A stretch of 63,902 nt of DNA, the filler included, from Trichosphaerium sp. ATCC 40318 (Eukaryota > Protista > Tubulinea), in assembly GCA_038496445.1 (NCBI GenBank). It is 3 parts of 3 records of this genome, joined end to end, with 100 filler letters (N's around TTAATTAATTAA, not from the genome) between each part and the next. Parts side by side here need not be neighbours in the genome. Positions count along the whole stretch, not along the records: positions 49,906 to 63,902 come from JALMLS010000459.1; 2 more parts are not named here. One strand, written 5' to 3'. A model generated the notes under the pieces. It ran no database searches. It was not told where the DNA came from and saw nothing but the letters and a program-made list of their open reading frames with translations. Shown here piece by piece: positions 1 through 63,902 of the stretch (positions are counted from its first letter, which is position 1; each line of letters opens with the position of its first letter). Position numbers and translations under genes: made by a program.

Positions 1-133
1 ACTCTATTTCTTTTTACTGCATCCGTTCTGAGACGATCATTGACCAACAACAAAAGTTAGCATTAACGTTGTAACCAACGTGAGTTTGACATACATAACA
101 CAGTTTTATTTGCTAATTATCAAATAAGGCACA

Positions 134-1260
134 ATGGAATCGATTAAAAAGCTGAAGACTTCATTTAACGAAAACTCAGAAAAACTGCGTAAATTAGAAC
201 TACTAGATATTCCAACAGAGATTATCGCTCATTTGCTATCGTTCATCGGTGTCTCTGATCGATATCGGTTTCTCAGAGCTGTAAAGGATTGAGTGACGTC
301 ATTCATTGCTTTATTGGATACAACCACATCAATGTTCGTACAACAGCAAGTTGTTCTCGCCTCTCTGGCAGTCCACTTTTAAAAAACACCAAAATATCAC
401 TAAAGCGGTTCTCAAAAGCAACAGACACTGATCTCGCCTTTCTGGCTGGTGTCCAGTCTCTAGAACTCTCCAGTAATAATGAAATAACAGATAAGGGGCT
501 GTACTCCATCTGCGGTGTCCAGCATTTAGACATACGCTTCTGTACAGGCATTACAGATTGTGGCATAGAACAGCTTGCGAAACATTTAAAGTCAATTCAG
601 TTTTACTGCGAAAGACACGTGACAGATGTAGGTATGAAATCACTTGCTGGGGTACCTAAGATCGGTTTGGAATTTTGTAGAGTTACAGATGACGTGTTGA
701 ATGCGCTAGCTGGAGTTCATACAATTTACTTAAATGCTTGCCGACATATTACAGATTCAGGTATTTCAGCGTTAGCTGGTGTACATACTATTAGCTTAGC
801 TGGTACTTCAGTAACAGATAAGGGCGTAATGGCCTTAGGCGGGGTACATACCATTAATATTAGTGCGTGTCATGGCATTACAGGCGCGTGTATAAAAAAC
901 CTTTCAAGTGCATATGAAATTAATCTATCGGAAACAAATGCTACAGATGATTGGCTTTGTCAGCTTTCTAACGTTAAAATATTGAGACTGGCTCACTGTG
1001 AGCTCGTTACAGATACTGGAGTTTCAGCGTTATCTGAAGTACATACGCTTGATCTAGCTTCTTGTAAAGGCATCACTGCATCATGCATGAAAAGTTTGTC
1101 AAAAGCGTATAAAATTAATCTTTCACACACAAGCGCAACAGATGATTGGCTTGCTCCACTTTCAAGTGTCAAGGTACTAATACTATGGGGTTGTTCTGGT
1201 ATAACAGATAATTGTGTAACTGAATTAAGAGATAGAGCAGTAACAGTACATAAATTCTGA
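134..1260 (+). pseudogene. F-box + leucine-rich-repeat (AGVHTI-type) protein, 1-nt frameshift after the F-box
   Basis: ATG 134 reads MESIKK..LLDIPTEIIAHLLSFIGVSDRYRFLRA (F-box-like). The frame shifts near 279 into ORF 289-1260 with LxxLAGVHTIxLxxCxxITD repeats. Intronless. Could be an assembly error. Confidence 0.75.
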
Positions 1261-1269
1261 AAGGTGTAT

Positions 1270-1548
1270 TTATTTCAAGTGAGCTTGTTTCTCGTAATTT
1301 TCAATAAAATCATCAGATACCTCTGTTACACGTGTGCGAACGTTAGTATTTGACAACAAGGTAATGTCACATAATATCTGGCGCCAAATTCTTGCAGGTA
1401 ATAGTCCAGCTACAGCAATAAACTGCTCTGGTGTAAACATGATAGGTATAGGATCAGGTCCAAGATAGTGTTTATAAGCCTCACGAAGGTAGTCCCATCT
1501 ATTGTGAGTGTATTGTTTAATTTGTTGAGTAAGAGAATGGTTGACCAT
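1270..1548 (-). CDS. Hypothetical protein, probably the last exon of a spliced gene
   Basis: 92-aa ORF with a polypyrimidine acceptor upstream near 1655; no family recognised. Confidence 0.3.
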   Translation of the reverse strand: MVNHSLTQQIKQYTHNRWDYLREAYKHYLGPDPIPIMFTPEQFIAVAGLLPARIWRQILCDITLLSNTNVRTRVTEVSDDFIENYEKQAHLK

Positions 1549-2344
1549 TTTATCTGTGCTTGCACAATTGCATTTTCTAGATCTCTTACATGCCTTATAA
1601 CTTTTTCAAAGACGCATATGTTAGGGCATAGGTAATAAATCTGGTCTCCGTTTGCTGCACAAGCAAAAAAAAAATCAGAATTGATTGTGATATTTTGATT
1701 GAAAGGTTGTTGTACGCATTTTCATATTCATATTTTCCCCTTGTCTCAATGTAACCTCTTCTCTAAAGAAGATTTCTATCATGGTGTATGTCCTCATGCG
1801 TGTGTGATATGCGTCTGCACCTGTCAACAATTATTATTTTACAAAGATTTTATTTAGATTACATACCCGCTGAGAAGCTTGGTGGATGTACAATACTACC
1901 GCTTATACAAGCAGTGTAATAGTTCAAAAGGTAATAATAATAACCATCTATTATTTTTTGTTGTGCCCGGTGGTTTTTTTTTGTGTACTCCATTGTTTTT
2001 TGAAGATGTGTTGTTTAATGCGTTGTATTTTGAAATATATGATTAATTGAGCAGATTGATTTTTGATTGATTTTCCAAAACAAGCCAAAAAACACTTTGA
2101 ATAGTGTTGATTGAGTAAACGTGTCCACCCTAGAAGAAACTCAGTCGCCAATGTTCTACAATGGCAGCAATGAAATAATACTTTTGTGAGTTATGAGAAC
2201 AGGACGCCGAAAGTTGTTTTCAATCAAAGATTGACTGTGAGAATCAATCTGTTAGACAACAGTTTAACCGCTATTTGAGTTCTTTTAGTGCGAGACCTAA
2301 GGCAGATGTGTTGTCTCATTTTTCAAATAAAACCGTAGTAAACA

Positions 2345-2974
2345 ATGGCTAGACTATACTATGAGCAAGGAACGCCTATTGATGAATTTTGTAAAGCAAA
2401 CAAACCAACAGGCACAACTGGAAACGTTTTACATGCGCATTGGATTCAAGTACATTCGCCAGTATTTTCCTGGGCGTCCATTAACTCTGAAATGATACAC
2501 CAGCACACAGATTTGTTCAAACTTAATATGAAGGATATACGAGCGTTTAGAACCCGACTGGATACTCTAGCACGTAAAAGTAACTGCCGTGTCGGCAAAT
2601 GGATGCTAAAAATCAACGAAAGCCAAGTAAACAAGTGCTGGACGATTATTGCCTCAGCTGTTGCTACAGGCAAGCTTGGCAGTAATATTTCAACGAAAGT
2701 ATCAACTACAAAAGGTAATAAAGCCATGAAAGAACAAGAGTATACGATATGCGTCTACACACCTGATTACTTTGATAAAAGACATGTGTTCTATGTGCGA
2801 GAACAATTACGAGGGCTTGGCGTTGACGAGATGTGCTGTGAGACAATTTACTACAAACCAGACTTGTTCACCATTCTACAAGCCTTTGAACCGTCTGATC
2901 CTAAAGGAACTACGTTTATCTATATTGATGGTGACGGTAACTCTGGATCAATGTGGTATTGCACGTGCTTGTAA
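2345..2974 (+). CDS. DUF1917 / BLES03 (C11orf68-like) eIF4E-fold protein
   Basis: Motifs GKWML, TKVST, ICVYTPDYFDK..V..VREQLRGLG and YKPDLFT. Confidence 0.8.
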   Translation: MARLYYEQGTPIDEFCKANKPTGTTGNVLHAHWIQVHSPVFSWASINSEMIHQHTDLFKLNMKDIRAFRTRLDTLARKSNCRVGKWMLKINESQVNKCWTIIASAVATGKLGSNISTKVSTTKGNKAMKEQEYTICVYTPDYFDKRHVFYVREQLRGLGVDEMCCETIYYKPDLFTILQAFEPSDPKGTTFIYIDGDGNSGSMWYCTCL

Positions 2975-3078
2975 TTTGTTAAAGTTACCATAAAAGGAAA
3001 TTCCCGATAGTAAAATTAAGTCAAACAGCGTTGTTAAGGAAAGACCTTTAAAAATTCACTCAGCTAACAAAGCATAAA

Positions 3079-3992
3079 ATGTCAGATCTTACAGCAGAGG
3101 AGAAAGCACAACGCGAAGAGGCACGCATTCTTGGTTCTTTTAATCGCGCAAGGAAACGACAACAAGGGTACATTTTCTATTACTAATAGCTAGCGCACTA
3201 AACCATGTTAGCCAAGTTAGTGCACCTACTACAAAAACTGGTGAAACTACACAAACGAGCGATAAACCGAAATTCGACTGGCGTGCTCAACAGGCGCGTA
3301 AAGAACGCGAATTAAAGGAAAGAGAAGAAGCAAGACGAAAGGAGAAAGAAGCGAAACTCGCCTCATTACCGGCAATTTCCACTGAATCAGCGCAACAAGG
3401 CATGGACGGAGAAGAATTTGATATGCAGAGCGCAGTTGTTGAAATCAAGACGTTCGATTACCCAGAGGCTCAACCTGAGGAAGAACCTGATATAGTAGTT
3501 GTACGCTAGGCATTTTTAAATTCTCAACAACAAAACTGCAAATTATGTGTTATCTTCCGTGAAGCTAACTTACTCAATGTAGGCTAGCGAGGTATTTGGC
3601 GACGTAAACACCGCTGAACAAGAGCAAGGCAGGCTCAACAAACATATTTACGGCCAAAAGGAAGCTCCTCCTCCAAAACCAGCACCAGCAAAGCCAGAAC
3701 CTTCTCAAGAAGAGAAAGACGTAGCTGAGCGTATGCAACGAAAAGTACGTTATGATTTTAAGCAGTTTTCAACAAAGTGTAACAAACTGACATATTCTTT
3801 AGATACAAGAGCGTTTAAATAAATGGCAACAAACACAAAAGGAAAAGCCTGAACCAGAGCCTAAACCAGCATCAAACCAAAATGACACACAACTTTTTAA
3901 GTACGTCTCCACCCTTTTCGTACAAACGGTATTGATTGCGTAATAGGAAACAAGCAGCGGCTAGTAGACTCACAAACTTATTGGGTATCTAA
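3079..3992 (+). CDS. Multi-exon charged/coiled-coil hypothetical protein
   Basis: Five exons joined by GT-AG introns: MSDLTAEEKAQREEAR..FDWRAQQARKERELKERE..KQAAASRLTNLLGI*. Confidence 0.6.
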
Positions 3993-4140
3993 TTGAAAAC
4001 CAACGTAACCAAACCAAACAACGCCATCACCTGGGTTGTTTTCTAGTTCCAATGTACAATAAAAACGCAAAATGAACTATTATTGTTGACTTGTAAAAAA
4101 ATACCCAAAACTATTATTATTTCACGTGTAGCACAACACT

Positions 4141-5834
4141 ATGGCTTTTAAAAAATTCAAGCATGGCCTCAGTAAGGCAAAGGACGCAGTACGTTGATGT
4201 TATACCCATAATTACTGAGTTTGAGAAGACTGTACACGCATTCCACAGAGGGCCTCAAGGAAAAGACGAGGAGTTCAACATACAATACCGGTTGTATAAG
4301 AACCATTATGAAGCGCTCAAAAAATTAGATAAGCACATAACTGCCTATTCGTCTGCAGTTCAACGTATGATAACAACACAAACCTATCTAATGTAAATAA
4401 GACATGCTTGACGCCCAAAAGCAAATTGCGGAAGATCTAAACGCGATGTTTGCTGAAGACCCAGAACAGATACACATACGCCAATTCGTCTCCCAATATT
4501 TTGAGGCGACCAGTGCAATGTCGGATGCCAAGAGAGACGTCCTTGTACGTCCGGACTATCTTTAACGTACAACAATTGACGTTTATAGGATGAAACGAAT
4601 AAGACTGAAATACAGGACCCAATCAACCACTACCTGATGCAATTTCGAGAAATTGGTGTACGTCGCATAAAACCGCTAGCAAGTACCTGATTCATACTTG
4701 CAGGATCGTTGTAAGGAGCGTAACAAGCGTTATATGGATAAGCATAAGCTAGAGAACGACCTCGCAAAATACCGTGCAAAGGGTGACCCTAGAATTGCTG
4801 GTGTAAGCTTGCCCGCATCAAGAATTCAAGTGGATTTACAGATTTTTTTTTTAGACTGAGCGTAAACTTGAAGGCGTGGCTCAATCCTACGAAGACGTTA
4901 ACCAAGAGATCATTAAAGATATCCCAATACTTTACAACGATCGTGGGGTCTTTTTGGAACCTGTTTTAGCTTTGGTGCGTACAACTAGACTGTGTATACA
5001 TGAGTAACATGACGTCATCTCATTTTATAACCTTGTTTCTCATTGATTTGTTTGATCTTTTTTCTTTTGATTTCTAGAGCTGACAGGTGTACATAGTTCG
5101 TTGATGGTCAAGTAGAATTCTCAAAAGGTAAGACAATCAGTATAATTTGATATTGAAAAAAAAAAGTTCGCGAATATTTACGTTTCTTTAGTATTGCAAG
5201 AACATATGCTTCGACTCCAACAAGCTTGTTCATCAATAGATAAGCAACGTATTCATAGTCACCCGCCTGTTATTACCCCAAGAGAGAACAGTGCGGTTAC
5301 AAAAGTGTACACGACTGGACCAGGACAAGTGGACGATAATCCATTCGCAAATCAATCCGTTGCTCTACCTACTCATGGTACTGACCAACCTGCTGGAAGT
5401 CCGTACTCTAGAGCTGCACCTACTCCTCAACCACAAGGTGGTGGAAATCCTTACTCGAGAGCATCACCTGTTCCAACACCACAAGCAACTTACGGTGCAC
5501 CTGCTCCTCAACCGGGTTACTCAGCTCCAGCTCCTCAGCCGCAGGGCACAGGCAATCCCTATGGACGTGCAGTACCACCGCCGCGCAACGCTGGGCCACC
5601 TCCACGGAGTGCAGGTGCGCTTTTTTTTTTCTTCCGAATTTGTTTTTTGTTTACTTTATCGTAGGCTTGGGTACAGCCACTGCGTTATGGGATTTTGCTG
5701 GCGTAGACGCAACCGAGCTATCATTCAAAGCCGGTGACAAAATTACAGTGCTGGAGAAGATGGGTCCAGAGTGGTGGCGTGGAGAATTGCGCGGTGCGCA
5801 AGGTCTCTTCCCAGCGAACTACGTTAAAATGTAG
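4141..5834 (+). CDS. BAR domain - Pro-rich linker - SH3 protein (amphiphysin/Rvs167/endophilin-like)
   Basis: Spliced N-terminus MAFKKFKHGLRPQGKDEEFNIQY.. followed by helical BAR-like exons, a P/Q/G linker with an NPF motif, and a C-terminal SH3 ATALWDF..ELSFKAGDKI..WWRG..GLFPANYV. Confidence 0.85.
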
Positions 5835-5930
5835 AAGATTGTTATTTGAGTGTAAAAAAAATATATCGGTTTTTACCACTTTTGACTTCTGTTGCCCTGC
5901 TAGCTCAGCAATTATCAACTTGTAAACAGC

Positions 5931-6460
5931 ATGATTCGCCCTGTTATTAACGCTCTCAATAGAGCGGGTCACCAACTCACAAACGAAGCCAGGCAATACG
6001 CAGGCGCAAAATACGGCTCCAAAGAGTTTGGTCTTTACCACATGCACTTATTTGAGGGCTCCAACCTCAGAGCAGTGGCCGACACAGTAAAATCAATGCG
6101 CAATGGTTGGCACAAAATCTTCACCCTAAACCTTACCAAGGGTGAATTCTACCTTGGCATACCTGGTGCTCTCTGTTTTACTTGGATGGGTATGATGTAC
6201 GGCTCTGCTTTGGGTGGAAGACACTTGAGAGGCTACTTAGGTACGTAATTAGCGCTAAAATAATTTAATAACGAGGTATTACAGATATTCCTGCCCACTG
6301 GGTCACAGATAAGGAAGAATACGAGTTATGGGGTCCTCAATTGCTCCACTCCTTTCAATTTCGTCAACCGTACGCAGACGTAAACAGAGCGAGATTAAAC
6401 GACCACACTGAATACGCTGGCGCTGAAACCGCTCCAGTAGAAGCCCATGGCCACCACTAG
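5931..6460 (+). CDS. Probable mitochondrial ATP synthase subunit g-like membrane protein (2 exons)
   Basis: Presequence-like start and a hydrophobic segment ending GMMYGSALGGRHLRGY (cf. subunit g GxxxGRRxxxGY). Intron 6241-6284 extends the frame to ..EAHGHH*. Confidence 0.45.
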
Positions 6461-7245
6461 ACTTGTTTATCAACCTCTCAGACATTATGAACTTGATATT
6501 CACTTTCATAAGTGTGTAGAACCGACTGTCCTTTAAAAAAAAAAATTTTACTCACTACCACAATAATATCACGCGTAAGCGTTACCTTTGACGTTAAAAA
6601 GTCGTTACTATTTTTTTTTCTTTCAAACAATGCGCTTTTGCTTATTTCTTTTACTGACTTCACCACACGCTTTGTAAGAGACAAGGTAATCGATATGATG
6701 CCCCAGAACACTAGAAGGACAAGAACTGCTTGCGTTTCATAGATTTTGAATTTTTCTAAAAAAACGCTGCGCAAGATAATTCTCGTATTTTTGTATGTAC
6801 AAAGATTGCTTGGGCAGTGGTGAGTTGCATATATGAAGCGGTTGTGTCTTCATGTAGTGTGAATGTTTTTGGGTCAACAATCGGTTAAAGTGTTGACATG
6901 TACCGGAGCTTAATGCTGACGCGTTGCATTGCCTTTCTGAGTCATGTCAGTGGCGCCTGTCGACAAGACTGTGAGATAATGAATTCACTTAATTTGTTAA
7001 GTCAGTACCGAGTGCAACTACCCACTGCGCTGGAGTTCTGCAGAGATTTTATACTACCAGCGATAAACGCGTTGAATAATACCAATCAGACCGCTATTTA
7101 TTTACAATGGAGCCCGCTCCAAAACAGAAGGTACAATTGCGATTTTAAAGCGCAAAGCGTACTAAATAACGTATAAAATAGATGAATACCTCTGTAGCGA
7201 GTAAGTGCCATATTTTATACATTCCTTTGGAGTTACATTATCGAC

Positions 7246-8640
7246 ATGGATGTACAACGCGACCTGTTTATTGGATGGCCTTATTTATCTAAACGTGCAG
7301 CAATAAACTCAATGAGATACGACGATGAACTGAACAAACACGGTAAATGGTTAGAATTTCGATATGAACAGGTGCGTAAGGGTGTTCCTATAAAGTTATA
7401 CGTAGTAAAACAAACGTATTGGAGTCATGGTAAACTAAATGGAGAGATGAAAACGTGGTATGAGGGTGGGCTAGTGTTAAAGTCATCATATATTTATGTT
7501 AATGACAAAAAAGAAGGAGAATACAAGAAGTGGTCTAATAATGGGCAATTATGTGAGCGTTGCAATTACATTGATGATAAAAGAAATGGAGAGTGTACTA
7601 CATGGTATGACAATGGCCAAGTGTATGTTATGTGTAATTATGTCAATGGTATACTAGAAGGAGAGTACAAGAGATGGTATTGTGGCTTGTTACAGAACAA
7701 TGGATTAAAACTAGGAGAGACTCACAATGAACAACAATTGTGTGTACTAAGCCATTATTGTAATGGGAAACTACATGGCGAGCGCAAAGTCTGGTATTCG
7801 AATGGTGACCTGAAAAACAAATGTCTTTATAACCATGGCAATGGAGAAGGAGAATATAAGCAATGGCATATTGGAGGCCAAATAGAAAAGCAGTTTAACT
7901 ACTTAGATGGTGAACCACATGGACAAATAAAGCTGTGGTACCAAGACGGATCTTTGTGTGAGCTAAGCACATGCATTAATGGTAAGCGTGAAGGAGAGTA
8001 CAAGAGATGGGACATGGATGGTTCACTAGAGGAGAAATGCAATTTTATTCGTGGTGTAAGAAATGGAGAGTACAAGATGTGGATAGGTGGTGTACTATTA
8101 CACCAATGCATTTACATCAACGATGCATTGGATGGAGTGAAGAAGACATGGGAAAATGGAGTTTTGAAGAAAGAATGTAATTATGTTAAGGGTGAACAAG
8201 ATGGAGTATATAAGTGCTGGTCTGAGAATAATAAAAGGGAAGAGATAAGTTATGTCAAAGGGAAACGTGAAGGAGAGCATAAAAAGTGGTCAAAAGACAA
8301 TCTGTACTTTTTTTGCAATTATGTTAATGACAAACTTGATGGAGAATATAAGCAATGGTATGGTAAAGTATTACATGAGCATTCTCATTACACTAATGGT
8401 AAACTACATGGAGAGTACAAGAAGTGGGGATTCAATGGTAAATTAAAAGTCCATTGCCATTATTCAGAAGGTGAATGGAATGGCGAGTACAAAGAGTGGC
8501 ATGATGATGGCGAACTGTATATTCATTGTCATAAAATCAATGGTGACAATGAAGGAGAGTATAGAATGTGGAGAAATGGTAAATTGTGTATGCACTGTTG
8601 TTATAAAAATGGGGAAGTACAAGCAATCCAGAATTGCTAA
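7246..8640 (+). CDS. MORN-repeat variant (MORN_2/YwqK-like) protein, intronless
   Basis: Tandem GEYKxWYxNGxLxxxCxYxNG repeats over 464 aa. Confidence 0.85.
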   Translation: MDVQRDLFIGWPYLSKRAAINSMRYDDELNKHGKWLEFRYEQVRKGVPIKLYVVKQTYWSHGKLNGEMKTWYEGGLVLKSSYIYVNDKKEGEYKKWSNNGQLCERCNYIDDKRNGECTTWYDNGQVYVMCNYVNGILEGEYKRWYCGLLQNNGLKLGETHNEQQLCVLSHYCNGKLHGERKVWYSNGDLKNKCLYNHGNGEGEYKQWHIGGQIEKQFNYLDGEPHGQIKLWYQDGSLCELSTCINGKREGEYKRWDMDGSLEEKCNFIRGVRNGEYKMWIGGVLLHQCIYINDALDGVKKTWENGVLKKECNYVKGEQDGVYKCWSENNKREEISYVKGKREGEHKKWSKDNLYFFCNYVNDKLDGEYKQWYGKVLHEHSHYTNGKLHGEYKKWGFNGKLKVHCHYSEGEWNGEYKEWHDDGELYIHCHKINGDNEGEYRMWRNGKLCMHCCYKNGEVQAIQNC

Positions 8641-8759
8641 TTCCGGATTTGTGAAAGAAAGACTAATACCTTTGATTCGAGGAAACAAACCAAATAAACT
8701 GTGTTGACTATACCTGACACTATGAACACTGGCAAAAAACCCAGGTTTGTTTTCTTCAG

Positions 8760-9169
8760 ATTTACAATGAGCCTGAGTTTATTGTTCGTACTATGTGGAG
8801 ACAGTATGCTGGTTGGTTTGATCAAATACCAAATCACCTTCACTCTGCCCCTATGAATAAAATAGGTAATGCAGTCTCAAGTATAGCTGGGTGCCCAAAG
8901 ACAGTAGCCGACAAAGCATTGACTGAGAATAAAGACGGAAATACAGGCGTTGCAAGGATATTGGTACAGCACTAAAAAAACAGAACTAGTTGTTTCTAAA
9001 TAGGATTTAGGTTGATTACGCGATTGCTGCAGGGCCTGAATTGAAGAGTATATTGCTTGCTAGAGAGAAGATATACCAAGACAGTGTCGAAAAAGCAACA
9101 AGCCTTATGTCAAAGGGCATTTACCAAGCTGTTGTGAACGATATGAAAACACAGCTTTCACAGCTTTAG
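8760..9169 (+). pseudogene. C-terminal fragment of an alkyl-sulfatase-like (SdsA1 dimerisation region) gene
   Basis: IYNEPEFIVRTMWRQYAGWFDQIPNHLHSAP..IAG, a short intron, then VDYAIAAGP..AREKIY..ATSLMSKGIYQAV*. No metallo-beta-lactamase N-terminus is visible upstream. Confidence 0.6.
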
Positions 9170-9754
9170 CTGAACAACAAAATGTAATTAAAAATCCATT
9201 GTAAAGGACATTGTGCTTGAATAAATATACCTTCAATGGTAAACAACGCCGTCAGTAGTTTTATTTTCAAAAAAATAAGCCAAACGAGGTATTTAATCAC
9301 ATTTAATTGATCATTTTTTGATGTCACAACTTCAGTACAGTCAATGATTTACGAAAGACTTCAAATTTTCAGCCATTTAAGCCTTGTAGGTGACCAACTA
9401 TATTGAATCGCTCATACTACTCCGCATCTTTGCCGGCATTGGTCTAAACCACTATAGCCATGCAATGCCAACGCGCTATGATAAATTTTGTGCTCTTGTT
9501 TGGCATATGGCTCCGATGCGTACAGAGACTGTGATATAGATGTATGTTGGCGACTTCCGAAACCCTAGTGGTCAGCGTGGCGGGTGAGAAAGAGCGTGGC
9601 AGTTTTTTTAGCTCAAAATGGTTAATTTTCACTGAAAAATAACTTATTTCACGTGTACTCGAGACAACGCGGTCTCGTTCTCAAATTACTCGTGAATACG
9701 TTTGTATCGACTTGCAAACATAATCTTTCAACACCAAAGACCAAAACAACAACA

Positions 9755-10422
9755 ATGACGCAACAACTTGTAATCGAAACACTTCTAGTAGTAATCTGTA
9801 TTCTTGCATGTGTGCATGGATCCGAGCAAGGATTCAGCACTTCACGTCCATCTATACCTGTGTGTGAAGGTGATACTATCGCTCACGAGATCTACACAGT
9901 GTCAAGAACTGGCGGAAATGGCAATGGTATCTCCGATACTATTGTGTACAACATGGGATTCTACAATGACCCAAGGATCATTGGACGTCTTACTTTTGGT
10001 GACGCTAGTGCAGGCTGTTCTTCATCCACAACTGATGTTTGTTGCAATGCTGAACAATCTATTTGCCTCAGACCCGTATGTAACTTATATAATTCTTGGT
10101 GGGCTGACTCGCTTTTCAATAGCATGCCTCTGCACCTTATCTCGCCTTTGCCATTCCAACGAACACTACAACATGTACTGTTTATCATTACGAAACAGAT
10201 TCATTCACAAGCACTCGTGGATTATTGTTTGCAACTGATGACGGTGTATGTCTTTTTTTTTTTTTTTTGACATTGCAGTTTGTAACCTCTCTTTAGAATA
10301 CTGGATGTAACGTTAACGGTGGATGGCCCTGCTTCATGATTGGTAGTTCAGATATCCAACCAATACCTATGGGCACTTATAGTAACTACGTCATAGACTG
10401 CATCAAACCGTGTTCTTCATAG
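9755..10422 (+). CDS. Secreted cysteine-containing hypothetical protein (3 exons)
   Basis: Signal peptide MTQQLVIETLLVVICILACVHG. Introns near 10076-10122 and 10246-10297 keep the frame to ..DCIKPCSS*. Confidence 0.65.
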
Positions 10423-10621
10423 ACAAATAAATGCCAAACTCATGGTTCCCTAAGTTCTGACTGTATGTATTCTTTCAAAAAAATGTCATTGTCACATCAC
10501 CTCGTGTTACTTTTTGTTTCTGGTTCAGTAGTATCTATTAATGCACAACGATTGAAGGCAAGTTAATTTCTTTTATTATTGGTTTCTGTTTCCTTAAACT
10601 GGTGAACTGGTAAATGACCGT

Positions 10622-10762
10622 CTATTCTTCAACCTTTTTGCCATTTTTATAATACATTGCACTTCTAGTTCACCGTTATAATACCAACACTTATACTCTC
10701 CATGCCGCTCGTCGTTTATGTAAAAACAATGCTCATTTAATGAACCGTCTTCGTACCACCTT
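10622..10762 (-). pseudogene. MORN-variant gene 3' remnant
   Basis: Reads RWYEDGSLNEHCFYINDERHGEYKCWYYNGELEVQC, frameshift, YKNGKKVEE*; 5' truncated. Confidence 0.65.
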
Positions 10763-12008
10763 TACTTTACTTTTATTTGTCTACGCGCCGGGACTGACCC
10801 ATTCTTACGCAAGCCTACATTGGCGCTCACTAATTTGGATTGTTTTCGTCTTCTTCGAAAAAACAGTCTAAGAATAGATCACATTGTAAATTACTGTTAT
10901 TGGTGTTTTAGGCATCCTGTAAACAACATGTCACAGCTTCAGGAATATGTTTTTCGTTCAACGTGTTGCACTTTCCTTTTGGCTGTACCATGTGATTTTT
11001 AATTCGCATTGTGTTGGCGTGCTGTGTAATTAATAGCAATTATCATAAGCTGTTAATGTAGCATCCTGAAGGTTACATAGAGGCTAATTTAACGGAATAT
11101 TGGAGAACTCTAATTGAAGTGTTTATCTTTGCTTGTATTGGTTGGAATATCCCTATAAAATTAGAATAAAATAAGAAAAACTGTATAATCCGGTTTGTGC
11201 ACAGCCACAATGCTTGTAATCCAGGTTTGTTCAATAATGGCCGATGTGCTAGTTTAAAGGTTATGCACTATTTCCAAGCCCATTGAGATGCAAACGCTCA
11301 AACGCGAAACAAAGGCGATTGTTTCACGAATACACGCTAACCCCTTTTTGTATACTCCTACTCATGTCTAGCACATGGGCATACTTTAATTGGGGACTGT
11401 TCACGTGGCCTATTATTGACTAACCCTGAATGATTGTTTCTCAGTTCCAAATGATTTTGATGTACCACATCCTATCAATCGTATAAAAAGACCAGTTGCA
11501 TTCAAATTGTAGTACTCTTCAATAACATCTACATCCCATACTAGTTTCTTATCAAGCACACATACAAAGCTAAACATTAGTTGAGTACTATAATAGTATT
11601 GTCAGGAATCTTAAAAGGTCATACTTTCCAGATATATTTTTTGAAGTTGATGCAACAATAGTCACGTGTTTAAAAGGTTGATGATGTACGGTGATACATA
11701 TTGAACTTTGATCGCTTTAATATACTACAGTAAAGACATTAGCACTATTTGTTGATAAATCAATAAGATCAGAGCGAATTCCTATCTCACAAACTCAAAA
11801 AGCCCTTGTCGTTTAGCGTTACTACGCCAAAAAGTCGTTTTCGTACCGTAGATTCTCCATTTCCATCAATAACATCCATACAGCTTATGATTGGTAGACA
11901 GCATACGAGGGCTACTACATCACGTTAGTAATAGCGTACGAGGAGTTAAGTAAATTATTGACGTACCTAAACACGCAGCGCACCTGTTATTACACCAATG
12001 ATCTTCTG

Positions 12009-12386
12009 TGTCATATACATGCGTCACGTGATCACTTAGATAGCTTACACCTATATATTCATGGCTTATTGGTTATTGTTCTGTGAATACTTCACGCTCC
12101 AACTCTTTCCTTATTCGCTAATTCTAGGTTCTTGTATTTTACTAATCGTTCACATATTGGCTCCGTGATGCTTCGTGTAGACTATGTAAACCATTATCGA
12201 TGCCTATAGTCTATTGGGATGTTATTATCACGAAACTTGTTCACGAAGCCACTCGAAGTCTATTCAGGATGTTTCACACGCCACGAGATACACTCTCTTA
12301 CTAGAAACGCTCATAAAAGACCTTGTAACACGTTCATGTAATAAACAGATTTAACTACTTACACAAGCGTTACAACATCTCTTACA
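12009..12386 (+). repeat. 5' LTR
   Basis: Direct repeat of 18339-18716. Confidence 0.97.
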
Positions 12387-12614
12387 TTGGCGACACGATC
12401 ATTATTTTTATACCTTTGCGTCTCCTCCCGAGACACATTTCTTTCACAAACTACTCACGCACTTTGCTTGGTGTGGGAGAATCTATACGTCGTAATCGTA
12501 GCTCTGTCAAAATACTTGTGGGCTGGTAGAAAACGCCCTCCATAACAGCTACGTCATTACTGCTTTACGTTCAACGTCTCTTTTCGAAGCTTTCCTTTAT
12601 CACACATTCACACA

Positions 12615-15600
12615 ATGTCAGGCACTCCGGTTACCGAATTGGAAAAACAGATTAAAGCTCTACAAGCTGAAGTTATCGAAGCCAAACGAAGGGAATCCCA
12701 TACCTTCTCCACAACTGCTTTTTCTCTCCCTTCAAATATTACACCTCGTTCGGCGGATAGAAGACAACGTCTACAAACGACCACGACTCTTCGAGCTCCT
12801 CCGATGCCTAATATTTCACAAGAAGTTATTGCGAAAATACAAAGATCCGCATTAAAGCAGGCGCGTGAAGAAATCGGCGACCTGGAAACAGATGCTACAG
12901 ATGTCGAAAGAACAGACCACGCCGAGAACGTTGAACGGAAAACTCGTACCTATTTCATGATGCAATTTCAAAAGTTCTTCAAACAAAAACAATTGGAACT
13001 GATTCAGTCTCAAAACTTCGAGGCTGTTGAAACCGATTTGGATGCTGATGCTGTCGAGGATAGTATAACTGGCGATGGTAATGGCACCGAGCCTGCACCG
13101 ATACAAACACATCCTTCCTTCATCCCTATGATGTCCAACCTGGAGCAAGACTTCACTTCTTTCTCGGGTTCTGCTGATGAGAACGTTCACATCTGGATTC
13201 AAGATGTTCGTACTCGTTGTTCTAAATTATTCATGCATGATGCTATGTGCGTGGCGTTTATTGAAGACCATCTAACGTCCCACGCTAAACTTTGGTATCA
13301 AGGATATGTCCGTGGGAAAGAAGTAACAGCGGATCAACTATTGGCGGCTCTTAAACATTTCTACAGCAGCACTGGTGAAGCAAGGAAGTTCCGTCAACTA
13401 TTCAAGCGCTTCTATCAGGGGAATCTTTCAGTTCGAGACTACGCTGCATCCAAATCTGCGAAAGCTGCCTACGCTCACCTTCCCCTAGATGGATATTCAC
13501 AGATCGAGTCCTTCACCGACAACCTCAGAGAAGATATTCAGACTCAATTATATTGCAGTGCTTTTGGTTGCGAATTCGACACTTGGGATAGTGCAGTCAA
13601 GGCCGCTATCCGTATAGAAGAAGGCCTTGAACGTATCAGCAGAAACAAGAAGCGGATACAAAGAAACAGAGGACCTACAAACACTCCAAAACCGGCGAAG
13701 CAAACAAAAACCGGTTCGAACTCCTCAAAACCTACAACTCGTTTCACGATGGATCAGAAGAAAGATAAATCCAAATGTCCAGATCCTAACAACGAGTATA
13801 TGAACAAATGGTGTGATAATCATGGTTATTGGTGTGCTCACACAACGGATAAATGTCGTAAGAAACCACCAACGACCACTCTCAACTCCATCAAGACGCC
13901 TCAACAGATTGACACCGAACCGAAGCGAAAACCTCCAACGCGACCGATGGATTACGATATTCAAGCTGGGATGCCTCGTTTCGACTCTCCTCTCTCGCAA
14001 GATCATCCTACAAATTTTGACTTGCGTTCTAAGGCAGTTATCACCGAGATAATGCCTCCTGGCCAAAATTACGTGGAAATACGACTCAACGGTACTCCTA
14101 TTACCGCTCTTGTCGACACTGGCGCTGATAGATCGGTTATCTTGGCATGCGCTCTCAATCTGATCAACCCTCCGTATTCTCTCGAGGATGCTAATGTGAC
14201 TGGCACAGTAGCATCAGGTGGTACTGTTCAATTCAACCACCAGACCTCTCCTCTCCAACTCTCGCTGGCTCCCAACATTGTAGTCAACGCCTCCTTCCTC
14301 GTTGCAGATGAATTAAGTGATATCTGTATTCTTGGCAACGATATCTTGCGACAACACAACATTGGAATCTTTCCTCAACGCAGTATCCTACTGGTCAATG
14401 ACCATTTTGAAATTCCTTTAATTAACAAACCTTACGTTCCAGAGAACAGTTTAAAGCAATCAGTGCTGAAAGCTGAAGATGATGTGGTGGTGTATCCGAA
14501 GGAAACAGTGGTGTTGGCTCTAACTACAAACGTCACCCAAGGGATCACTGGAGTTGCGAACCTCTCCAAACGCCTGCAACTTGAGGGATTGGCTGGAGCC
14601 TGTGTTTTAAACACTGTCGATAAACGGAGAGCTTATTTGCAAGCCACCAACTTATCGAATCGCTCTATCTACCTTCAAGCAGGTCAAAGAGTTGGGCTCT
14701 TCAAACCTTTGCGAGCGACTACACAGATTAGTTGCCTCTCTTCTCAATTCCCTGAAGATTCATCAGATGCGTCGGTGGATCCAGTGAATTCCTCTTTCGT
14801 TAGTTCAGTTGACATAGGCAAGTCAGCTGACTCCTTGAAAGATGAACCAGCTATTGGTTTAGATTCTGAAGAAGCGTCAGTTTCTAAAGGATCTAAGTTC
14901 AATTCTGTGAAATCTGAATTGGTTGGCTCTGACGCACCCTCTGACTCTGTAACTGCAGAAGCTGGTTGCAATGATTCAGATCTTCCTGTTCCTTCTGAAG
15001 AAGATCGACAGCTTATTCTAAAGTTGTTCAATCTTGCGGATAGCTCATTGACAGCTGAGCAGTTACAACGTGCAACCAACCTCCTCGCCAAATATCTGGA
15101 TCGCTTTGAAGAAGAAATCGAAGCTCCACGACAAACTCAGGTCAAGCTTAAGATCGATACTGGCGATGCAAACCCAAAAGGACAGCCACCTAGACGTTTC
15201 CCTCCGAAGTACAGAGAATTTATCGAAGAATTCATCAACTCCTACAAAAAACGTGGCTTGATCCGACCTTCAACCTCTCCTTGGGCTGCTCCTATCGTTG
15301 TTGTACCCAAGTCAAATGGCAAGCTGAGATTCTGTATCGACTACAGACAGCTTAACGGTGTCACAAAGCGTGATGTCTACCCCTTACCACGAATCGACGA
15401 TGCCCTCGATGCTCTTTCTGGTTCAACTCTCTTCTCTACGATGGATGCCACTTCTGGATTTCATCAACTCGAGATGGATCCAGAATCAATTGAGAAAACC
15501 GCTTTCATCGATCAGACTGGTCTCTATGAATGGTTAGTAATGCCATTCGGGCTTACTAACGCCCCTCCTACTTGGCAAAGATACATGAACTTGGTCCTTG

Positions 15601-18311
15601 CTGGTCTCACTTGGAAGATGTGCTTAGTTTACATGGATGACGTGATCGTACCTTCTGTAACCTTTGAACAACATCTTGTCCGCCTAGAAGCGGTATTAAA
15701 GCGTTTTAGATATTACAACGTCACACTTAAACCTTCCAAATGCCACTTCTTTAAAACCTCTGTCGACTATCTAGGTTATGTCGTTTCGCAAAAAGGCATA
15801 TCTCCAAATCCTTCGAAGATCGAATCAGTCATCAACACGAAGGCTCCAAAGGAACCTAAAGACATACAACAATTCTTGGGATTGGTCAACTACTACGCAC
15901 AGTTCGTTCCCAAGCTCGCTTCCAAAGCAGCACCTCTTCGTGCTTTATTGAAGAAAGGTGTCGAATGGCAATGGACTAACAAGGAGATCGAATCTTTTGA
16001 GTCTATCAAACATGCCCTCACATCTACACCTTGTCTGGCTTATCCTGACTTTTCTCTCCCTTTCGAATTACATACAGACGCTTCTGATTACGGTATTGGC
16101 GCAGCTTTGGTACAAAAGGACAAAGACGGCGTAGAGAAAGTTATAAGTTACTATAGCAGATCTCTTAACACTGCCGAACAAAACTATCACACTACTATGA
16201 AAGAAGTTTTGGCGATCGTGGCTGCTGTTAAGAAGTTTAGAGTTTACCTGCTATCTCAACATTTTACTGTCTACTCAGACCACTCAGCGTTACAGTGGTT
16301 CTACAGACACAAGAATCCTGATTCGAAGATGGTTCGTTGGTCCATTTTCTTATCTCAATACAACTATACTGTCAAACATAGAGCGGGTAAGAAGAACTCA
16401 GATGCCGACGCTCTATCTTGCTCACCTATCGTACAAAATCCTGGTAAAGCTATCTACACTACCAGAATCAAATCCTTCACTATTCCTAAAGAGCCTATGC
16501 TGAAGACTTTCTATGCTCAAAGACAAGACCCAGATCTTCGCTTGTTGATAGAATTTATGCAATCTCCTAAAGCTTTTATTGGTTATGATAAGTACGAAAG
16601 ACTTAAGAAACAAGCCCAGAGTCTTTTTCTCGATGAGAATGGCATATTAAGACGACGATGGTGCCCTTCTAAAGCTCAATTAGCTGATACTGCAGAACGA
16701 GTACAGTTAGTTGTGCCACACTCTCTCAGGCACGACATTTTATCTTCTATGCATGATGATCCACTCTCAGGACATTTAGGCATTGACAAGACGTATCTTC
16801 GGTTACTACAGAAGTATTGGTGGCCTGGTGTTAAAAGAGATGTCTCATATTGGATTAAGTCCTGCAACCTGTGCCAAACAGGTAAAGTCAAACGTCAAGC
16901 TAAGGCTGGAGCACCTATGGGAACTGTCACCTCTTCTTTCCCTTTTCAGGTTATAGCTGCTGATCTTATCACTGCTCTACCTGAAACTAAGCATGGCAAC
17001 AAGAATATATTATGTGTGGTAGATTATTTCACTCGTTTCGCGATAGTAGCACCTTTGCCAGATAAGAAGTCATCAACAGTTGCACGTGTCCTTTATGAAC
17101 GTGTCATCACTCAATATGGCGCTCCACAAATATTCTTGTCTGATCAAGGCGGTGAGTTCGTTAAACATGTGCAAGAATTATTGGAGATTATCAATGTTGA
17201 CAAGCGAAGGACGTCGGCCTATCACCCACAATGTGATGGCCTAGTAGAACGTTTCAACTCTACTTTAATACAAACAGTCAAGATGTATTGCAATGAAGAT
17301 CAAAACGATTGGGACGACTATTTACCAGCTGCCACGTTTGCATACAACACAGCAGTACACGCTGAACTCAAAGAAACTCCTTTTTATCTATTACATGGGT
17401 TCAGACCAGTACAACCTTTGGATCAAGCACTTGGCGTATTACCTGTCTCAAAGATACATAGTCAGTACCTCAAAAAGGTTGCTAAAACTCTTAAAACTGC
17501 TAGACACAACGCAGTTGAGGCAAGGAGATTGGCCCACGAGAAACAAGCCAAAAGATATAACGAAAAACGGAAATCAACTTCGTTCAAGGTTGGTGACAAG
17601 GTTATCAAGTATATAGATAAACCTTTCGATTATGGTCAACCAAAAAAGCTTTCATTCGCCTATGATGGTCCTTACACGGTTGTTAAAGTCCTCAGTCCTA
17701 TTACGTACCTGCTCAATGACTGGAACGGTGACTTATTAGAATCTGCGTACCATGTGACGAAGTTGCTACCTTACCATGACCCTGCAAATCGATTATACAA
17801 TGAAGTATTGGACGATGATGATGTATTGGCTGTTCAAGATGATGATGTTGTTATTCAAGATGATACAAATATTCCAGTTAATACAGATGTTTCCACAGAT
17901 GCTTCTGTCGATAATACAAATGTTTCAAGTTCAGACAATCTAGTCCAATTTGAACAACCTTCCGACGGATTAACCTTCCTGCCTGCTATTCCTATTGCTC
18001 CCAGATCTAGATCTACTCGTAGTCGTAGCAGAAATATGGGTTCCTCTTTCAAAATGGCGCTCCATGATATGTTGGCAGATACTCTCAAACGACGAACAGA
18101 AAACAGGTTTACACACAAAGTTTTTATTCAGTACCACAAATCACTCATGGATCTCTTAACATCAGAACACTCACCTTTTGTTACTAGTTTTGATAGAAAA
18201 GAACATTTTCGTGTTCAGTTACAAAGTGTAGATAAGGCTTCAGATTTTATCTTATTTCTAAAGGTCCTGGTCGATCACTTTCATGATGTCTTCAAATACG
18301 AGCTCAAATAG
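12615..18311 (+). CDS. Single-ORF Gag-Pol polyprotein (Gag, Zn knuckle, PR, RT, RNase H, IN)
   Basis: WCDNHGYWCAHTTDKC knuckle, ALVDTGAD, YMDD, LHTDASDYGIGA, HHCC zinc finger, D-D-E core and GPY motif, in Gypsy domain order. Confidence 0.97.
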   Translation: MSGTPVTELEKQIKALQAEVIEAKRRESHTFSTTAFSLPSNITPRSADRRQRLQTTTTLRAPPMPNISQEVIAKIQRSALKQAREEIGDLETDATDVERTDHAENVERKTRTYFMMQFQKFFKQKQLELIQSQNFEAVETDLDADAVEDSITGDGNGTEPAPIQTHPSFIPMMSNLEQDFTSFSGSADENVHIWIQDVRTRCSKLFMHDAMCVAFIEDHLTSHAKLWYQGYVRGKEVTADQLLAALKHFYSSTGEARKFRQLFKRFYQGNLSVRDYAASKSAKAAYAHLPLDGYSQIESFTDNLREDIQTQLYCSAFGCEFDTWDSAVKAAIRIEEGLERISRNKKRIQRNRGPTNTPKPAKQTKTGSNSSKPTTRFTMDQKKDKSKCPDPNNEYMNKWCDNHGYWCAHTTDKCRKKPPTTTLNSIKTPQQIDTEPKRKPPTRPMDYDIQAGMPRFDSPLSQDHPTNFDLRSKAVITEIMPPGQNYVEIRLNGTPITALVDTGADRSVILACALNLINPPYSLEDANVTGTVASGGTVQFNHQTSPLQLSLAPNIVVNASFLVADELSDICILGNDILRQHNIGIFPQRSILLVNDHFEIPLINKPYVPENSLKQSVLKAEDDVVVYPKETVVLALTTNVTQGITGVANLSKRLQLEGLAGACVLNTVDKRRAYLQATNLSNRSIYLQAGQRVGLFKPLRATTQISCLSSQFPEDSSDASVDPVNSSFVSSVDIGKSADSLKDEPAIGLDSEEASVSKGSKFNSVKSELVGSDAPSDSVTAEAGCNDSDLPVPSEEDRQLILKLFNLADSSLTAEQLQRATNLLAKYLDRFEEEIEAPRQTQVKLKIDTGDANPKGQPPRRFPPKYREFIEEFINSYKKRGLIRPSTSPWAAPIVVVPKSNGKLRFCIDYRQLNGVTKRDVYPLPRIDDALDALSGSTLFSTMDATSGFHQLEMDPESIEKTAFIDQTGLYEWLVMPFGLTNAPPTWQRYMNLVLAGLTWKMCLVYMDDVIVPSVTFEQHLVRLEAVLKRFRYYNVTLKPSKCHFFKTSVDYLGYVVSQKGISPNPSKIESVINTKAPKEPKDIQQFLGLVNYYAQFVPKLASKAAPLRALLKKGVEWQWTNKEIESFESIKHALTSTPCLAYPDFSLPFELHTDASDYGIGAALVQKDKDGVEKVISYYSRSLNTAEQNYHTTMKEVLAIVAAVKKFRVYLLSQHFTVYSDHSALQWFYRHKNPDSKMVRWSIFLSQYNYTVKHRAGKKNSDADALSCSPIVQNPGKAIYTTRIKSFTIPKEPMLKTFYAQRQDPDLRLLIEFMQSPKAFIGYDKYERLKKQAQSLFLDENGILRRRWCPSKAQLADTAERVQLVVPHSLRHDILSSMHDDPLSGHLGIDKTYLRLLQKYWWPGVKRDVSYWIKSCNLCQTGKVKRQAKAGAPMGTVTSSFPFQVIAADLITALPETKHGNKNILCVVDYFTRFAIVAPLPDKKSSTVARVLYERVITQYGAPQIFLSDQGGEFVKHVQELLEIINVDKRRTSAYHPQCDGLVERFNSTLIQTVKMYCNEDQNDWDDYLPAATFAYNTAVHAELKETPFYLLHGFRPVQPLDQALGVLPVSKIHSQYLKKVAKTLKTARHNAVEARRLAHEKQAKRYNEKRKSTSFKVGDKVIKYIDKPFDYGQPKKLSFAYDGPYTVVKVLSPITYLLNDWNGDLLESAYHVTKLLPYHDPANRLYNEVLDDDDVLAVQDDDVVIQDDTNIPVNTDVSTDASVDNTNVSSSDNLVQFEQPSDGLTFLPAIPIAPRSRSTRSRSRNMGSSFKMALHDMLADTLKRRTENRFTHKVFIQYHKSLMDLLTSEHSPFVTSFDRKEHFRVQLQSVDKASDFILFLKVLVDHFHDVFKYELK

Positions 18312-18338
18312 ATGTTATCTCGCTCTGGTGTGGGAGAA

Positions 18339-18716
18339 TGTCATATACATGCGTCACGTGATCACTTAGATAGCTTACACCTATATATTCATGGCTTATT
18401 GGTTATTGTTCTGTGAATACTTCACGCTCCAACTCTTTCCTTATTCGCTAATTCTAGGTTCTTGTATTTTACTAATCGTTCACATATTGGCTCCGTGATG
18501 CTTCGTGTAGACTATGTAAACCATTATCGATGCCTATAGTCTATTGGGATGTTATTATCACGAAACTTGTTCACGAAGCCACTCGAAGTCTATTCAGGAT
18601 GTTTCACACGCCACGAGATACACTCTCTTACTAGAAACGCTCATAAAAGACCTTGTAACACGTTCATGTAATAAACAGATTTAACTACTTACACAAGCGT
18701 TACAACATCTCTTACA
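18339..18716 (+). repeat. 3' LTR
   Basis: Direct repeat of 12009-12386. Confidence 0.97.
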
Positions 18717-18837
18717 TTCTGAAGAAGGCATGGGTGCTGTGGTACCAAAGAAGCGTGTTTTAAGTATGGGAAGAAAATCAAAAAGTTAAGGTGACTTGCC
18801 AAAAAAGTAGAAAACGGTTTAGGAACTTTAACGTACA

Positions 18838-19881
18838 ATGTCAGAGAATAATAATGTAGAGGCACTGAAAGCTTTTAAGAAGCATACCGATGCTCTTGTG
18901 AATACAATAACAGAGATTGGCGCTATAAAGAGACGTTTGTACAACGTGCGGTTTGATGAAGATGTAGAGACGCGCGTTACAACACGTACAATAAACGTAC
19001 GCAACTACAAGTGTTTTTAAATAATTCTATTGTTGGTGACTGTACAATAGAACCTTGTACAAGAGTTAAAGCGTCTTGAAGACGAATTCGATAGATTAAG
19101 GGCAAAAGGAACGAAGGACTTGGAAAATGCTCTAGATCTTCCTGGATTAGGCTTCGATAAGCGCCATCTGACTGCTAGCGACAAGGGAAAACGTACGCGA
19201 ATGTTATAGATAGTTTTAATGAAATTTCACTCTGACTTCCTGCCAGTTGCAGTTTCTGGCACCATAAAGATACCAAAAACAAGCGAGGGTACGTAGTTTA
19301 TTGTACTAAACGAACTCTGTCGTATTCTGAACTAATATACTTTCATGTACAACTAACAAGCCACTATTGTAGGCGTAATTGCACTAGATAAAGAATTCAG
19401 TCCTAGGCTATTCCGTACTGAATCTACAGAGAAATTAAGTGGTAAAACACCTGCAAACAAGTGGTTGTCACTGTTTAAAATGTTCAAAGAGTGGAAGAAA
19501 GAAACATTATTTGCAAGAGCAGAAGTCATTCTGTACGAGAATTTCAACCAAAAAATAGTCATGACATGTCAATCTACAATTTTCTTTAAAACTTGATTTA
19601 CAAACAACTTAATCAATACTAGAGGTGAAGATATATATGATCTACATAATATACAAAAGATAAGTGATCGTATACTGACATTACGTCAAGCTATAATCAC
19701 ATTAAAACGTAGAGCAACAGTAACAAAATCTGAAAAACAATTACTTTTCAGACTACAAAAAAAGCTCAAAGAGATTCGTCAAAGAAAAATAGATCTAAAA
19801 AAAGCAATGACTGACATTGAAAAAAAAGAAGATCAACGAACAAAACCTGTAAACACCAAAGCAAAAACTCGAACACACTAG
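18838..19881 (+). CDS. Multi-exon coiled-coil hypothetical protein
   Basis: MSENNNVEALK.., GTACG introns, last exon GEDIYDLHNIQKISDRILTLRQ..KTRTH*. Confidence 0.5.
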
Positions 19882-20215
19882 TGTGCCTGACTGTACAACA
19901 ACAAAAAATATCAAAAGAAGTATGTCTAACTTCAGTTAATGCATTCTTTTTTTTTTTTCTACTATGTCACAAAACGACATTTCTTGTTTATCTTGAACCA
20001 ACCAAAGCGATAATTTAGGATAATTTTTTTTGTATTTTTGGTGTTTTTTCGCATTTTTTTTTCTTTTTTTTCATTTTTTTTGGTCCTAGTTTCAGTTTCT
20101 GTTACGGTGTCATCGCGTGTAACTGGAACAACCGTTGATGTTTGTGACTGGGGTACTTATGTACATATACGATATTTACAGCGAGAGCTAAGAGGAGCGA
20201 CAAAAAAAAAATAAT

Positions 20216-21171
20216 TTATGACGTGTCCATGGCAAACATTTCATCGTCTAATTAAAAGATTAAAACAATTAACGGGCCTTGTTTTCAAAGCAAACAAAAA
20301 AAAAAAATGACAAAAAAAATTGAGTCAACCAAAGCGGTCCTAACGCTCATCTTTTCTGCGTTTTAATATAATGAATAGATAACGTACCACCAGGGATATC
20401 TTTTGGTGCGACTTTAGCCTTGTCCTGCAAAAAAAACCATTATTACAGCGTTTGGTATTTTTTTAATTACTACAGTAGGCGCAGTACAAATTGATAACAC
20501 GAATGTGGAATTTGTAGCCAACTTTCGACTGAAAAAAAAAAAAAATTGCTTAAACGCCTTCGATTTTACGTAAAAAACAGTTCTTTAGCATGCAGCTATT
20601 TGTGGCGAGCAAAATCGCACAACAAGTTTTCAAATCAAGTTAGTTCGTTCCAATTTAATTGTACTTGCCTCTGCATCTTCTTCCTGAGGGGTGAAATCTC
20701 GCTTTTGTTCAACGTCACAAGTCACACCAGGAATCTGTGGCAGATTAACTGGTGGGGTTCTTGACAGTGGAGAAGCTGCCAAGCGGAGCAGACGATTTCT
20801 GTCGTATACAATTCTAGTACCTACGTGGCTTGTTAGCGCATTAAAGCCACATAAAATCCAAAACATTACAAAAATTGTTTTAAATGCAAAAAATAGAAAA
20901 ATAATAGCTTAGGTAGTGTTACAGTTAAAAAAAATGGCGGTTAGAGCCTGTTTTTGGCCTTTCGTTAAGAATCCCAACGAAGAGCTTCTTTTTTAATAGT
21001 AGCGAGATGGCTTTGTGCGCTTGCGATACCTCCAGGAGTGAAAGCGAAGAGGGTTCCACCAGGCGTTTGTGAAACCTCGTTTGGGCGCCAGCCGTCAGAT
21101 TCCCGAGCTGGTATCTGTATTGACTGACCCGTGCTCCTACCAGCAATTTGTATAGATGTGGTTGTTGACAT
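20216..21171 (-). CDS. EIF4EBP: eIF4E-binding protein (4E-BP)
   Basis: [26 protein letters not shown] (YxxxxLL motif), [16 protein letters not shown], and a spliced C-terminal TOS-like [10 protein letters not shown]. Confidence 0.9.
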
Positions 21172-21478
21172 GCTGAAGCGTTGAGAGTTTTAGCAATTCA
21201 AAGTTGAACTTAAAACCAAAAAAAAAAACCAAACTTAAGCAGCCTCATACGCATCGTTTTTGGGTATTTGAGTGCTATGTGAATCCTTTTGGGAGTTAAT
21301 AAAGGGATTCTAACTTGATTTATAAGCACTTACCAAAACAAGCTAGTAATTCTTTCAATAATTGCGTAGACTTGTTAATAGTGTGAGAGTGTGATTTATG
21401 TACAAGACACCAACATACTGGCGTCGTATTTACAACGGAAAAAAGAAATTGACGGTTTTTTTTAAAGATATCTCTTCT

Positions 21479-22173
21479 CTACTTCTCTGACGTTGTTATC
21501 TCGTGTATCCACTCGGTCCAGTCGTCAAATCCGTTATGCATTGGTTTACCCTTGAATTTCTCTAATATCTTGTCTTGTTTACGTTGCTCGAATGCTTCCT
21601 TATCCTCCCTCTTCTTACGGAAGTGGTCTCCTCTCATTTGTAGTGAGAACTTATGATCTGGAGGCGTTAGCGTCTCGATGCCAGAGTAATCCTTTTTGAG
21701 CTGTTTGGTTCCATCCTCAATCCATAATTCCTCTCTCAAGTGCTCGTCGCCTTTCCATCTTGCAAAAGGCAAGGCTTCCATTTTGTTAAAGCGTCTACAT
21801 CATTTTTATGAGTATACAACCTATATGGAACTATTAAACGTACCTGTCTTTCAGTCTGTTGACAGGTAAGAATTTTTGCGACTTGTCAAAGTCTGTACGG
21901 CTGAATAGTGGTAATGGACTTTCTACCCTTTTTCGCTTTGTTAGAGCATAATTACGCATAAAAAACGCAAAAAATAATTGAACTAGTTCAAAATCCAACT
22001 GAGTTTACTAATACTACAGTAATGTACCTCATTAAGTGTTGTTTCTTGATATCAAACATTTTTGCGGTAATTCGCTTGCGAGCGCTCTTTCTCCCTTTTG
22101 TATCCTTCAAATGCTGTCGCACCTTCCTTGATTCGGTTAAGAGCGGCCGTAGAATCGGTTTCGATGGCTTCAT
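21479..22173 (-). CDS. Basic multi-exon hypothetical protein (possibly mitochondrial ribosomal)
   Basis: K/R-rich ORFs 21988-22173 and 21479-21781 plus a middle exon joined by GT-AG introns. Confidence 0.5.
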
Positions 22174-22650
22174 TATGTATTTAACGAAATCTACGCGTAA
22201 AATACAATCTTAGGGACAGACGAAGCGTTGTAAAAGTGATCTTGCTACACTCGCTTAAAATCGCATTAAGTTTGTCTGAGCTAACCATGTGCCAGTAACA
22301 CCACCAAAATACTGTCTTTGGCAGATTACATTTATTAGCGCCACTGTGCGTAGTTTATTGTGCAATTGTATTCAGCCGTTCAGAAAATTGGACAGAAGAC
22401 AGATTGAACTATTTAAACGTATTTTTGACCGTCCAGAATATGTTGTGTGACATCGCTTGCTTACAAAGTTACTCTAAAGGTTGCACTTCACGGGTCATGT
22501 CTCGTATTAGTGTGTGAGAGATGGTCAGGTGGCGTTTCACCAGACTATTGCCTGTAAGACTTTGGCACCAAATATTATGTGTAAGAAAACCAAAAAAGGA
22601 TCGCATCCTTTGTTTCAGGTTGTAATATTTGTAGTCACTTTATTACCCAT

Positions 22651-23375
22651 TCATTGTTTCCATACATCAAGCCGTTTTGCTAGATATTGTAGTGATTCTT
22701 CTATTCCTTCACCAGTCAGTGCACTTGCACCAATGATATGCCACGGCAGTTTTAAGCTTTCTAGTCCATATTTCTCAGATATTTCTGCAACACTCAAAGC
22801 TGCTGGTAAATCCTAAGCCTGTTATGTTTGCCTTGCTTGTATGTAAAAAATTGGAAATATACTTGTTTATTGGCAATGACAAGAATGAACACATCTCTAT
22901 TTAAATTCAAAGCCTTGCATCTTACTAACTTTTGAAAACCTAAAGCATCTAAAAAAAGAGAAAAAATTAGATTCAGGCATTGTATACTCTTTAAATACAA
23001 TGTTACCTTCTTCCATGACATCTAATGCTGCACTGTCAATAACATAAACAATAGCTCTCACATGTGGATAAAAGTTATCACGGTATAAAAGTTCAACTTT
23101 GGAATTTGCCCAACGGTCGTATCTATTCTTAGTCAAACATTTATATTTTGGTCGACTTATAATTTGGCGTACTCACATAGCCGAATCGGCTTACGGGCAT
23201 ACTCCCGTTTAATAACATAATTATCTGGACTATAATGTGTAAATACTGTATACACGTCCCCACAACGCATTTTACACTCTATTTTACTTTTACCGGCATT
23301 CTCTCTCCCTGTTAGAATAACTAGCCATTCCTTAGTTACAAAGTCGTTGTAGCACTTTTTTAAAAAGGGGATCAT
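22651..23375 (-). CDS. ARF/ARL-family small GTPase-like protein with degenerate G3
   Basis: P-loop GRENAGKS, AIVYVIDS, VIANKQ/DLP, GASALTGEGIEESLQYL. The WDxGGQ position reads CEYDRW. Confidence 0.75.
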
Positions 23376-23889
23376 ATACACGTGTGGTTTAAGTAGGTGT
23401 TGTAAGTTTGTTAATGTTTTCTTTCAAAAAACACGTGACTTCATAAGGCTATTTTCATCCAGTCATTTAAGAAGTTACATTGCTGCCTTAATTGGCTATT
23501 GGTTTGTCAGCCTATATCTTCTCCAAGCAGCTCGCCATGTGACCAATACTGTATGTCTAGTCTCCAAAAAAAGCTAGTGTACAAACTGGTGGTTGGATGC
23601 TATTTTAAGCCATTTTCTATGTTTTTCATCTCGTGGTCAAGCAATGTTGCCATTGCACCGTTTTCGAACCAGACCAAATTAGATAAAGTGATGACTCCAA
23701 ATTAATTATATAAAGATGAAGTTCAACTGGGAGGTGTAATAGGTAGCAATGCTGTGGTTCCACCGTAGCTTTATTTCTGTTGCTCACAACACGCTTCATT
23801 TTGATAGTTTACCAAGTAGGGATGCTAACGTATGACAATAGTTTTGGTCTACGCAGCTTATTCACATAAACTACGTTGATTATTGTCAG

Positions 23890-25414
23890 AATTGACGTAT
23901 ATGGGAACCTATCTGGATTAAGGAGTTTGAGGTTCAAGAAGTATTGTCCGTATCATTCAAGTTTGCGACAGGTTTGGCAGAAGTATCAAAGTGTAAGATC
24001 TTGCAAGAACTAACAAGATCTTGTAAGAACTAACAGAAGTTGCAAGATCTGTCAGCCTGACTAAACACGAAAACCAAAAGTCACAAACAGCAAAAAGTTG
24101 CAAAGATTAGCAAACTTGCATGATACGGACAATATTGTCCCATTTCGGATGACTAAGGCACTTAGTATTTGATACATCTTGTGGTACTATTACAGATAAA
24201 GGTCTTTCGTATCTGTCAGGATTAAAGAGTCTGGAACTAGGAGAGGCTGTTGGTACCATTACAGGGGAAGGTCTTAAGCACCTGTCTAACTTGACAAGCT
24301 TGAGATTTTCTGATCTACCTGGAGTCGACTAGGATGGGTTTATACATCTTGTTAACCTAAAGGAACTATCTTGTTCTATCGGTGAAAGTTTTACAGATGA
24401 TCATCTTAAGTGCTTTGAAAACCTTGAGTGTCTTAACCTATCACACAGTCACATAACAGACGAAGGATTAAAACATATTAAGAAGCTAAGAAAGCTTTGT
24501 TTGTTTGGAACTATGGATTGTATAACAACAAAAGGTTTACAACATATCAAATACATTGAGGAAGGTAGCTTTCTCTTCGAAGGTGCCTTAACAGCAGACT
24601 GCTACAAGTATCTCTCTGGTATACGCAGATTAGATATTGTACGACAAGGTAAACACGCTATACCATGTGATGAATTATTGAGCTACCTCGCCGGTATTGA
24701 AGATATTTGCATAGCAGGTAACCTTTTTACCATACAGGAGTGCTTTTTTAACATCATCCCCATGTGTACTTTTAGGATTGACATCAGAAGGTATTAAGTA
24801 CCTTTCTGGTGTACACACGGTTGATTTAACTAAAACTACTGTTAACGACGAACGTCTAAAATATCTCTCAGGTGCTCGTAGATTAACTCTGCATGGTACG
24901 TTATTCTTTTTCTCACACGTGAAAAAGCACGTGCATTTGAAACTGAAACGGATTTTTGTTGAGTTACTTTTTGTTTACTAACGCTTGTGTTATTATAGCT
25001 TGCCATGATATCACTAATGATGGCTTGAAGCATCTCGCCGATGTTCCATACATCAATCTTTCTGATACTCAGATATCTGACGAAGGATTGAAGCATCTTG
25101 GCCGTGTTTCTTATCTTTATCTTGATGCTACAAATATTACTGATAATGGCATGAAATACGTCAACCCTAGATTGCTATCTATTGTGATGACTGAAGTCAC
25201 TGACAGCGGTCTTAGCGCTTTGAACAAGACCTACCTCAGATCCGTCAATGTATCTTGGGCAAGAGTTACTGCTAAAGGTATTAAGTCGTTGGCTGGTGTA
25301 CCTTTTATACAAGTGAATGACAACATTGGTAAGCACGTGGATGTAGATGATATTGGAAGGTCAACCTTGCGTTTGATTGATGAAGACATGTATGGTCACT
25401 ATATTATAAGCTAA
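23890..25414 (+). pseudogene. LRR gene, disrupted
   Basis: ITDxGLKHL / SGVHTVDL repeats, in-frame stops (e.g. ~24329) and a MITE insertion at 23944. Confidence 0.7.
23944..24132. mobile_element. 189-bp MITE with TA target duplication
   Basis: TIRs TTGTCCGTATCAtTCAAGTTTGC-type with one mismatch, flanked by TA. Removing it restores the LRR codons K-Y-C-P-I-S-D. Confidence 0.75.
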
Positions 25415-25717
25415 AAAGGTGTACCCATTTACCATCAAAGGAATACCCCCTAATCACGAAGGACTAAATCTCGTCACTTCAAGTTGTTAAACATGCAAAT
25501 AGAATATTTGAGTTTCAAATAAAAAATAGTGTTGCTGTACTCAAGATGCAACTTAAGCTTTCTTCTCAAAAATCATTAAGTACAAAATTAAGACTGCTTC
25601 TTTCCACCAGTCATCAAAATAAAACAACTATTGTTAGCTGTGAATAACAGTTCATTATTGTACGAACACTGCAAAGTTCTTGCTTTGATCTTCTAGCAGT
25701 TGGGAAAATTCTTAAAA

Positions 25718-27475
25718 TTATTTTTGGTGTGCCATTACGATCCAATGCTTTTCATTTTGTACTTTACCATCAACATAAACACCTTGACACTTCAATTGGC
25801 CATTAGAGTACCAATTCTTTTCTTCTCCATGTTTACGTCCATTAACCCAAAAACAATGCCTCTTTAGTTGTCCATTCTCATGCCACATCCTTTCCTCTCC
25901 GTTTTTGTCATTTCTTACATATGTACATTGTGAGAGTATCTGACCATTAGGTGAATAATAGCGCTTTTCTTCACCTTCCTTCTTATCATTAATATAAACA
26001 CCTTGACACTTCAATTGTCCATTATAGTACCAATTCTTTTCTTCTCCATGTTTACGTCCATTAACCCAAAAACAATGTCTCTTTAGTTGTCCATTCTCAT
26101 GCCACATCCTTTCCTCTCCGTTTTTGTCATTTTTTATATACGTACATTGTGAGAGTATCTGACCGTATGAATAATAACGCTTTTCTTCGCCTTCCTTCTT
26201 ATCATTAACATAAAAGCGGTGGAACTCTAGTTGTCCATTTTCGAACCAATACTTTTCCTCACCTTCTTTTCTTGACATAAACTTTTCTTCTGAGTGGTTC
26301 GTGTCATAATGCCAAATACTTTTTAGGTTTCCATTCTCATACCAGTATTTTTCTTCTCCTTCTTTAAAAAATTCGAAATAGAAGCACTGATTTCTCAGAT
26401 TACCATTCTCGTACCAACACTTCTCTTCTCCATGTTTCTTATTATTAACGTAGTAATTCTGGTGCTTCAGTTGGCCACTTGCATACCAATGTTTGACTTC
26501 TCCTTCTACCTTGCCATCAATAAAAGTACATTGAGTTTCTATTTTGCCATTACTGTAATATAATGTCGTTAACCCTTCTTTCTTTCCTTTTCTGTAAACC
26601 ATTTTTGATGCTAATGTTCCATTCTCATGATATTCCTCCTTCTCACCTTCTATTTCTCCATTGACATAAACACATTTTTTGTGCAATTGTCCACTATAAT
26701 GCCAAAGTTTTTCTTCTCCTTCTTTACTACCATTAGCATAAGAACGCTCGCTGGCTATCTGACCACTCTCAAACCAAAATGTTTCTTTTCCTTCTTTCTT
26801 GCCATTAATATAAACACGCTGACTCTTCAGTTGATTATTCTCATACCACTCCTTTTCTTCACTTCTACCATCTTTCCCTACTGGTAATAACGAATAATTT
26901 GGTTTGCCACTCTCATAAAAGTGCTTCTTTGTCATGAATCCATCAATGAAACAGTACTCACGTGATACTTGTCCGTTCTTGTACCAACACTTAATTTCTC
27001 CACTGCGCTTGCCATTAATGCAATTGTACTTCTCTTTCAGTCTACCATTGTTGTGCCACTCCTTACATTCACCATGTACCTTCCCATTGACATAGGGTAG
27101 GAGCTTGAAAATAGAACCGTCTGATATCCTGAACATTTTGCTGTCTCCATGTCTCTTATTATTCTTGTAAAACCGATGTTCCGCAAGGAATCCTTTGATC
27201 GCCCATGCCTTGTACTCGCCATCGAGTACGTCATCGATGTAATGACATTGTTTAATCTGTGAACCTCCTTTATGCCAAGTTTTGAGAACGCCTTGTTTGA
27301 GTCCGCCAGAATAAAACCTTTCGCCTACTTTCTTACCACCGTTGTATCTCATCCATTTACCTTGTTTTTTCAAGTCGATATCAAACCTTGAGCATAATGC
27401 GGCTTGTTTGGATAGCAACGGCCATTTAACATAAGCAGAATAATCCAAGTCCATGATATCGAGTTGTAGCTCCAC
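25718..27475 (-). CDS. MORN-repeat variant protein, intronless
   Basis: 585 aa of KEGEEKxWYENGQLK repeats; N-terminus related to that of 7246-8640. Confidence 0.85.
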   Translation of the reverse strand: MELQLDIMDLDYSAYVKWPLLSKQAALCSRFDIDLKKQGKWMRYNGGKKVGERFYSGGLKQGVLKTWHKGGSQIKQCHYIDDVLDGEYKAWAIKGFLAEHRFYKNNKRHGDSKMFRISDGSIFKLLPYVNGKVHGECKEWHNNGRLKEKYNCINGKRSGEIKCWYKNGQVSREYCFIDGFMTKKHFYESGKPNYSLLPVGKDGRSEEKEWYENNQLKSQRVYINGKKEGKETFWFESGQIASERSYANGSKEGEEKLWHYSGQLHKKCVYVNGEIEGEKEEYHENGTLASKMVYRKGKKEGLTTLYYSNGKIETQCTFIDGKVEGEVKHWYASGQLKHQNYYVNNKKHGEEKCWYENGNLRNQCFYFEFFKEGEEKYWYENGNLKSIWHYDTNHSEEKFMSRKEGEEKYWFENGQLEFHRFYVNDKKEGEEKRYYSYGQILSQCTYIKNDKNGEERMWHENGQLKRHCFWVNGRKHGEEKNWYYNGQLKCQGVYINDKKEGEEKRYYSPNGQILSQCTYVRNDKNGEERMWHENGQLKRHCFWVNGRKHGEEKNWYSNGQLKCQGVYVDGKVQNEKHWIVMAHQK

Positions 27476-28668
27476 TGGGAGTTGGAGAAGACTCGTTTTA
27501 ATATGTTTTTGTTTGTGTGTCCTCTATTCAGCGTCAAAATACGTTAATACGTTAAAAATATATTGTACATACTTTTCTTCTTGCCGCCATACCGTTTTTT
27601 TGGTCGTGTTGCTGTAGTTATGAAAATTGCCTAAGAATTCGTGAGAAAACTCATTTTTTTTCATGAGCCGCCTTTCTTGTTTTTTTCTAGTGTTAAAAAT
27701 GTTCAATAGAATACTATTCGCAAATACGCCTTAAAATACTCGCTCATACAATTTAACTTCAATACAGTGTCGCCTAAGAAAATCTTGAGCGTGGAAGGCT
27801 TTACTTGACATTGACAGTAGCTGGTACAATATCTTCATGCAATACTTAAACGGTACTTATCACGTGTTAAAGGTTGGTGTCGTTTCTAACGGTTTTGCGA
27901 TTAGAATCCGAAAAAAATGCGAGATCGTAAACGTGTGTGCCAAAGAGCATGATAGGTACTACAACTGTGCCCAATTAGAACATTTACCATTGGTAGATAC
28001 TATTGAATCTTGCAATTCATCGCGTAAGCTACGGAAATATGACACATTGAAAAATTATATAATGTTCATTTCAATGAGGTTGAAATGCTTGATTGAGCAT
28101 CTTATTCCAATACACAAGCTCACATATCCATTCAATGGAAAACTTGTATGCTTTTGTTACATCTCTGGTTGTACGTGATAAACACAACGCTACTGCTTGA
28201 AGATAAAAAATTTCATGGACGCACAAAATTCCTCTAATTCTAGCACTCCAAATGCTGCAATGAGGAAGTATAGACTGTATATACGACGCTTAGCATCACT
28301 ACTGTATCTGTAAAGAAAAATGAGAAGATCAAACGATGTCTGAGGTGTGCATGAGTGTGTTGTAAAAAGTTGAAATTTGTATGAGTAAGGATATTTTGTT
28401 GTATTAGGGAGGGGACTAGAGCATTAATTTACGGCTACACAACCGTTAACGGTTTAGGTTTGATAAACTGATGTCTATAATATTGTCTTTTTCTCTCTGA
28501 TAATAATGACAATGTACCAAGTGATCAACAAGAAGGAGAAACCAACAACTAACTGTTGACGAACTCTAAAACGGGGCAGATAAGGCGCTCCTGAGGTTAA
28601 GTCAAGAGTCTACTTTATTCAGCGTTAAATAGTTTCTACTGTCACCACACGCACCGTCATATAGTAAG

Positions 28669-29064
28669 ATGGCAGATGTTACGCTTGATACTGCAATAAT
28701 GGTTAATTACGCTTCCAAATTGCTCTTTGATAAAGATTTCGCTCGTTACTTTCTGTGTGCGTACCTTCCTTTGCCGTCCGTCATTTCCGTTGGTCAATGC
28801 TCCAAAGAATGGTCTGATATAAAAAAAACAATCTCAGAGGCGGATATGCTCGTCTTATGTAACACATACGCCCTGGAATTGCTCAGGGCACCGAAAAGGT
28901 TCGTTTTGGCGCCAAAACTACCACACCCTGTCAGCCGAATTCAAGAGTCTCTCCGATTGTAAAATAGCTAATGTTAAACAACAGAATCGTAGATGCAGTG
29001 ATTGAATCAACAAGGAATCGTTCAGGAAGAGTTATACAAAATTATAGCTACGAAGAGTTTGATG
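28669..29064 (+). CDS. Hypothetical protein with F-box-like N-terminus, truncated by gap
   Basis: FLCAYLPLPSVISVGQCSKEW. Confidence 0.4.
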
Positions 29065-29164
29065 NNNNNNNNNNNNNNNNNNNNNNNNNNNNNNNNNNNN
29101 NNNNNNNNTTAATTAATTAANNNNNNNNNNNNNNNNNNNNNNNNNNNNNNNNNNNNNNNNNNNN
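29065..29164. other. Artificial contig-join spacer
   Basis: N-run containing TTAATTAATTAA (stop codons in all six frames). Confidence 0.95.
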
Positions 29165-29488
29165 ATTGGTTGCTTCTTTGGCATTTCCATCAAGCTCAGT
29201 TGTAGCTTTTGCAGCATTGCTACTGGCTTTATTAACAGCTTCTATAGCGTCTGAAGTAGCTTTTACGGCGGTATCTTTAACAGACTCTCCTGCTGAACTA
29301 ACTGCTTCCACAGCCTTACTTCCTGCCTCGGTTACAGCATCTGTAGCTGTTGAAGCTGCAGCTGCTAGTTTGTCTTCAGGTTCTCTTGGTTGAGTAGCAC
29401 CAGCAACGGTCTCCTGAACGTATGTAGCTGCCGCAGCCAAGTTTTCTTGAACGTATTCCACGGTTGTTTTTTGTTTATCTGTTGACAT
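29165..29488 (-). CDS. LEA-like Ala/Thr/Glu/Lys-rich protein, 3' truncated by gap
   Basis: Amphipathic low-complexity repeats such as AVTEAGSKAVEAVSSAGESVKDTA. Confidence 0.55.
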
Positions 29489-29980
29489 GTTGTGGTGTGT
29501 TGTTACTTTATAAAATAGATTAAAACTAAAATTGTCGAAATTTCTAGTTTTTCGGACTATTTCACCTTAATAAGGGTTGATATTCGCTCGTTTTAATCAC
29601 ACTTTGTGACTTCTACTTCGTTGAAAACATGAAAAACGGAGGGTGAGAAGGAGTTATGAGGAATAAGACTTGTTTGAATAGCATGTAGGACGGTCGGAAG
29701 TATTCATTAGCTTACTACACAATCAAAGTCCTGCCAATATCAAATTATGATACCGTAAGGATACACAATAAAAAAACGCTTGTACAAAAGTAGCCAGAAA
29801 ATATGTACAACATACCAACCTCAAGTACTGTTTTTGATGTACGCACATTCCACTAAAATTATAATTTCAGAAAAACCAATCGATCACGTGACAGCAGATA
29901 CAAAAGAGAACAAAATAACAGAAGAACAATGATAAATAAATTAATGTTATCTTCGTTTTTGTTCATTTCTTTCTTTTATT

Positions 29981-32000
29981 TTATGGTACAACGACAAAGT
30001 CGTTTTCTTGCTGTCGCTCGTTCTGTTAACAAGCGTTATTAGCGAAAATATATAATTATACTCCACGTACTTTCTCACGTTGCACAGCAACTAAAGTTGC
30101 CCGCAAATCATCTTCTAATTGTTCTAAAACATCATCTGAATGTTTATGTAAATGCTTCCCTTGAAACATAAGTAATTGTTGTTGCAGCCTAACATTCTTC
30201 TGCAACATTTCTGTAATAGTCTCATTCGCTCTAACAGAAAGTAATAAGCAAACAGACACAAGTCGAACCGAAAGACAAAAAACAAGTTTTTTTTTGGCGT
30301 TTTTCTTTGTACTTGAGCAATTCTGCTAAGGTCGCATTTTTTTTCTTCTCGTCTGCCATATTGGCACTTCTTCTTCTTTCTTTTGTCATTTTTTGTGTAA
30401 TTTGTATAGTCCTAGCAGGTGGTTCCCTCACTCTATTAAAGCTACTTGAACGTCGCTTGTTAACACTACAAGTAAACTATAAGTAACTCCACACATTTGT
30501 CAATGACGTACACTATTGAATTACGCCTAGCGAGGAACGTATCACTAGATTCTAGAGATATTAGTAATATGAAAAAATCAATCAAAAAAAGTGTATTCAG
30601 ACAAATTCAAAAAAAACTGAAAACTAGTGGCGTACTAGGTGATGGTGTATCATTTGCAATGCTTAATGTTGTACTACGCCTTCTTAGGCTCTTATTTTTC
30701 TTCTTCTTTGGAACAACTATAGGCGTTGCTGACCGTCTGCCTTTCTTTTTTTGAGGCGAAGTGACTCTAAAAAAAAAATCAAAAAAAATCAATGAACAAA
30801 ACGGCGTCACTTCATCTCTGACGTACTCTTAGCCTCGTTTTGGATTTTTGAAAAAACTGATATAGTTGCTCTATCTGATTTATCAGATAAGCTTCTAGGT
30901 CTCTCAACAACCTTGTCTGATGTGCCAGAAGTAGTTTTTTCTGGATCTTGACTTGCATTAAAATAATCAAGAAGAGTCTTTTCTCCCGTGTCAACACTCA
31001 TCTATAGACTCGTTTAGTATCATTCTAACACTAAAGAAACCACTAGAAATAATAGACTATACCTCCTCTGGTATCTTGACACCTCTTGCACTACAACAGA
31101 GTTAGACAGGACTGATTGAAACCGTTCTATTTTATTTTTACCTTTTCTTTACCTTAAATGTCACACTCCGCGTCATTGGACTACTAAAGCGGTCCTCGAG
31201 CGCGCTCAAATCTATTGCTTGTAGTTCTTCTGGTTTGGCTATAATCTATTAAACAGAAGCCCGAAAAAAAGCGCTTACTTTTACTCTTACTATCTATCTC
31301 AGATTTGGTTGATTCTTTGATGGTGTCTACAAAAATGTAACTACCATTGATTTTGCTTCAGCGTTTGCGTACGATGATTGCGTATGCGTATAGATTTATG
31401 CTTTACAACCTGATAACGTGCTTTAAATTTATCACCAATTGCAAGCATATCTCCATTTTCTAGTGGGCGCATACGCGTACCTAAGTGATAATAAGGCGTA
31501 AAGCTAACAGAATTCTGTTTGTTTTGATTTTCTTTTTTCTGAAGAGCGAAAATGATTCAATTGATGGTTTATGTACCCAATCCAATGCCATTGATATTGA
31601 GACGCGTAGAGTCGCCTGTAATATTATTTATGAGCACCTACAAGCTGAGTCAGCTAAAAACTGACATTATTGAGCGATAATGCCTCTCCACGCAGGTCAG
31701 GGCACTTTTATATGTTTTCGGAGTGTTGTAGACGATTTAATGAAGACACGATCTAACTTTGGAATTACCTTGCCTTCGCTACTGCGACTGATTTCAGCGT
31801 GGATGCGAGCGATTGACCGCGATTGTAATTGTATTTTGAAGCCTGAGACCGTTGATAGGCTAAATGCGCAATAAGCTGAAATTCTGTACTAGCGGCTTGA
31901 ACACGCACTCTGAACCAATATATAAATTGGATGTTTTTAAATCATACTCAGTTGTTTTGCGCTCTTGCCCGCGCTGAATTAGAACGAGATAAAAAGCCAT
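29981..32000 (-). CDS. FHA-domain protein with C-terminal coiled coil (multi-exon)
   Basis: Spliced LYIGSD..QLQSRSIARIHAEI..LNING..LENGDMLAIG (FHA), a Ser/Arg-rich middle, and LQQQLLMFQG..LEQLEDDL. Confidence 0.7.
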
Positions 32001-32332
32001 CAAGCTGGTATTAGCTTTGTTAGTTTGCCGGTTCGTCAAAATATTTTAAGCCACCTTGTCCACTTTGTAGAGTATAGACAAGGCGTAAACTTCTTGGTTT
32101 TGGTGAAATTACTAAAATGTCACTTAATACAGTCCACAAAAAGTCCAGCCTAAATTTAGTACTGGAGGTAATGTAGCGCAGAATGGGCCGATGTTGGCAG
32201 CTAATGCACATTGACCTTTTTATTCCTACAGCGTCAGGGCAAAGGATCACGTGCATGTGTTTTCTAAATGGCTACACACAAGATGTTGATAATGAATTTA
32301 AGTTTCCGATTCCTGTGAGAACGAGACCATGA

Positions 32333-33510
32333 TCAGTATTGTTTGGTTTTATGTACAAGTGATTTATTTGAATTAGGTACAAGGATGTCAAGACAAGGTT
32401 TTAAGTGCAACTTGAGTTTGAAAATGAAAAGTTGTTTTTGAGGTTTTGAGTGAAACGAAATGAATTCCAATTGTCCTTGTGAGACATCTGTAGCTTCTGT
32501 ATTTCTCGGTGGTTTAAATGTGAACCATAGCAAACATAAGACACACTACTATAATCACTGTGGTCGTCATACTGTTTGAAGCAGATCCCGAGTGTTGTTT
32601 AGGTTGTGTTCGCGCCTTTGTTGGTGTGTATGTTGGTGCTACAGTTGGTGATACGGTTGGTGCAGGAGTAGGTGTCATAGTTGGCATTCGTGTTGGGGTA
32701 TCTATTGGGACTAGAGCTGTACAAAAGTTAAAAGATTGAATGATAGGAGAATAAAAAAAGAACGAAAAGACGATGTATTGATTGAAATAAGTACCTTCTC
32801 TACAATCGACTCCTTGGGTACATATACTACCTGTAAAACAATTTTGTGTTGTGTGGTTAAAGCATTGGCTATCTACACCTTCAGTTGTTGCTAAAAGAAG
32901 AGTTATTTATTGAACGAAATATCAATTTCAAAAAGAACGTACATTCACAATAACCAAGTCCATGATCGCATACAATATCCTTGAAACAGTCCTGAGTACT
33001 TTCATCGTAACAGATTGCCTCTCTTCCCTCTTTACATATTTTCGTTCCCACAGGGCAATTGGTGTAACCATCTGCGCAACTGTGTACTTCTGGATCGTAA
33101 CATCCACCAGGATAAATTCCAGCTAGAAAACACATTAATTTCAATTTCAAATCAATGATTGATGTGGTACCTTGGCAATATTCCTCTCCGATATTACAAA
33201 CGTTACCACCTGCTACACAATGCTGTGTATCTAAATGGTAACATTCGCTCTCCATAAGCGCCTCGATATTCGTGCATACACCGATAAGCAATCCTGAACA
33301 TATTTTACCCCCCAGACATGATTTCTGTGAGCTATCAAAGCAACCACCAACACCAAAAGGACCTATTATTTGAGTGAGTGATTTTCATCATTGTAAAAAA
33401 AAATATAGTTTTAGATTTGACGTACCTGGGTCGCAAATCGAGTACGTGCAATTCTTACAACATGCAAGAGAAGCAATAGATAAAATAAGAAGAGTGAGTA
33501 GAGTATTCAT
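32333..33510 (-). CDS. Cys-rich repeat (C[FY]DPxxxxCxxGxxC) type-I membrane protein, copy A
   Basis: Signal peptide MNTLLTLLILSIASLAC, Cys repeats, Pro/Thr stalk, TM helix; inverted paralog of 34801-36039. Confidence 0.75.
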
Positions 33511-35612
33511 GATGAGGCTGTTGTTGTTGCGGTTGTAGTTGTTTGATATTATGATTTTTTAAGTTGTCGTTTTAAGCAATATTTTATCAATCACTTCTTT
33601 GATTATTGGTTCATCAGTTTTCGATCTTATTGTGCTGTCCTGGTTCTCAATCTCAAGCTTCAAACTAATCACATATTGTTATAATGTGTTGGGTAGTGTG
33701 TAGCAAAAAAGTAATATTAATTAACAACATCAATTAACAACTCAACGTTTGTCTCTACGTGATTGAAAAGAGTGTCCGCAGTAGTTTTCTAAAACTCAAC
33801 TCCCTCATGAATACCAACCGCTGCCAACGTATGCTGCTCGTTTGCATACATGCTGAAGGAACTATATGTTTTTCTCGCTAAACGACAATGCTTCAATACC
33901 AAGTTGTATCGTAGAACAATTGTGGCTAGAAAATGCAGCTATGCTTAAGTATTTTAAACAATTCGGTATCTTGCAGAACAACTGACACTCATACAATATG
34001 AAAGTTTGCTCCACCATTAAAAGGCCTCACTTTTACAACCTTGCGTAGTACTTTGTCGAACAAAGCTATCAAGCCTCTCACGCATGGAATAGTATGCTAT
34101 CGGAGGTTTTATTTTACAAACAGTTTTAATGGGATTGCTCTTGTGTCACTACATACGTATTAAAAAATGAAAGAGCGCCACAGGCCGTATTGAAACTAAA
34201 ACACCAAGATTGAAAGCAACCAATGTGAAACATAAGCCGCCAGTCTTTTACGCCTTGTAATAGGTACACAGCAACTTTTTTCGTTGCACAGCAACTTTCT
34301 GACATGTTGTTCTCAAAAATGTGTAAAACCAGTCTGAATCACTTTTTTGCGCGTAGAAATAGCGATTGCGTTTGTCTTTTCTGGATTTAAAAAAGAGTGA
34401 TTTTCTATCTAGAAAAAAAACTTTCGGATTCAATTTAAAACAGTTTAGCTAAAACAATATCAACTCCAACAACAATGAGTAGAGGGCCCCCTTCGAGCTG
34501 TCCCTTATTTTATGTCCAATAGGATACAGGAATCGCACTAGCGAAATTGTGACGAGATTGAAAACTTGAGTGAAAATACATTCCAGCTATACCGAAAACG
34601 ATTAAACGTACACACTACCCAACACATTATAACAATATGTGATTAGTTTGAAGCTTGAGATTGAGAACCAGGACAGCACAATAAGATCGAAAACTGATGA
34701 ACCAATAATCAAAGAAGTGATTGATAAAAATATCGCTTAAAAGACAACTTAAAAAATCATAATATCAAACAACTACAACCGCAACAACAACAGCCTCATC
34801 ATGAATACTCTACTCACTCTTCTTATTTTATCTATTGCTTCTCTTGCATGTTGTAAGAATTGCACGTACTCGATTTGCGACCCAGGTACGTCAAATCTAA
34901 AACTATATTTTTTTTTACAATGATGAAAATCACTCACTCAAATAATAGGTCCTTTTGGTATCGGTGGTTGCTTTGATACCTCTCAACAATCGTGTGCGGG
35001 GGGTAAAATATGTTCTGAGACAAACATGGGCGTATGTGCAAATACCCAGGAACTAATGGAGAGCGAATGTTACCATTTAGATACACAGCATTGTGTAGCG
35101 GGTGGTAACGTTTGTAATATCGGAGAGGAATATTGCCAAGGTACCACATCAATCATTGATTTGAAATTGAAATTAATGTGTTTTCTAGCTGGAATTTATC
35201 CTGGTGGATGTTACGATCCAGAAGTACACAGTTGCGCAGATGGTTACACCAATTGTTCTGTGGGAATGAAGTTATGTTCAAGTACGACCGATTAACATCA
35301 GAAAGTTGTTTTCTCACGTTCTGCAAAGTGAGGAGTGGAAAGCTAACCTGTTATGATGAAAGTACACAAGACTGTTTCAAGGATATTGTATGCGATCATG
35401 GACTTGGTTATTGTGAATGTACGTTCTTTTTGAAATTGATATTTCGTTCAATAAATAACTCTTCTTTTAGCAACAACTGAAGGTGTAGATAGCCAATGCT
35501 TTAACCACACAACACATGAATGTCCTACAGGTAGTGTATGCACTAAAGGAGTTGATTGTAAACAAGGTAGCCATAATATTTCAATCAATACATCGTCTTT
35601 TCGTTCTTTTTT
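32755..35612. repeat. ~1-kb inverted repeat (arms ~32755-33702 and 34609-~35612)
   Basis: Reverse-complement identity of promoter, exons and introns; spacer of about 0.9 kb. Confidence 0.9.
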
Positions 35613-36039
35613 TTTGTTCAAACTTGTGTACAGCACTAATCACCAACAGCTGCTCCATCAATGCCAACGATGACGCCAACTCCTGCTCCAACTGCATCAC
35701 CAACACAGTCACCAATTGTATCACCAACACAAGAACCAACACAGGCACCAACAAGGACAATTCTACCTACAGTGACACCAAAGGCCGATAGCCTGGAAAA
35801 ACAATTTACTGGTGGATTTATACTGCTAACAATTGTGGGAGTTGTTGTAGTTTTGTTGGGTTTTTGGTACGTTGTATTCTTTTTGTAGCCACCCGTTATC
35901 TGACTATTTGGATAGGCTACTTGGATTTCTATTTTATATTAGAGTGCTAAGCTTTAAGGCAATCAAGAAGTGTCTCTTTGGTTCAAATAATTGCGAGAGA
36001 GATGACACTCATATCGGTGATGTCGAAAACACAGCATGA
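34801..36039 (+). CDS. Cys-rich repeat type-I membrane protein, copy B
   Basis: Same signal peptide, CYDPEVHSCADG repeats, PTMTPTPAPT stalk, TM FILLTIVGVVVVLLGFW. Confidence 0.75.
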
Positions 36040-36618
36040 ACTTTTCAATACACTTGTTGAACTAATAATAAACCTGTAAAAAACAAAAATGAACAAAAGT
36101 ATCTTGAGATGTTGTCTAGCTACATCCATGAAAACTGACCAGTTGCTTACAGTGTTGTGAATATACTCTGATTAACTTAATGCTCCTTTGGGAATTGTAT
36201 TTTCTTTAAAAAGCGACTTCAGAAACAAGCATACTTTGTATTCAAAGGTTTTTTTTTTTGACAAATTCGAACGAATTTTACTAAATTCCCGAATAACGCA
36301 ACTGTGCTATGGTTGAGAAAGTATGATTGAAATGTGAGCGAATAGCAATACAGTTTTGAACCTACACGCAAAGTAGAAAAAATTGCGTAACCAAAGAATT
36401 TGGTACTTCAGTCGTAAAATTTAGGAACCTCTTAAAATTCAACCTTGCTCACACAATGAGTCATCTGCTTCTGTTTAAGACGTAGTTCTCGATGCTAGAG
36501 GACTATACTACTCTATATTGAATCAAATTCGTCTCTGCAAGAGAGGTGCTTCTAACACAAAACGGCTTTCAACATAACAATTCTAACTTTTTATTCTTTT
36601 TAAATTAATAAGGTACAT

Positions 36619-38426
36619 TCACTCCCTATCGTATCCTCCATCAGGCTCGTATAGTGCACCTTCATTATCCAGTTCAATGTCTTGTTGCTCGTAGCCTAGT
36701 TGATGTTATCTAAGGCAACATAAATATCTGGGTTACTCTTTTGACTCTCTCCGGATCTTAATCTTTTCAAGCAATAACCCATGCCTACAATAAACACACA
36801 AAACACTGCGGCAGTTAGCTCAGCAAAAAATAACAATTACGCACAAATAGTTGCAACCAAAAGAATCAGCCACATCGCATTAATTTGGTTCCCTAAGGTC
36901 TCATCTGCAGCTGCGGTGGGCGCTACAGTTGTAGGCGCTTCTGTAGATGGTGCCTCGGTCGTAGGAGGTAGTGTTGTAGGAGCTATTGTAGGAGGTGGTG
37001 TAGGTTTCTCTGTTGGCGAAAGTGTTGGAAACTCATCTACGTATTTCGTTAAATAACATCATATCCATCCAAAAAAGACATACCAACGAAACAATTTACA
37101 CCGGCAATGCAAAGCTCTCCATTAAAGCAACTATAAATGCTAGGATCAAAACAAACATCAGCACCTAGTAGCCGAATATTAGTTTGCAGTTCTGTTTTAT
37201 CGTCTACGCTACCTGGGCAATAATTGGATGATCTATTACATATTGCTCCACTGATACAGCTCTCATTCTGAAGGTTGAAGCAAGTATAATTGGTACCAAA
37301 AGAACCCGCTTCATAATCCGTTAAGTAACAGTTGTAGTTTTACTTTTATACCTTCACAAATAAACTCTTCTTTAAGACATTCCGTTAAACCGTCAAGACA
37401 ACTGTTTACGTCAGGGTCATAACAACCTCCTGGGAAACGACCGACTATAACGAGTAAGTATGTATTGGCTTGGCATGAAATGCGTACCTGGACACAAAGT
37501 TTCGCCAAAAGGACAAATAAACTGGGAAAGACACAGTTCGCTTGCAAGATCATAACAACCGCCTACAGTTGCGTTGGCTGTCCTGCAATGACCTTGGTTC
37601 ACACCAGGACATATAAATCCGTTTGTACAGGACTGGTTGCTTCGGTCATAACAACCTCCAGGATATGTGACAGGATCTCCATTATCAGCTTTACATCGTT
37701 AGCGTTTTATTATATTTGGAACAAAATACTTACCAGGGCAATATTGGGAGCTTAATCCATCACAAACTTGCGGCTTGACACCGTTTCCTAAGTTGGTGCA
37801 AGTCTGTGTGTTTTGTCTGAAACAGATCTCGTCTGCGAAAGTATCCCCTGATTGACAGAAGGCTGCATCTGTCCCTTCACAAATTCTACCAGAGAGGCAA
37901 GATTGCGAAGCTGGAAAAAAACAACCACCAGGACCGCCCGAAACAGCTAGGATGGTTATTCAATTGTATTGGAAAAACTGAAAAAAAAAACCAAACAAAA
38001 TCGCACCTGCAGGGCAATAGTCACTTAATTTACCATCACAAACTGCTCCTTCAAAACAATTTTGCGTTGGTGGATCAAAACAAACAGATACGTTCCGATG
38101 AATACCGGCAAAACATATTGTCGAATCGTTAGCGTCAGCAGGCACAGATAAGCACACTTGATAGTTCTCGTCGCATAGTTGTACCGTTGGGTTAAGATAC
38201 TGGTAGCACAGGCCTACACTCGAACCCACGTCTTCAAGGCGAACTAAATGTGCTGAGGAAAAAGACGACACATAAAGTACTTACTGCAACAGGTTTGGCA
38301 GTTTGTGGGATCTGCAATACAACTATTATTTGTACATCTAACATCATCGTAGTCGCTGCAAGAGAACTGCGCGTTCGCTCCTGCGAATAAACACACCAAA
38401 ACTACGACTCCTACTGCTGTATACAT
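36619..38426 (-). CDS. Long Cys-rich repeat type-I membrane protein
   Basis: Signal MYTAVGVVVLVCLFAGANA, many CFDP/CYDP..C..G..C units, PTxAPT stalk, TM, short acidic tail. Confidence 0.7.
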
Positions 38427-39662
38427 GTCGCACTAACTCCGTAAGAAGAATAAACACCAAACACTATTTGCTAATCGAAGAAGAGCATATTATCGTGAGT
38501 TGCAAACATACCTTAATATTACTAAGAGCTACCGCCACGACTCTTTTACTTATTTGGAGAGTAAGTACAATTGTAGTCAAAATATGTCGCCTAAGTAAAT
38601 TCTTTGCGAAAGGGTTACACTTGAACCACGGCTCTACATTCAAATACATAGGTAAATAGAAACAGCGCAAGAGCTAACGTGTTTTCTACTTTTACAGTAT
38701 TGCTTGAGGTTTCCAGTTCCCAAGCGAACGGTATTGAGGCTAGAACTATGTTCTTATTTATAGCCGAAAATGCTACCACTGGTTGCGTCATTAAACGTTC
38801 GCAATATTAAGTAATTAGACTATCAATCGCTAAGCAAATGCACCTACTCGTCAACAAGGGTATATGTTGATCTTCAGTTGAAAATGAGTAGTGACTCCTC
38901 GTTTATTGAGGTTTGTAACATACGTGAGAAGTTACACCACATTCATTGTTAGGTAGTGGATTGTATAGCACTGTGGGTGATGTACGCTGCGGTTTCAACG
39001 AGACTTATTACTTTGATCTATATGCAAGCAATTAGTATGCACAAGTAACAATGATTGTTGCGTCTACAAATACACTAGAATCGGCTGCAGAATTGAGTAC
39101 AGTGAATAAGTTGTTCAGGGATCATCTGGATTAATCATTTGCTGTTCACGTGTTGATACTTGCTACAAACTATGATAAACTGACATAGTATTGGTCAGTT
39201 ACATATTACTCCACTGTAACATTCGTCAGTGAGCACGCTGTAGCACGCGGTGGAACCTGCAATTTCTACAAAGAGTTACAAAAACGATTATTTTCAAGTT
39301 TTTCCGTTGAAAGTTGATGCCCTCAAGCTTGTATGCTTGCCAAATTTGTGATTTTTTTAGTGACTGATTTGAGTGGCTTTTTCAATCACTTCAAAAAACT
39401 ATGATAGCTTAGAAAACCCTGTTTGCGTTAATGGTAGCAAAACAAGTATGGTTACCATAGCACGCTATCACATAACAACGAGAAAGGTTTCAACTAACAA
39501 AGAATATGACTTAATGTATCCATTTTCTATCCACCGCTTTTGGATAGTATAAATGCGACTCCTGTTGGTAATAGGTGACAATGATTCTAAGCGTTTTTGT
39601 GTATATATAACATAAGGAAACAGATGGAATGTGAACTAGTTCTCTAGTAACCAAAAACTAGT

Positions 39663-40110
39663 TTAGGCAAATGCTTTGTCAAGTGCAACGACCAATCCAG
39701 CTAAACTAGAGCAATACAAACAAAACAAAGTTAATCTTTGCATTGGACAATTCTTGATTACCCACATCGCTTGGGATATCAATCTGATAATGAAACGCAC
39801 AGGAACAATATTCAAGTCCAATATCACAAACATCTCCAGCAAAACAGGTTTGAGATTTTGTATCAAAACATGTTGGTCCTCCATTGTGATCATCTATAGT
39901 GACTAAATATGCTACTGAGTGTATAGGACATACTTTTACATAACTCTTGCGTGTCCAAACACATAATCGAAGCATCAGGTAAGGAGTATGATTGAGAAGA
40001 AGTTCTACACTTGAAAACCAACAGATTGATGTACAAAAATGATGAATCGATCTCAATATATGAAGCGTTTGCAATGGGATAACGGTTGGTACCTAAGTTT
40101 TCAACAACAT
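39663..40110 (-). pseudogene. Partial Cys-rich repeat paralog
   Basis: GGPTCFDTKSQTCFAGDVCDIGLEYC; no clean signal peptide or stalk. Confidence 0.45.
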
Positions 40111-40196
40111 GAACGCTGTGAATGGAAAGTGATTGAAACAAAGATACTTAACGTTTGATCACAACTTAACTTCATACTTCCAACCCATCAACAACA

Positions 40197-40826
40197 ATGC
40201 AACAGCTTAAAACTCTCATATCCCTTCTCATCGCATTATCAATAGCCTTGGTTATCGCCAGATCTAACTGTACCAAAAACGAGGAGCACTGTCCACCTAG
40301 TACAACATCAAGTTGGAATTCACTACAAATCACTCACATTCTTTAGGTTTATTTGGTAGTGGCGGTTGCTTCAACCCTCTCAATGGAACCTGCGAGCAAG
40401 GTAAGATATGTACTGGAAACAGTTCCAAGGTTTGTAAGAACCATAAAGATCCAAAAAAGAGTAAATGTTATGATACAATTACTCAAACTTGCAATTCATC
40501 GAAGTGTGATAATCCATTCAATCACTGTACTGGTACGGAGTTTATGCTTACTTTTGTCTAACCTACATACCACAGCTACTTCTCGCCCTACTATAGCTTC
40601 ATACAATAAAACAAATGCTTCATCAATGAGGGTTCCAACAACTGAATCACCAGTAACACCAAGCATGCATCTCAGCGACAAAGTAACACCAATTGTAAAT
40701 GCCTTATTCTTAACAATAATCATAATTATTACAACAACTATCACCATTACAGTTGCTTATATTGTATACATTTCAATGCAAAAACCAAATGTTCAAACGT
40801 ACCAACCAATATACAGCCAATTGTAA
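40197..40826 (+). CDS. Short Cys-rich repeat type-I membrane protein
   Basis: Signal MQQLKTLISLLIALSIALVIA, GGCFNP..CEQGKIC, TM, tail TYQPIYSQL*. Confidence 0.7.
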
Positions 40827-41776
40827 CCCACAGATTGTCACTGCACATAAGTGTGACAGTAATATAAACCAAACAATCAATAAACGCAAATGGATTTTCA
40901 ATTGTTATCGGCTTTCCTGATTTCCCAGCGAAGATAATATGCTCTCGAATGTAAATACAAAAAGCTGTGAATTCGTTTGTATTCCGCAAAAGATAGTACT
41001 CTGAAAGTTGATACAATACATTGCTGTATAGTTGGTATGACATTTATTGGTGCTGTAGATTTTGTGCAATACTGACTCTACTCACAGGAAAACGTGACTT
41101 TGCAAATCAAAAAAACTCAGTACTTGTGATGTAGGAGATCTACCTTAACAGGTGTCATAGTAGGAGAAATTACAGATGCTAGATCTGTTTAGCTTCAACA
41201 GGCACCAACTAAGTAACTCTTGGCACATACACACTGATGTGATGTTTACAACACGACCTTCAAAACTACACCTTTTGTCTCATTGGTTAGCAATACTACT
41301 TATAGACGGTTTGTGAACATAGGTAGCCTTTTGCAACTCTGCAAGCTATACCATTAGTGTATCCTTATGGAGTACTTTAAGTGAGCATAAGCAAAAAGTC
41401 AGGTGCATGCTACAAATTGGGAGTTAGTCGAACATGAAAAGTGTCCAAAACATGTAAAGTGTCCCAAAAAAAAATGCCATGCTATGTTTTTTTTGTAAAT
41501 TTATTTTTTATTTTTACACTATTTAATCTAGCACTTTAAAACTTTCGTCACACGTCATTAACACCACTGCGCATATTCTACAACGTGCTACTTCTATATG
41601 AGCAACCATTCTCATGAGTTATAAATCGCACTTTAGCTGCGTCCAATTTGATGCAATTTGGGCACCATGTGAGTACCACAATTGATGCACCATTTTTTGC
41701 GAATGCAAGTTTGATGAGTTTTGTTGTGATGGTATGCTACTTTAAAATTTTATTTGGCTGCTAATTGTTGTTCAAG

Positions 41777-42257
41777 CTGGATCATTTGGTGACACTGCTA
41801 CATGCTACAAGTTTGCCACTGAGGGATGTTTTGATGGAGCAATATGCAAAAAAACTGATCAATACTGTGCAGGTAACCCGTAACAAAGCACATTTGAGAC
41901 TAAAATGAATACATAGGCGCTGGATGTTTCGATCCAAATACTCAAGGATGCTTTGGAGGAATACTATGTACTCTTGGCATCGATTGTTTTCTACCACGTC
42001 CAACGAATGTACCTACTTCTCACCCAACAGAAGCACCATCGGCTGTACCAACTGCTTCACCAATAGTCATGCCAAGTGAACCACCAGCCAATGTGCATCT
42101 CAACAGCGACAAAGTGACACCAATTGTCAATGCATTATTCTTAACGATAATCATTGTTTTGGCAACAACTATCACTTGTACCGTTGTATACATTGTTTAT
42201 GTTTCAATGAGAAAAAATACTGTTCAAACTTACCAACCGATATACAACCAATTGTAA
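41777..42257 (+). pseudogene. 5'-incomplete Cys-rich membrane protein paralog
   Basis: Exons CYKFATEGCFDGAIC and GCFDPNTQGCFGGILC, stalk, TM and tail nearly identical to 40197-40826; no start exon found. Confidence 0.55.
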
Positions 42258-43869
42258 TCACAGAGGTATTAGTCACACGCACGACATTTATACAAACAAT
42301 CAATAAAACAATGGATATTCACGTTATTACAGCTTTCTTGTTTTCTTCATTTCTTGCGATTCCATGATTCACATCTAGCTCTCCAAATCACTCCCATTGC
42401 AACTATTCTTAACCTTGTACATTGTAGTTTTAATAATTTTAGATATCTCCCTAGTGGCAGTTCCTACGCATATTCTAAAGTCAGGTATCTATTGCCAACA
42501 ACCTCGCCTACCCAATAAATACTATTACATGCTTACACGAGTAGCGACGAGGTATAATGCATGTCTCACCCCGATTGCTTGTTTAAATTGAAGTAAATAT
42601 TTACCACAGCCTTTGGTGAACACTTTGATTGTATAGTACTGGAATAGCGATGCATATGAAAAAAAACACTCTTTGAAAAGTTTTAAATAAGTTAAGTCAT
42701 CCTTAATAGATGCACTAACATAACCACTGTACGGTATTTATACGGCTTGACCATAACGTAAATACAACGCTGTGAATATCCATTTGTGTTTATTGAAGGT
42801 TGTTTTTTTTGGTTCATGAAAGTCACGTTTACATTCCCGTGACGAAAGCTAGACTTGGTATTCTACTTGGTTGTATTTCTTAAACAATATTGTTTTAACT
42901 TTGCAGAACATAATCTTAACGCAACAAAAAGTGTCATACCGGCAATACAAAATGTACAGAAGATGCTGTCATTGAATTGGGTGCAAAATGCTATTAACCA
43001 AAAATAATAAATCCATTCTTTTATTATTGTAGTTTGCGTAACTTCTCTAAAGTTGTTTGAATAAATGTAAATCCATTTTAAAACCTTGAAAAAGCAAGTT
43101 TTTTCGTAATTCTTTTTGAAGATATAGAAAATGGGTATCTGTAGCAAGTAAAACAGCCTTTTGGTAATCTTTTTTTGAAAGGTGCAATTCGTAACGACTT
43201 TTGCACTTTCTTACAATACCGGTATTTTACGGTGCCCATGTTTTCAGTAGATGACTGCTATATAACCAAAACACTCTGGTTAAAATTACAGGTTGGGCCA
43301 AGTTGGGTGTCCAAAGTTATTTTAAAAAAACTGTGAATTTTTGGCCATTTCGTTCATGAAAAGACCATGTTTACTAAAACTCACTAAGCAATCAAGCTTA
43401 TTTTCACTCTAAACAACTTGATTGGATAGTAAAATGGCTCTAGAGTAACATTCCACTATTAAAAATTTCAATTGCAAATTTGGGTGTCCACTATGCACAT
43501 TCCGTGAAAAAAAAAGTTTCGTTTATTGCAAAAAAAAACACCGCGACTTAAGAGTGCCCTAAATTAAAGGGTCTACTGTTGAGGCATTATTATAACAGTA
43601 ATTAGGCCAAATAGCCTTCATTGATTAGGATCTATGGCTGTTTGCGTTTAAATTACTGTTAACAGAACGGTAATTTTTTCTAAAACACGTGCCTGTTAAA
43701 AGTATGCTACCAATGGTATAAAATCAAAAATTGAAATTAGAGACAGACGTAGCACAATGGTTTTGAGTTTAAGTCACCTACACGCTCCATATTAAGGTGA
43801 CTATGTGTAACATTATAATTATACAACACTGAACACAAACGCAATTCAAAAAATAAGGTTCCAAAGACC

Positions 43870-44670
43870 ATGATTCAACCCAAAAAAGCTAAAATATCAC
43901 GTGATACAAACCCAAGCTCAACCATTTCTCCTTTCGAGATATACGATACAGCATCGTTGATAACGAAAATGGCGTTTTCGGTCATTAAACTATACGATGT
44001 ATGCTCTTGGACGCGACTAAACACAATATTCCACGAGGTGATTAACGAAGAGTCTACAATGTTATATTACTACAAGAAACATTTTGACTCTGAGAAGACT
44101 GAAGAAAACCTCCCAACTCCATCAGTAGCGAAGACATATCTACACAACCGGCTTAGGTTTGAACATAAATTTAGTTGGTCTTATTCTTTCTCTTACAATG
44201 TATTTGATGGATTCAAAGGTCCAAACATTTCATTTGAAAAGTTCAAGCTAAACAAGTATGGAATACCAGGTTTTTTTTTCCACGAAGTCGTAGCAAAATG
44301 TGGGGACGAGGGCTTTAGAGAAAGTTTGACAATAGACATAACAGTATTCCCATCAAAAGCTGCTATTGGTACAAATTCAATAGAACTTGGCTTTTATTTT
44401 ATGACGTGCGGAGAAGATTGGGATTGTGTCAGCGTGAATTTGCAAAATGAGGTTGCAATTGAATGTGATACAGAATTTTCCACTATCAAAATAAATGAAA
44501 AACGAGCAAATATATTAGTGGAGCTTCTACAAAATCATGTAGAAGATTTTGAAATAAATTCTGAACCCTATGATCCAATGGATATTGTGGGTTTGGTTCT
44601 TTGTTGGATGTGTAAATATGTACCAATTTACAGACTGAAATACAATGGATGGTATTTAAATATGACATGA
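43870..44670 (+). CDS. Intronless hypothetical protein, F-box-like N-terminus
   Basis: 266-aa ORF containing LITKMAFSVIKLYDVCSWTRLNTIFHEVI. Confidence 0.55.
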   Translation: MIQPKKAKISRDTNPSSTISPFEIYDTASLITKMAFSVIKLYDVCSWTRLNTIFHEVINEESTMLYYYKKHFDSEKTEENLPTPSVAKTYLHNRLRFEHKFSWSYSFSYNVFDGFKGPNISFEKFKLNKYGIPGFFFHEVVAKCGDEGFRESLTIDITVFPSKAAIGTNSIELGFYFMTCGEDWDCVSVNLQNEVAIECDTEFSTIKINEKRANILVELLQNHVEDFEINSEPYDPMDIVGLVLCWMCKYVPIYRLKYNGWYLNMT

Positions 44671-44773
44671 AGATAGAACACATTTAAAGTTCTTACAATC
44701 AAAGCAAACTATGTAGAGGTGATTGAATCGAATAAAAAAATCACAAAAAGTTTGGCTATACGTGTTTTACTCC

Positions 44774-44894
44774 GTTAGAATAACCGTTGCGCCAGCTAGA
44801 CAATGAATATGAGACTGTTTGGGAGGAAAGACAACGTCTTAGTGGCTATCAATAGCGCACTGATGTTGTATATATTTGTACATTAAAACACTAC
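44774..44894 (+). repeat. Dispersed repeat, second copy at ~62685-62801
   Basis: Shared GTTAGAATAACC..GCCAGCTAG..GTCTTAGTGGCTATCAATAGC.CACTGATGT..AAAACACTAC. Confidence 0.7.
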
Positions 44895-45350
44895 TTTTTC
44901 AGAGAATAAAGGTGTAAAAATAAAGTTGAAGTCATTATTTTGACACACAACTCACTGCTACTGACACTTGATAATTCCAAATTCATTTTTAGCGCAACAG
45001 CACGTAAGCAACGTACTAATAAACAATCACAAGTCTAATTATAAGAGTATGTATTAAGTGAAGAACAATAAAGGACATCATACCTAAAAAAAAAGTGATA
45101 CACGTGCGTAGGTATGTTTACTGGTACTTGCGGAGGGTGATGTTGTTGGTAATAGACATCAGACGGTAGCGAATGCGTACGAAGGGAGATATCTGTAGAA
45201 AAGTCCAAACGTGTTAAAAGACTTGCTGCCAGCTACACGAAATGGTGACTTGACTACAGATGTAAAGAACTGTTTTATATGGCTACGGACACTGTCACTT
45301 CGTGAAGGATATCATTTGTTTTACTCAGCAGTTGTCTTTTTACCAAACAA

Positions 45351-45504
45351 GGGGTTGCACTACATTTCGCGAAATGTGGCATGTTGTATTTCTTCGAAAT
45401 CTGTTCTTTTTGAGGCCTTTTGTACAACATTTTTGCATAAAACAGTAGCACATTTTTTAGTCAATCGTGGCTCTAATCAATTTCGCGAAATGTAGTGCAA
45501 ACCC
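45351..45504. mobile_element. 154-bp MITE-like element
   Basis: 25-bp TIRs GGG[G/T]TTGCACTACATTTCGCGAAAT with one mismatch; no clear TSD. Confidence 0.6.
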
Positions 45505-45728
45505 ACGGATGGCTCACAAAGCTAGCTTTGTCATTGTTAAGTTTATTGTAAATATATTTGTTTCTTAGTGCAAACACCTTTAGTCTATGGTGGATCACTA
45601 TTACAACAATGTATGTTACCATAAGCTGTGGGTCTAAAATTGTGTTCCAAAAGGCATGAGTTGAGTGTTGTTGGAATTAAAATCAAAGACAGAGTTTGTT
45701 GTACATACAACATTTGCATGAACTGCTT

Positions 45729-47109
45729 TTATATCACTTCTAAATATACCGCGCCATGATCTTCTCCTTATATCAAAACATTGGGAGAACCCAACATCTA
45801 AAAAAAAATACAATCAGCAACAGAACCCACATAAGAAAAATACAGCTTGACTTAAGCTAAAAATAATCCCGTCACTCGCAATGGTTTTAAACAACAGTAA
45901 ATATTGTAAAAAGAGACAAAAAGTGTTAATTGATATTTCTACGGTTTCAGCATACTGAGGTAAAACTCAAAGCTTCATTGTAACTCAAAAAAAAAAAGAG
46001 CAACCTAAAACTCCACTTCTTATAATACGTACTGTGCAACTTCCAATACTTTCCATTATACGTATCCACAACACATTTGTCTGATACACAGTGCAGTGGA
46101 TATTTTGTATTCCTCAAGTCAAAGTATATAGCTGGTGTTGAAGTACCATGAACAATGATCATGTCGTCACAGAGTGTGGTAGAATTTTTTGCAAAGTGAA
46201 ATCTACTATCGGCATTCCATAGAATCGTCTTCTCTTCCTTTGAACGCTTATCAATTACAAAAATACCTAATTTAAGGCAAGGTGCAATGATAATGTTTCT
46301 ATCATATGTAGGAGCAGAACAAACGAGATCTTCTAGAACATAGCTATGAAGACATGTTCCAGTATGGATATCAAGCAAAGCTACTTCAGATGTTGTTTTA
46401 GGTATATTAACGCCACAGATGAGGATATCATCTTGATTATCCTTGTAACTAATACTATGTTCTGTAGATATCTTGTAATCAAATACGACACTAACATCAA
46501 AACGGTTGAACGTGAGTGTTGGATAGTGACTAAACTCAAATGAAATTGGTGAACTTTTGTAGCTACGATTGATCATGTAAGGCCAACTTGTATACATCTT
46601 TTCTCTCATAACATCATAGCATATATGTTTACCATCTCCTGACAGTTTCCAATACCCATCACTAGCTAAAAAAAAGTTATGAGCATCAAAAACAAAGGCA
46701 AACTGCAGAAGAAAGAAACCCAAAACAGATTCGGTGTTGTTTAAAGCCCACCGAGGCTCTATTTGTTGATGCTGATGAGGAATATGTAGCACGTGCCTGA
46801 ATCAAACTTCATGTAAGTACCAAAGGTCTTTAATTCAACTTGGAGTTTAGACATGTTCCTAAGTGCAATCATCTCCCGCTTCAAAATTGTTATAGAATCG
46901 CGAGTTTCTGAATCTGGAGGTTTTAAGATGTTGAGTTTAGGAAGAAGTCTACCGGCATCTTTCAGAAGCCATAGAAGTCCTTTGCATGTCATACCAAGCG
47001 AAAACCATGGTGTACATTCCAGGTAGTCTGTAATTGCGCTAAGAATCTCGATGGGAACATCTTGAGTCAAGTAGTCTTTTTGGTTCTCTGAAATACAAGT
47101 CAGACACAT
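45729..47109 (-). CDS. F-box protein with beta-rich (propeller-like) C-terminus, multi-exon
   Basis: LTQDVPIEILSAITDYLECTPWFSLGMTCKGL, then VALLDIHTGTCLHSY and IYFDLRN. Confidence 0.6.
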
Positions 47110-47224
47110 AAGTGCAAATGAAATCAAGAATCCAATACCTGTAATTGATGTACTCCCAGAAGCTTTATTATTTGTAGGAATAGAATCAATCATCAAATAA
47201 TAACCTAAGAGAAGAGAACAGTCA

Positions 47225-48670
47225 TTAAAAGTAAACAATCTTTTTTGTATTTTTAATACCCTTCAGTAAGCCTCGGAGATTTGGTAAGTTTAATGAGCGT
47301 CTAAGATGTATTTGTGCTTTCTTTTCCATTGAAAATATCAAAGGCAGATAAGGTACAATCTCCTTCATGGTTTTATAGCGCTCTAATGTTTCTACAAGGA
47401 GCACCATTGGAATATCTTTAGCGTTTTCACCACAGCAAAGTAAAAAGTTAACAACATTTGGGTTGTTCATTTTAAGAGCCCACACCAAAGGTTTTTCATT
47501 TCTTAGTTCATTTCGAAGTCCATCTATTATATGAGAACATTTAGGGATTCTAAAGCGCTCAACAAGAGCGCTTCCAAGAGAACAAACCAAACTTTTATAA
47601 CTTGTACGTTGCGTCATTTCTGTTCTTGGTATGTTCAAAATCGAAAAGAAACCTTCAATGCACTCGTTATCTACACAGCTGGCATGGGCAGTAACAGAAA
47701 GGGGCTTGAGTAAGGCATAAGTATAAGAATTAAGATCAGAAAGCACGTGATCCAGTGAGGTAAGAAAGAAAAAGGCATACCTTTGTCAACTTGAATGGAC
47801 TTTCTTTAAAAGCCTTTGCAAAAGCAATAAACCCTTCTTTCTTATGCTCTTCTAATATGCGGGTATCTATAGAATCTTTTATTCTGAATTTGTGTGGGTG
47901 AGGGTAAGCGAAGAAAGCTATGGTTGCTTCTTTAGTGACTAGTTTAGTACGTGAGTAGAACTATACATACATTGACTTGTGAAAAAAAACAAAGTCCCAC
48001 CTGTAAAAGTAAAGGCAACGCCATACATTCGCCTGAACGACTCGAAAATTCCAAGAACGGTACTAAATGGCATTAGCAGAATACACGCGACTGATATTGA
48101 CACATGTGAGTACAACTGAAAAGTATCACAAAGATGCATGGCTAAATTAGAATTTTGTTCGAACCAAAAAACGCGTGACTTTTGGCTTTATGTAATGCTG
48201 TGATCACGTTACTTCCACGTGTTCGTTTAGGTACCTCATAAACCACATCTTTCCTGATTTACAAGCGTATTCTATAACACTATTCGCTATTTCAGTTGAA
48301 AGTAATTTCGCCTTATACATCTGTCGTAAAAGACATTCAACGATTCTAATTTTTTTTTTGACCTTGACTTTCCGCTGGGGAACCATAATCTGCAGTACAG
48401 GCACTTAAATGTTAACTACATTAGATATAAAGCACTATAAACGCGCTAATACGTACTTATATCAATTACACTTGAAAACCCCTTTGAATAGTAATTATGA
48501 ATGAACCGTAGCGCTGGTCTGTAGTATTTGTACATAATTAACGCCTCCAACGGCGCTTCTCTGTGTAGGTTTATTATTTGAAGCGTTTCCCTCTTGAAAA
48601 AGCCTTTAAGGCTTTTAAAATCTATCATGGTGTAACGTGCAAAGCGCTCTCTTTCTGTGTCATTCGCCAT
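47225..48670 (-). CDS. Multi-exon hypothetical protein with ankyrin-like segments
   Basis: VIEYACKSGKMWFMRYL and PLVWALKMNNPNVVNFLL; GT-AG introns. Confidence 0.45.
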
Positions 48671-48948
48671 CAGTAATTTGAGCCTGGAACAAAGCTGACA
48701 AAATCAATAAGCCAGAAAAAGCTACATGAAATATACCCACGTGAGATTGATGCATTGTGAATGAAGAAAGATGAGTGTGGTAGATTGCCACCGGAGCAAG
48801 GTTGTGTCAGGCAAAGTTTTATTATTAACAACGTACAACCAGTGTGAGGACACACTCAAGAGATATCAGTCATCAATCCGTGATACGGCACCTCCAAGTG
48901 AAAAAGCTGTGATTGATTGTTGATATTTCATAATATCAAGTACCCATA

Positions 48949-49747
48949 ATGCTGAGCAACTACTCTCTATTGGTTATACTATCATTGCTTTCATGTATAA
49001 CAGCATCTGTTCCGACACCTGAGTGCGCTGATGGGCTTATAAAATGCCATGCAAGTACGTGTTAATCATTCTAAATGTTGTTCTTTTTTTAACGTTCCAA
49101 GTAACACGTTTCACTCACATTACATTACAGCACGGTATTTCCCAGGAGAAGATAAATGTTATGATCCCAAAAAACGTAGATGCTACCGTGGATTCTCTGG
49201 TTGCAAAACAACAGAGGCTTTGTGTTGGTGTATGGCTTAGTGAACATTTCCACTATCTTTCAGTTCTAATAAGTTGTTTAGCCGATAGATACGCCCGATG
49301 CTATTCTCGTAAAACACATTTCTGTAGTGGTATAGTTTGTAGAAAAGATCAGATTGTATGTGGATGTAAGTACTTACACCTTTCAACAAAACACCACAAT
49401 CAATCAATTTTCTTTCAAATCATTTCGCTCTTACTATCAATCTAGCCCGAGGGCATGAAATATGTTATGACAAGACTAAGTATGGATGTATCTATGGTAG
49501 ACTTTGTAAGAAACCTGGAATTGCAAAGAACTACAAGGTCCAAAAACCTCCAACAAAAAGAGTCTATTGTTATTTACAGTTGTTTAGAAATTGTTACAAA
49601 GCAACGTTGGGACTTCCTCAAAATCGCTATTCCTGGTTGTATAATAGGTATCCCTCTATTAACTTACCTAACATTACCAGGCCTTTGCGAAGTACTGAGG
49701 CGTATTTGGTATGGGCACTACTTTGCAAATTTGCAATAAATCTTTAA
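48949..49747 (+). CDS. Secreted basic Cys-rich repeat protein (no Pro/Thr stalk)
   Basis: Signal MLSNYSLLVILSLLSCITA, then KCYDPKKRRCYRG, RCYSRKTHFCSG, ICYDKTKYGCIYG. Confidence 0.65.
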
Positions 49748-49805
49748 CATCGCCGTTCTGAGAATGCGTCAGAGGGCCAACTTCTAACATGTTACTAAAC
49801 CTGTA

Positions 49806-49905
49806 NNNNNNNNNNNNNNNNNNNNNNNNNNNNNNNNNNNNNNNNNNNNTTAATTAATTAANNNNNNNNNNNNNNNNNNNNNNNNNNNNNNNNNNNNNNN
49901 NNNNN
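49806..49905. other. Artificial contig-join spacer
   Basis: N-run containing TTAATTAATTAA. Confidence 0.95.
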
Positions 49906-52900
49906 TTTGTGGTTTGATTCCATTAAAGGAAGTGTGCGACCATTTCCATGTACTTTGCATATGTTATTTGTGCTATGTTTGTTGAGCATTGTGTACCAAC
50001 AAAAAGAGGATGCCATAAACAAATCACTAAACAACATTAACTGTGGTGTTAACAAAATATGTTACAAGTAGGCTGTCAACAATGCTGTGGTCCACCGAGT
50101 GTTTTTGGTATTATGAATCCTTCTGTACTTCAATACACTGTGTATAAAATCAGTATTAATAACTACAACTTATGCGTACAATCTATTAAATACATCACAA
50201 GCATTTTTCAATTCTGAATACAGCTTCACGGGTTCAGGCTTATGTATCACCTGTTGTTTTGACTTGATAGTTTCTGTCACAGAAACAGATTTAGTAGGAT
50301 CTCCAATGTTTGATAGATAAGAGACATGAGATTTAACATCTTTGAATATACCAGCACAGACTGGAGAATCTTGTTCCAATGTGTTGGCGTCATATACCCA
50401 CACATGTGTTCCAACCTTTTTGTTGGGTAGCAACTAGCAATCAATTAGATGTGGACATGGAATTTTTGTACTTTTTTCAGGTGAGAAATCATGTCCGCTG
50501 CTTTAGTCGAATTCATAACTCCAACAAATTTAAAGTTGTTAGATGCTTGCTTTGCCATAGCTGGTGTAGTGTAGTATGAATCAGTTGCTATGGTAATTTT
50601 ATTGTTGGGATACTTCTTCAATATAGTAGTAGCAATAAAGTGAGCCATGTGTGACGGAGGCAAAGTGCTTCCTCCAAATCGTACTTCAAGCATCCATGGC
50701 CAAACATCTTTACCATTCTTTTTAAATCATTAAAAAAGGCTTTATGAGGTAACGTACTTTAAAACAGAATTCAAAAACCCAAAATCCTTCCTTTACAGGT
50801 TTGCGTGAACAATAACATCTAAACCACACCTCTATGGCCATTTAAATGATGCCTTGATAGTGTTGACATACTTGCTCCTGGTAGTACTGATTCATCTAGG
50901 CAACCAATACTTCCAGGTAAAAACGACTGTTGTATAACACTATTCAGCAACCTGTAATATTTTTGTAAATACACAGAAGATATCAAACCAAATTACAATA
51001 CCGTTGAACTTTTAAGGGATGGTAATCTATCTGAGAGGTGATTTCTTCCCATTGCTCCAATGTACAACTATTTTTAATGGCTACCAAACTAAATAATGTA
51101 CAAAATGAACTCATTTGTACCTTCATTTCCATATAATGAGAACTTTTTCCAATAATTTGGTAGCTTATGGTGTGGCGCTAGTTTCATTCCTAATAGCGCT
51201 CCAAAATAGTACCTAACTAGATCTATTGACCAACTACCGGCACATGTCCATTTATGGTGATTTTTTTGTTTTTTGGCTTTGATGTATCCCGAATATCAAT
51301 TTTAGAAAGCAAGGTAGAATATGAAACAGAAGCACAGCTTTGGGTTATTTTATCAAGCCGCTGTTTTGTCTTGGGTACTGTATTTTGATACCAAGATGTG
51401 TTTTTAATATCTATAAACCATTTAATGTAATACAGGGTATTGGCTTTACCTGGATACAGTTTCAACGCTTCAAGTTGCTTTTTGTAATTGTGCTTCAAAA
51501 TATCTTGTTTTTTCAGCTTGTTGTAGATGTTTTTGGAATCAGCACCCAACGTTTTAAACCCTACAAAAGAGTGAGTTGATTGCAATAAACTACATAAGCT
51601 GTCAAACTGTCAAACCTATTGATGAGTCCGCTAATACCATGTTAAACAAAGGTGAAAGCCATGTTGTTATTGCATCTTGAACTGTTGGTGGTTTTTTGTG
51701 GTTCCATATTGCAAACTGTTTTCCTTCATCAATACCAAGCACATTATCTGCAGATGTATGCTTTAAATGTGGTGCATTTATACCAGGCTCCCAGTTCTAA
51801 ACAAGTTAGTGCCTTCATTAACTGGTAGAAAAGTACCCCGTCAGTAATGTACTTTTGTGTTTTCCAGTGTGCAATTGCTGTCTTGTATCCTTGTAATGTT
51901 TTTGCATCACAGTCCCATAGCCTACAATGTTTGTTTTCACCATCAACACTAATTTCTACTTCTACAACCCACTTTCGCTGTCCTACTTTCTTTTCTTTCT
52001 TGGTGATAGTTCGTTTGTCTGTTACTTTAAGTATTGTTACCGTTTTACCCAAAATGTCATCCTTTGCCAATATTCTATCGGAAGGTAGCTTACAATTAGA
52101 TACCATTAAAATGTTACATGAATCTTCGTCACTGAATTCATTCGAATCAATTGGATGTACATCATATGGGCTAAATTCATCACTACTATCTTCAATACAC
52201 ACAACGTCACTACTTAGGTTAACTATTTGCCACAAAATGTAATTCACAATACCTGACACTGTTTGAGCTGTAGTTTTCATAGATGGAGGGCGGAGTTGGT
52301 GGTTTGTAAGGCTTTGTGTTAAATACTTGATGTGGTTCTCCTTTATAAACAACCTCACAAACACGCCAAAAATCAGGGTTGGTGCCATGTGATGCAGAGC
52401 TATCCCCTTTCAAGCGTTAATCATAGGTAGTAGAAAAATGGCTTACAAGGATTGGAGCGACAAGATTTTTCTGGTTGGTAACAGTCAATGAACCACCAAA
52501 TACCATTTACATTCACATATGTAGTGTAGTGCTTTGGGTTCTTTTGCCACATTAATAAATACGTTGCTTTCCACACTCTAATTTCATTAACACACAGCCT
52601 TGTGTTTGTATGTACCTTCCGTGTAGAATTAATTGTTGAGGCAACCCAAAAAAGTTGGATACCACTGTAGGTGAAGGACACACTGTTATCAGCGCTGGTA
52701 TTGTGATGCTCTATCAATGATAAGTTGTAGATAATGACATAGAATTACCATAGCAGTTTTTATTCCACCAGAAGTACATTCTGTACAATGGTTTGACTGT
52801 AATCTTTGATTCAACCAAGTAGATATTCGCTCTTCTAAATCTCCATAATCAATGAACAGCCTTTCCAGAGATTTGAAACTGTCTTTAAATGTGTGAATAC

Positions 52901-54711
52901 CATAAAAGTAATTGTGTTGTACCTTGACATGAGCATTTATTTTCGTAACACTCAATAAAATGAAATGCTGTACACATTTTTCTAGCGTATCTGTGTACTT
53001 CTGTTACACTGCATTCAAAAGCATACTGCCCATTACGCTGCTTACTAAACTGCTTTGCTAGATATGTCTGCTGTTTTGGATTAGTGTAGTAGCAGTGTTC
53101 TTCAAAGAGAGCTATGAGTTTGTTTCGACTTTGTGAAGTATTGTTGTCCGTTAACAAAGTTGGGTGTTGTGGAAATACCTAACTTTGTGCTAAGCAAAAC
53201 AAATGCACATAATTTGATGTTTACATACACAAACTTCATTAACTGAGCACAGCGCAATGTAAACAGCATCCCACGGACAACTATGAGCATCCCACTTGGG
53301 TAAATTAGCTAAGTAACAGTAAGTACAGTACAAGCAGTTTAAAATTGGCTAAAAATGGCCACAACGTTTAATAAACACGTGTTCAACACAGTTCCGAGTA
53401 GTTTTGATACATGTGATACTAAAAAGGATAAACGATTTTGTTATCAGCCAAAGTGACCACAAACTGCAATAAACGTGCGTATAACACGGTTTGTGACTAC
53501 TTTTACTTGATTTGAAGTGTAAACTCTACAAAATGTATCACGTGTTTCAAAACTACTCTCAAACACTATGAGATGCAAAGAATGTGTATTACACGGTATT
53601 TTTCAACACTTTTGATTCTAAGTAACCTAATGACTTGTACATACCTATCAGCTGCCCTTGCAGTGGTAAAATGAAAACAGGATTTTGGATATAAATCCCA
53701 CTAAATTCCTTTGTTTTAGGGATTTTTAAGGTAATTTGTGAAGAATTCTTATTTTTATTTTTTTTTATGGCAGGATTTTTGATAGAATTACCATAATATT
53801 CCCTTAAATACGGAATTTTCAGAATTATTGTACAAAATCCAGCAAATAATGTTCTAATTTAGTTAGGGTTAGGGTTAGGGTTAGGGTTGAGGTTTATGAA
53901 AGTACAAATTAAGTTAGGGTTAGGGTTTAGTTTTATATTTGCAAAAAACCATCGACACCTTAGGTACATAGGTTTTTCTAGCGAACAATATCCACATGCT
54001 ATTATTAAAGGTGCAAAAACCAATGGTACAGGTTAAAGTGCGTTAATCCAAAAAGTAACGGAGAACGCGTTTTAGGTGGTTTGAAAAATCACTTAAACAT
54101 AAATATCTCTTACTTATCTGTTTTAGGATGATTAAAGCATTGCAACAGCCTTATTACACCATTAAAGAATGTATTTAAAGCATTAACTCCAAGTACGTTG
54201 TTTTTAAAGCTTATTTCCACTTAATTTATCAAAAAACCCTACGCGTTCTTAATTTAGCATTTACAAACGCATTAATTATTGTTCAGGCTCTCAAAACCAA
54301 ATGCGATCAAATTACTTCTTTCGTTTATGAAGACACGATGTATTTAACTTGTACGTGTTATTTAGGATGTTTGTATTTGTAATGATCAATAAATAAAATG
54401 ACTTTGCGTTAAATCTGAACCAAAGTATCGAATAATATTTTGTGTAATTTATAAAGTATTTTTTATTGAAATCTACAAAAAATACATTAAGAAATGCTAT
54501 AAAGAATACATAGAGAATTCTATATAAAATACATATGCAATTCCAAAAGTAATACTCTAAGAATTCTATGGGTAATACTTACGGAATTTCATATAAATTC
54601 AATGGGAATGAAGGAAGAGTTTTTCCGTCTACTTTTCCCATAGGAAAATAGGGTGGATTACTTAAAAATTCCCATTTCTATTTTACTACTGTGTGTATAT
54701 TCAGCAGTCAT
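49906..54711 (-). CDS. Intron-rich USP/USPL1-like cysteine protease - SIM - piggyBac DDD transposase gene (exon 1 interrupted by an insertion)
   Basis: PKWDAHSCPWDAVYIAL (Cys 53277-53279), CSC..CTEC, HYTTYVNVNGIWWFID (His 52529-52531, Asp 52484-52486), VVCIEDSSDE. Then YFGALLGM..YW, LPGSIGCLDES..RKPVKEG, IATDSYYTT, LYSELKNACDVFN, TRWTTAL. Confidence 0.7.
53661..54691. mobile_element. ~1-kb non-autonomous TIR element containing TTAGGG repeats
   Basis: Imperfect TIRs CAGT[G/A]GTAAAAT..GGA.TTT, TG on both flanks, non-coding AT-rich interior. Confidence 0.6.
53863..53925 (+). repeat. Interstitial telomere-like (TTAGGG)4 + (TTAGGG)2
   Basis: Read directly from the sequence. Confidence 0.9.
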
Positions 54712-54921
54712 AAAATATGGATAGTGTGACTATGAAGCAGTTCGAGGAAGTTGATGAGTGAAAAAATGTGAGTTTTCTAAATACAATTACAGAAAATAAA
54801 AAGACACAAAATCAGCTTGTTACAAGCTCTAACTCCAACATGTTGTTTAACATACTCTCGCAGTATTTATTAAAGCATTTTAGAGTTTATTAGTAGATCA
54901 CAGTCTATTCAGTCGACAGAG

Positions 54922-55259
54922 ATATCTCAGTTCATGGAATCAAGGCTATAGCAGGTGTTCATGATATTGATTTATCTTGGGATAAGGTGACAGATAAAAG
55001 TCTCCAGGCGTTAGCTGGTGTCCACACAATAAAACTGTTGGAAAATAATCTGATAACTGATTTCGGCATCAAAGCATTAGCAGGTGTACACAAAGTTGAT
55101 TTATCGTTTACAGCAGTAACAGATGAAGGGTTGAAAGCTTTGGTTGGCGCCCACACTATCATGTTGATGGCGTGTAACAAAATAACAGAAGAGGGTATTA
55201 AATGGCTTCATTCTCAAAAATACAAGGATGTGGGACTCGGTAAATGGGAAAAAACTTAG
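54922..55259 (+). pseudogene. 3' fragment of an LRR gene, paralog of 60882-62095
   Basis: Near-identical to 61243-61279 joined to 61795-62095; 3' flank homology continues to 55718/62494. Confidence 0.85.
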
Positions 55260-56499
55260 TGTCCCTAACATAGTTGATCAACACTGGTATTTTGGAGTTC
55301 CTGTCAGGCATCAATTCAGGACACTTGAACGTTGGCGGAGATTTTATTAAATGGAACTGTAAAAGTAGAGATTGAATAGGACAAATAAAAATACCACAAA
55401 GAGAATAGTTAAATTGTGTTTTGCTTTTATCACATACACCAGACATTGTCATATTCATCCTCATCTATTGTTACTTCTTCTCTTAGACCCTGTTCACATT
55501 CTGGGACATTTCCTCACTTTGCATCTTTAGCACTACTCTGTGAATTCTGACACGGATTTTCGATAAAAAGGTTACGTCATTACTCATAACCCAAATGTCT
55601 TTCCTTCCTCATAATTTGTGTGGCATATTATAAACCACTACGCCAAAGGGGTATTAACACACTCACTGTTGGAGTGCGGTGGAACCTTATACAACATTTG
55701 AGTGGCGGTTAGCATGTAACTAAAACATTTGGTTGCTAACACAAAGTACCATGTGCTGAACAAAACCAAAATCAAAAATAGGATTATTGTTATCAATAAT
55801 CCTGGTCAACAACTCCAATAAGTTGTACATCAGCAACGGTTTACTGTGTTATCGCTCAAAAGGAAAAATTTGCTTTCACACCTTAACTTCTCTTCCATGC
55901 GGTGAGTACCTTTGGGACCATCGTAATACGACGTTAACGGATTATTTGATAAATCACGTGATTCTTGGCAAAACAGGCAAGTACTGTTTGTGACAGTGTA
56001 TCCGCTAGTTTCTAATTATGGGTATTTTGCCCCAACGCAAAGCTTGGTTTGAAAAAAACGGCATCAGGCTAACACAGGGCATCACAAGACTATTGAATGG
56101 TCTTAGTCTTTGCCGTGTGGGAAGGGTAATCTCTGAATCAGTGTTGCGCTATGTGGACTGCGAAAACGCCAAATACTACAACCCAATCGCAAAAAGCTAA
56201 GATAAACCTTATGAACTCACGTTTAATTAGCGAACCGTTTTTTTTAGCCTTGTGACTTCGTTTTCTTTCGGAAAGATTCTAAGCCTTTCAAAACAACCTG
56301 TGGTAGTGGATACAAAGCCTTGTTATTGTAACGAACCTACAAACACAAAACCAGAGCCGTAACGCAAAATACACTAAGGCTTCACCGAAATACAAGCAAT
56401 ACTGCTTTATAACCTCGAAAGTAACAACACGTCATGACAGAACCTCATGGTTTCAAAAACCGATCTTTAACTCACCTTCGTTCGCGTGTTTGCATTATT

Positions 56500-59400
56500 G
56501 ACGTTGTGTTTCATTATGCTGGTTTGTAATGCTTGGCTAAGCAAACAGTTAACAAATCATAGCAAAACATGGCTACAGCGAAATTGTTTCAACGCTGATT
56601 AAGGCGAATACCAATATTAATACTGTTGATAGCCTTGGAAACACAGCTTTGATGAAAGCAGGTAGGTGACTGACATACAACATGTACAAATCTCACATTA
56701 ATATTTAGTACAAAAAGGCCACAGAGATATTGTATCGATGTTGCTCAAAGCTAATGTCTATACTGAAGATGAAGATATGGATGGAAACACAGCTTTGATT
56801 TGTGCAGGTAATGTTGTAGACAAGATACAACATGGCCCTATTCATTAATATTTAGCGGGAAAAGGAAAGGAAGATATTGTGTCAATGTTGCTCAAAGCCA
56901 ATGCCAATATCAATGCTGTTGATGATAGTGGATGTACAGCTTTGATTAAATCAGGTATTTCTGCATATGCGATACAACTGTGCTCACATAACTTTTAGCT
57001 TTTAATGGACACAATAAAGTTGTGTCAATGTTAATAGACGCCAATGCAAATATAGAAGTTAAGGATTATTATGGCGACACAGCTTTGATATCGGCAGGTA
57101 ACAATAGATGAGATACAACATGCATATCTTACATTAATATTTAGCACAAAAAGGACACAAAGATATTGTATCAATGTTGCTCAATGCCAATGCCAACATT
57201 GAGGCTGTAGATAAATTTTTTAACTCAAATACAGCTTTGATTAGTGCAGGTAGTGTCATAGATGACATACAACATGCATATCTCACATCAATATTTAGCA
57301 CAAAAAGGAAAGGAAGATATTGTATCAATGCTACTCAAAGCTAATGCCAACATTGACAATGTTGGTGAAGATGGAAAAACAGCTTTGATTTGCGCAGGTA
57401 ATGATGTAGACAACATACAACATGTACATATCTCACATCAATATTAAGCAAAAGAAGGGCACAATGATGTTGTATCAATGCTACTCAAATCCAACGCCAA
57501 TATTGAGGCTGTAGATAAAGACGGAAACACAGCTTTGATTTGTGCAGGTAATGTAGACAACATACAACATGTACATTCTCACATCAATATTAAGCACAAA
57601 AAGGAAAGAAAGATATTGTATCAATGTTGCTCAAAGACAGTGCCAATATTGAGGCTGTAGATAAAGACGGAAACACAGCTTTGATTAAATCAGGTAGTGT
57701 CATAGGTGACATACAACATGTACTTATCTTACATCAATATTTAGCGCAAGAAGGGCACAAAGATATTGTATCAATGCTACTCAAAGCCAGTGCCAACATT
57801 GAGGCTGTAGATAAAGACGGAAACACAGCTTTGATTAAATCAGGTAATGTTGTAGGTGCCATACAGCAGTGTTCACTAACATAAACAAAAGGAGATTTTG
57901 ACTGTGTATCAATTTTAATGAAAGCCAATGCAAACATTGATGCTGTTAATAACAATGGAATGACAGCTTTATTTTGTGCAGGTAATATTACCTATCACAT
58001 ACAAGATATAATGTGCTCACACCACTATTAGCAAAATATGGAAAAAATAAAATTATACCAATATTACTTAAAGCACATCTAATTATTGGTAACAAAGATA
58101 AAAGCAATGTTACATCAGGTATTGTTGCAATTTTCGTTGAAAATAACTATGTTTAACTGTTATAGTTGTACCACCTGATAAAAAAAAGTGGCAAGATTTC
58201 CTTTTATTGTTAATCAAACAGCTGATATCAAATACTCCAGCAGCTGTGGAAGTATTTGATATGTTCTTAAAACATTGTCCAAGTGGTAAACAATCCCGTT
58301 CACTGTGGAATTCTTGTGTGGACTTTGTGAGAATGTTAGAGCTGGAGAAACAACAGGTCTATATGAGTGACTCAGATTCATCAAGTGAGTTGACTTCAGA
58401 GTACAAATTACACAAATATCAAGAATTTGAGATGTACTCAGATATTGGCGAGTGTAATTTAGTGTACAGCCCACACGATGAACAGTTTATGGAATGGCTT
58501 TCATACTTGGTATGCTAGCATTGAATAAGTTTGTACTAATTATACAACCTGTAGCCAACATGTTCTTATTTTAAATTGGCAATGGAAAAGGGTATTTGCC
58601 ATTTAATTTGTTCTGTACATGATTCTACAGTTGTACAGTCTCCAGTACGGTCCACACATCCTTAATTCACTTTGTGACACTTTTTTTTTCAGGACTTTTG
58701 GAAACAAGATGGACAATTAATGCAAGGTATCTTGTGTGATATGCCCGATGAAGTATGGGTAAATACACCCCAACTTACCTTATCAGAAGAGAAATGTACT
58801 GCAGGTACAAAGTATTACAATTGATGAACACTAATAAAAGTTACAAAGGCTTAAAAAGTAAAAACACTTGGGAGTTAAATACACGGTTGTATTTTGCAAG
58901 CAATTGGGATATTTCTAACAACACGTGCGTTCAAACTTACTAAAGTTGGTTTTCTTTAATTTTCTTTTTCAAAGAGGTGCTATTATGAAGGCGACAAACT
59001 ACCGAACACTGAATCTGCTTGATACAAATGATAAAGTGGCTGTAAGAGAATTTAAGAACCTTAAACAATACATGTCAACAATGCATGGCTATGACAATTA
59101 TGATATTGTGAAAGCAACTCTTGTATGTAATGATATTTTGACAGAAAACTTTGGTCAATCCAACAACATACTAAACCACAGGCATACGTATGTTATTCTT
59201 ACAAGACTAAACATTTAGTCTAATGTACTCATAGAGAACTGCCCAAGTTGTTTAAAAAGCTAGATTGGGAAAATGACTTACACAAGAATTACAAAAAGAC
59301 CGTTTACATGAAATACGATGCGGTAACTGATAACAAAGATGCTGCAACAGATGAAAAAAATGTAAACAACATTCCTATCTTATGCTAAAATACCTGTCCT

Positions 59401-60434
59401 AGTTGCCAGTGATATTGATGGTACATGGAACAAGCGAAAAAGCAGCATACAGTATTGTAAAAGCTGGTTTTGGAACAGTGAGTGCTTTAGATGCTGGGTA
59501 CTATGGCCAAGGGATATACTTTACAGTATGCCACAAACAAAGTCACATACTATTTACTTTGAACCCATAGAGAAGTATCAAATATGCTTGTTCTTATGAT
59601 AAGGTATCAACCAAAGAAAAAACACTTATTTTGAGTCTTGTCACTCCTGGCAATATATATCCCGTATGTAACCCATAGTGTTATCTCCACATAACTAATT
59701 TACAAAAGGTACACCCAAACGACAAGTTAAGAGGACAGCCAATAAAACCAGGCTATCAAAGTCATTATGCATTGGTAGATAGAATGGGAAGACCTCTTGA
59801 AGAAGACAAAGTTGCTAATGCAGTGTATGATGAGCTTGTTGTTGCACAAGGTATGAGGAAAACGTAATAGTAATTGTGATGTATTAATGTGATACTATGA
59901 TATCAGATTCTCAAGCTGTTGCTCGCTATATCCTCAAGGTTGCACAGAAAGATACACAGACTAAAAAAAGAAGAAACACAAAAAAGCCCAAGAAAGGAGG
60001 AAAAAAGGCAAACAAACAAAACGAAAAAGAAGAGGATAGTTCAGATGATGAAATCTATGATGATAATTTTATTACAACCAGGCAAGACATAACAATTTCT
60101 TATTGTTTAAGCTTACATTATTGTACAAGAAAGCTATGGGCTGCCCGTGAGGACTCAACTGACGACCAACAATCAAGTAATAACTATGTCAATCTTGAAG
60201 AAAAGTTACAAGAAGCAAACTGTGAGGTGGACAAACTAAAGAAGAGCAATGCGAATATGAAGCAACTTCTTGAGACTTCACAGCAAACAAATAGGAAGCA
60301 ACGACAATATTCTGCAAACTTAGAGCAAGATTTGTTTTTCTTGGTTTGTTTGTTTGTTTGTTTATTGTTTATTGTCTGGGGTTGACTTTCAGAAGCATAT
60401 AACGTCGCTTGAGAAGGCGCTACAACCTGACTAG
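56500..60434 (+). CDS. Ankyrin-repeat + PARP-like (H-Y-E) ADP-ribosyltransferase, multi-exon
   Basis: About 11 ankyrin exons (GHxDIVSMLLKANANIEAVDKDGNTALI). ART motifs MVHGT (59424), DAGYYGQGIYFT, KYA, PGYQSHY, YDELVV (E 59832). Start codon uncertain. Confidence 0.8.
56562..58118 (+). repeat. Tandem ~147-bp exon+intron units encoding ankyrin repeats
   Basis: Repeated ..ACAGCTTTGATT..CAG|GTA..ACATACAACATG..AATATTTAG|C. Confidence 0.9.
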
Positions 60435-60881
60435 ACACAAAATAACAATGTATCAAAATATAGTTTTCGTTTCCCACATCTGTCAGTTCTTCTGCTGTAG
60501 ATATTCTTCCAATTGTACAAGTATATCCTTTAGTCCTACGATCATTCATCTCACGGTCACTCATCCCTTAAACTTTGTCCATATAGACGAATATCCCACC
60601 AAGTGTTAGCAATGCAACGTAAAAAACATCTATATTTACAATCCCAACTGTAGACACGTGCTTAAAATTTCTAAATCAATTGTCATTTTGGTTCACAAAA
60701 AAGTATCACGTGATTTTTAGAAACCTTTTACAATACACTACAAGTAAAGCAATCATTTACTTTTACAATGTTTTTTAGTTTACGCACTTGCGGTGGTCAA
60801 GGGTGTTCATTCAAATTTTAGCTAACATCATCACGACTAAAACAACTTCAAGTGACTACAAATTAGCAGAGACAACACTAC

Positions 60882-62095
60882 ATGGAAAAAGGAATAAACG
60901 AACCGAATAAAAAGACAAACGATGCTAGCCCAAGCCATTGGCGTTCACTCAACCTCATCTCACTTCCAGTTGAAATTATCGTTCGTGTATTGAAATGCGG
61001 CACATTTACTCTGAGATCAGCCCAAACCTGTCGTTTGATGCGAGATATCGTCCACGTGCACACTGGATATAATAATATTTACATATCAAACGAAGATGAA
61101 TTACCCCTGCTTTCTGGTAGCCCTTTACTTCAAAACACAAAAATTTGGTTAAACCACCAAGTTTTTCCAACTCCTGAGGTATTTGATAGTTTATTGCCTA
61201 TGCTTTCAGGAGTACACACAATGAGTCTTGCATATTGTACGAATATCTCAGTTCATGGAATCAAGGCTATAGCAGGTGTACATGATATTGATTTAGCACA
61301 TACAAACATAACTGATGAAAGTTTGAAAGCGTTGGCTAGTGGCCACATTATCAACTTGTCTTGCTGTGATGACATCACAGATGAAGGAGTGAGCTCATTG
61401 GGAGGGTGTTATCCTATAAACCTGAAAGAACGCTCGGTAACAGATAAGAGTTTAAAGGCGTTATCTGGTATCCACATAATTAATGTTTCCTCCTGTAAAT
61501 CAATTACAGATGAAGGCATCAAGGCGTTGGCAGGAGTACATACACTTGATTTATCAGACACAGAAGTAACTGATAAAGGATTGAAAACACTTGAAGGTGT
61601 CCATACTATCAAACTGGAGCGTTGTCATTTAATCACAGACAGAGGCATAAAAGCTTTAGCAGGTGTACACAAAATCAGCTTGTTTCAACAAACATAACAG
61701 ATGAAGGTTTGAAAGCTTTGAAAGGTGTACACACTATCAACTTGGCTTCATGCTTTGAAATAACAGATGATGGAGTCAAAGCATTGGCTGGTGTTCATGA
61801 TATTGATTTATCTTGGGATAAGGTGACAGATAAAAGTCTCCAGGCGTTAGCTGGTGTCCACACAATAAAACTGTTGGAAAATAATCTGATAACTGATTTC
61901 GGCATCAAAGCATTAGCAGGTGTACACAAAGTTGATTTATCGTTTACAACAGTAACAGATGAAGGCTTGACTGCTTTGGTTGGCGCCCACACCATCATGT
62001 TGATGGCGTGTAACAAAATAACAGAAGAGGGTATTAAATGGCTTCATTCTCAAAAGTACAAGGATGTGGGACTCAGTGTATGGGAAAAAACTTAG
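60882..62095 (+). pseudogene. F-box + LRR protein with 1-nt frameshift (~61684), intronless
   Basis: LISLPVEIIVRVL..SAQTCRLMR F-box and AGVHTI repeats; ORFs 60882-61697 and 61622-62095 join by adding one T. Confidence 0.8.
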
Positions 62096-63287
62096 GGTCC
62101 CTAACACAGTTGTGTGAAAAGTAGAGATTGAATAGGACAAATAAAAATACCACAAGGGAATAGGTAAATTGTGTTTTGTTTTTATCGCATACACCAGACA
62201 TTGTCATTTTCATCATCATCTATTGTTACTTCTTCTCTTAGACCCTGTTCACATTCTGGGAGGTTTTCTCACTTTGCATCTTTAGCGCTACTCTGTGAAT
62301 TCTGACACGGATTTTCGATAAAAAAAGTTACCGATAAGCCTATTTTGATTTTGTCATTACTCATAACCTAAATGACACTTTCCTTCCTCATAATTTGTCG
62401 CATATATAAACCACTATGCCAAAGGCGTATTAACACACTCACTGTCAGAGTGCGGTGGAACCTTATACGACATTTGAGTGGCGGTTAGCATGTATGTATC
62501 CTGCACTGATTAAGTACAGAGTCTAGGTTAATTGACTTGTGAACTTTGACGCAAATACCATGATTGAATGGAAACGTGTATGTGTGCATTGTCAGGTTAG
62601 GGTGGAACCAACAAGGGACAGAGTATGCAACAAGATAGGTTTGGAGGAAGACTGATGTCTTCGTGGCTCAAAAGCAACACACGAGTTAGAATAACCACTG
62701 CCAGCTAGGCAACTAATACACGATTGTTTTGTAGGAAAGATGATGTCTTAGTGGCTATCAATAGCACACTGATGTCGTGTATATTTGTAGATAAAACACT
62801 ACAGTGCCACTTGTGCAAATTACATTCAGATGAATATGTCAACCATTTCACATCAAAAAACTTGACCAGTCGCTGTTCACATACACTAATCCCTTTGTCT
62901 TTTTCTACAGCATCCTTTGACTTGATATCTCCAGCAGCGCCTTCCAAAGCTTTGTAGAATTTGGCGTGATCATCACCTTCTTATGACAACAGTAGTTGGT
63001 TAACCAACACGCTCATCAATAGCACGTGTCAATTGAGCTTGGTTTGAATTTGTGAGACTGAAGCTCAACTCTGAAATCAACATAACACGCATTAACACAA
63101 TTAAACTATGGCTAATATCAACAACAACACCCACAAGCCAACCCTTGAAAACTTCATTTTCTTTCCAACAATTTTATTTTTTCTCTCTTTTCTCTTTTCT
63201 TTCTTACAAAATTCATACCATAACGATTATATCTTGTACACTTGATTTATTTAGTCTTGTTGTTCGAATAGGTGCACTTTTAAGCTA

Positions 63288-63902
63288 TCATAATTTGTAA
63301 AGTACAAGGTAAATAACATGAGAACCAGCAATAACCAAGATAGTCAACAATATTAAAAAGTAAAGTTCTTCACGTATTTTCCAATCTAACGTTCCACCAA
63401 ATATTCTTTTGTATCTCCTCTCAGTATTTCTTTTACCATTAATGTAATGACCTTCCATTTGTGCATAACCATTATGATACCACTCTATGTATGCACCATG
63501 AAGTTCATTGTTTTTATAGGTATGGAAGCTGTGTTGTTCACCTGAAGAATACCACTGCCAGTATTCTCCTTCTAGTTTACCATTAACATAGTTACACTGC
63601 TCCACAAGTTGTCCATCATTACTCCAACGTTTATACTCTCCTTCTTGTCTACCATTGACATATTTCACCTGCGAAGACAGCTTACCATTATCATGCCAGC
63701 GCTTACGCTCAACTTGTTTGCCATTATTGGCATAGTTGTTCTGTGATGACAGTTTACCTAAGTAATACTTGTCCTTTTTATTACTTTACCTTTTACATAA
63801 AAGCTTATTACACTACAATTAAAACCCATATGCATGTGCTCTCGTTCTAGTTCACCATTGACATAATTTCTTTCCGTTCTTAATTTACCAGAAAAGTACC
63901 AC
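63288..63902 (-). CDS. MORN-repeat variant protein, 5' end outside the window, C-terminal hydrophobic segment
   Basis: GEYKRWSNDGQL repeats ending in LYFLILLTILVIAGSHVIYLVLY; the upstream part looks frameshifted. Confidence 0.65.

Follow-up and report, generated by a model that had tools for sequence, protein, structure and literature searches.

Proteases joined to transposition enzymes

Thiol proteases directed at ubiquitin or SUMO share a single open reading frame with a transposition enzyme in several groups of transposons, with OTU or Ulp1 domains in Ginger1, Ulp1 in Mutator-like elements (PMC2836005), and OTU and VTD domains in Helitrons/Helentrons (PMC9741609). Proposed roles of these proteases are to protect the proteins of transposition or to assist repair (PMC2836005; PMC9741609). 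The closest precedent on record for the architecture proposed below is the Trichomonas vaginalis protein XP_001314237.1, which combines transposase_11 (pfam01609) with Peptidase C19 (Bao, Kapitonov and Jurka 2010, PMC2836005). Among piggyBac-derived genes, PGBD1, with its SCAN domain, and CSB-PGBD3 have N-terminal exons spliced to a complete piggyBac transposase frame (PMC5381638).

We analysed a window of 63,902 nucleotides from Trichosphaerium sp. ATCC 40318 (GCA_038496445.1), of which the piece starting at 49906 derives from JALMLS010000459.1. On the minus strand of this piece lies what we read, with a probability of roughly 0.55 and from sequence evidence, as an intron-rich gene that belongs to a piggyBac-like element or descends from one, encoding a fusion of at least 904 residues in which a USP-type protease-like N-terminus precedes the transposase. 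Ginger1, Mutator-like elements and Helitrons would share with it the placement of a ubiquitin- or SUMO-directed thiol protease in one frame with a transposition enzyme, but their proteases are of the OTU, C48 and VTD families (the last with an Asp-x-His motif), they belong to other transposon superfamilies, and in Ginger1 the protease is C-terminal rather than N-terminal. The T. vaginalis protein, compared here by its published description, would be like ours in being a protist protein in which an IS4-clan DDE transposase is joined to a ubiquitin hydrolase domain of the USP family (C19); however, a standard domain model picks out its C19 domain whereas ours goes unrecognised, its transposase is assigned to transposase_11 whereas ours is piggyBac, and it was absent among the matches of an exon search with the fusion gene. 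PGBD1 and CSB-PGBD3 also place extra N-terminal exons upstream of a whole piggyBac frame, but these are domesticated genes of mammals in which the partner is no protease and the transposase part has no introns, and some have lost catalytic aspartates. The first-pass annotation of this locus knew of no piggyBac with such a domain, which agrees with the piggyBac survey (PMC5381638); since a protein pairing Peptidase C19 with a transposase is on record from Trichomonas (PMC2836005), the fusion would nevertheless be a variant of a recorded type.

A spliced frame across 17 exons

Removal of 16 GT-AG introns from the minus strand of 49906-53306 joins 17 exons into 904 stop-free codons. The continuous frame that had been predicted across short introns is therefore present, and every motif quoted with it was located in the spliced protein. 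Exons 1-6 occupy 53306-53229, 53178-52923, 52882-52749, 52710-52616, 52577-52447 and 52406-52253, exons 7-12 occupy 52212-51837, 51796-51616, 51560-51336, 51276-51121, 51080-51002 and 50951-50872, and exons 13-17 occupy 50831-50758, 50717-50472, 50433-50180, 50137-50066 and 50026-49906, where the partial coding sequence is cut by the edge of the piece, its 3′ end lying outside. The introns measure 38-59 nt (eleven of 38-42, two of 50, one of 55 and one of 59, plus the first at 50 nt). A frame of this kind is far outside chance expectation. In a shortest-path search over 3.4 kb that permitted any GT..AG intron of 36-60 nt, the gene strand was traversed with 13 introns and the opposite strand gave no stop-free path, while 94 of 100 shuffled sequences had no path and the remaining ones required at least 28 introns. 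The junction near 51210-51240 that was left open at first is bridged in frame by a candidate 59-nt GT-AG intron at 51335-51277 (GTGCTT...CAAAG), found by listing every GT/GC-AG join that keeps the frame open; a frameshift in an A-run at about 51265 would be the other explanation.

A 40-nt GT-AG intron at 52252-52213 links the protease-like and transposase halves, and at the level of sequence its removal supports their placement in one reading frame and predicts a fused transcript. If this intron stayed in the transcript, the upstream frame would run into a stop at 52221-52219, and the transposase would start from the ATG at 52388 or from Met319. Separate expression of the two halves in this way is improbable, as is the related reading of the locus as a 5′-truncated or frameshifted pseudogene. 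A 214-codon ATG open reading frame at 52388-51744, which passes through exon 6 in another frame and through the intron into exon 7, would suit two products, but the joining intron matches ten others in the gene in its length and GTA..AG ends, and exon 5 runs on into exon 6 through another 40-nt intron. The atypical GTGCTT donor needed at 51335-51277, with the A-run frameshift as its alternative, and the rearranged, repeat-rich upstream region are consistent with a dead copy, against which the 904-codon frame has zero stops. Both versions would also fit the 5′ end, where no convincing start codon was found upstream of exon 1. The sole short join leading from an ATG into exon 1 is a speculative first exon at 53309-53412 (minus strand), with its ATG at 53412 (MYQNYSEL) and a 79-nt GT-AG intron at 53387-53309, and this ATG falls within an arm of an inverted repeat of 24 nt (53396-53419/53535-53558). 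The coding part reaches about 53306, or 53412 if the speculative exon is real; the locus was originally drawn as 49906-54921, of which 53413-54921 is non-coding.

The protease-like N-terminal domain

In the preferred reading, an extra compact domain spans residues 1-260 and would represent a diverged member of the USP-type papain-like thiol proteases. The order of boxes, named as in PMC3988567, is Cys box, Q..A.E, CxC, CxxC, P.LI.V, Y.L...HY..Y...W.F.D and a hydrophobic last strand. All lie on the minus strand. Exon 1 (53229-53306) contains the Cys-box-like WDAHSCPWDAVYIAL (residues 5-19, 53294-53250) with the candidate catalytic Cys10 (codon 53279-53277). The helical-looking exon 2 (52923-53178) contains NGQYAFECS (53034-53008), which resembles a QDE box, and KCSC (residues 107-110, 52938-52927), the first of the Cys pairs, and exons 3-4 (52616-52882) contain the second, HCTEC (residues 143-147, 52790-52776), then SITIPALITV (residues 157-166, 52710-52681) and LPQQL (residues 179-183). 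The His/Asp-box-like HYTTYVNVNGIWWFID (residues 204-219, 52531-52484) in exon 5 (52447-52577) supplies the candidates His204 (52531-52529) and Asp219 (52486-52484). Exon 6 (52253-52406) contributes VCEVVY (residues 247-252, 52362-52345), which may form the final strand of the protease-like domain, and then a proline-rich linker, KPYKPPTPPS (52314-52285). Cys10, His204 and Asp219 would form the triad, and the two Cys pairs the zinc ribbon of the “fingers”. Such a protease may remove ubiquitin or a ubiquitin-like modifier from the transposase itself, or from factors of chromatin or repair where transposition takes place, and could in this way keep the transposase from being degraded or assist repair at the donor and target sites.

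The likeness to the USP family (Pfam UCH, MEROPS C19) consists of the succession of boxes, with the QDE-like box and two Cys pairs lying between the Cys box and the His/Asp box, and of the similarity of the His-box region to giant-virus UCH proteins. In contrast, the domain lies below every Pfam threshold, its Cys-to-His spacing is just 194 residues where the viral UCH proteins have about 230-285, and its Cys box does not have the usual G-N-T-C-Y-x-N-S residues. Relative to the USP signatures, the Cys box also lacks the oxyanion Asn, and the His box lacks H-x-G ahead of GHY. Compared with the peptidase C19 and C98 families in an exon-wise profile search, no N-terminal exon matched Pfam UCH, UCH_1 or Peptidase_C98, although the same method detects a neighbouring 55-residue PARP exon at E 2.5e-4, and no exon of this half matched any PDB chain. 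No relatives of the N-terminal half were found; exon 2 had no homologue by word search, and its AF2 model, built from the exon alone, is too poor to use (pLDDT 40).

Similarity to UCH proteins appears around the second box. The atlas gave exon 5 a UCH lead at 0.78, and for further comparison 182 Pfam-verified giant-virus UCH proteins were used. Profiles built from these match the His-box region only, and the best match of the profiles and of the 182 single proteins was always His box to His box. With hhalign, the His-box region of exon 5 reached P 0.003 against a His-selected profile and P 0.097 against the unbiased, Cys-selected one. A phmmer alignment of 50 residues to one verified UCH protein, L066 (L066:2488-3471), had an E-value of 5e-4 among the 182 proteins, a score reached by 3 of 400 shuffles. 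Semi-global alignment to the same protein scored 83, compared to 27 ± 9.5 in shuffles, and paired Cys10 with the catalytic Cys, HCTEC with the CEKC zinc-ribbon pair, SPTV with LPTV, and His box with His box; corrected for all 182 targets, this score was reached by 3 of 200 shuffles (about 0.015). Global profile alignment and hmmalign of the N-terminal half to the UCH profiles found nothing.

It has to be considered whether the N-terminal 260 residues are instead a cysteine-rich zinc-binding module that binds DNA or protein, the motif order being part chance and part selection by the reader. Transposases often carry such N-terminal modules, and there are 15 Cys within 262 residues, the CxC and CxxC pairs among them. 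The missing protease matches, the confinement of the UCH match to 16-50 residues around HYTTY, and the values of 0.097 and 0.015 given above all point the same way, as do the atlas leads of exon 2, which are unrelated and low-scoring but tend weakly toward DNA-binding families of transposons, FAR1 and MULE among them. However, the N-terminal exons matched no THAP, BED, SWIM or other zinc-finger family either, the L066 alignment is collinear across the whole domain with candidate catalytic residues paired with real ones, and loose Cys-box and His-box patterns, written post hoc and each found in ~0.2% of shuffles, occurred together in order in 0 of 20000. We regard the zinc-binding module as rather unlikely. 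A USP relationship of residues 1-260 is modestly supported, at a pairwise p of about 0.01 centred on the His box, and given this modest similarity and the lack of a Pfam or PDB match, the USP-like assignment is plausible rather than demonstrated. Of the USP-fold cysteine protease first proposed, the order of boxes and the pairwise signal stand without recognition by any family model, while nothing specific in the domain, a Peptidase_C98 match included, favours its description as USPL1-like or a tie to SUMO.

The transposase half, its relatives and the flanks

The C-terminal 470 residues, from about residue 430, are supported as a piggyBac-type DDD transposase (exons 8-17, 49906-51796, minus strand, C-terminus cut off). 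The exon-wise search matched Pfam DDE_Tnp_1_7 (PF13843) at profile positions 261-318 (E 0.025). A search of 1.84 billion cluster representatives gave two relatives of this half, the metagenome contigs L001 and L002, and their exons match the same family at positions 113-145, 201-238 and 261-313 (~40 bits summed over three exons). While these matches are individually weak, they are collinear, with successive exons at successive profile positions. Spliced L001 is 40% identical to the transposase half over 286 columns (pairwise E 2e-65), and L002 is 42% identical. The catalytic positions are D641 in CLDES (50896-50894), D719 in ATDSYY (50582-50580) and D835 in ACDVFN (50196-50194), and all three are kept in both relatives, which also agree with the gene in exon structure, so that the piggyBac core first recognised by its aspartates (LDES, TDSYY, CDVFN) is supported. 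The half also resembles piggyBac in the contexts of the triad (l.iDE, tDsyYt, kP..v..Y.....cD.fn), in the KP.K.G.w motif after the first Asp (SRKPVKEGFW, 50808-50779), in an acidic N-terminal stretch, and in the tail of L002, which continues into a Cys-rich C-terminal open reading frame resembling the piggyBac C-terminal domain. This suggests, by analogy, that a Cys-rich domain was removed here by the edge of the piece. No exon of the transposase half matched a solved structure in the PDB sequence set. With D641, D719 and D835, the enzyme would move DNA by the cut-and-paste route that piggyBac transposases normally take.

piggyBac transposases normally bear an acidic Ser/Asp/Glu stretch at the N-terminus, and residues 285-430 are an acidic tail together with this typical N-terminal region. 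Exon 7 (51837-52212, minus strand) is acidic and Ser/Asp/Glu-rich, followed by a predicted strand-strand-strand-helix; it has no Pfam family, and its AF2 model (pLDDT 48.8) gave no Foldseek match with E≤0.001. The SIM-like DVVCIEDSSDE singled out earlier is present (residues 285-295, 52208-52176), and sits in the usual acidic stretch; a pattern of this kind arises in 42 of 5000 shuffles.

The 16 introns, the ~260-residue extra N-terminal domain and the strong divergence set the gene apart from piggyBac elements, as do TIRs and a TTAA duplication, which were not seen. It is possible, at clearly less than even odds, that this is no longer a transposon but a domesticated host gene (cf. PGBD1, CSB-PGBD3, ciliate PiggyMac/TPB2), in which case a piggyBac would have inserted in or beside a host gene from which the N-terminal exons came; as this concerns mobility, it is compatible with either view of the N-terminal domain. 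Six introns agree in position and phase with L001, a relative of just 40% identity, in which 105-143 is an in-frame 39-nt intron and the counterpart of 51120-51081 here. No TIR or TTAA end was found upstream of the gene, codon composition equals that of host genes (GC3 is 0.33 for each half and for the LRR gene next to it), and just two relatives turned up in the whole cluster set. In the survey, the piggyBac genes with several introns are domesticated ones (PGBD5, PGM and TPB2), and piggyBac is described as a natural exon trap, tolerant of fusions at its N-terminus (PMC5381638). However, the three catalytic aspartates are retained here and in both relatives, the Cys-rich tail is retained in L002, the surroundings hold duplicated gene fragments and repeats instead of a tidy gene locus, and transposon genes of intron-rich hosts may have introns, with up to four in Ginger1 (PMC2836005).

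Upstream of the gene, the non-coding stretch at 53661-54433 has telomere-like TTAGGG repeat blocks at 53856-53895 and 53913-53930, and this stretch was the sole portion of the finding contained in two public runs. Position 54921, the original end coordinate, was rejected as a transposon end, being a duplication breakpoint without TTAA. At 54921/54922 the alignment breaks sharply, and 54922-55718 (plus strand) is a duplicated 3′ part of an F-box/LRR gene (Pfam LRR_6), with its source at 61243-61295 and 61764-62494 (blastn, 88-98% identity). The neighbourhood as a whole is a patchwork of repeats and duplicated gene fragments.

A spliced frame of 17 exons

The piece JALMLS010000459.1 is AT-rich (G+C ∼36%), and between 53306 and 49906 its minus strand carries open segments distributed over three frames and parted by short GT...AG stretches. 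Each exon junction was set by demanding frame continuity, which yields a model of 17 exons and 16 introns with GT-AG borders throughout and a GTA start in 13 of the introns. Eleven introns are 38-42 nt in length and others measure 50, 50, 55 and 59 nt, with a G+C content of 0.31 in introns compared to 0.37 in exons. The translation is stop-free over 904 residues and is cut by the piece edge at 49906, so that the C-terminus and the 3′ end of the gene lie beyond the piece. In a shortest-path control, where any GT..AG intron of 36-60 nt was permitted, 13 introns suffice to cross the 3.4 kb on the gene strand, whereas no path crosses the same 3.4 kb on the opposite strand; 94 of 100 shuffles lack any path and the remaining ones need at least 28 introns. 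Since this control separates the gene strand from both the opposite strand and the shuffles, the predicted spliced frame is real.

Every motif quoted in the first-pass annotation is found in this frame. Its manual splicing needed two corrections. One is at the join of exons 1 and 2, where a GTATGT donor (53228) gives the reading ...SVNEVC/VFPQHP.... The annotation had also left a junction near 51210-51240 open, and a 59-nt intron at 51335-51277 now closes this gap in frame, being the shortest among all enumerated GT-AG solutions for that junction. Because the donor of this intron, GTGCTT, is atypical, the junction may instead be a frameshift in the neighbouring A-run. At the other end of the gene, an ATG at 53412 followed by a 79-nt intron is the only short solution for a start, and is regarded as a candidate. 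A separate 214-codon, ATG-initiated ORF lies on the minus strand at 51744-52388, where it reads exon 6 in another frame, passes through the intron at 52252-52213 and enters exon 7. If this intron were retained, the ORF could yield a transposase-only product. An exact look-up of its sequence matched nothing.

The transposase half and its acidic start

We regard the assignment of exons 8-17 to the piggyBac superfamily as secure. Hallmarks of piggyBac transposases, as written in the Trichoplusia ni sequence, are l.iDE...fr.Y...KP.K.G, i..D.[wy][fy]t and kP..v..Y.....D..[dn]. The piggyBac core with three aspartates that had been proposed is upheld by D641 (CLDES), D719 (ATDSYY) and D835 (ACDVFN), and by exon matches that are collinear with the Pfam profile DDE_Tnp_1_7. 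An HMMER search of 1.84 billion cluster representatives with the exon containing the third Asp (D3 exon) found only two true relatives, the proteins P0001 (84 aa, 41% identical) and P0004 (46 aa, 52% identical), while three further matches were bacterial repeat proteins and were rejected as repeat artefacts. Both relatives are singletons, each on a contig of 1 kb (L001 and L002) from a different JGI metagenome, and both contigs have the same gene structure as the window gene, with introns of 35-44 nt.

Six intron positions are common to L001 and the window gene. A 39-nt in-frame intron at L001 105-143 sits at the place equivalent to the window intron 51120-51081, and thus confirms this junction. 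L002 has one intron more than the window gene, and lacks one that the window gene has. Once spliced, L001 aligns to the model with 40% identity over 286 columns (pairwise E 2e-65), and L002 with 42% identity over 118 columns. The three aspartates and their contexts are invariant in the alignments with L001, L002 and P0001. The L001 intron at 105-143 is itself stop-free, meaning that a naive ORF reading of the contig translates straight through it, a reminder that public ORF-level proteins from such organisms contain intron-derived residues.

DDE_Tnp_1_7 was scanned with single exons against a gathering score of 22.4 bits. The exon with the first Asp of L001 matched profile positions 113-145 (12.2 bits, E 0.11), the exon with the second Asp of L001 matched positions 201-238 (12.1 bits, E 0.12), and the D3 exons of the window and of L002 matched positions 261-318 (14.3 bits, E 0.025) and 261-313 (16 bits, E 0.0075), respectively. 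Each of these matches is below the gathering score, their order is collinear with the profile, and the relatives total ∼40 bits over their three exons. L002 then reads on into a Cys-rich C-terminal ORF (L002:613-912); piggyBac transposases end with a Cys-rich C-terminal domain. Neither the transposase exons nor exon profiles matched a solved chain in the PDB, and the transposase half is remote from the solved piggyBac proteins. No relatives were found by two scans of metagenomes, by two viral scans that were protein-based, or by word-index searches using exons 2 and 5. The family is almost missing from public protein collections, with only two short metagenome fragments found among 1.84 billion cluster representatives.

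A proline-rich linker, KPYKPPTPPS, precedes exon 7, which begins with SSDVVCIEDSSDEFSPYDVHPIDSNEFSDEDS. Within exon 7, residues 286-295 comprise VVCI followed by EDSSDE, a SIM-like site with a [VIL][VIL]x[VIL] core and an acidic/Ser run, which arises in 42 of 5000 composition-matched shuffles. The SIM-like motif of the first-pass annotation holds as a string pattern; it lies in an acidic stretch of a kind common in piggyBac N-termini, and the binding of SUMO is a prediction. PiggyBac transposases normally start with an acidic, Ser-rich stretch, and on the simplest reading the ancestral transposase began with exon 7, exons 1-6 being an addition in front. The remainder of exon 7 is predicted to form a strand-strand-strand-helix arrangement (AF2, pLDDT 48.8). 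A chromodomain was considered here and rejected, as there is no Pfam match, the AF2 model is of low confidence, and a Foldseek search with the model gave no significant structural match, returning COMM-domain matches only (E > 0.03).

A putative USP-type protease in the N-terminal half

We put the probability that exons 1-6 encode a USP-type protease at roughly 60%, based on motif order and on alignment to viral proteins. In the spliced protein, residues 1-260 contain a Cys box with C10 in SCPWDAVYIAL, a QDE-like box (GQYAFE, residues 76-81), a first Cys pair (CSC, residues 108-110) and a second (CTEC, residues 144-147), and the strand IPALITV (residues 160-166) after this putative zinc ribbon. 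LPQQLIL lies between IPALITV and the His box, YLL...HYTTYVNVNGIWWFID, which holds His204 and Asp219, and VCEVVY follows the His/Asp box as the last motif. At the motif level, this is the order of a USP: Cys box, QDE box, two zinc-ribbon pairs belonging to the fingers, strand, and His box with Asp. The Cys, QDE and His boxes of USPs are those named in PMC3988567, and the window protein lacks most of the canonical Cys-box residues.

The USP-fold protease proposed at first pass is plausible from its motif order and, exon by exon, finds no counterpart among Pfam UCH and UCH_1 or in the PDB. Searched singly at E≤10, the six exons matched none of UCH, UCH_1, Peptidase_C98 or any other protease family in Pfam, and an exon-level search of the PDB found no chain matched by any N-terminal exon. 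The proposed link to USPL1 fails at the exon level, where no exon matched PF15499 or a USPL1 chain in the PDB. As a positive control, the 55-residue PARP exon of the next gene was found in Pfam with E 2.5e-4. The single-exon method is therefore workable, and the domain, if it is a USP, must be very divergent. In a protein-language-model atlas, the His-box exon retrieved UCH clusters at ranks 5 and 9 (score 0.78), which we treat as a lead only; look-ups with exon 2 gave unrelated leads and with exon 4 gave nothing, and an AF2 model of exon 2 alone is of low confidence. Two other identities were rejected, a VTD-type deubiquitinase since the Asp-x-His motif of the VTD family (PMC9741609) is missing from the domain, and SWIM or THAP zinc fingers, for which the spacing is a misfit and Pfam gives no match.

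Comparison with viral proteins gives a more quantitative view. Two degenerate DNA patterns (encoding GGHYTAY and GNTCYMN) were run on IMG/VR, each matching at least 120 loci, mostly in giant-virus genomes. Among the matches listed, 98 (GGHYTAY) and 102 (GNTCYMN) intronless ORFs were collected, and 182 proteins were compared; 19 of 19 sampled ORFs are Pfam UCH proteins (E 1e-29 to 1e-65). UCH-type deubiquitinases that are compact (∼330-400 aa) and intronless form a large family in these giant-virus contigs, with at least 120 loci per pattern. A profile of His-box-selected sequences matched only residues 204-219 of the model, His box to His box, with a domain E of 0.025 in hmmsearch and P 0.003 in hhalign (score 28.4 compared to 14.8 ± 2.4, maximum 22.7, in 150 shuffles), a score that is inflated because the profile was chosen by its His box. 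With a Cys-box-selected profile, the His box was again the best match (hhalign, P 0.097). Global profile alignment and hmmalign of the domain to the UCH sets gave nothing.

The best phmmer match among the 182 proteins, as listed, is L066:2488-3471 (E 5e-4, 13.1 bits), a compact giant-virus ORF of 328 aa in which the UCH domain occupies the last 278 residues. The phmmer alignment covers 50 residues, starting at the strand that precedes the His box and extending across that box, and its score was reached in 3 of 400 shuffles. A semi-global BLOSUM62 alignment to the same protein scores 83, compared to 27.4 ± 9.5 in 1000 shuffles, and in it Cys10 falls on the catalytic Cys, CTEC on CEKC, SPTV on LPTV, and one His box on the other; after correction for the best of 182 targets, this score was reached in 3 of 200 shuffles. 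The viral protein also carries two CxxC pairs. Loose Cys-box and His-box patterns, written after seeing the sequence, each occur in ∼0.2% of shuffles, and both in order in 0 of 20000. The Cys-to-His spacing is 194 residues in the window protein versus ∼230-285 in the viral UCH proteins among the matches listed. On the whole, the USP reading beats chance at roughly the 1% level and is positionally consistent, and it stays below every family threshold.

Precedents, element ends and the origin of the gene

Ubiquitin/SUMO-system thiol proteases have been gained repeatedly by unrelated DNA transposons. Ginger1 transposons have OTU or Ulp1 protease domains, Mutator-like elements have Ulp1, and Helitrons have OTU (PMC2836005), while Helentrons have VTD deubiquitinases (PMC9741609). 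The closest precedent is a Trichomonas vaginalis protein, XP_001314237.1, in which a transposase_11 domain (pfam01609) and a Peptidase C19 domain are found together (PMC2836005). In a survey of piggyBac, the only added parts were SCAN and CSB (PMC5381638), and we found no piggyBac-USP combination in the literature. The first-pass remark that no piggyBac with such a domain was known is accordingly borne out for piggyBac, with the qualification that a fusion of transposase and C19 was already on record. Protease-transposase fusions are known, and the piggyBac version is new, provided that the protease reading holds.

A larger claim, that this gene represents a marine-protist piggyBac lineage encoding an active and minimal isopeptidase of the USP type (∼260 residues, below the size of the compared viral UCH proteins), the first for the superfamily, is tentative and on balance unlikely. 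In such a lineage, the isopeptidase domain would strip ubiquitin or SUMO from the transposase itself during transposition, or from host chromatin or repair factors. To our knowledge, the role of such proteases in transposition has never been tested. Among eukaryotic transposases, piggyBac is the one best understood and most widely engineered, and good assays exist for its excision and integration. Should the claim be true, piggyBac would join the protease-carrying transposons, and why transposons need a deubiquitinase would become testable. A real USP of this length would also be unusually small, and would bear on the minimal USP fold.

The upstream flank of the gene was searched for element ends. 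The region 53413-54921 has no coding frame and contains a 24-nt inverted repeat, short direct repeats and two TTAGGG blocks. Upstream of the gene, there is no piggyBac end of the TTAA-CCC type, and the CCCTAA repeats were rejected as a CCC... terminus since they lack a TTAA-CCC junction. The end coordinate of 54921 proposed at first pass does not mark an element end. Similarity to an F-box/LRR gene 6.8 kb away begins abruptly at 54921/54922 (54922-54974 equals 61243-61295 at 98%, followed by 61764-62494), there is no TTAA at this point, and we read it as the breakpoint of a duplicated LRR-gene fragment.

The gene may belong to a transposon or to the host. Many introns at conserved positions and the lack of visible element ends favor a long-resident, possibly domesticated gene; the piggyBac survey has multi-intron members only among domesticated genes, and describes piggyBac as an exon trap (PMC5381638). 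Domestication, if it took place, would make the gene another case of such exon trapping. The two halves and the host LRR gene have the same codon composition (GC3 0.33). On the other side, a transposon is favored by the intact DDD triad in three divergent members, by the Cys-rich tail of L002 and by the rearranged neighbourhood. We lean slightly toward a gene that is element-encoded or recently element-derived.

Several features of the neighbourhood are of interest in their own right. The arms of the inverted repeat (53396-53419 and 53535-53558) are 92% complementary and 115 nt apart, just upstream of exon 1, and the only candidate start codon lies within one of them. Direct repeats of ∼42 nt (53352-53393 and 53450-53491) lie near it. 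The two telomere-like TTAGGG blocks, at 53856-53940, fall within a 51-nt tandem duplication ∼450 bp upstream of the gene. Of the whole finding, the two small public runs of one sample that share any words with it contain (as contigs) 53661-54433 only, the ∼770 bp around these blocks, at 95-99+% identity; this stretch may represent a repeat, dispersed or subtelomeric, or else non-coding sequence that is expressed. Further along, a 22-nt LRR-gene fragment lies at 54804-54825, and 54922-55718 duplicates the 3′ part of the F-box-like/LRR_6 gene as a segment with 88-98% identity, minus four LRR units. For the neighbouring LRR protein, the best relatives are MMETSP transcripts of marine protists (40% identity). 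On the plus strand, 56561-59570 holds an ankyrin-repeat array built from units of 138-150 nt that apparently contain one short intron each, and after the array comes the PARP catalytic-domain exon (59403-59570, E 2.5e-4); together these would be a tankyrase-like ANK-PARP gene. A gene for a MORN-repeat protein (Pfam MORN_2) occupies 63288-63902 on the minus strand and continues past the right edge of the piece.
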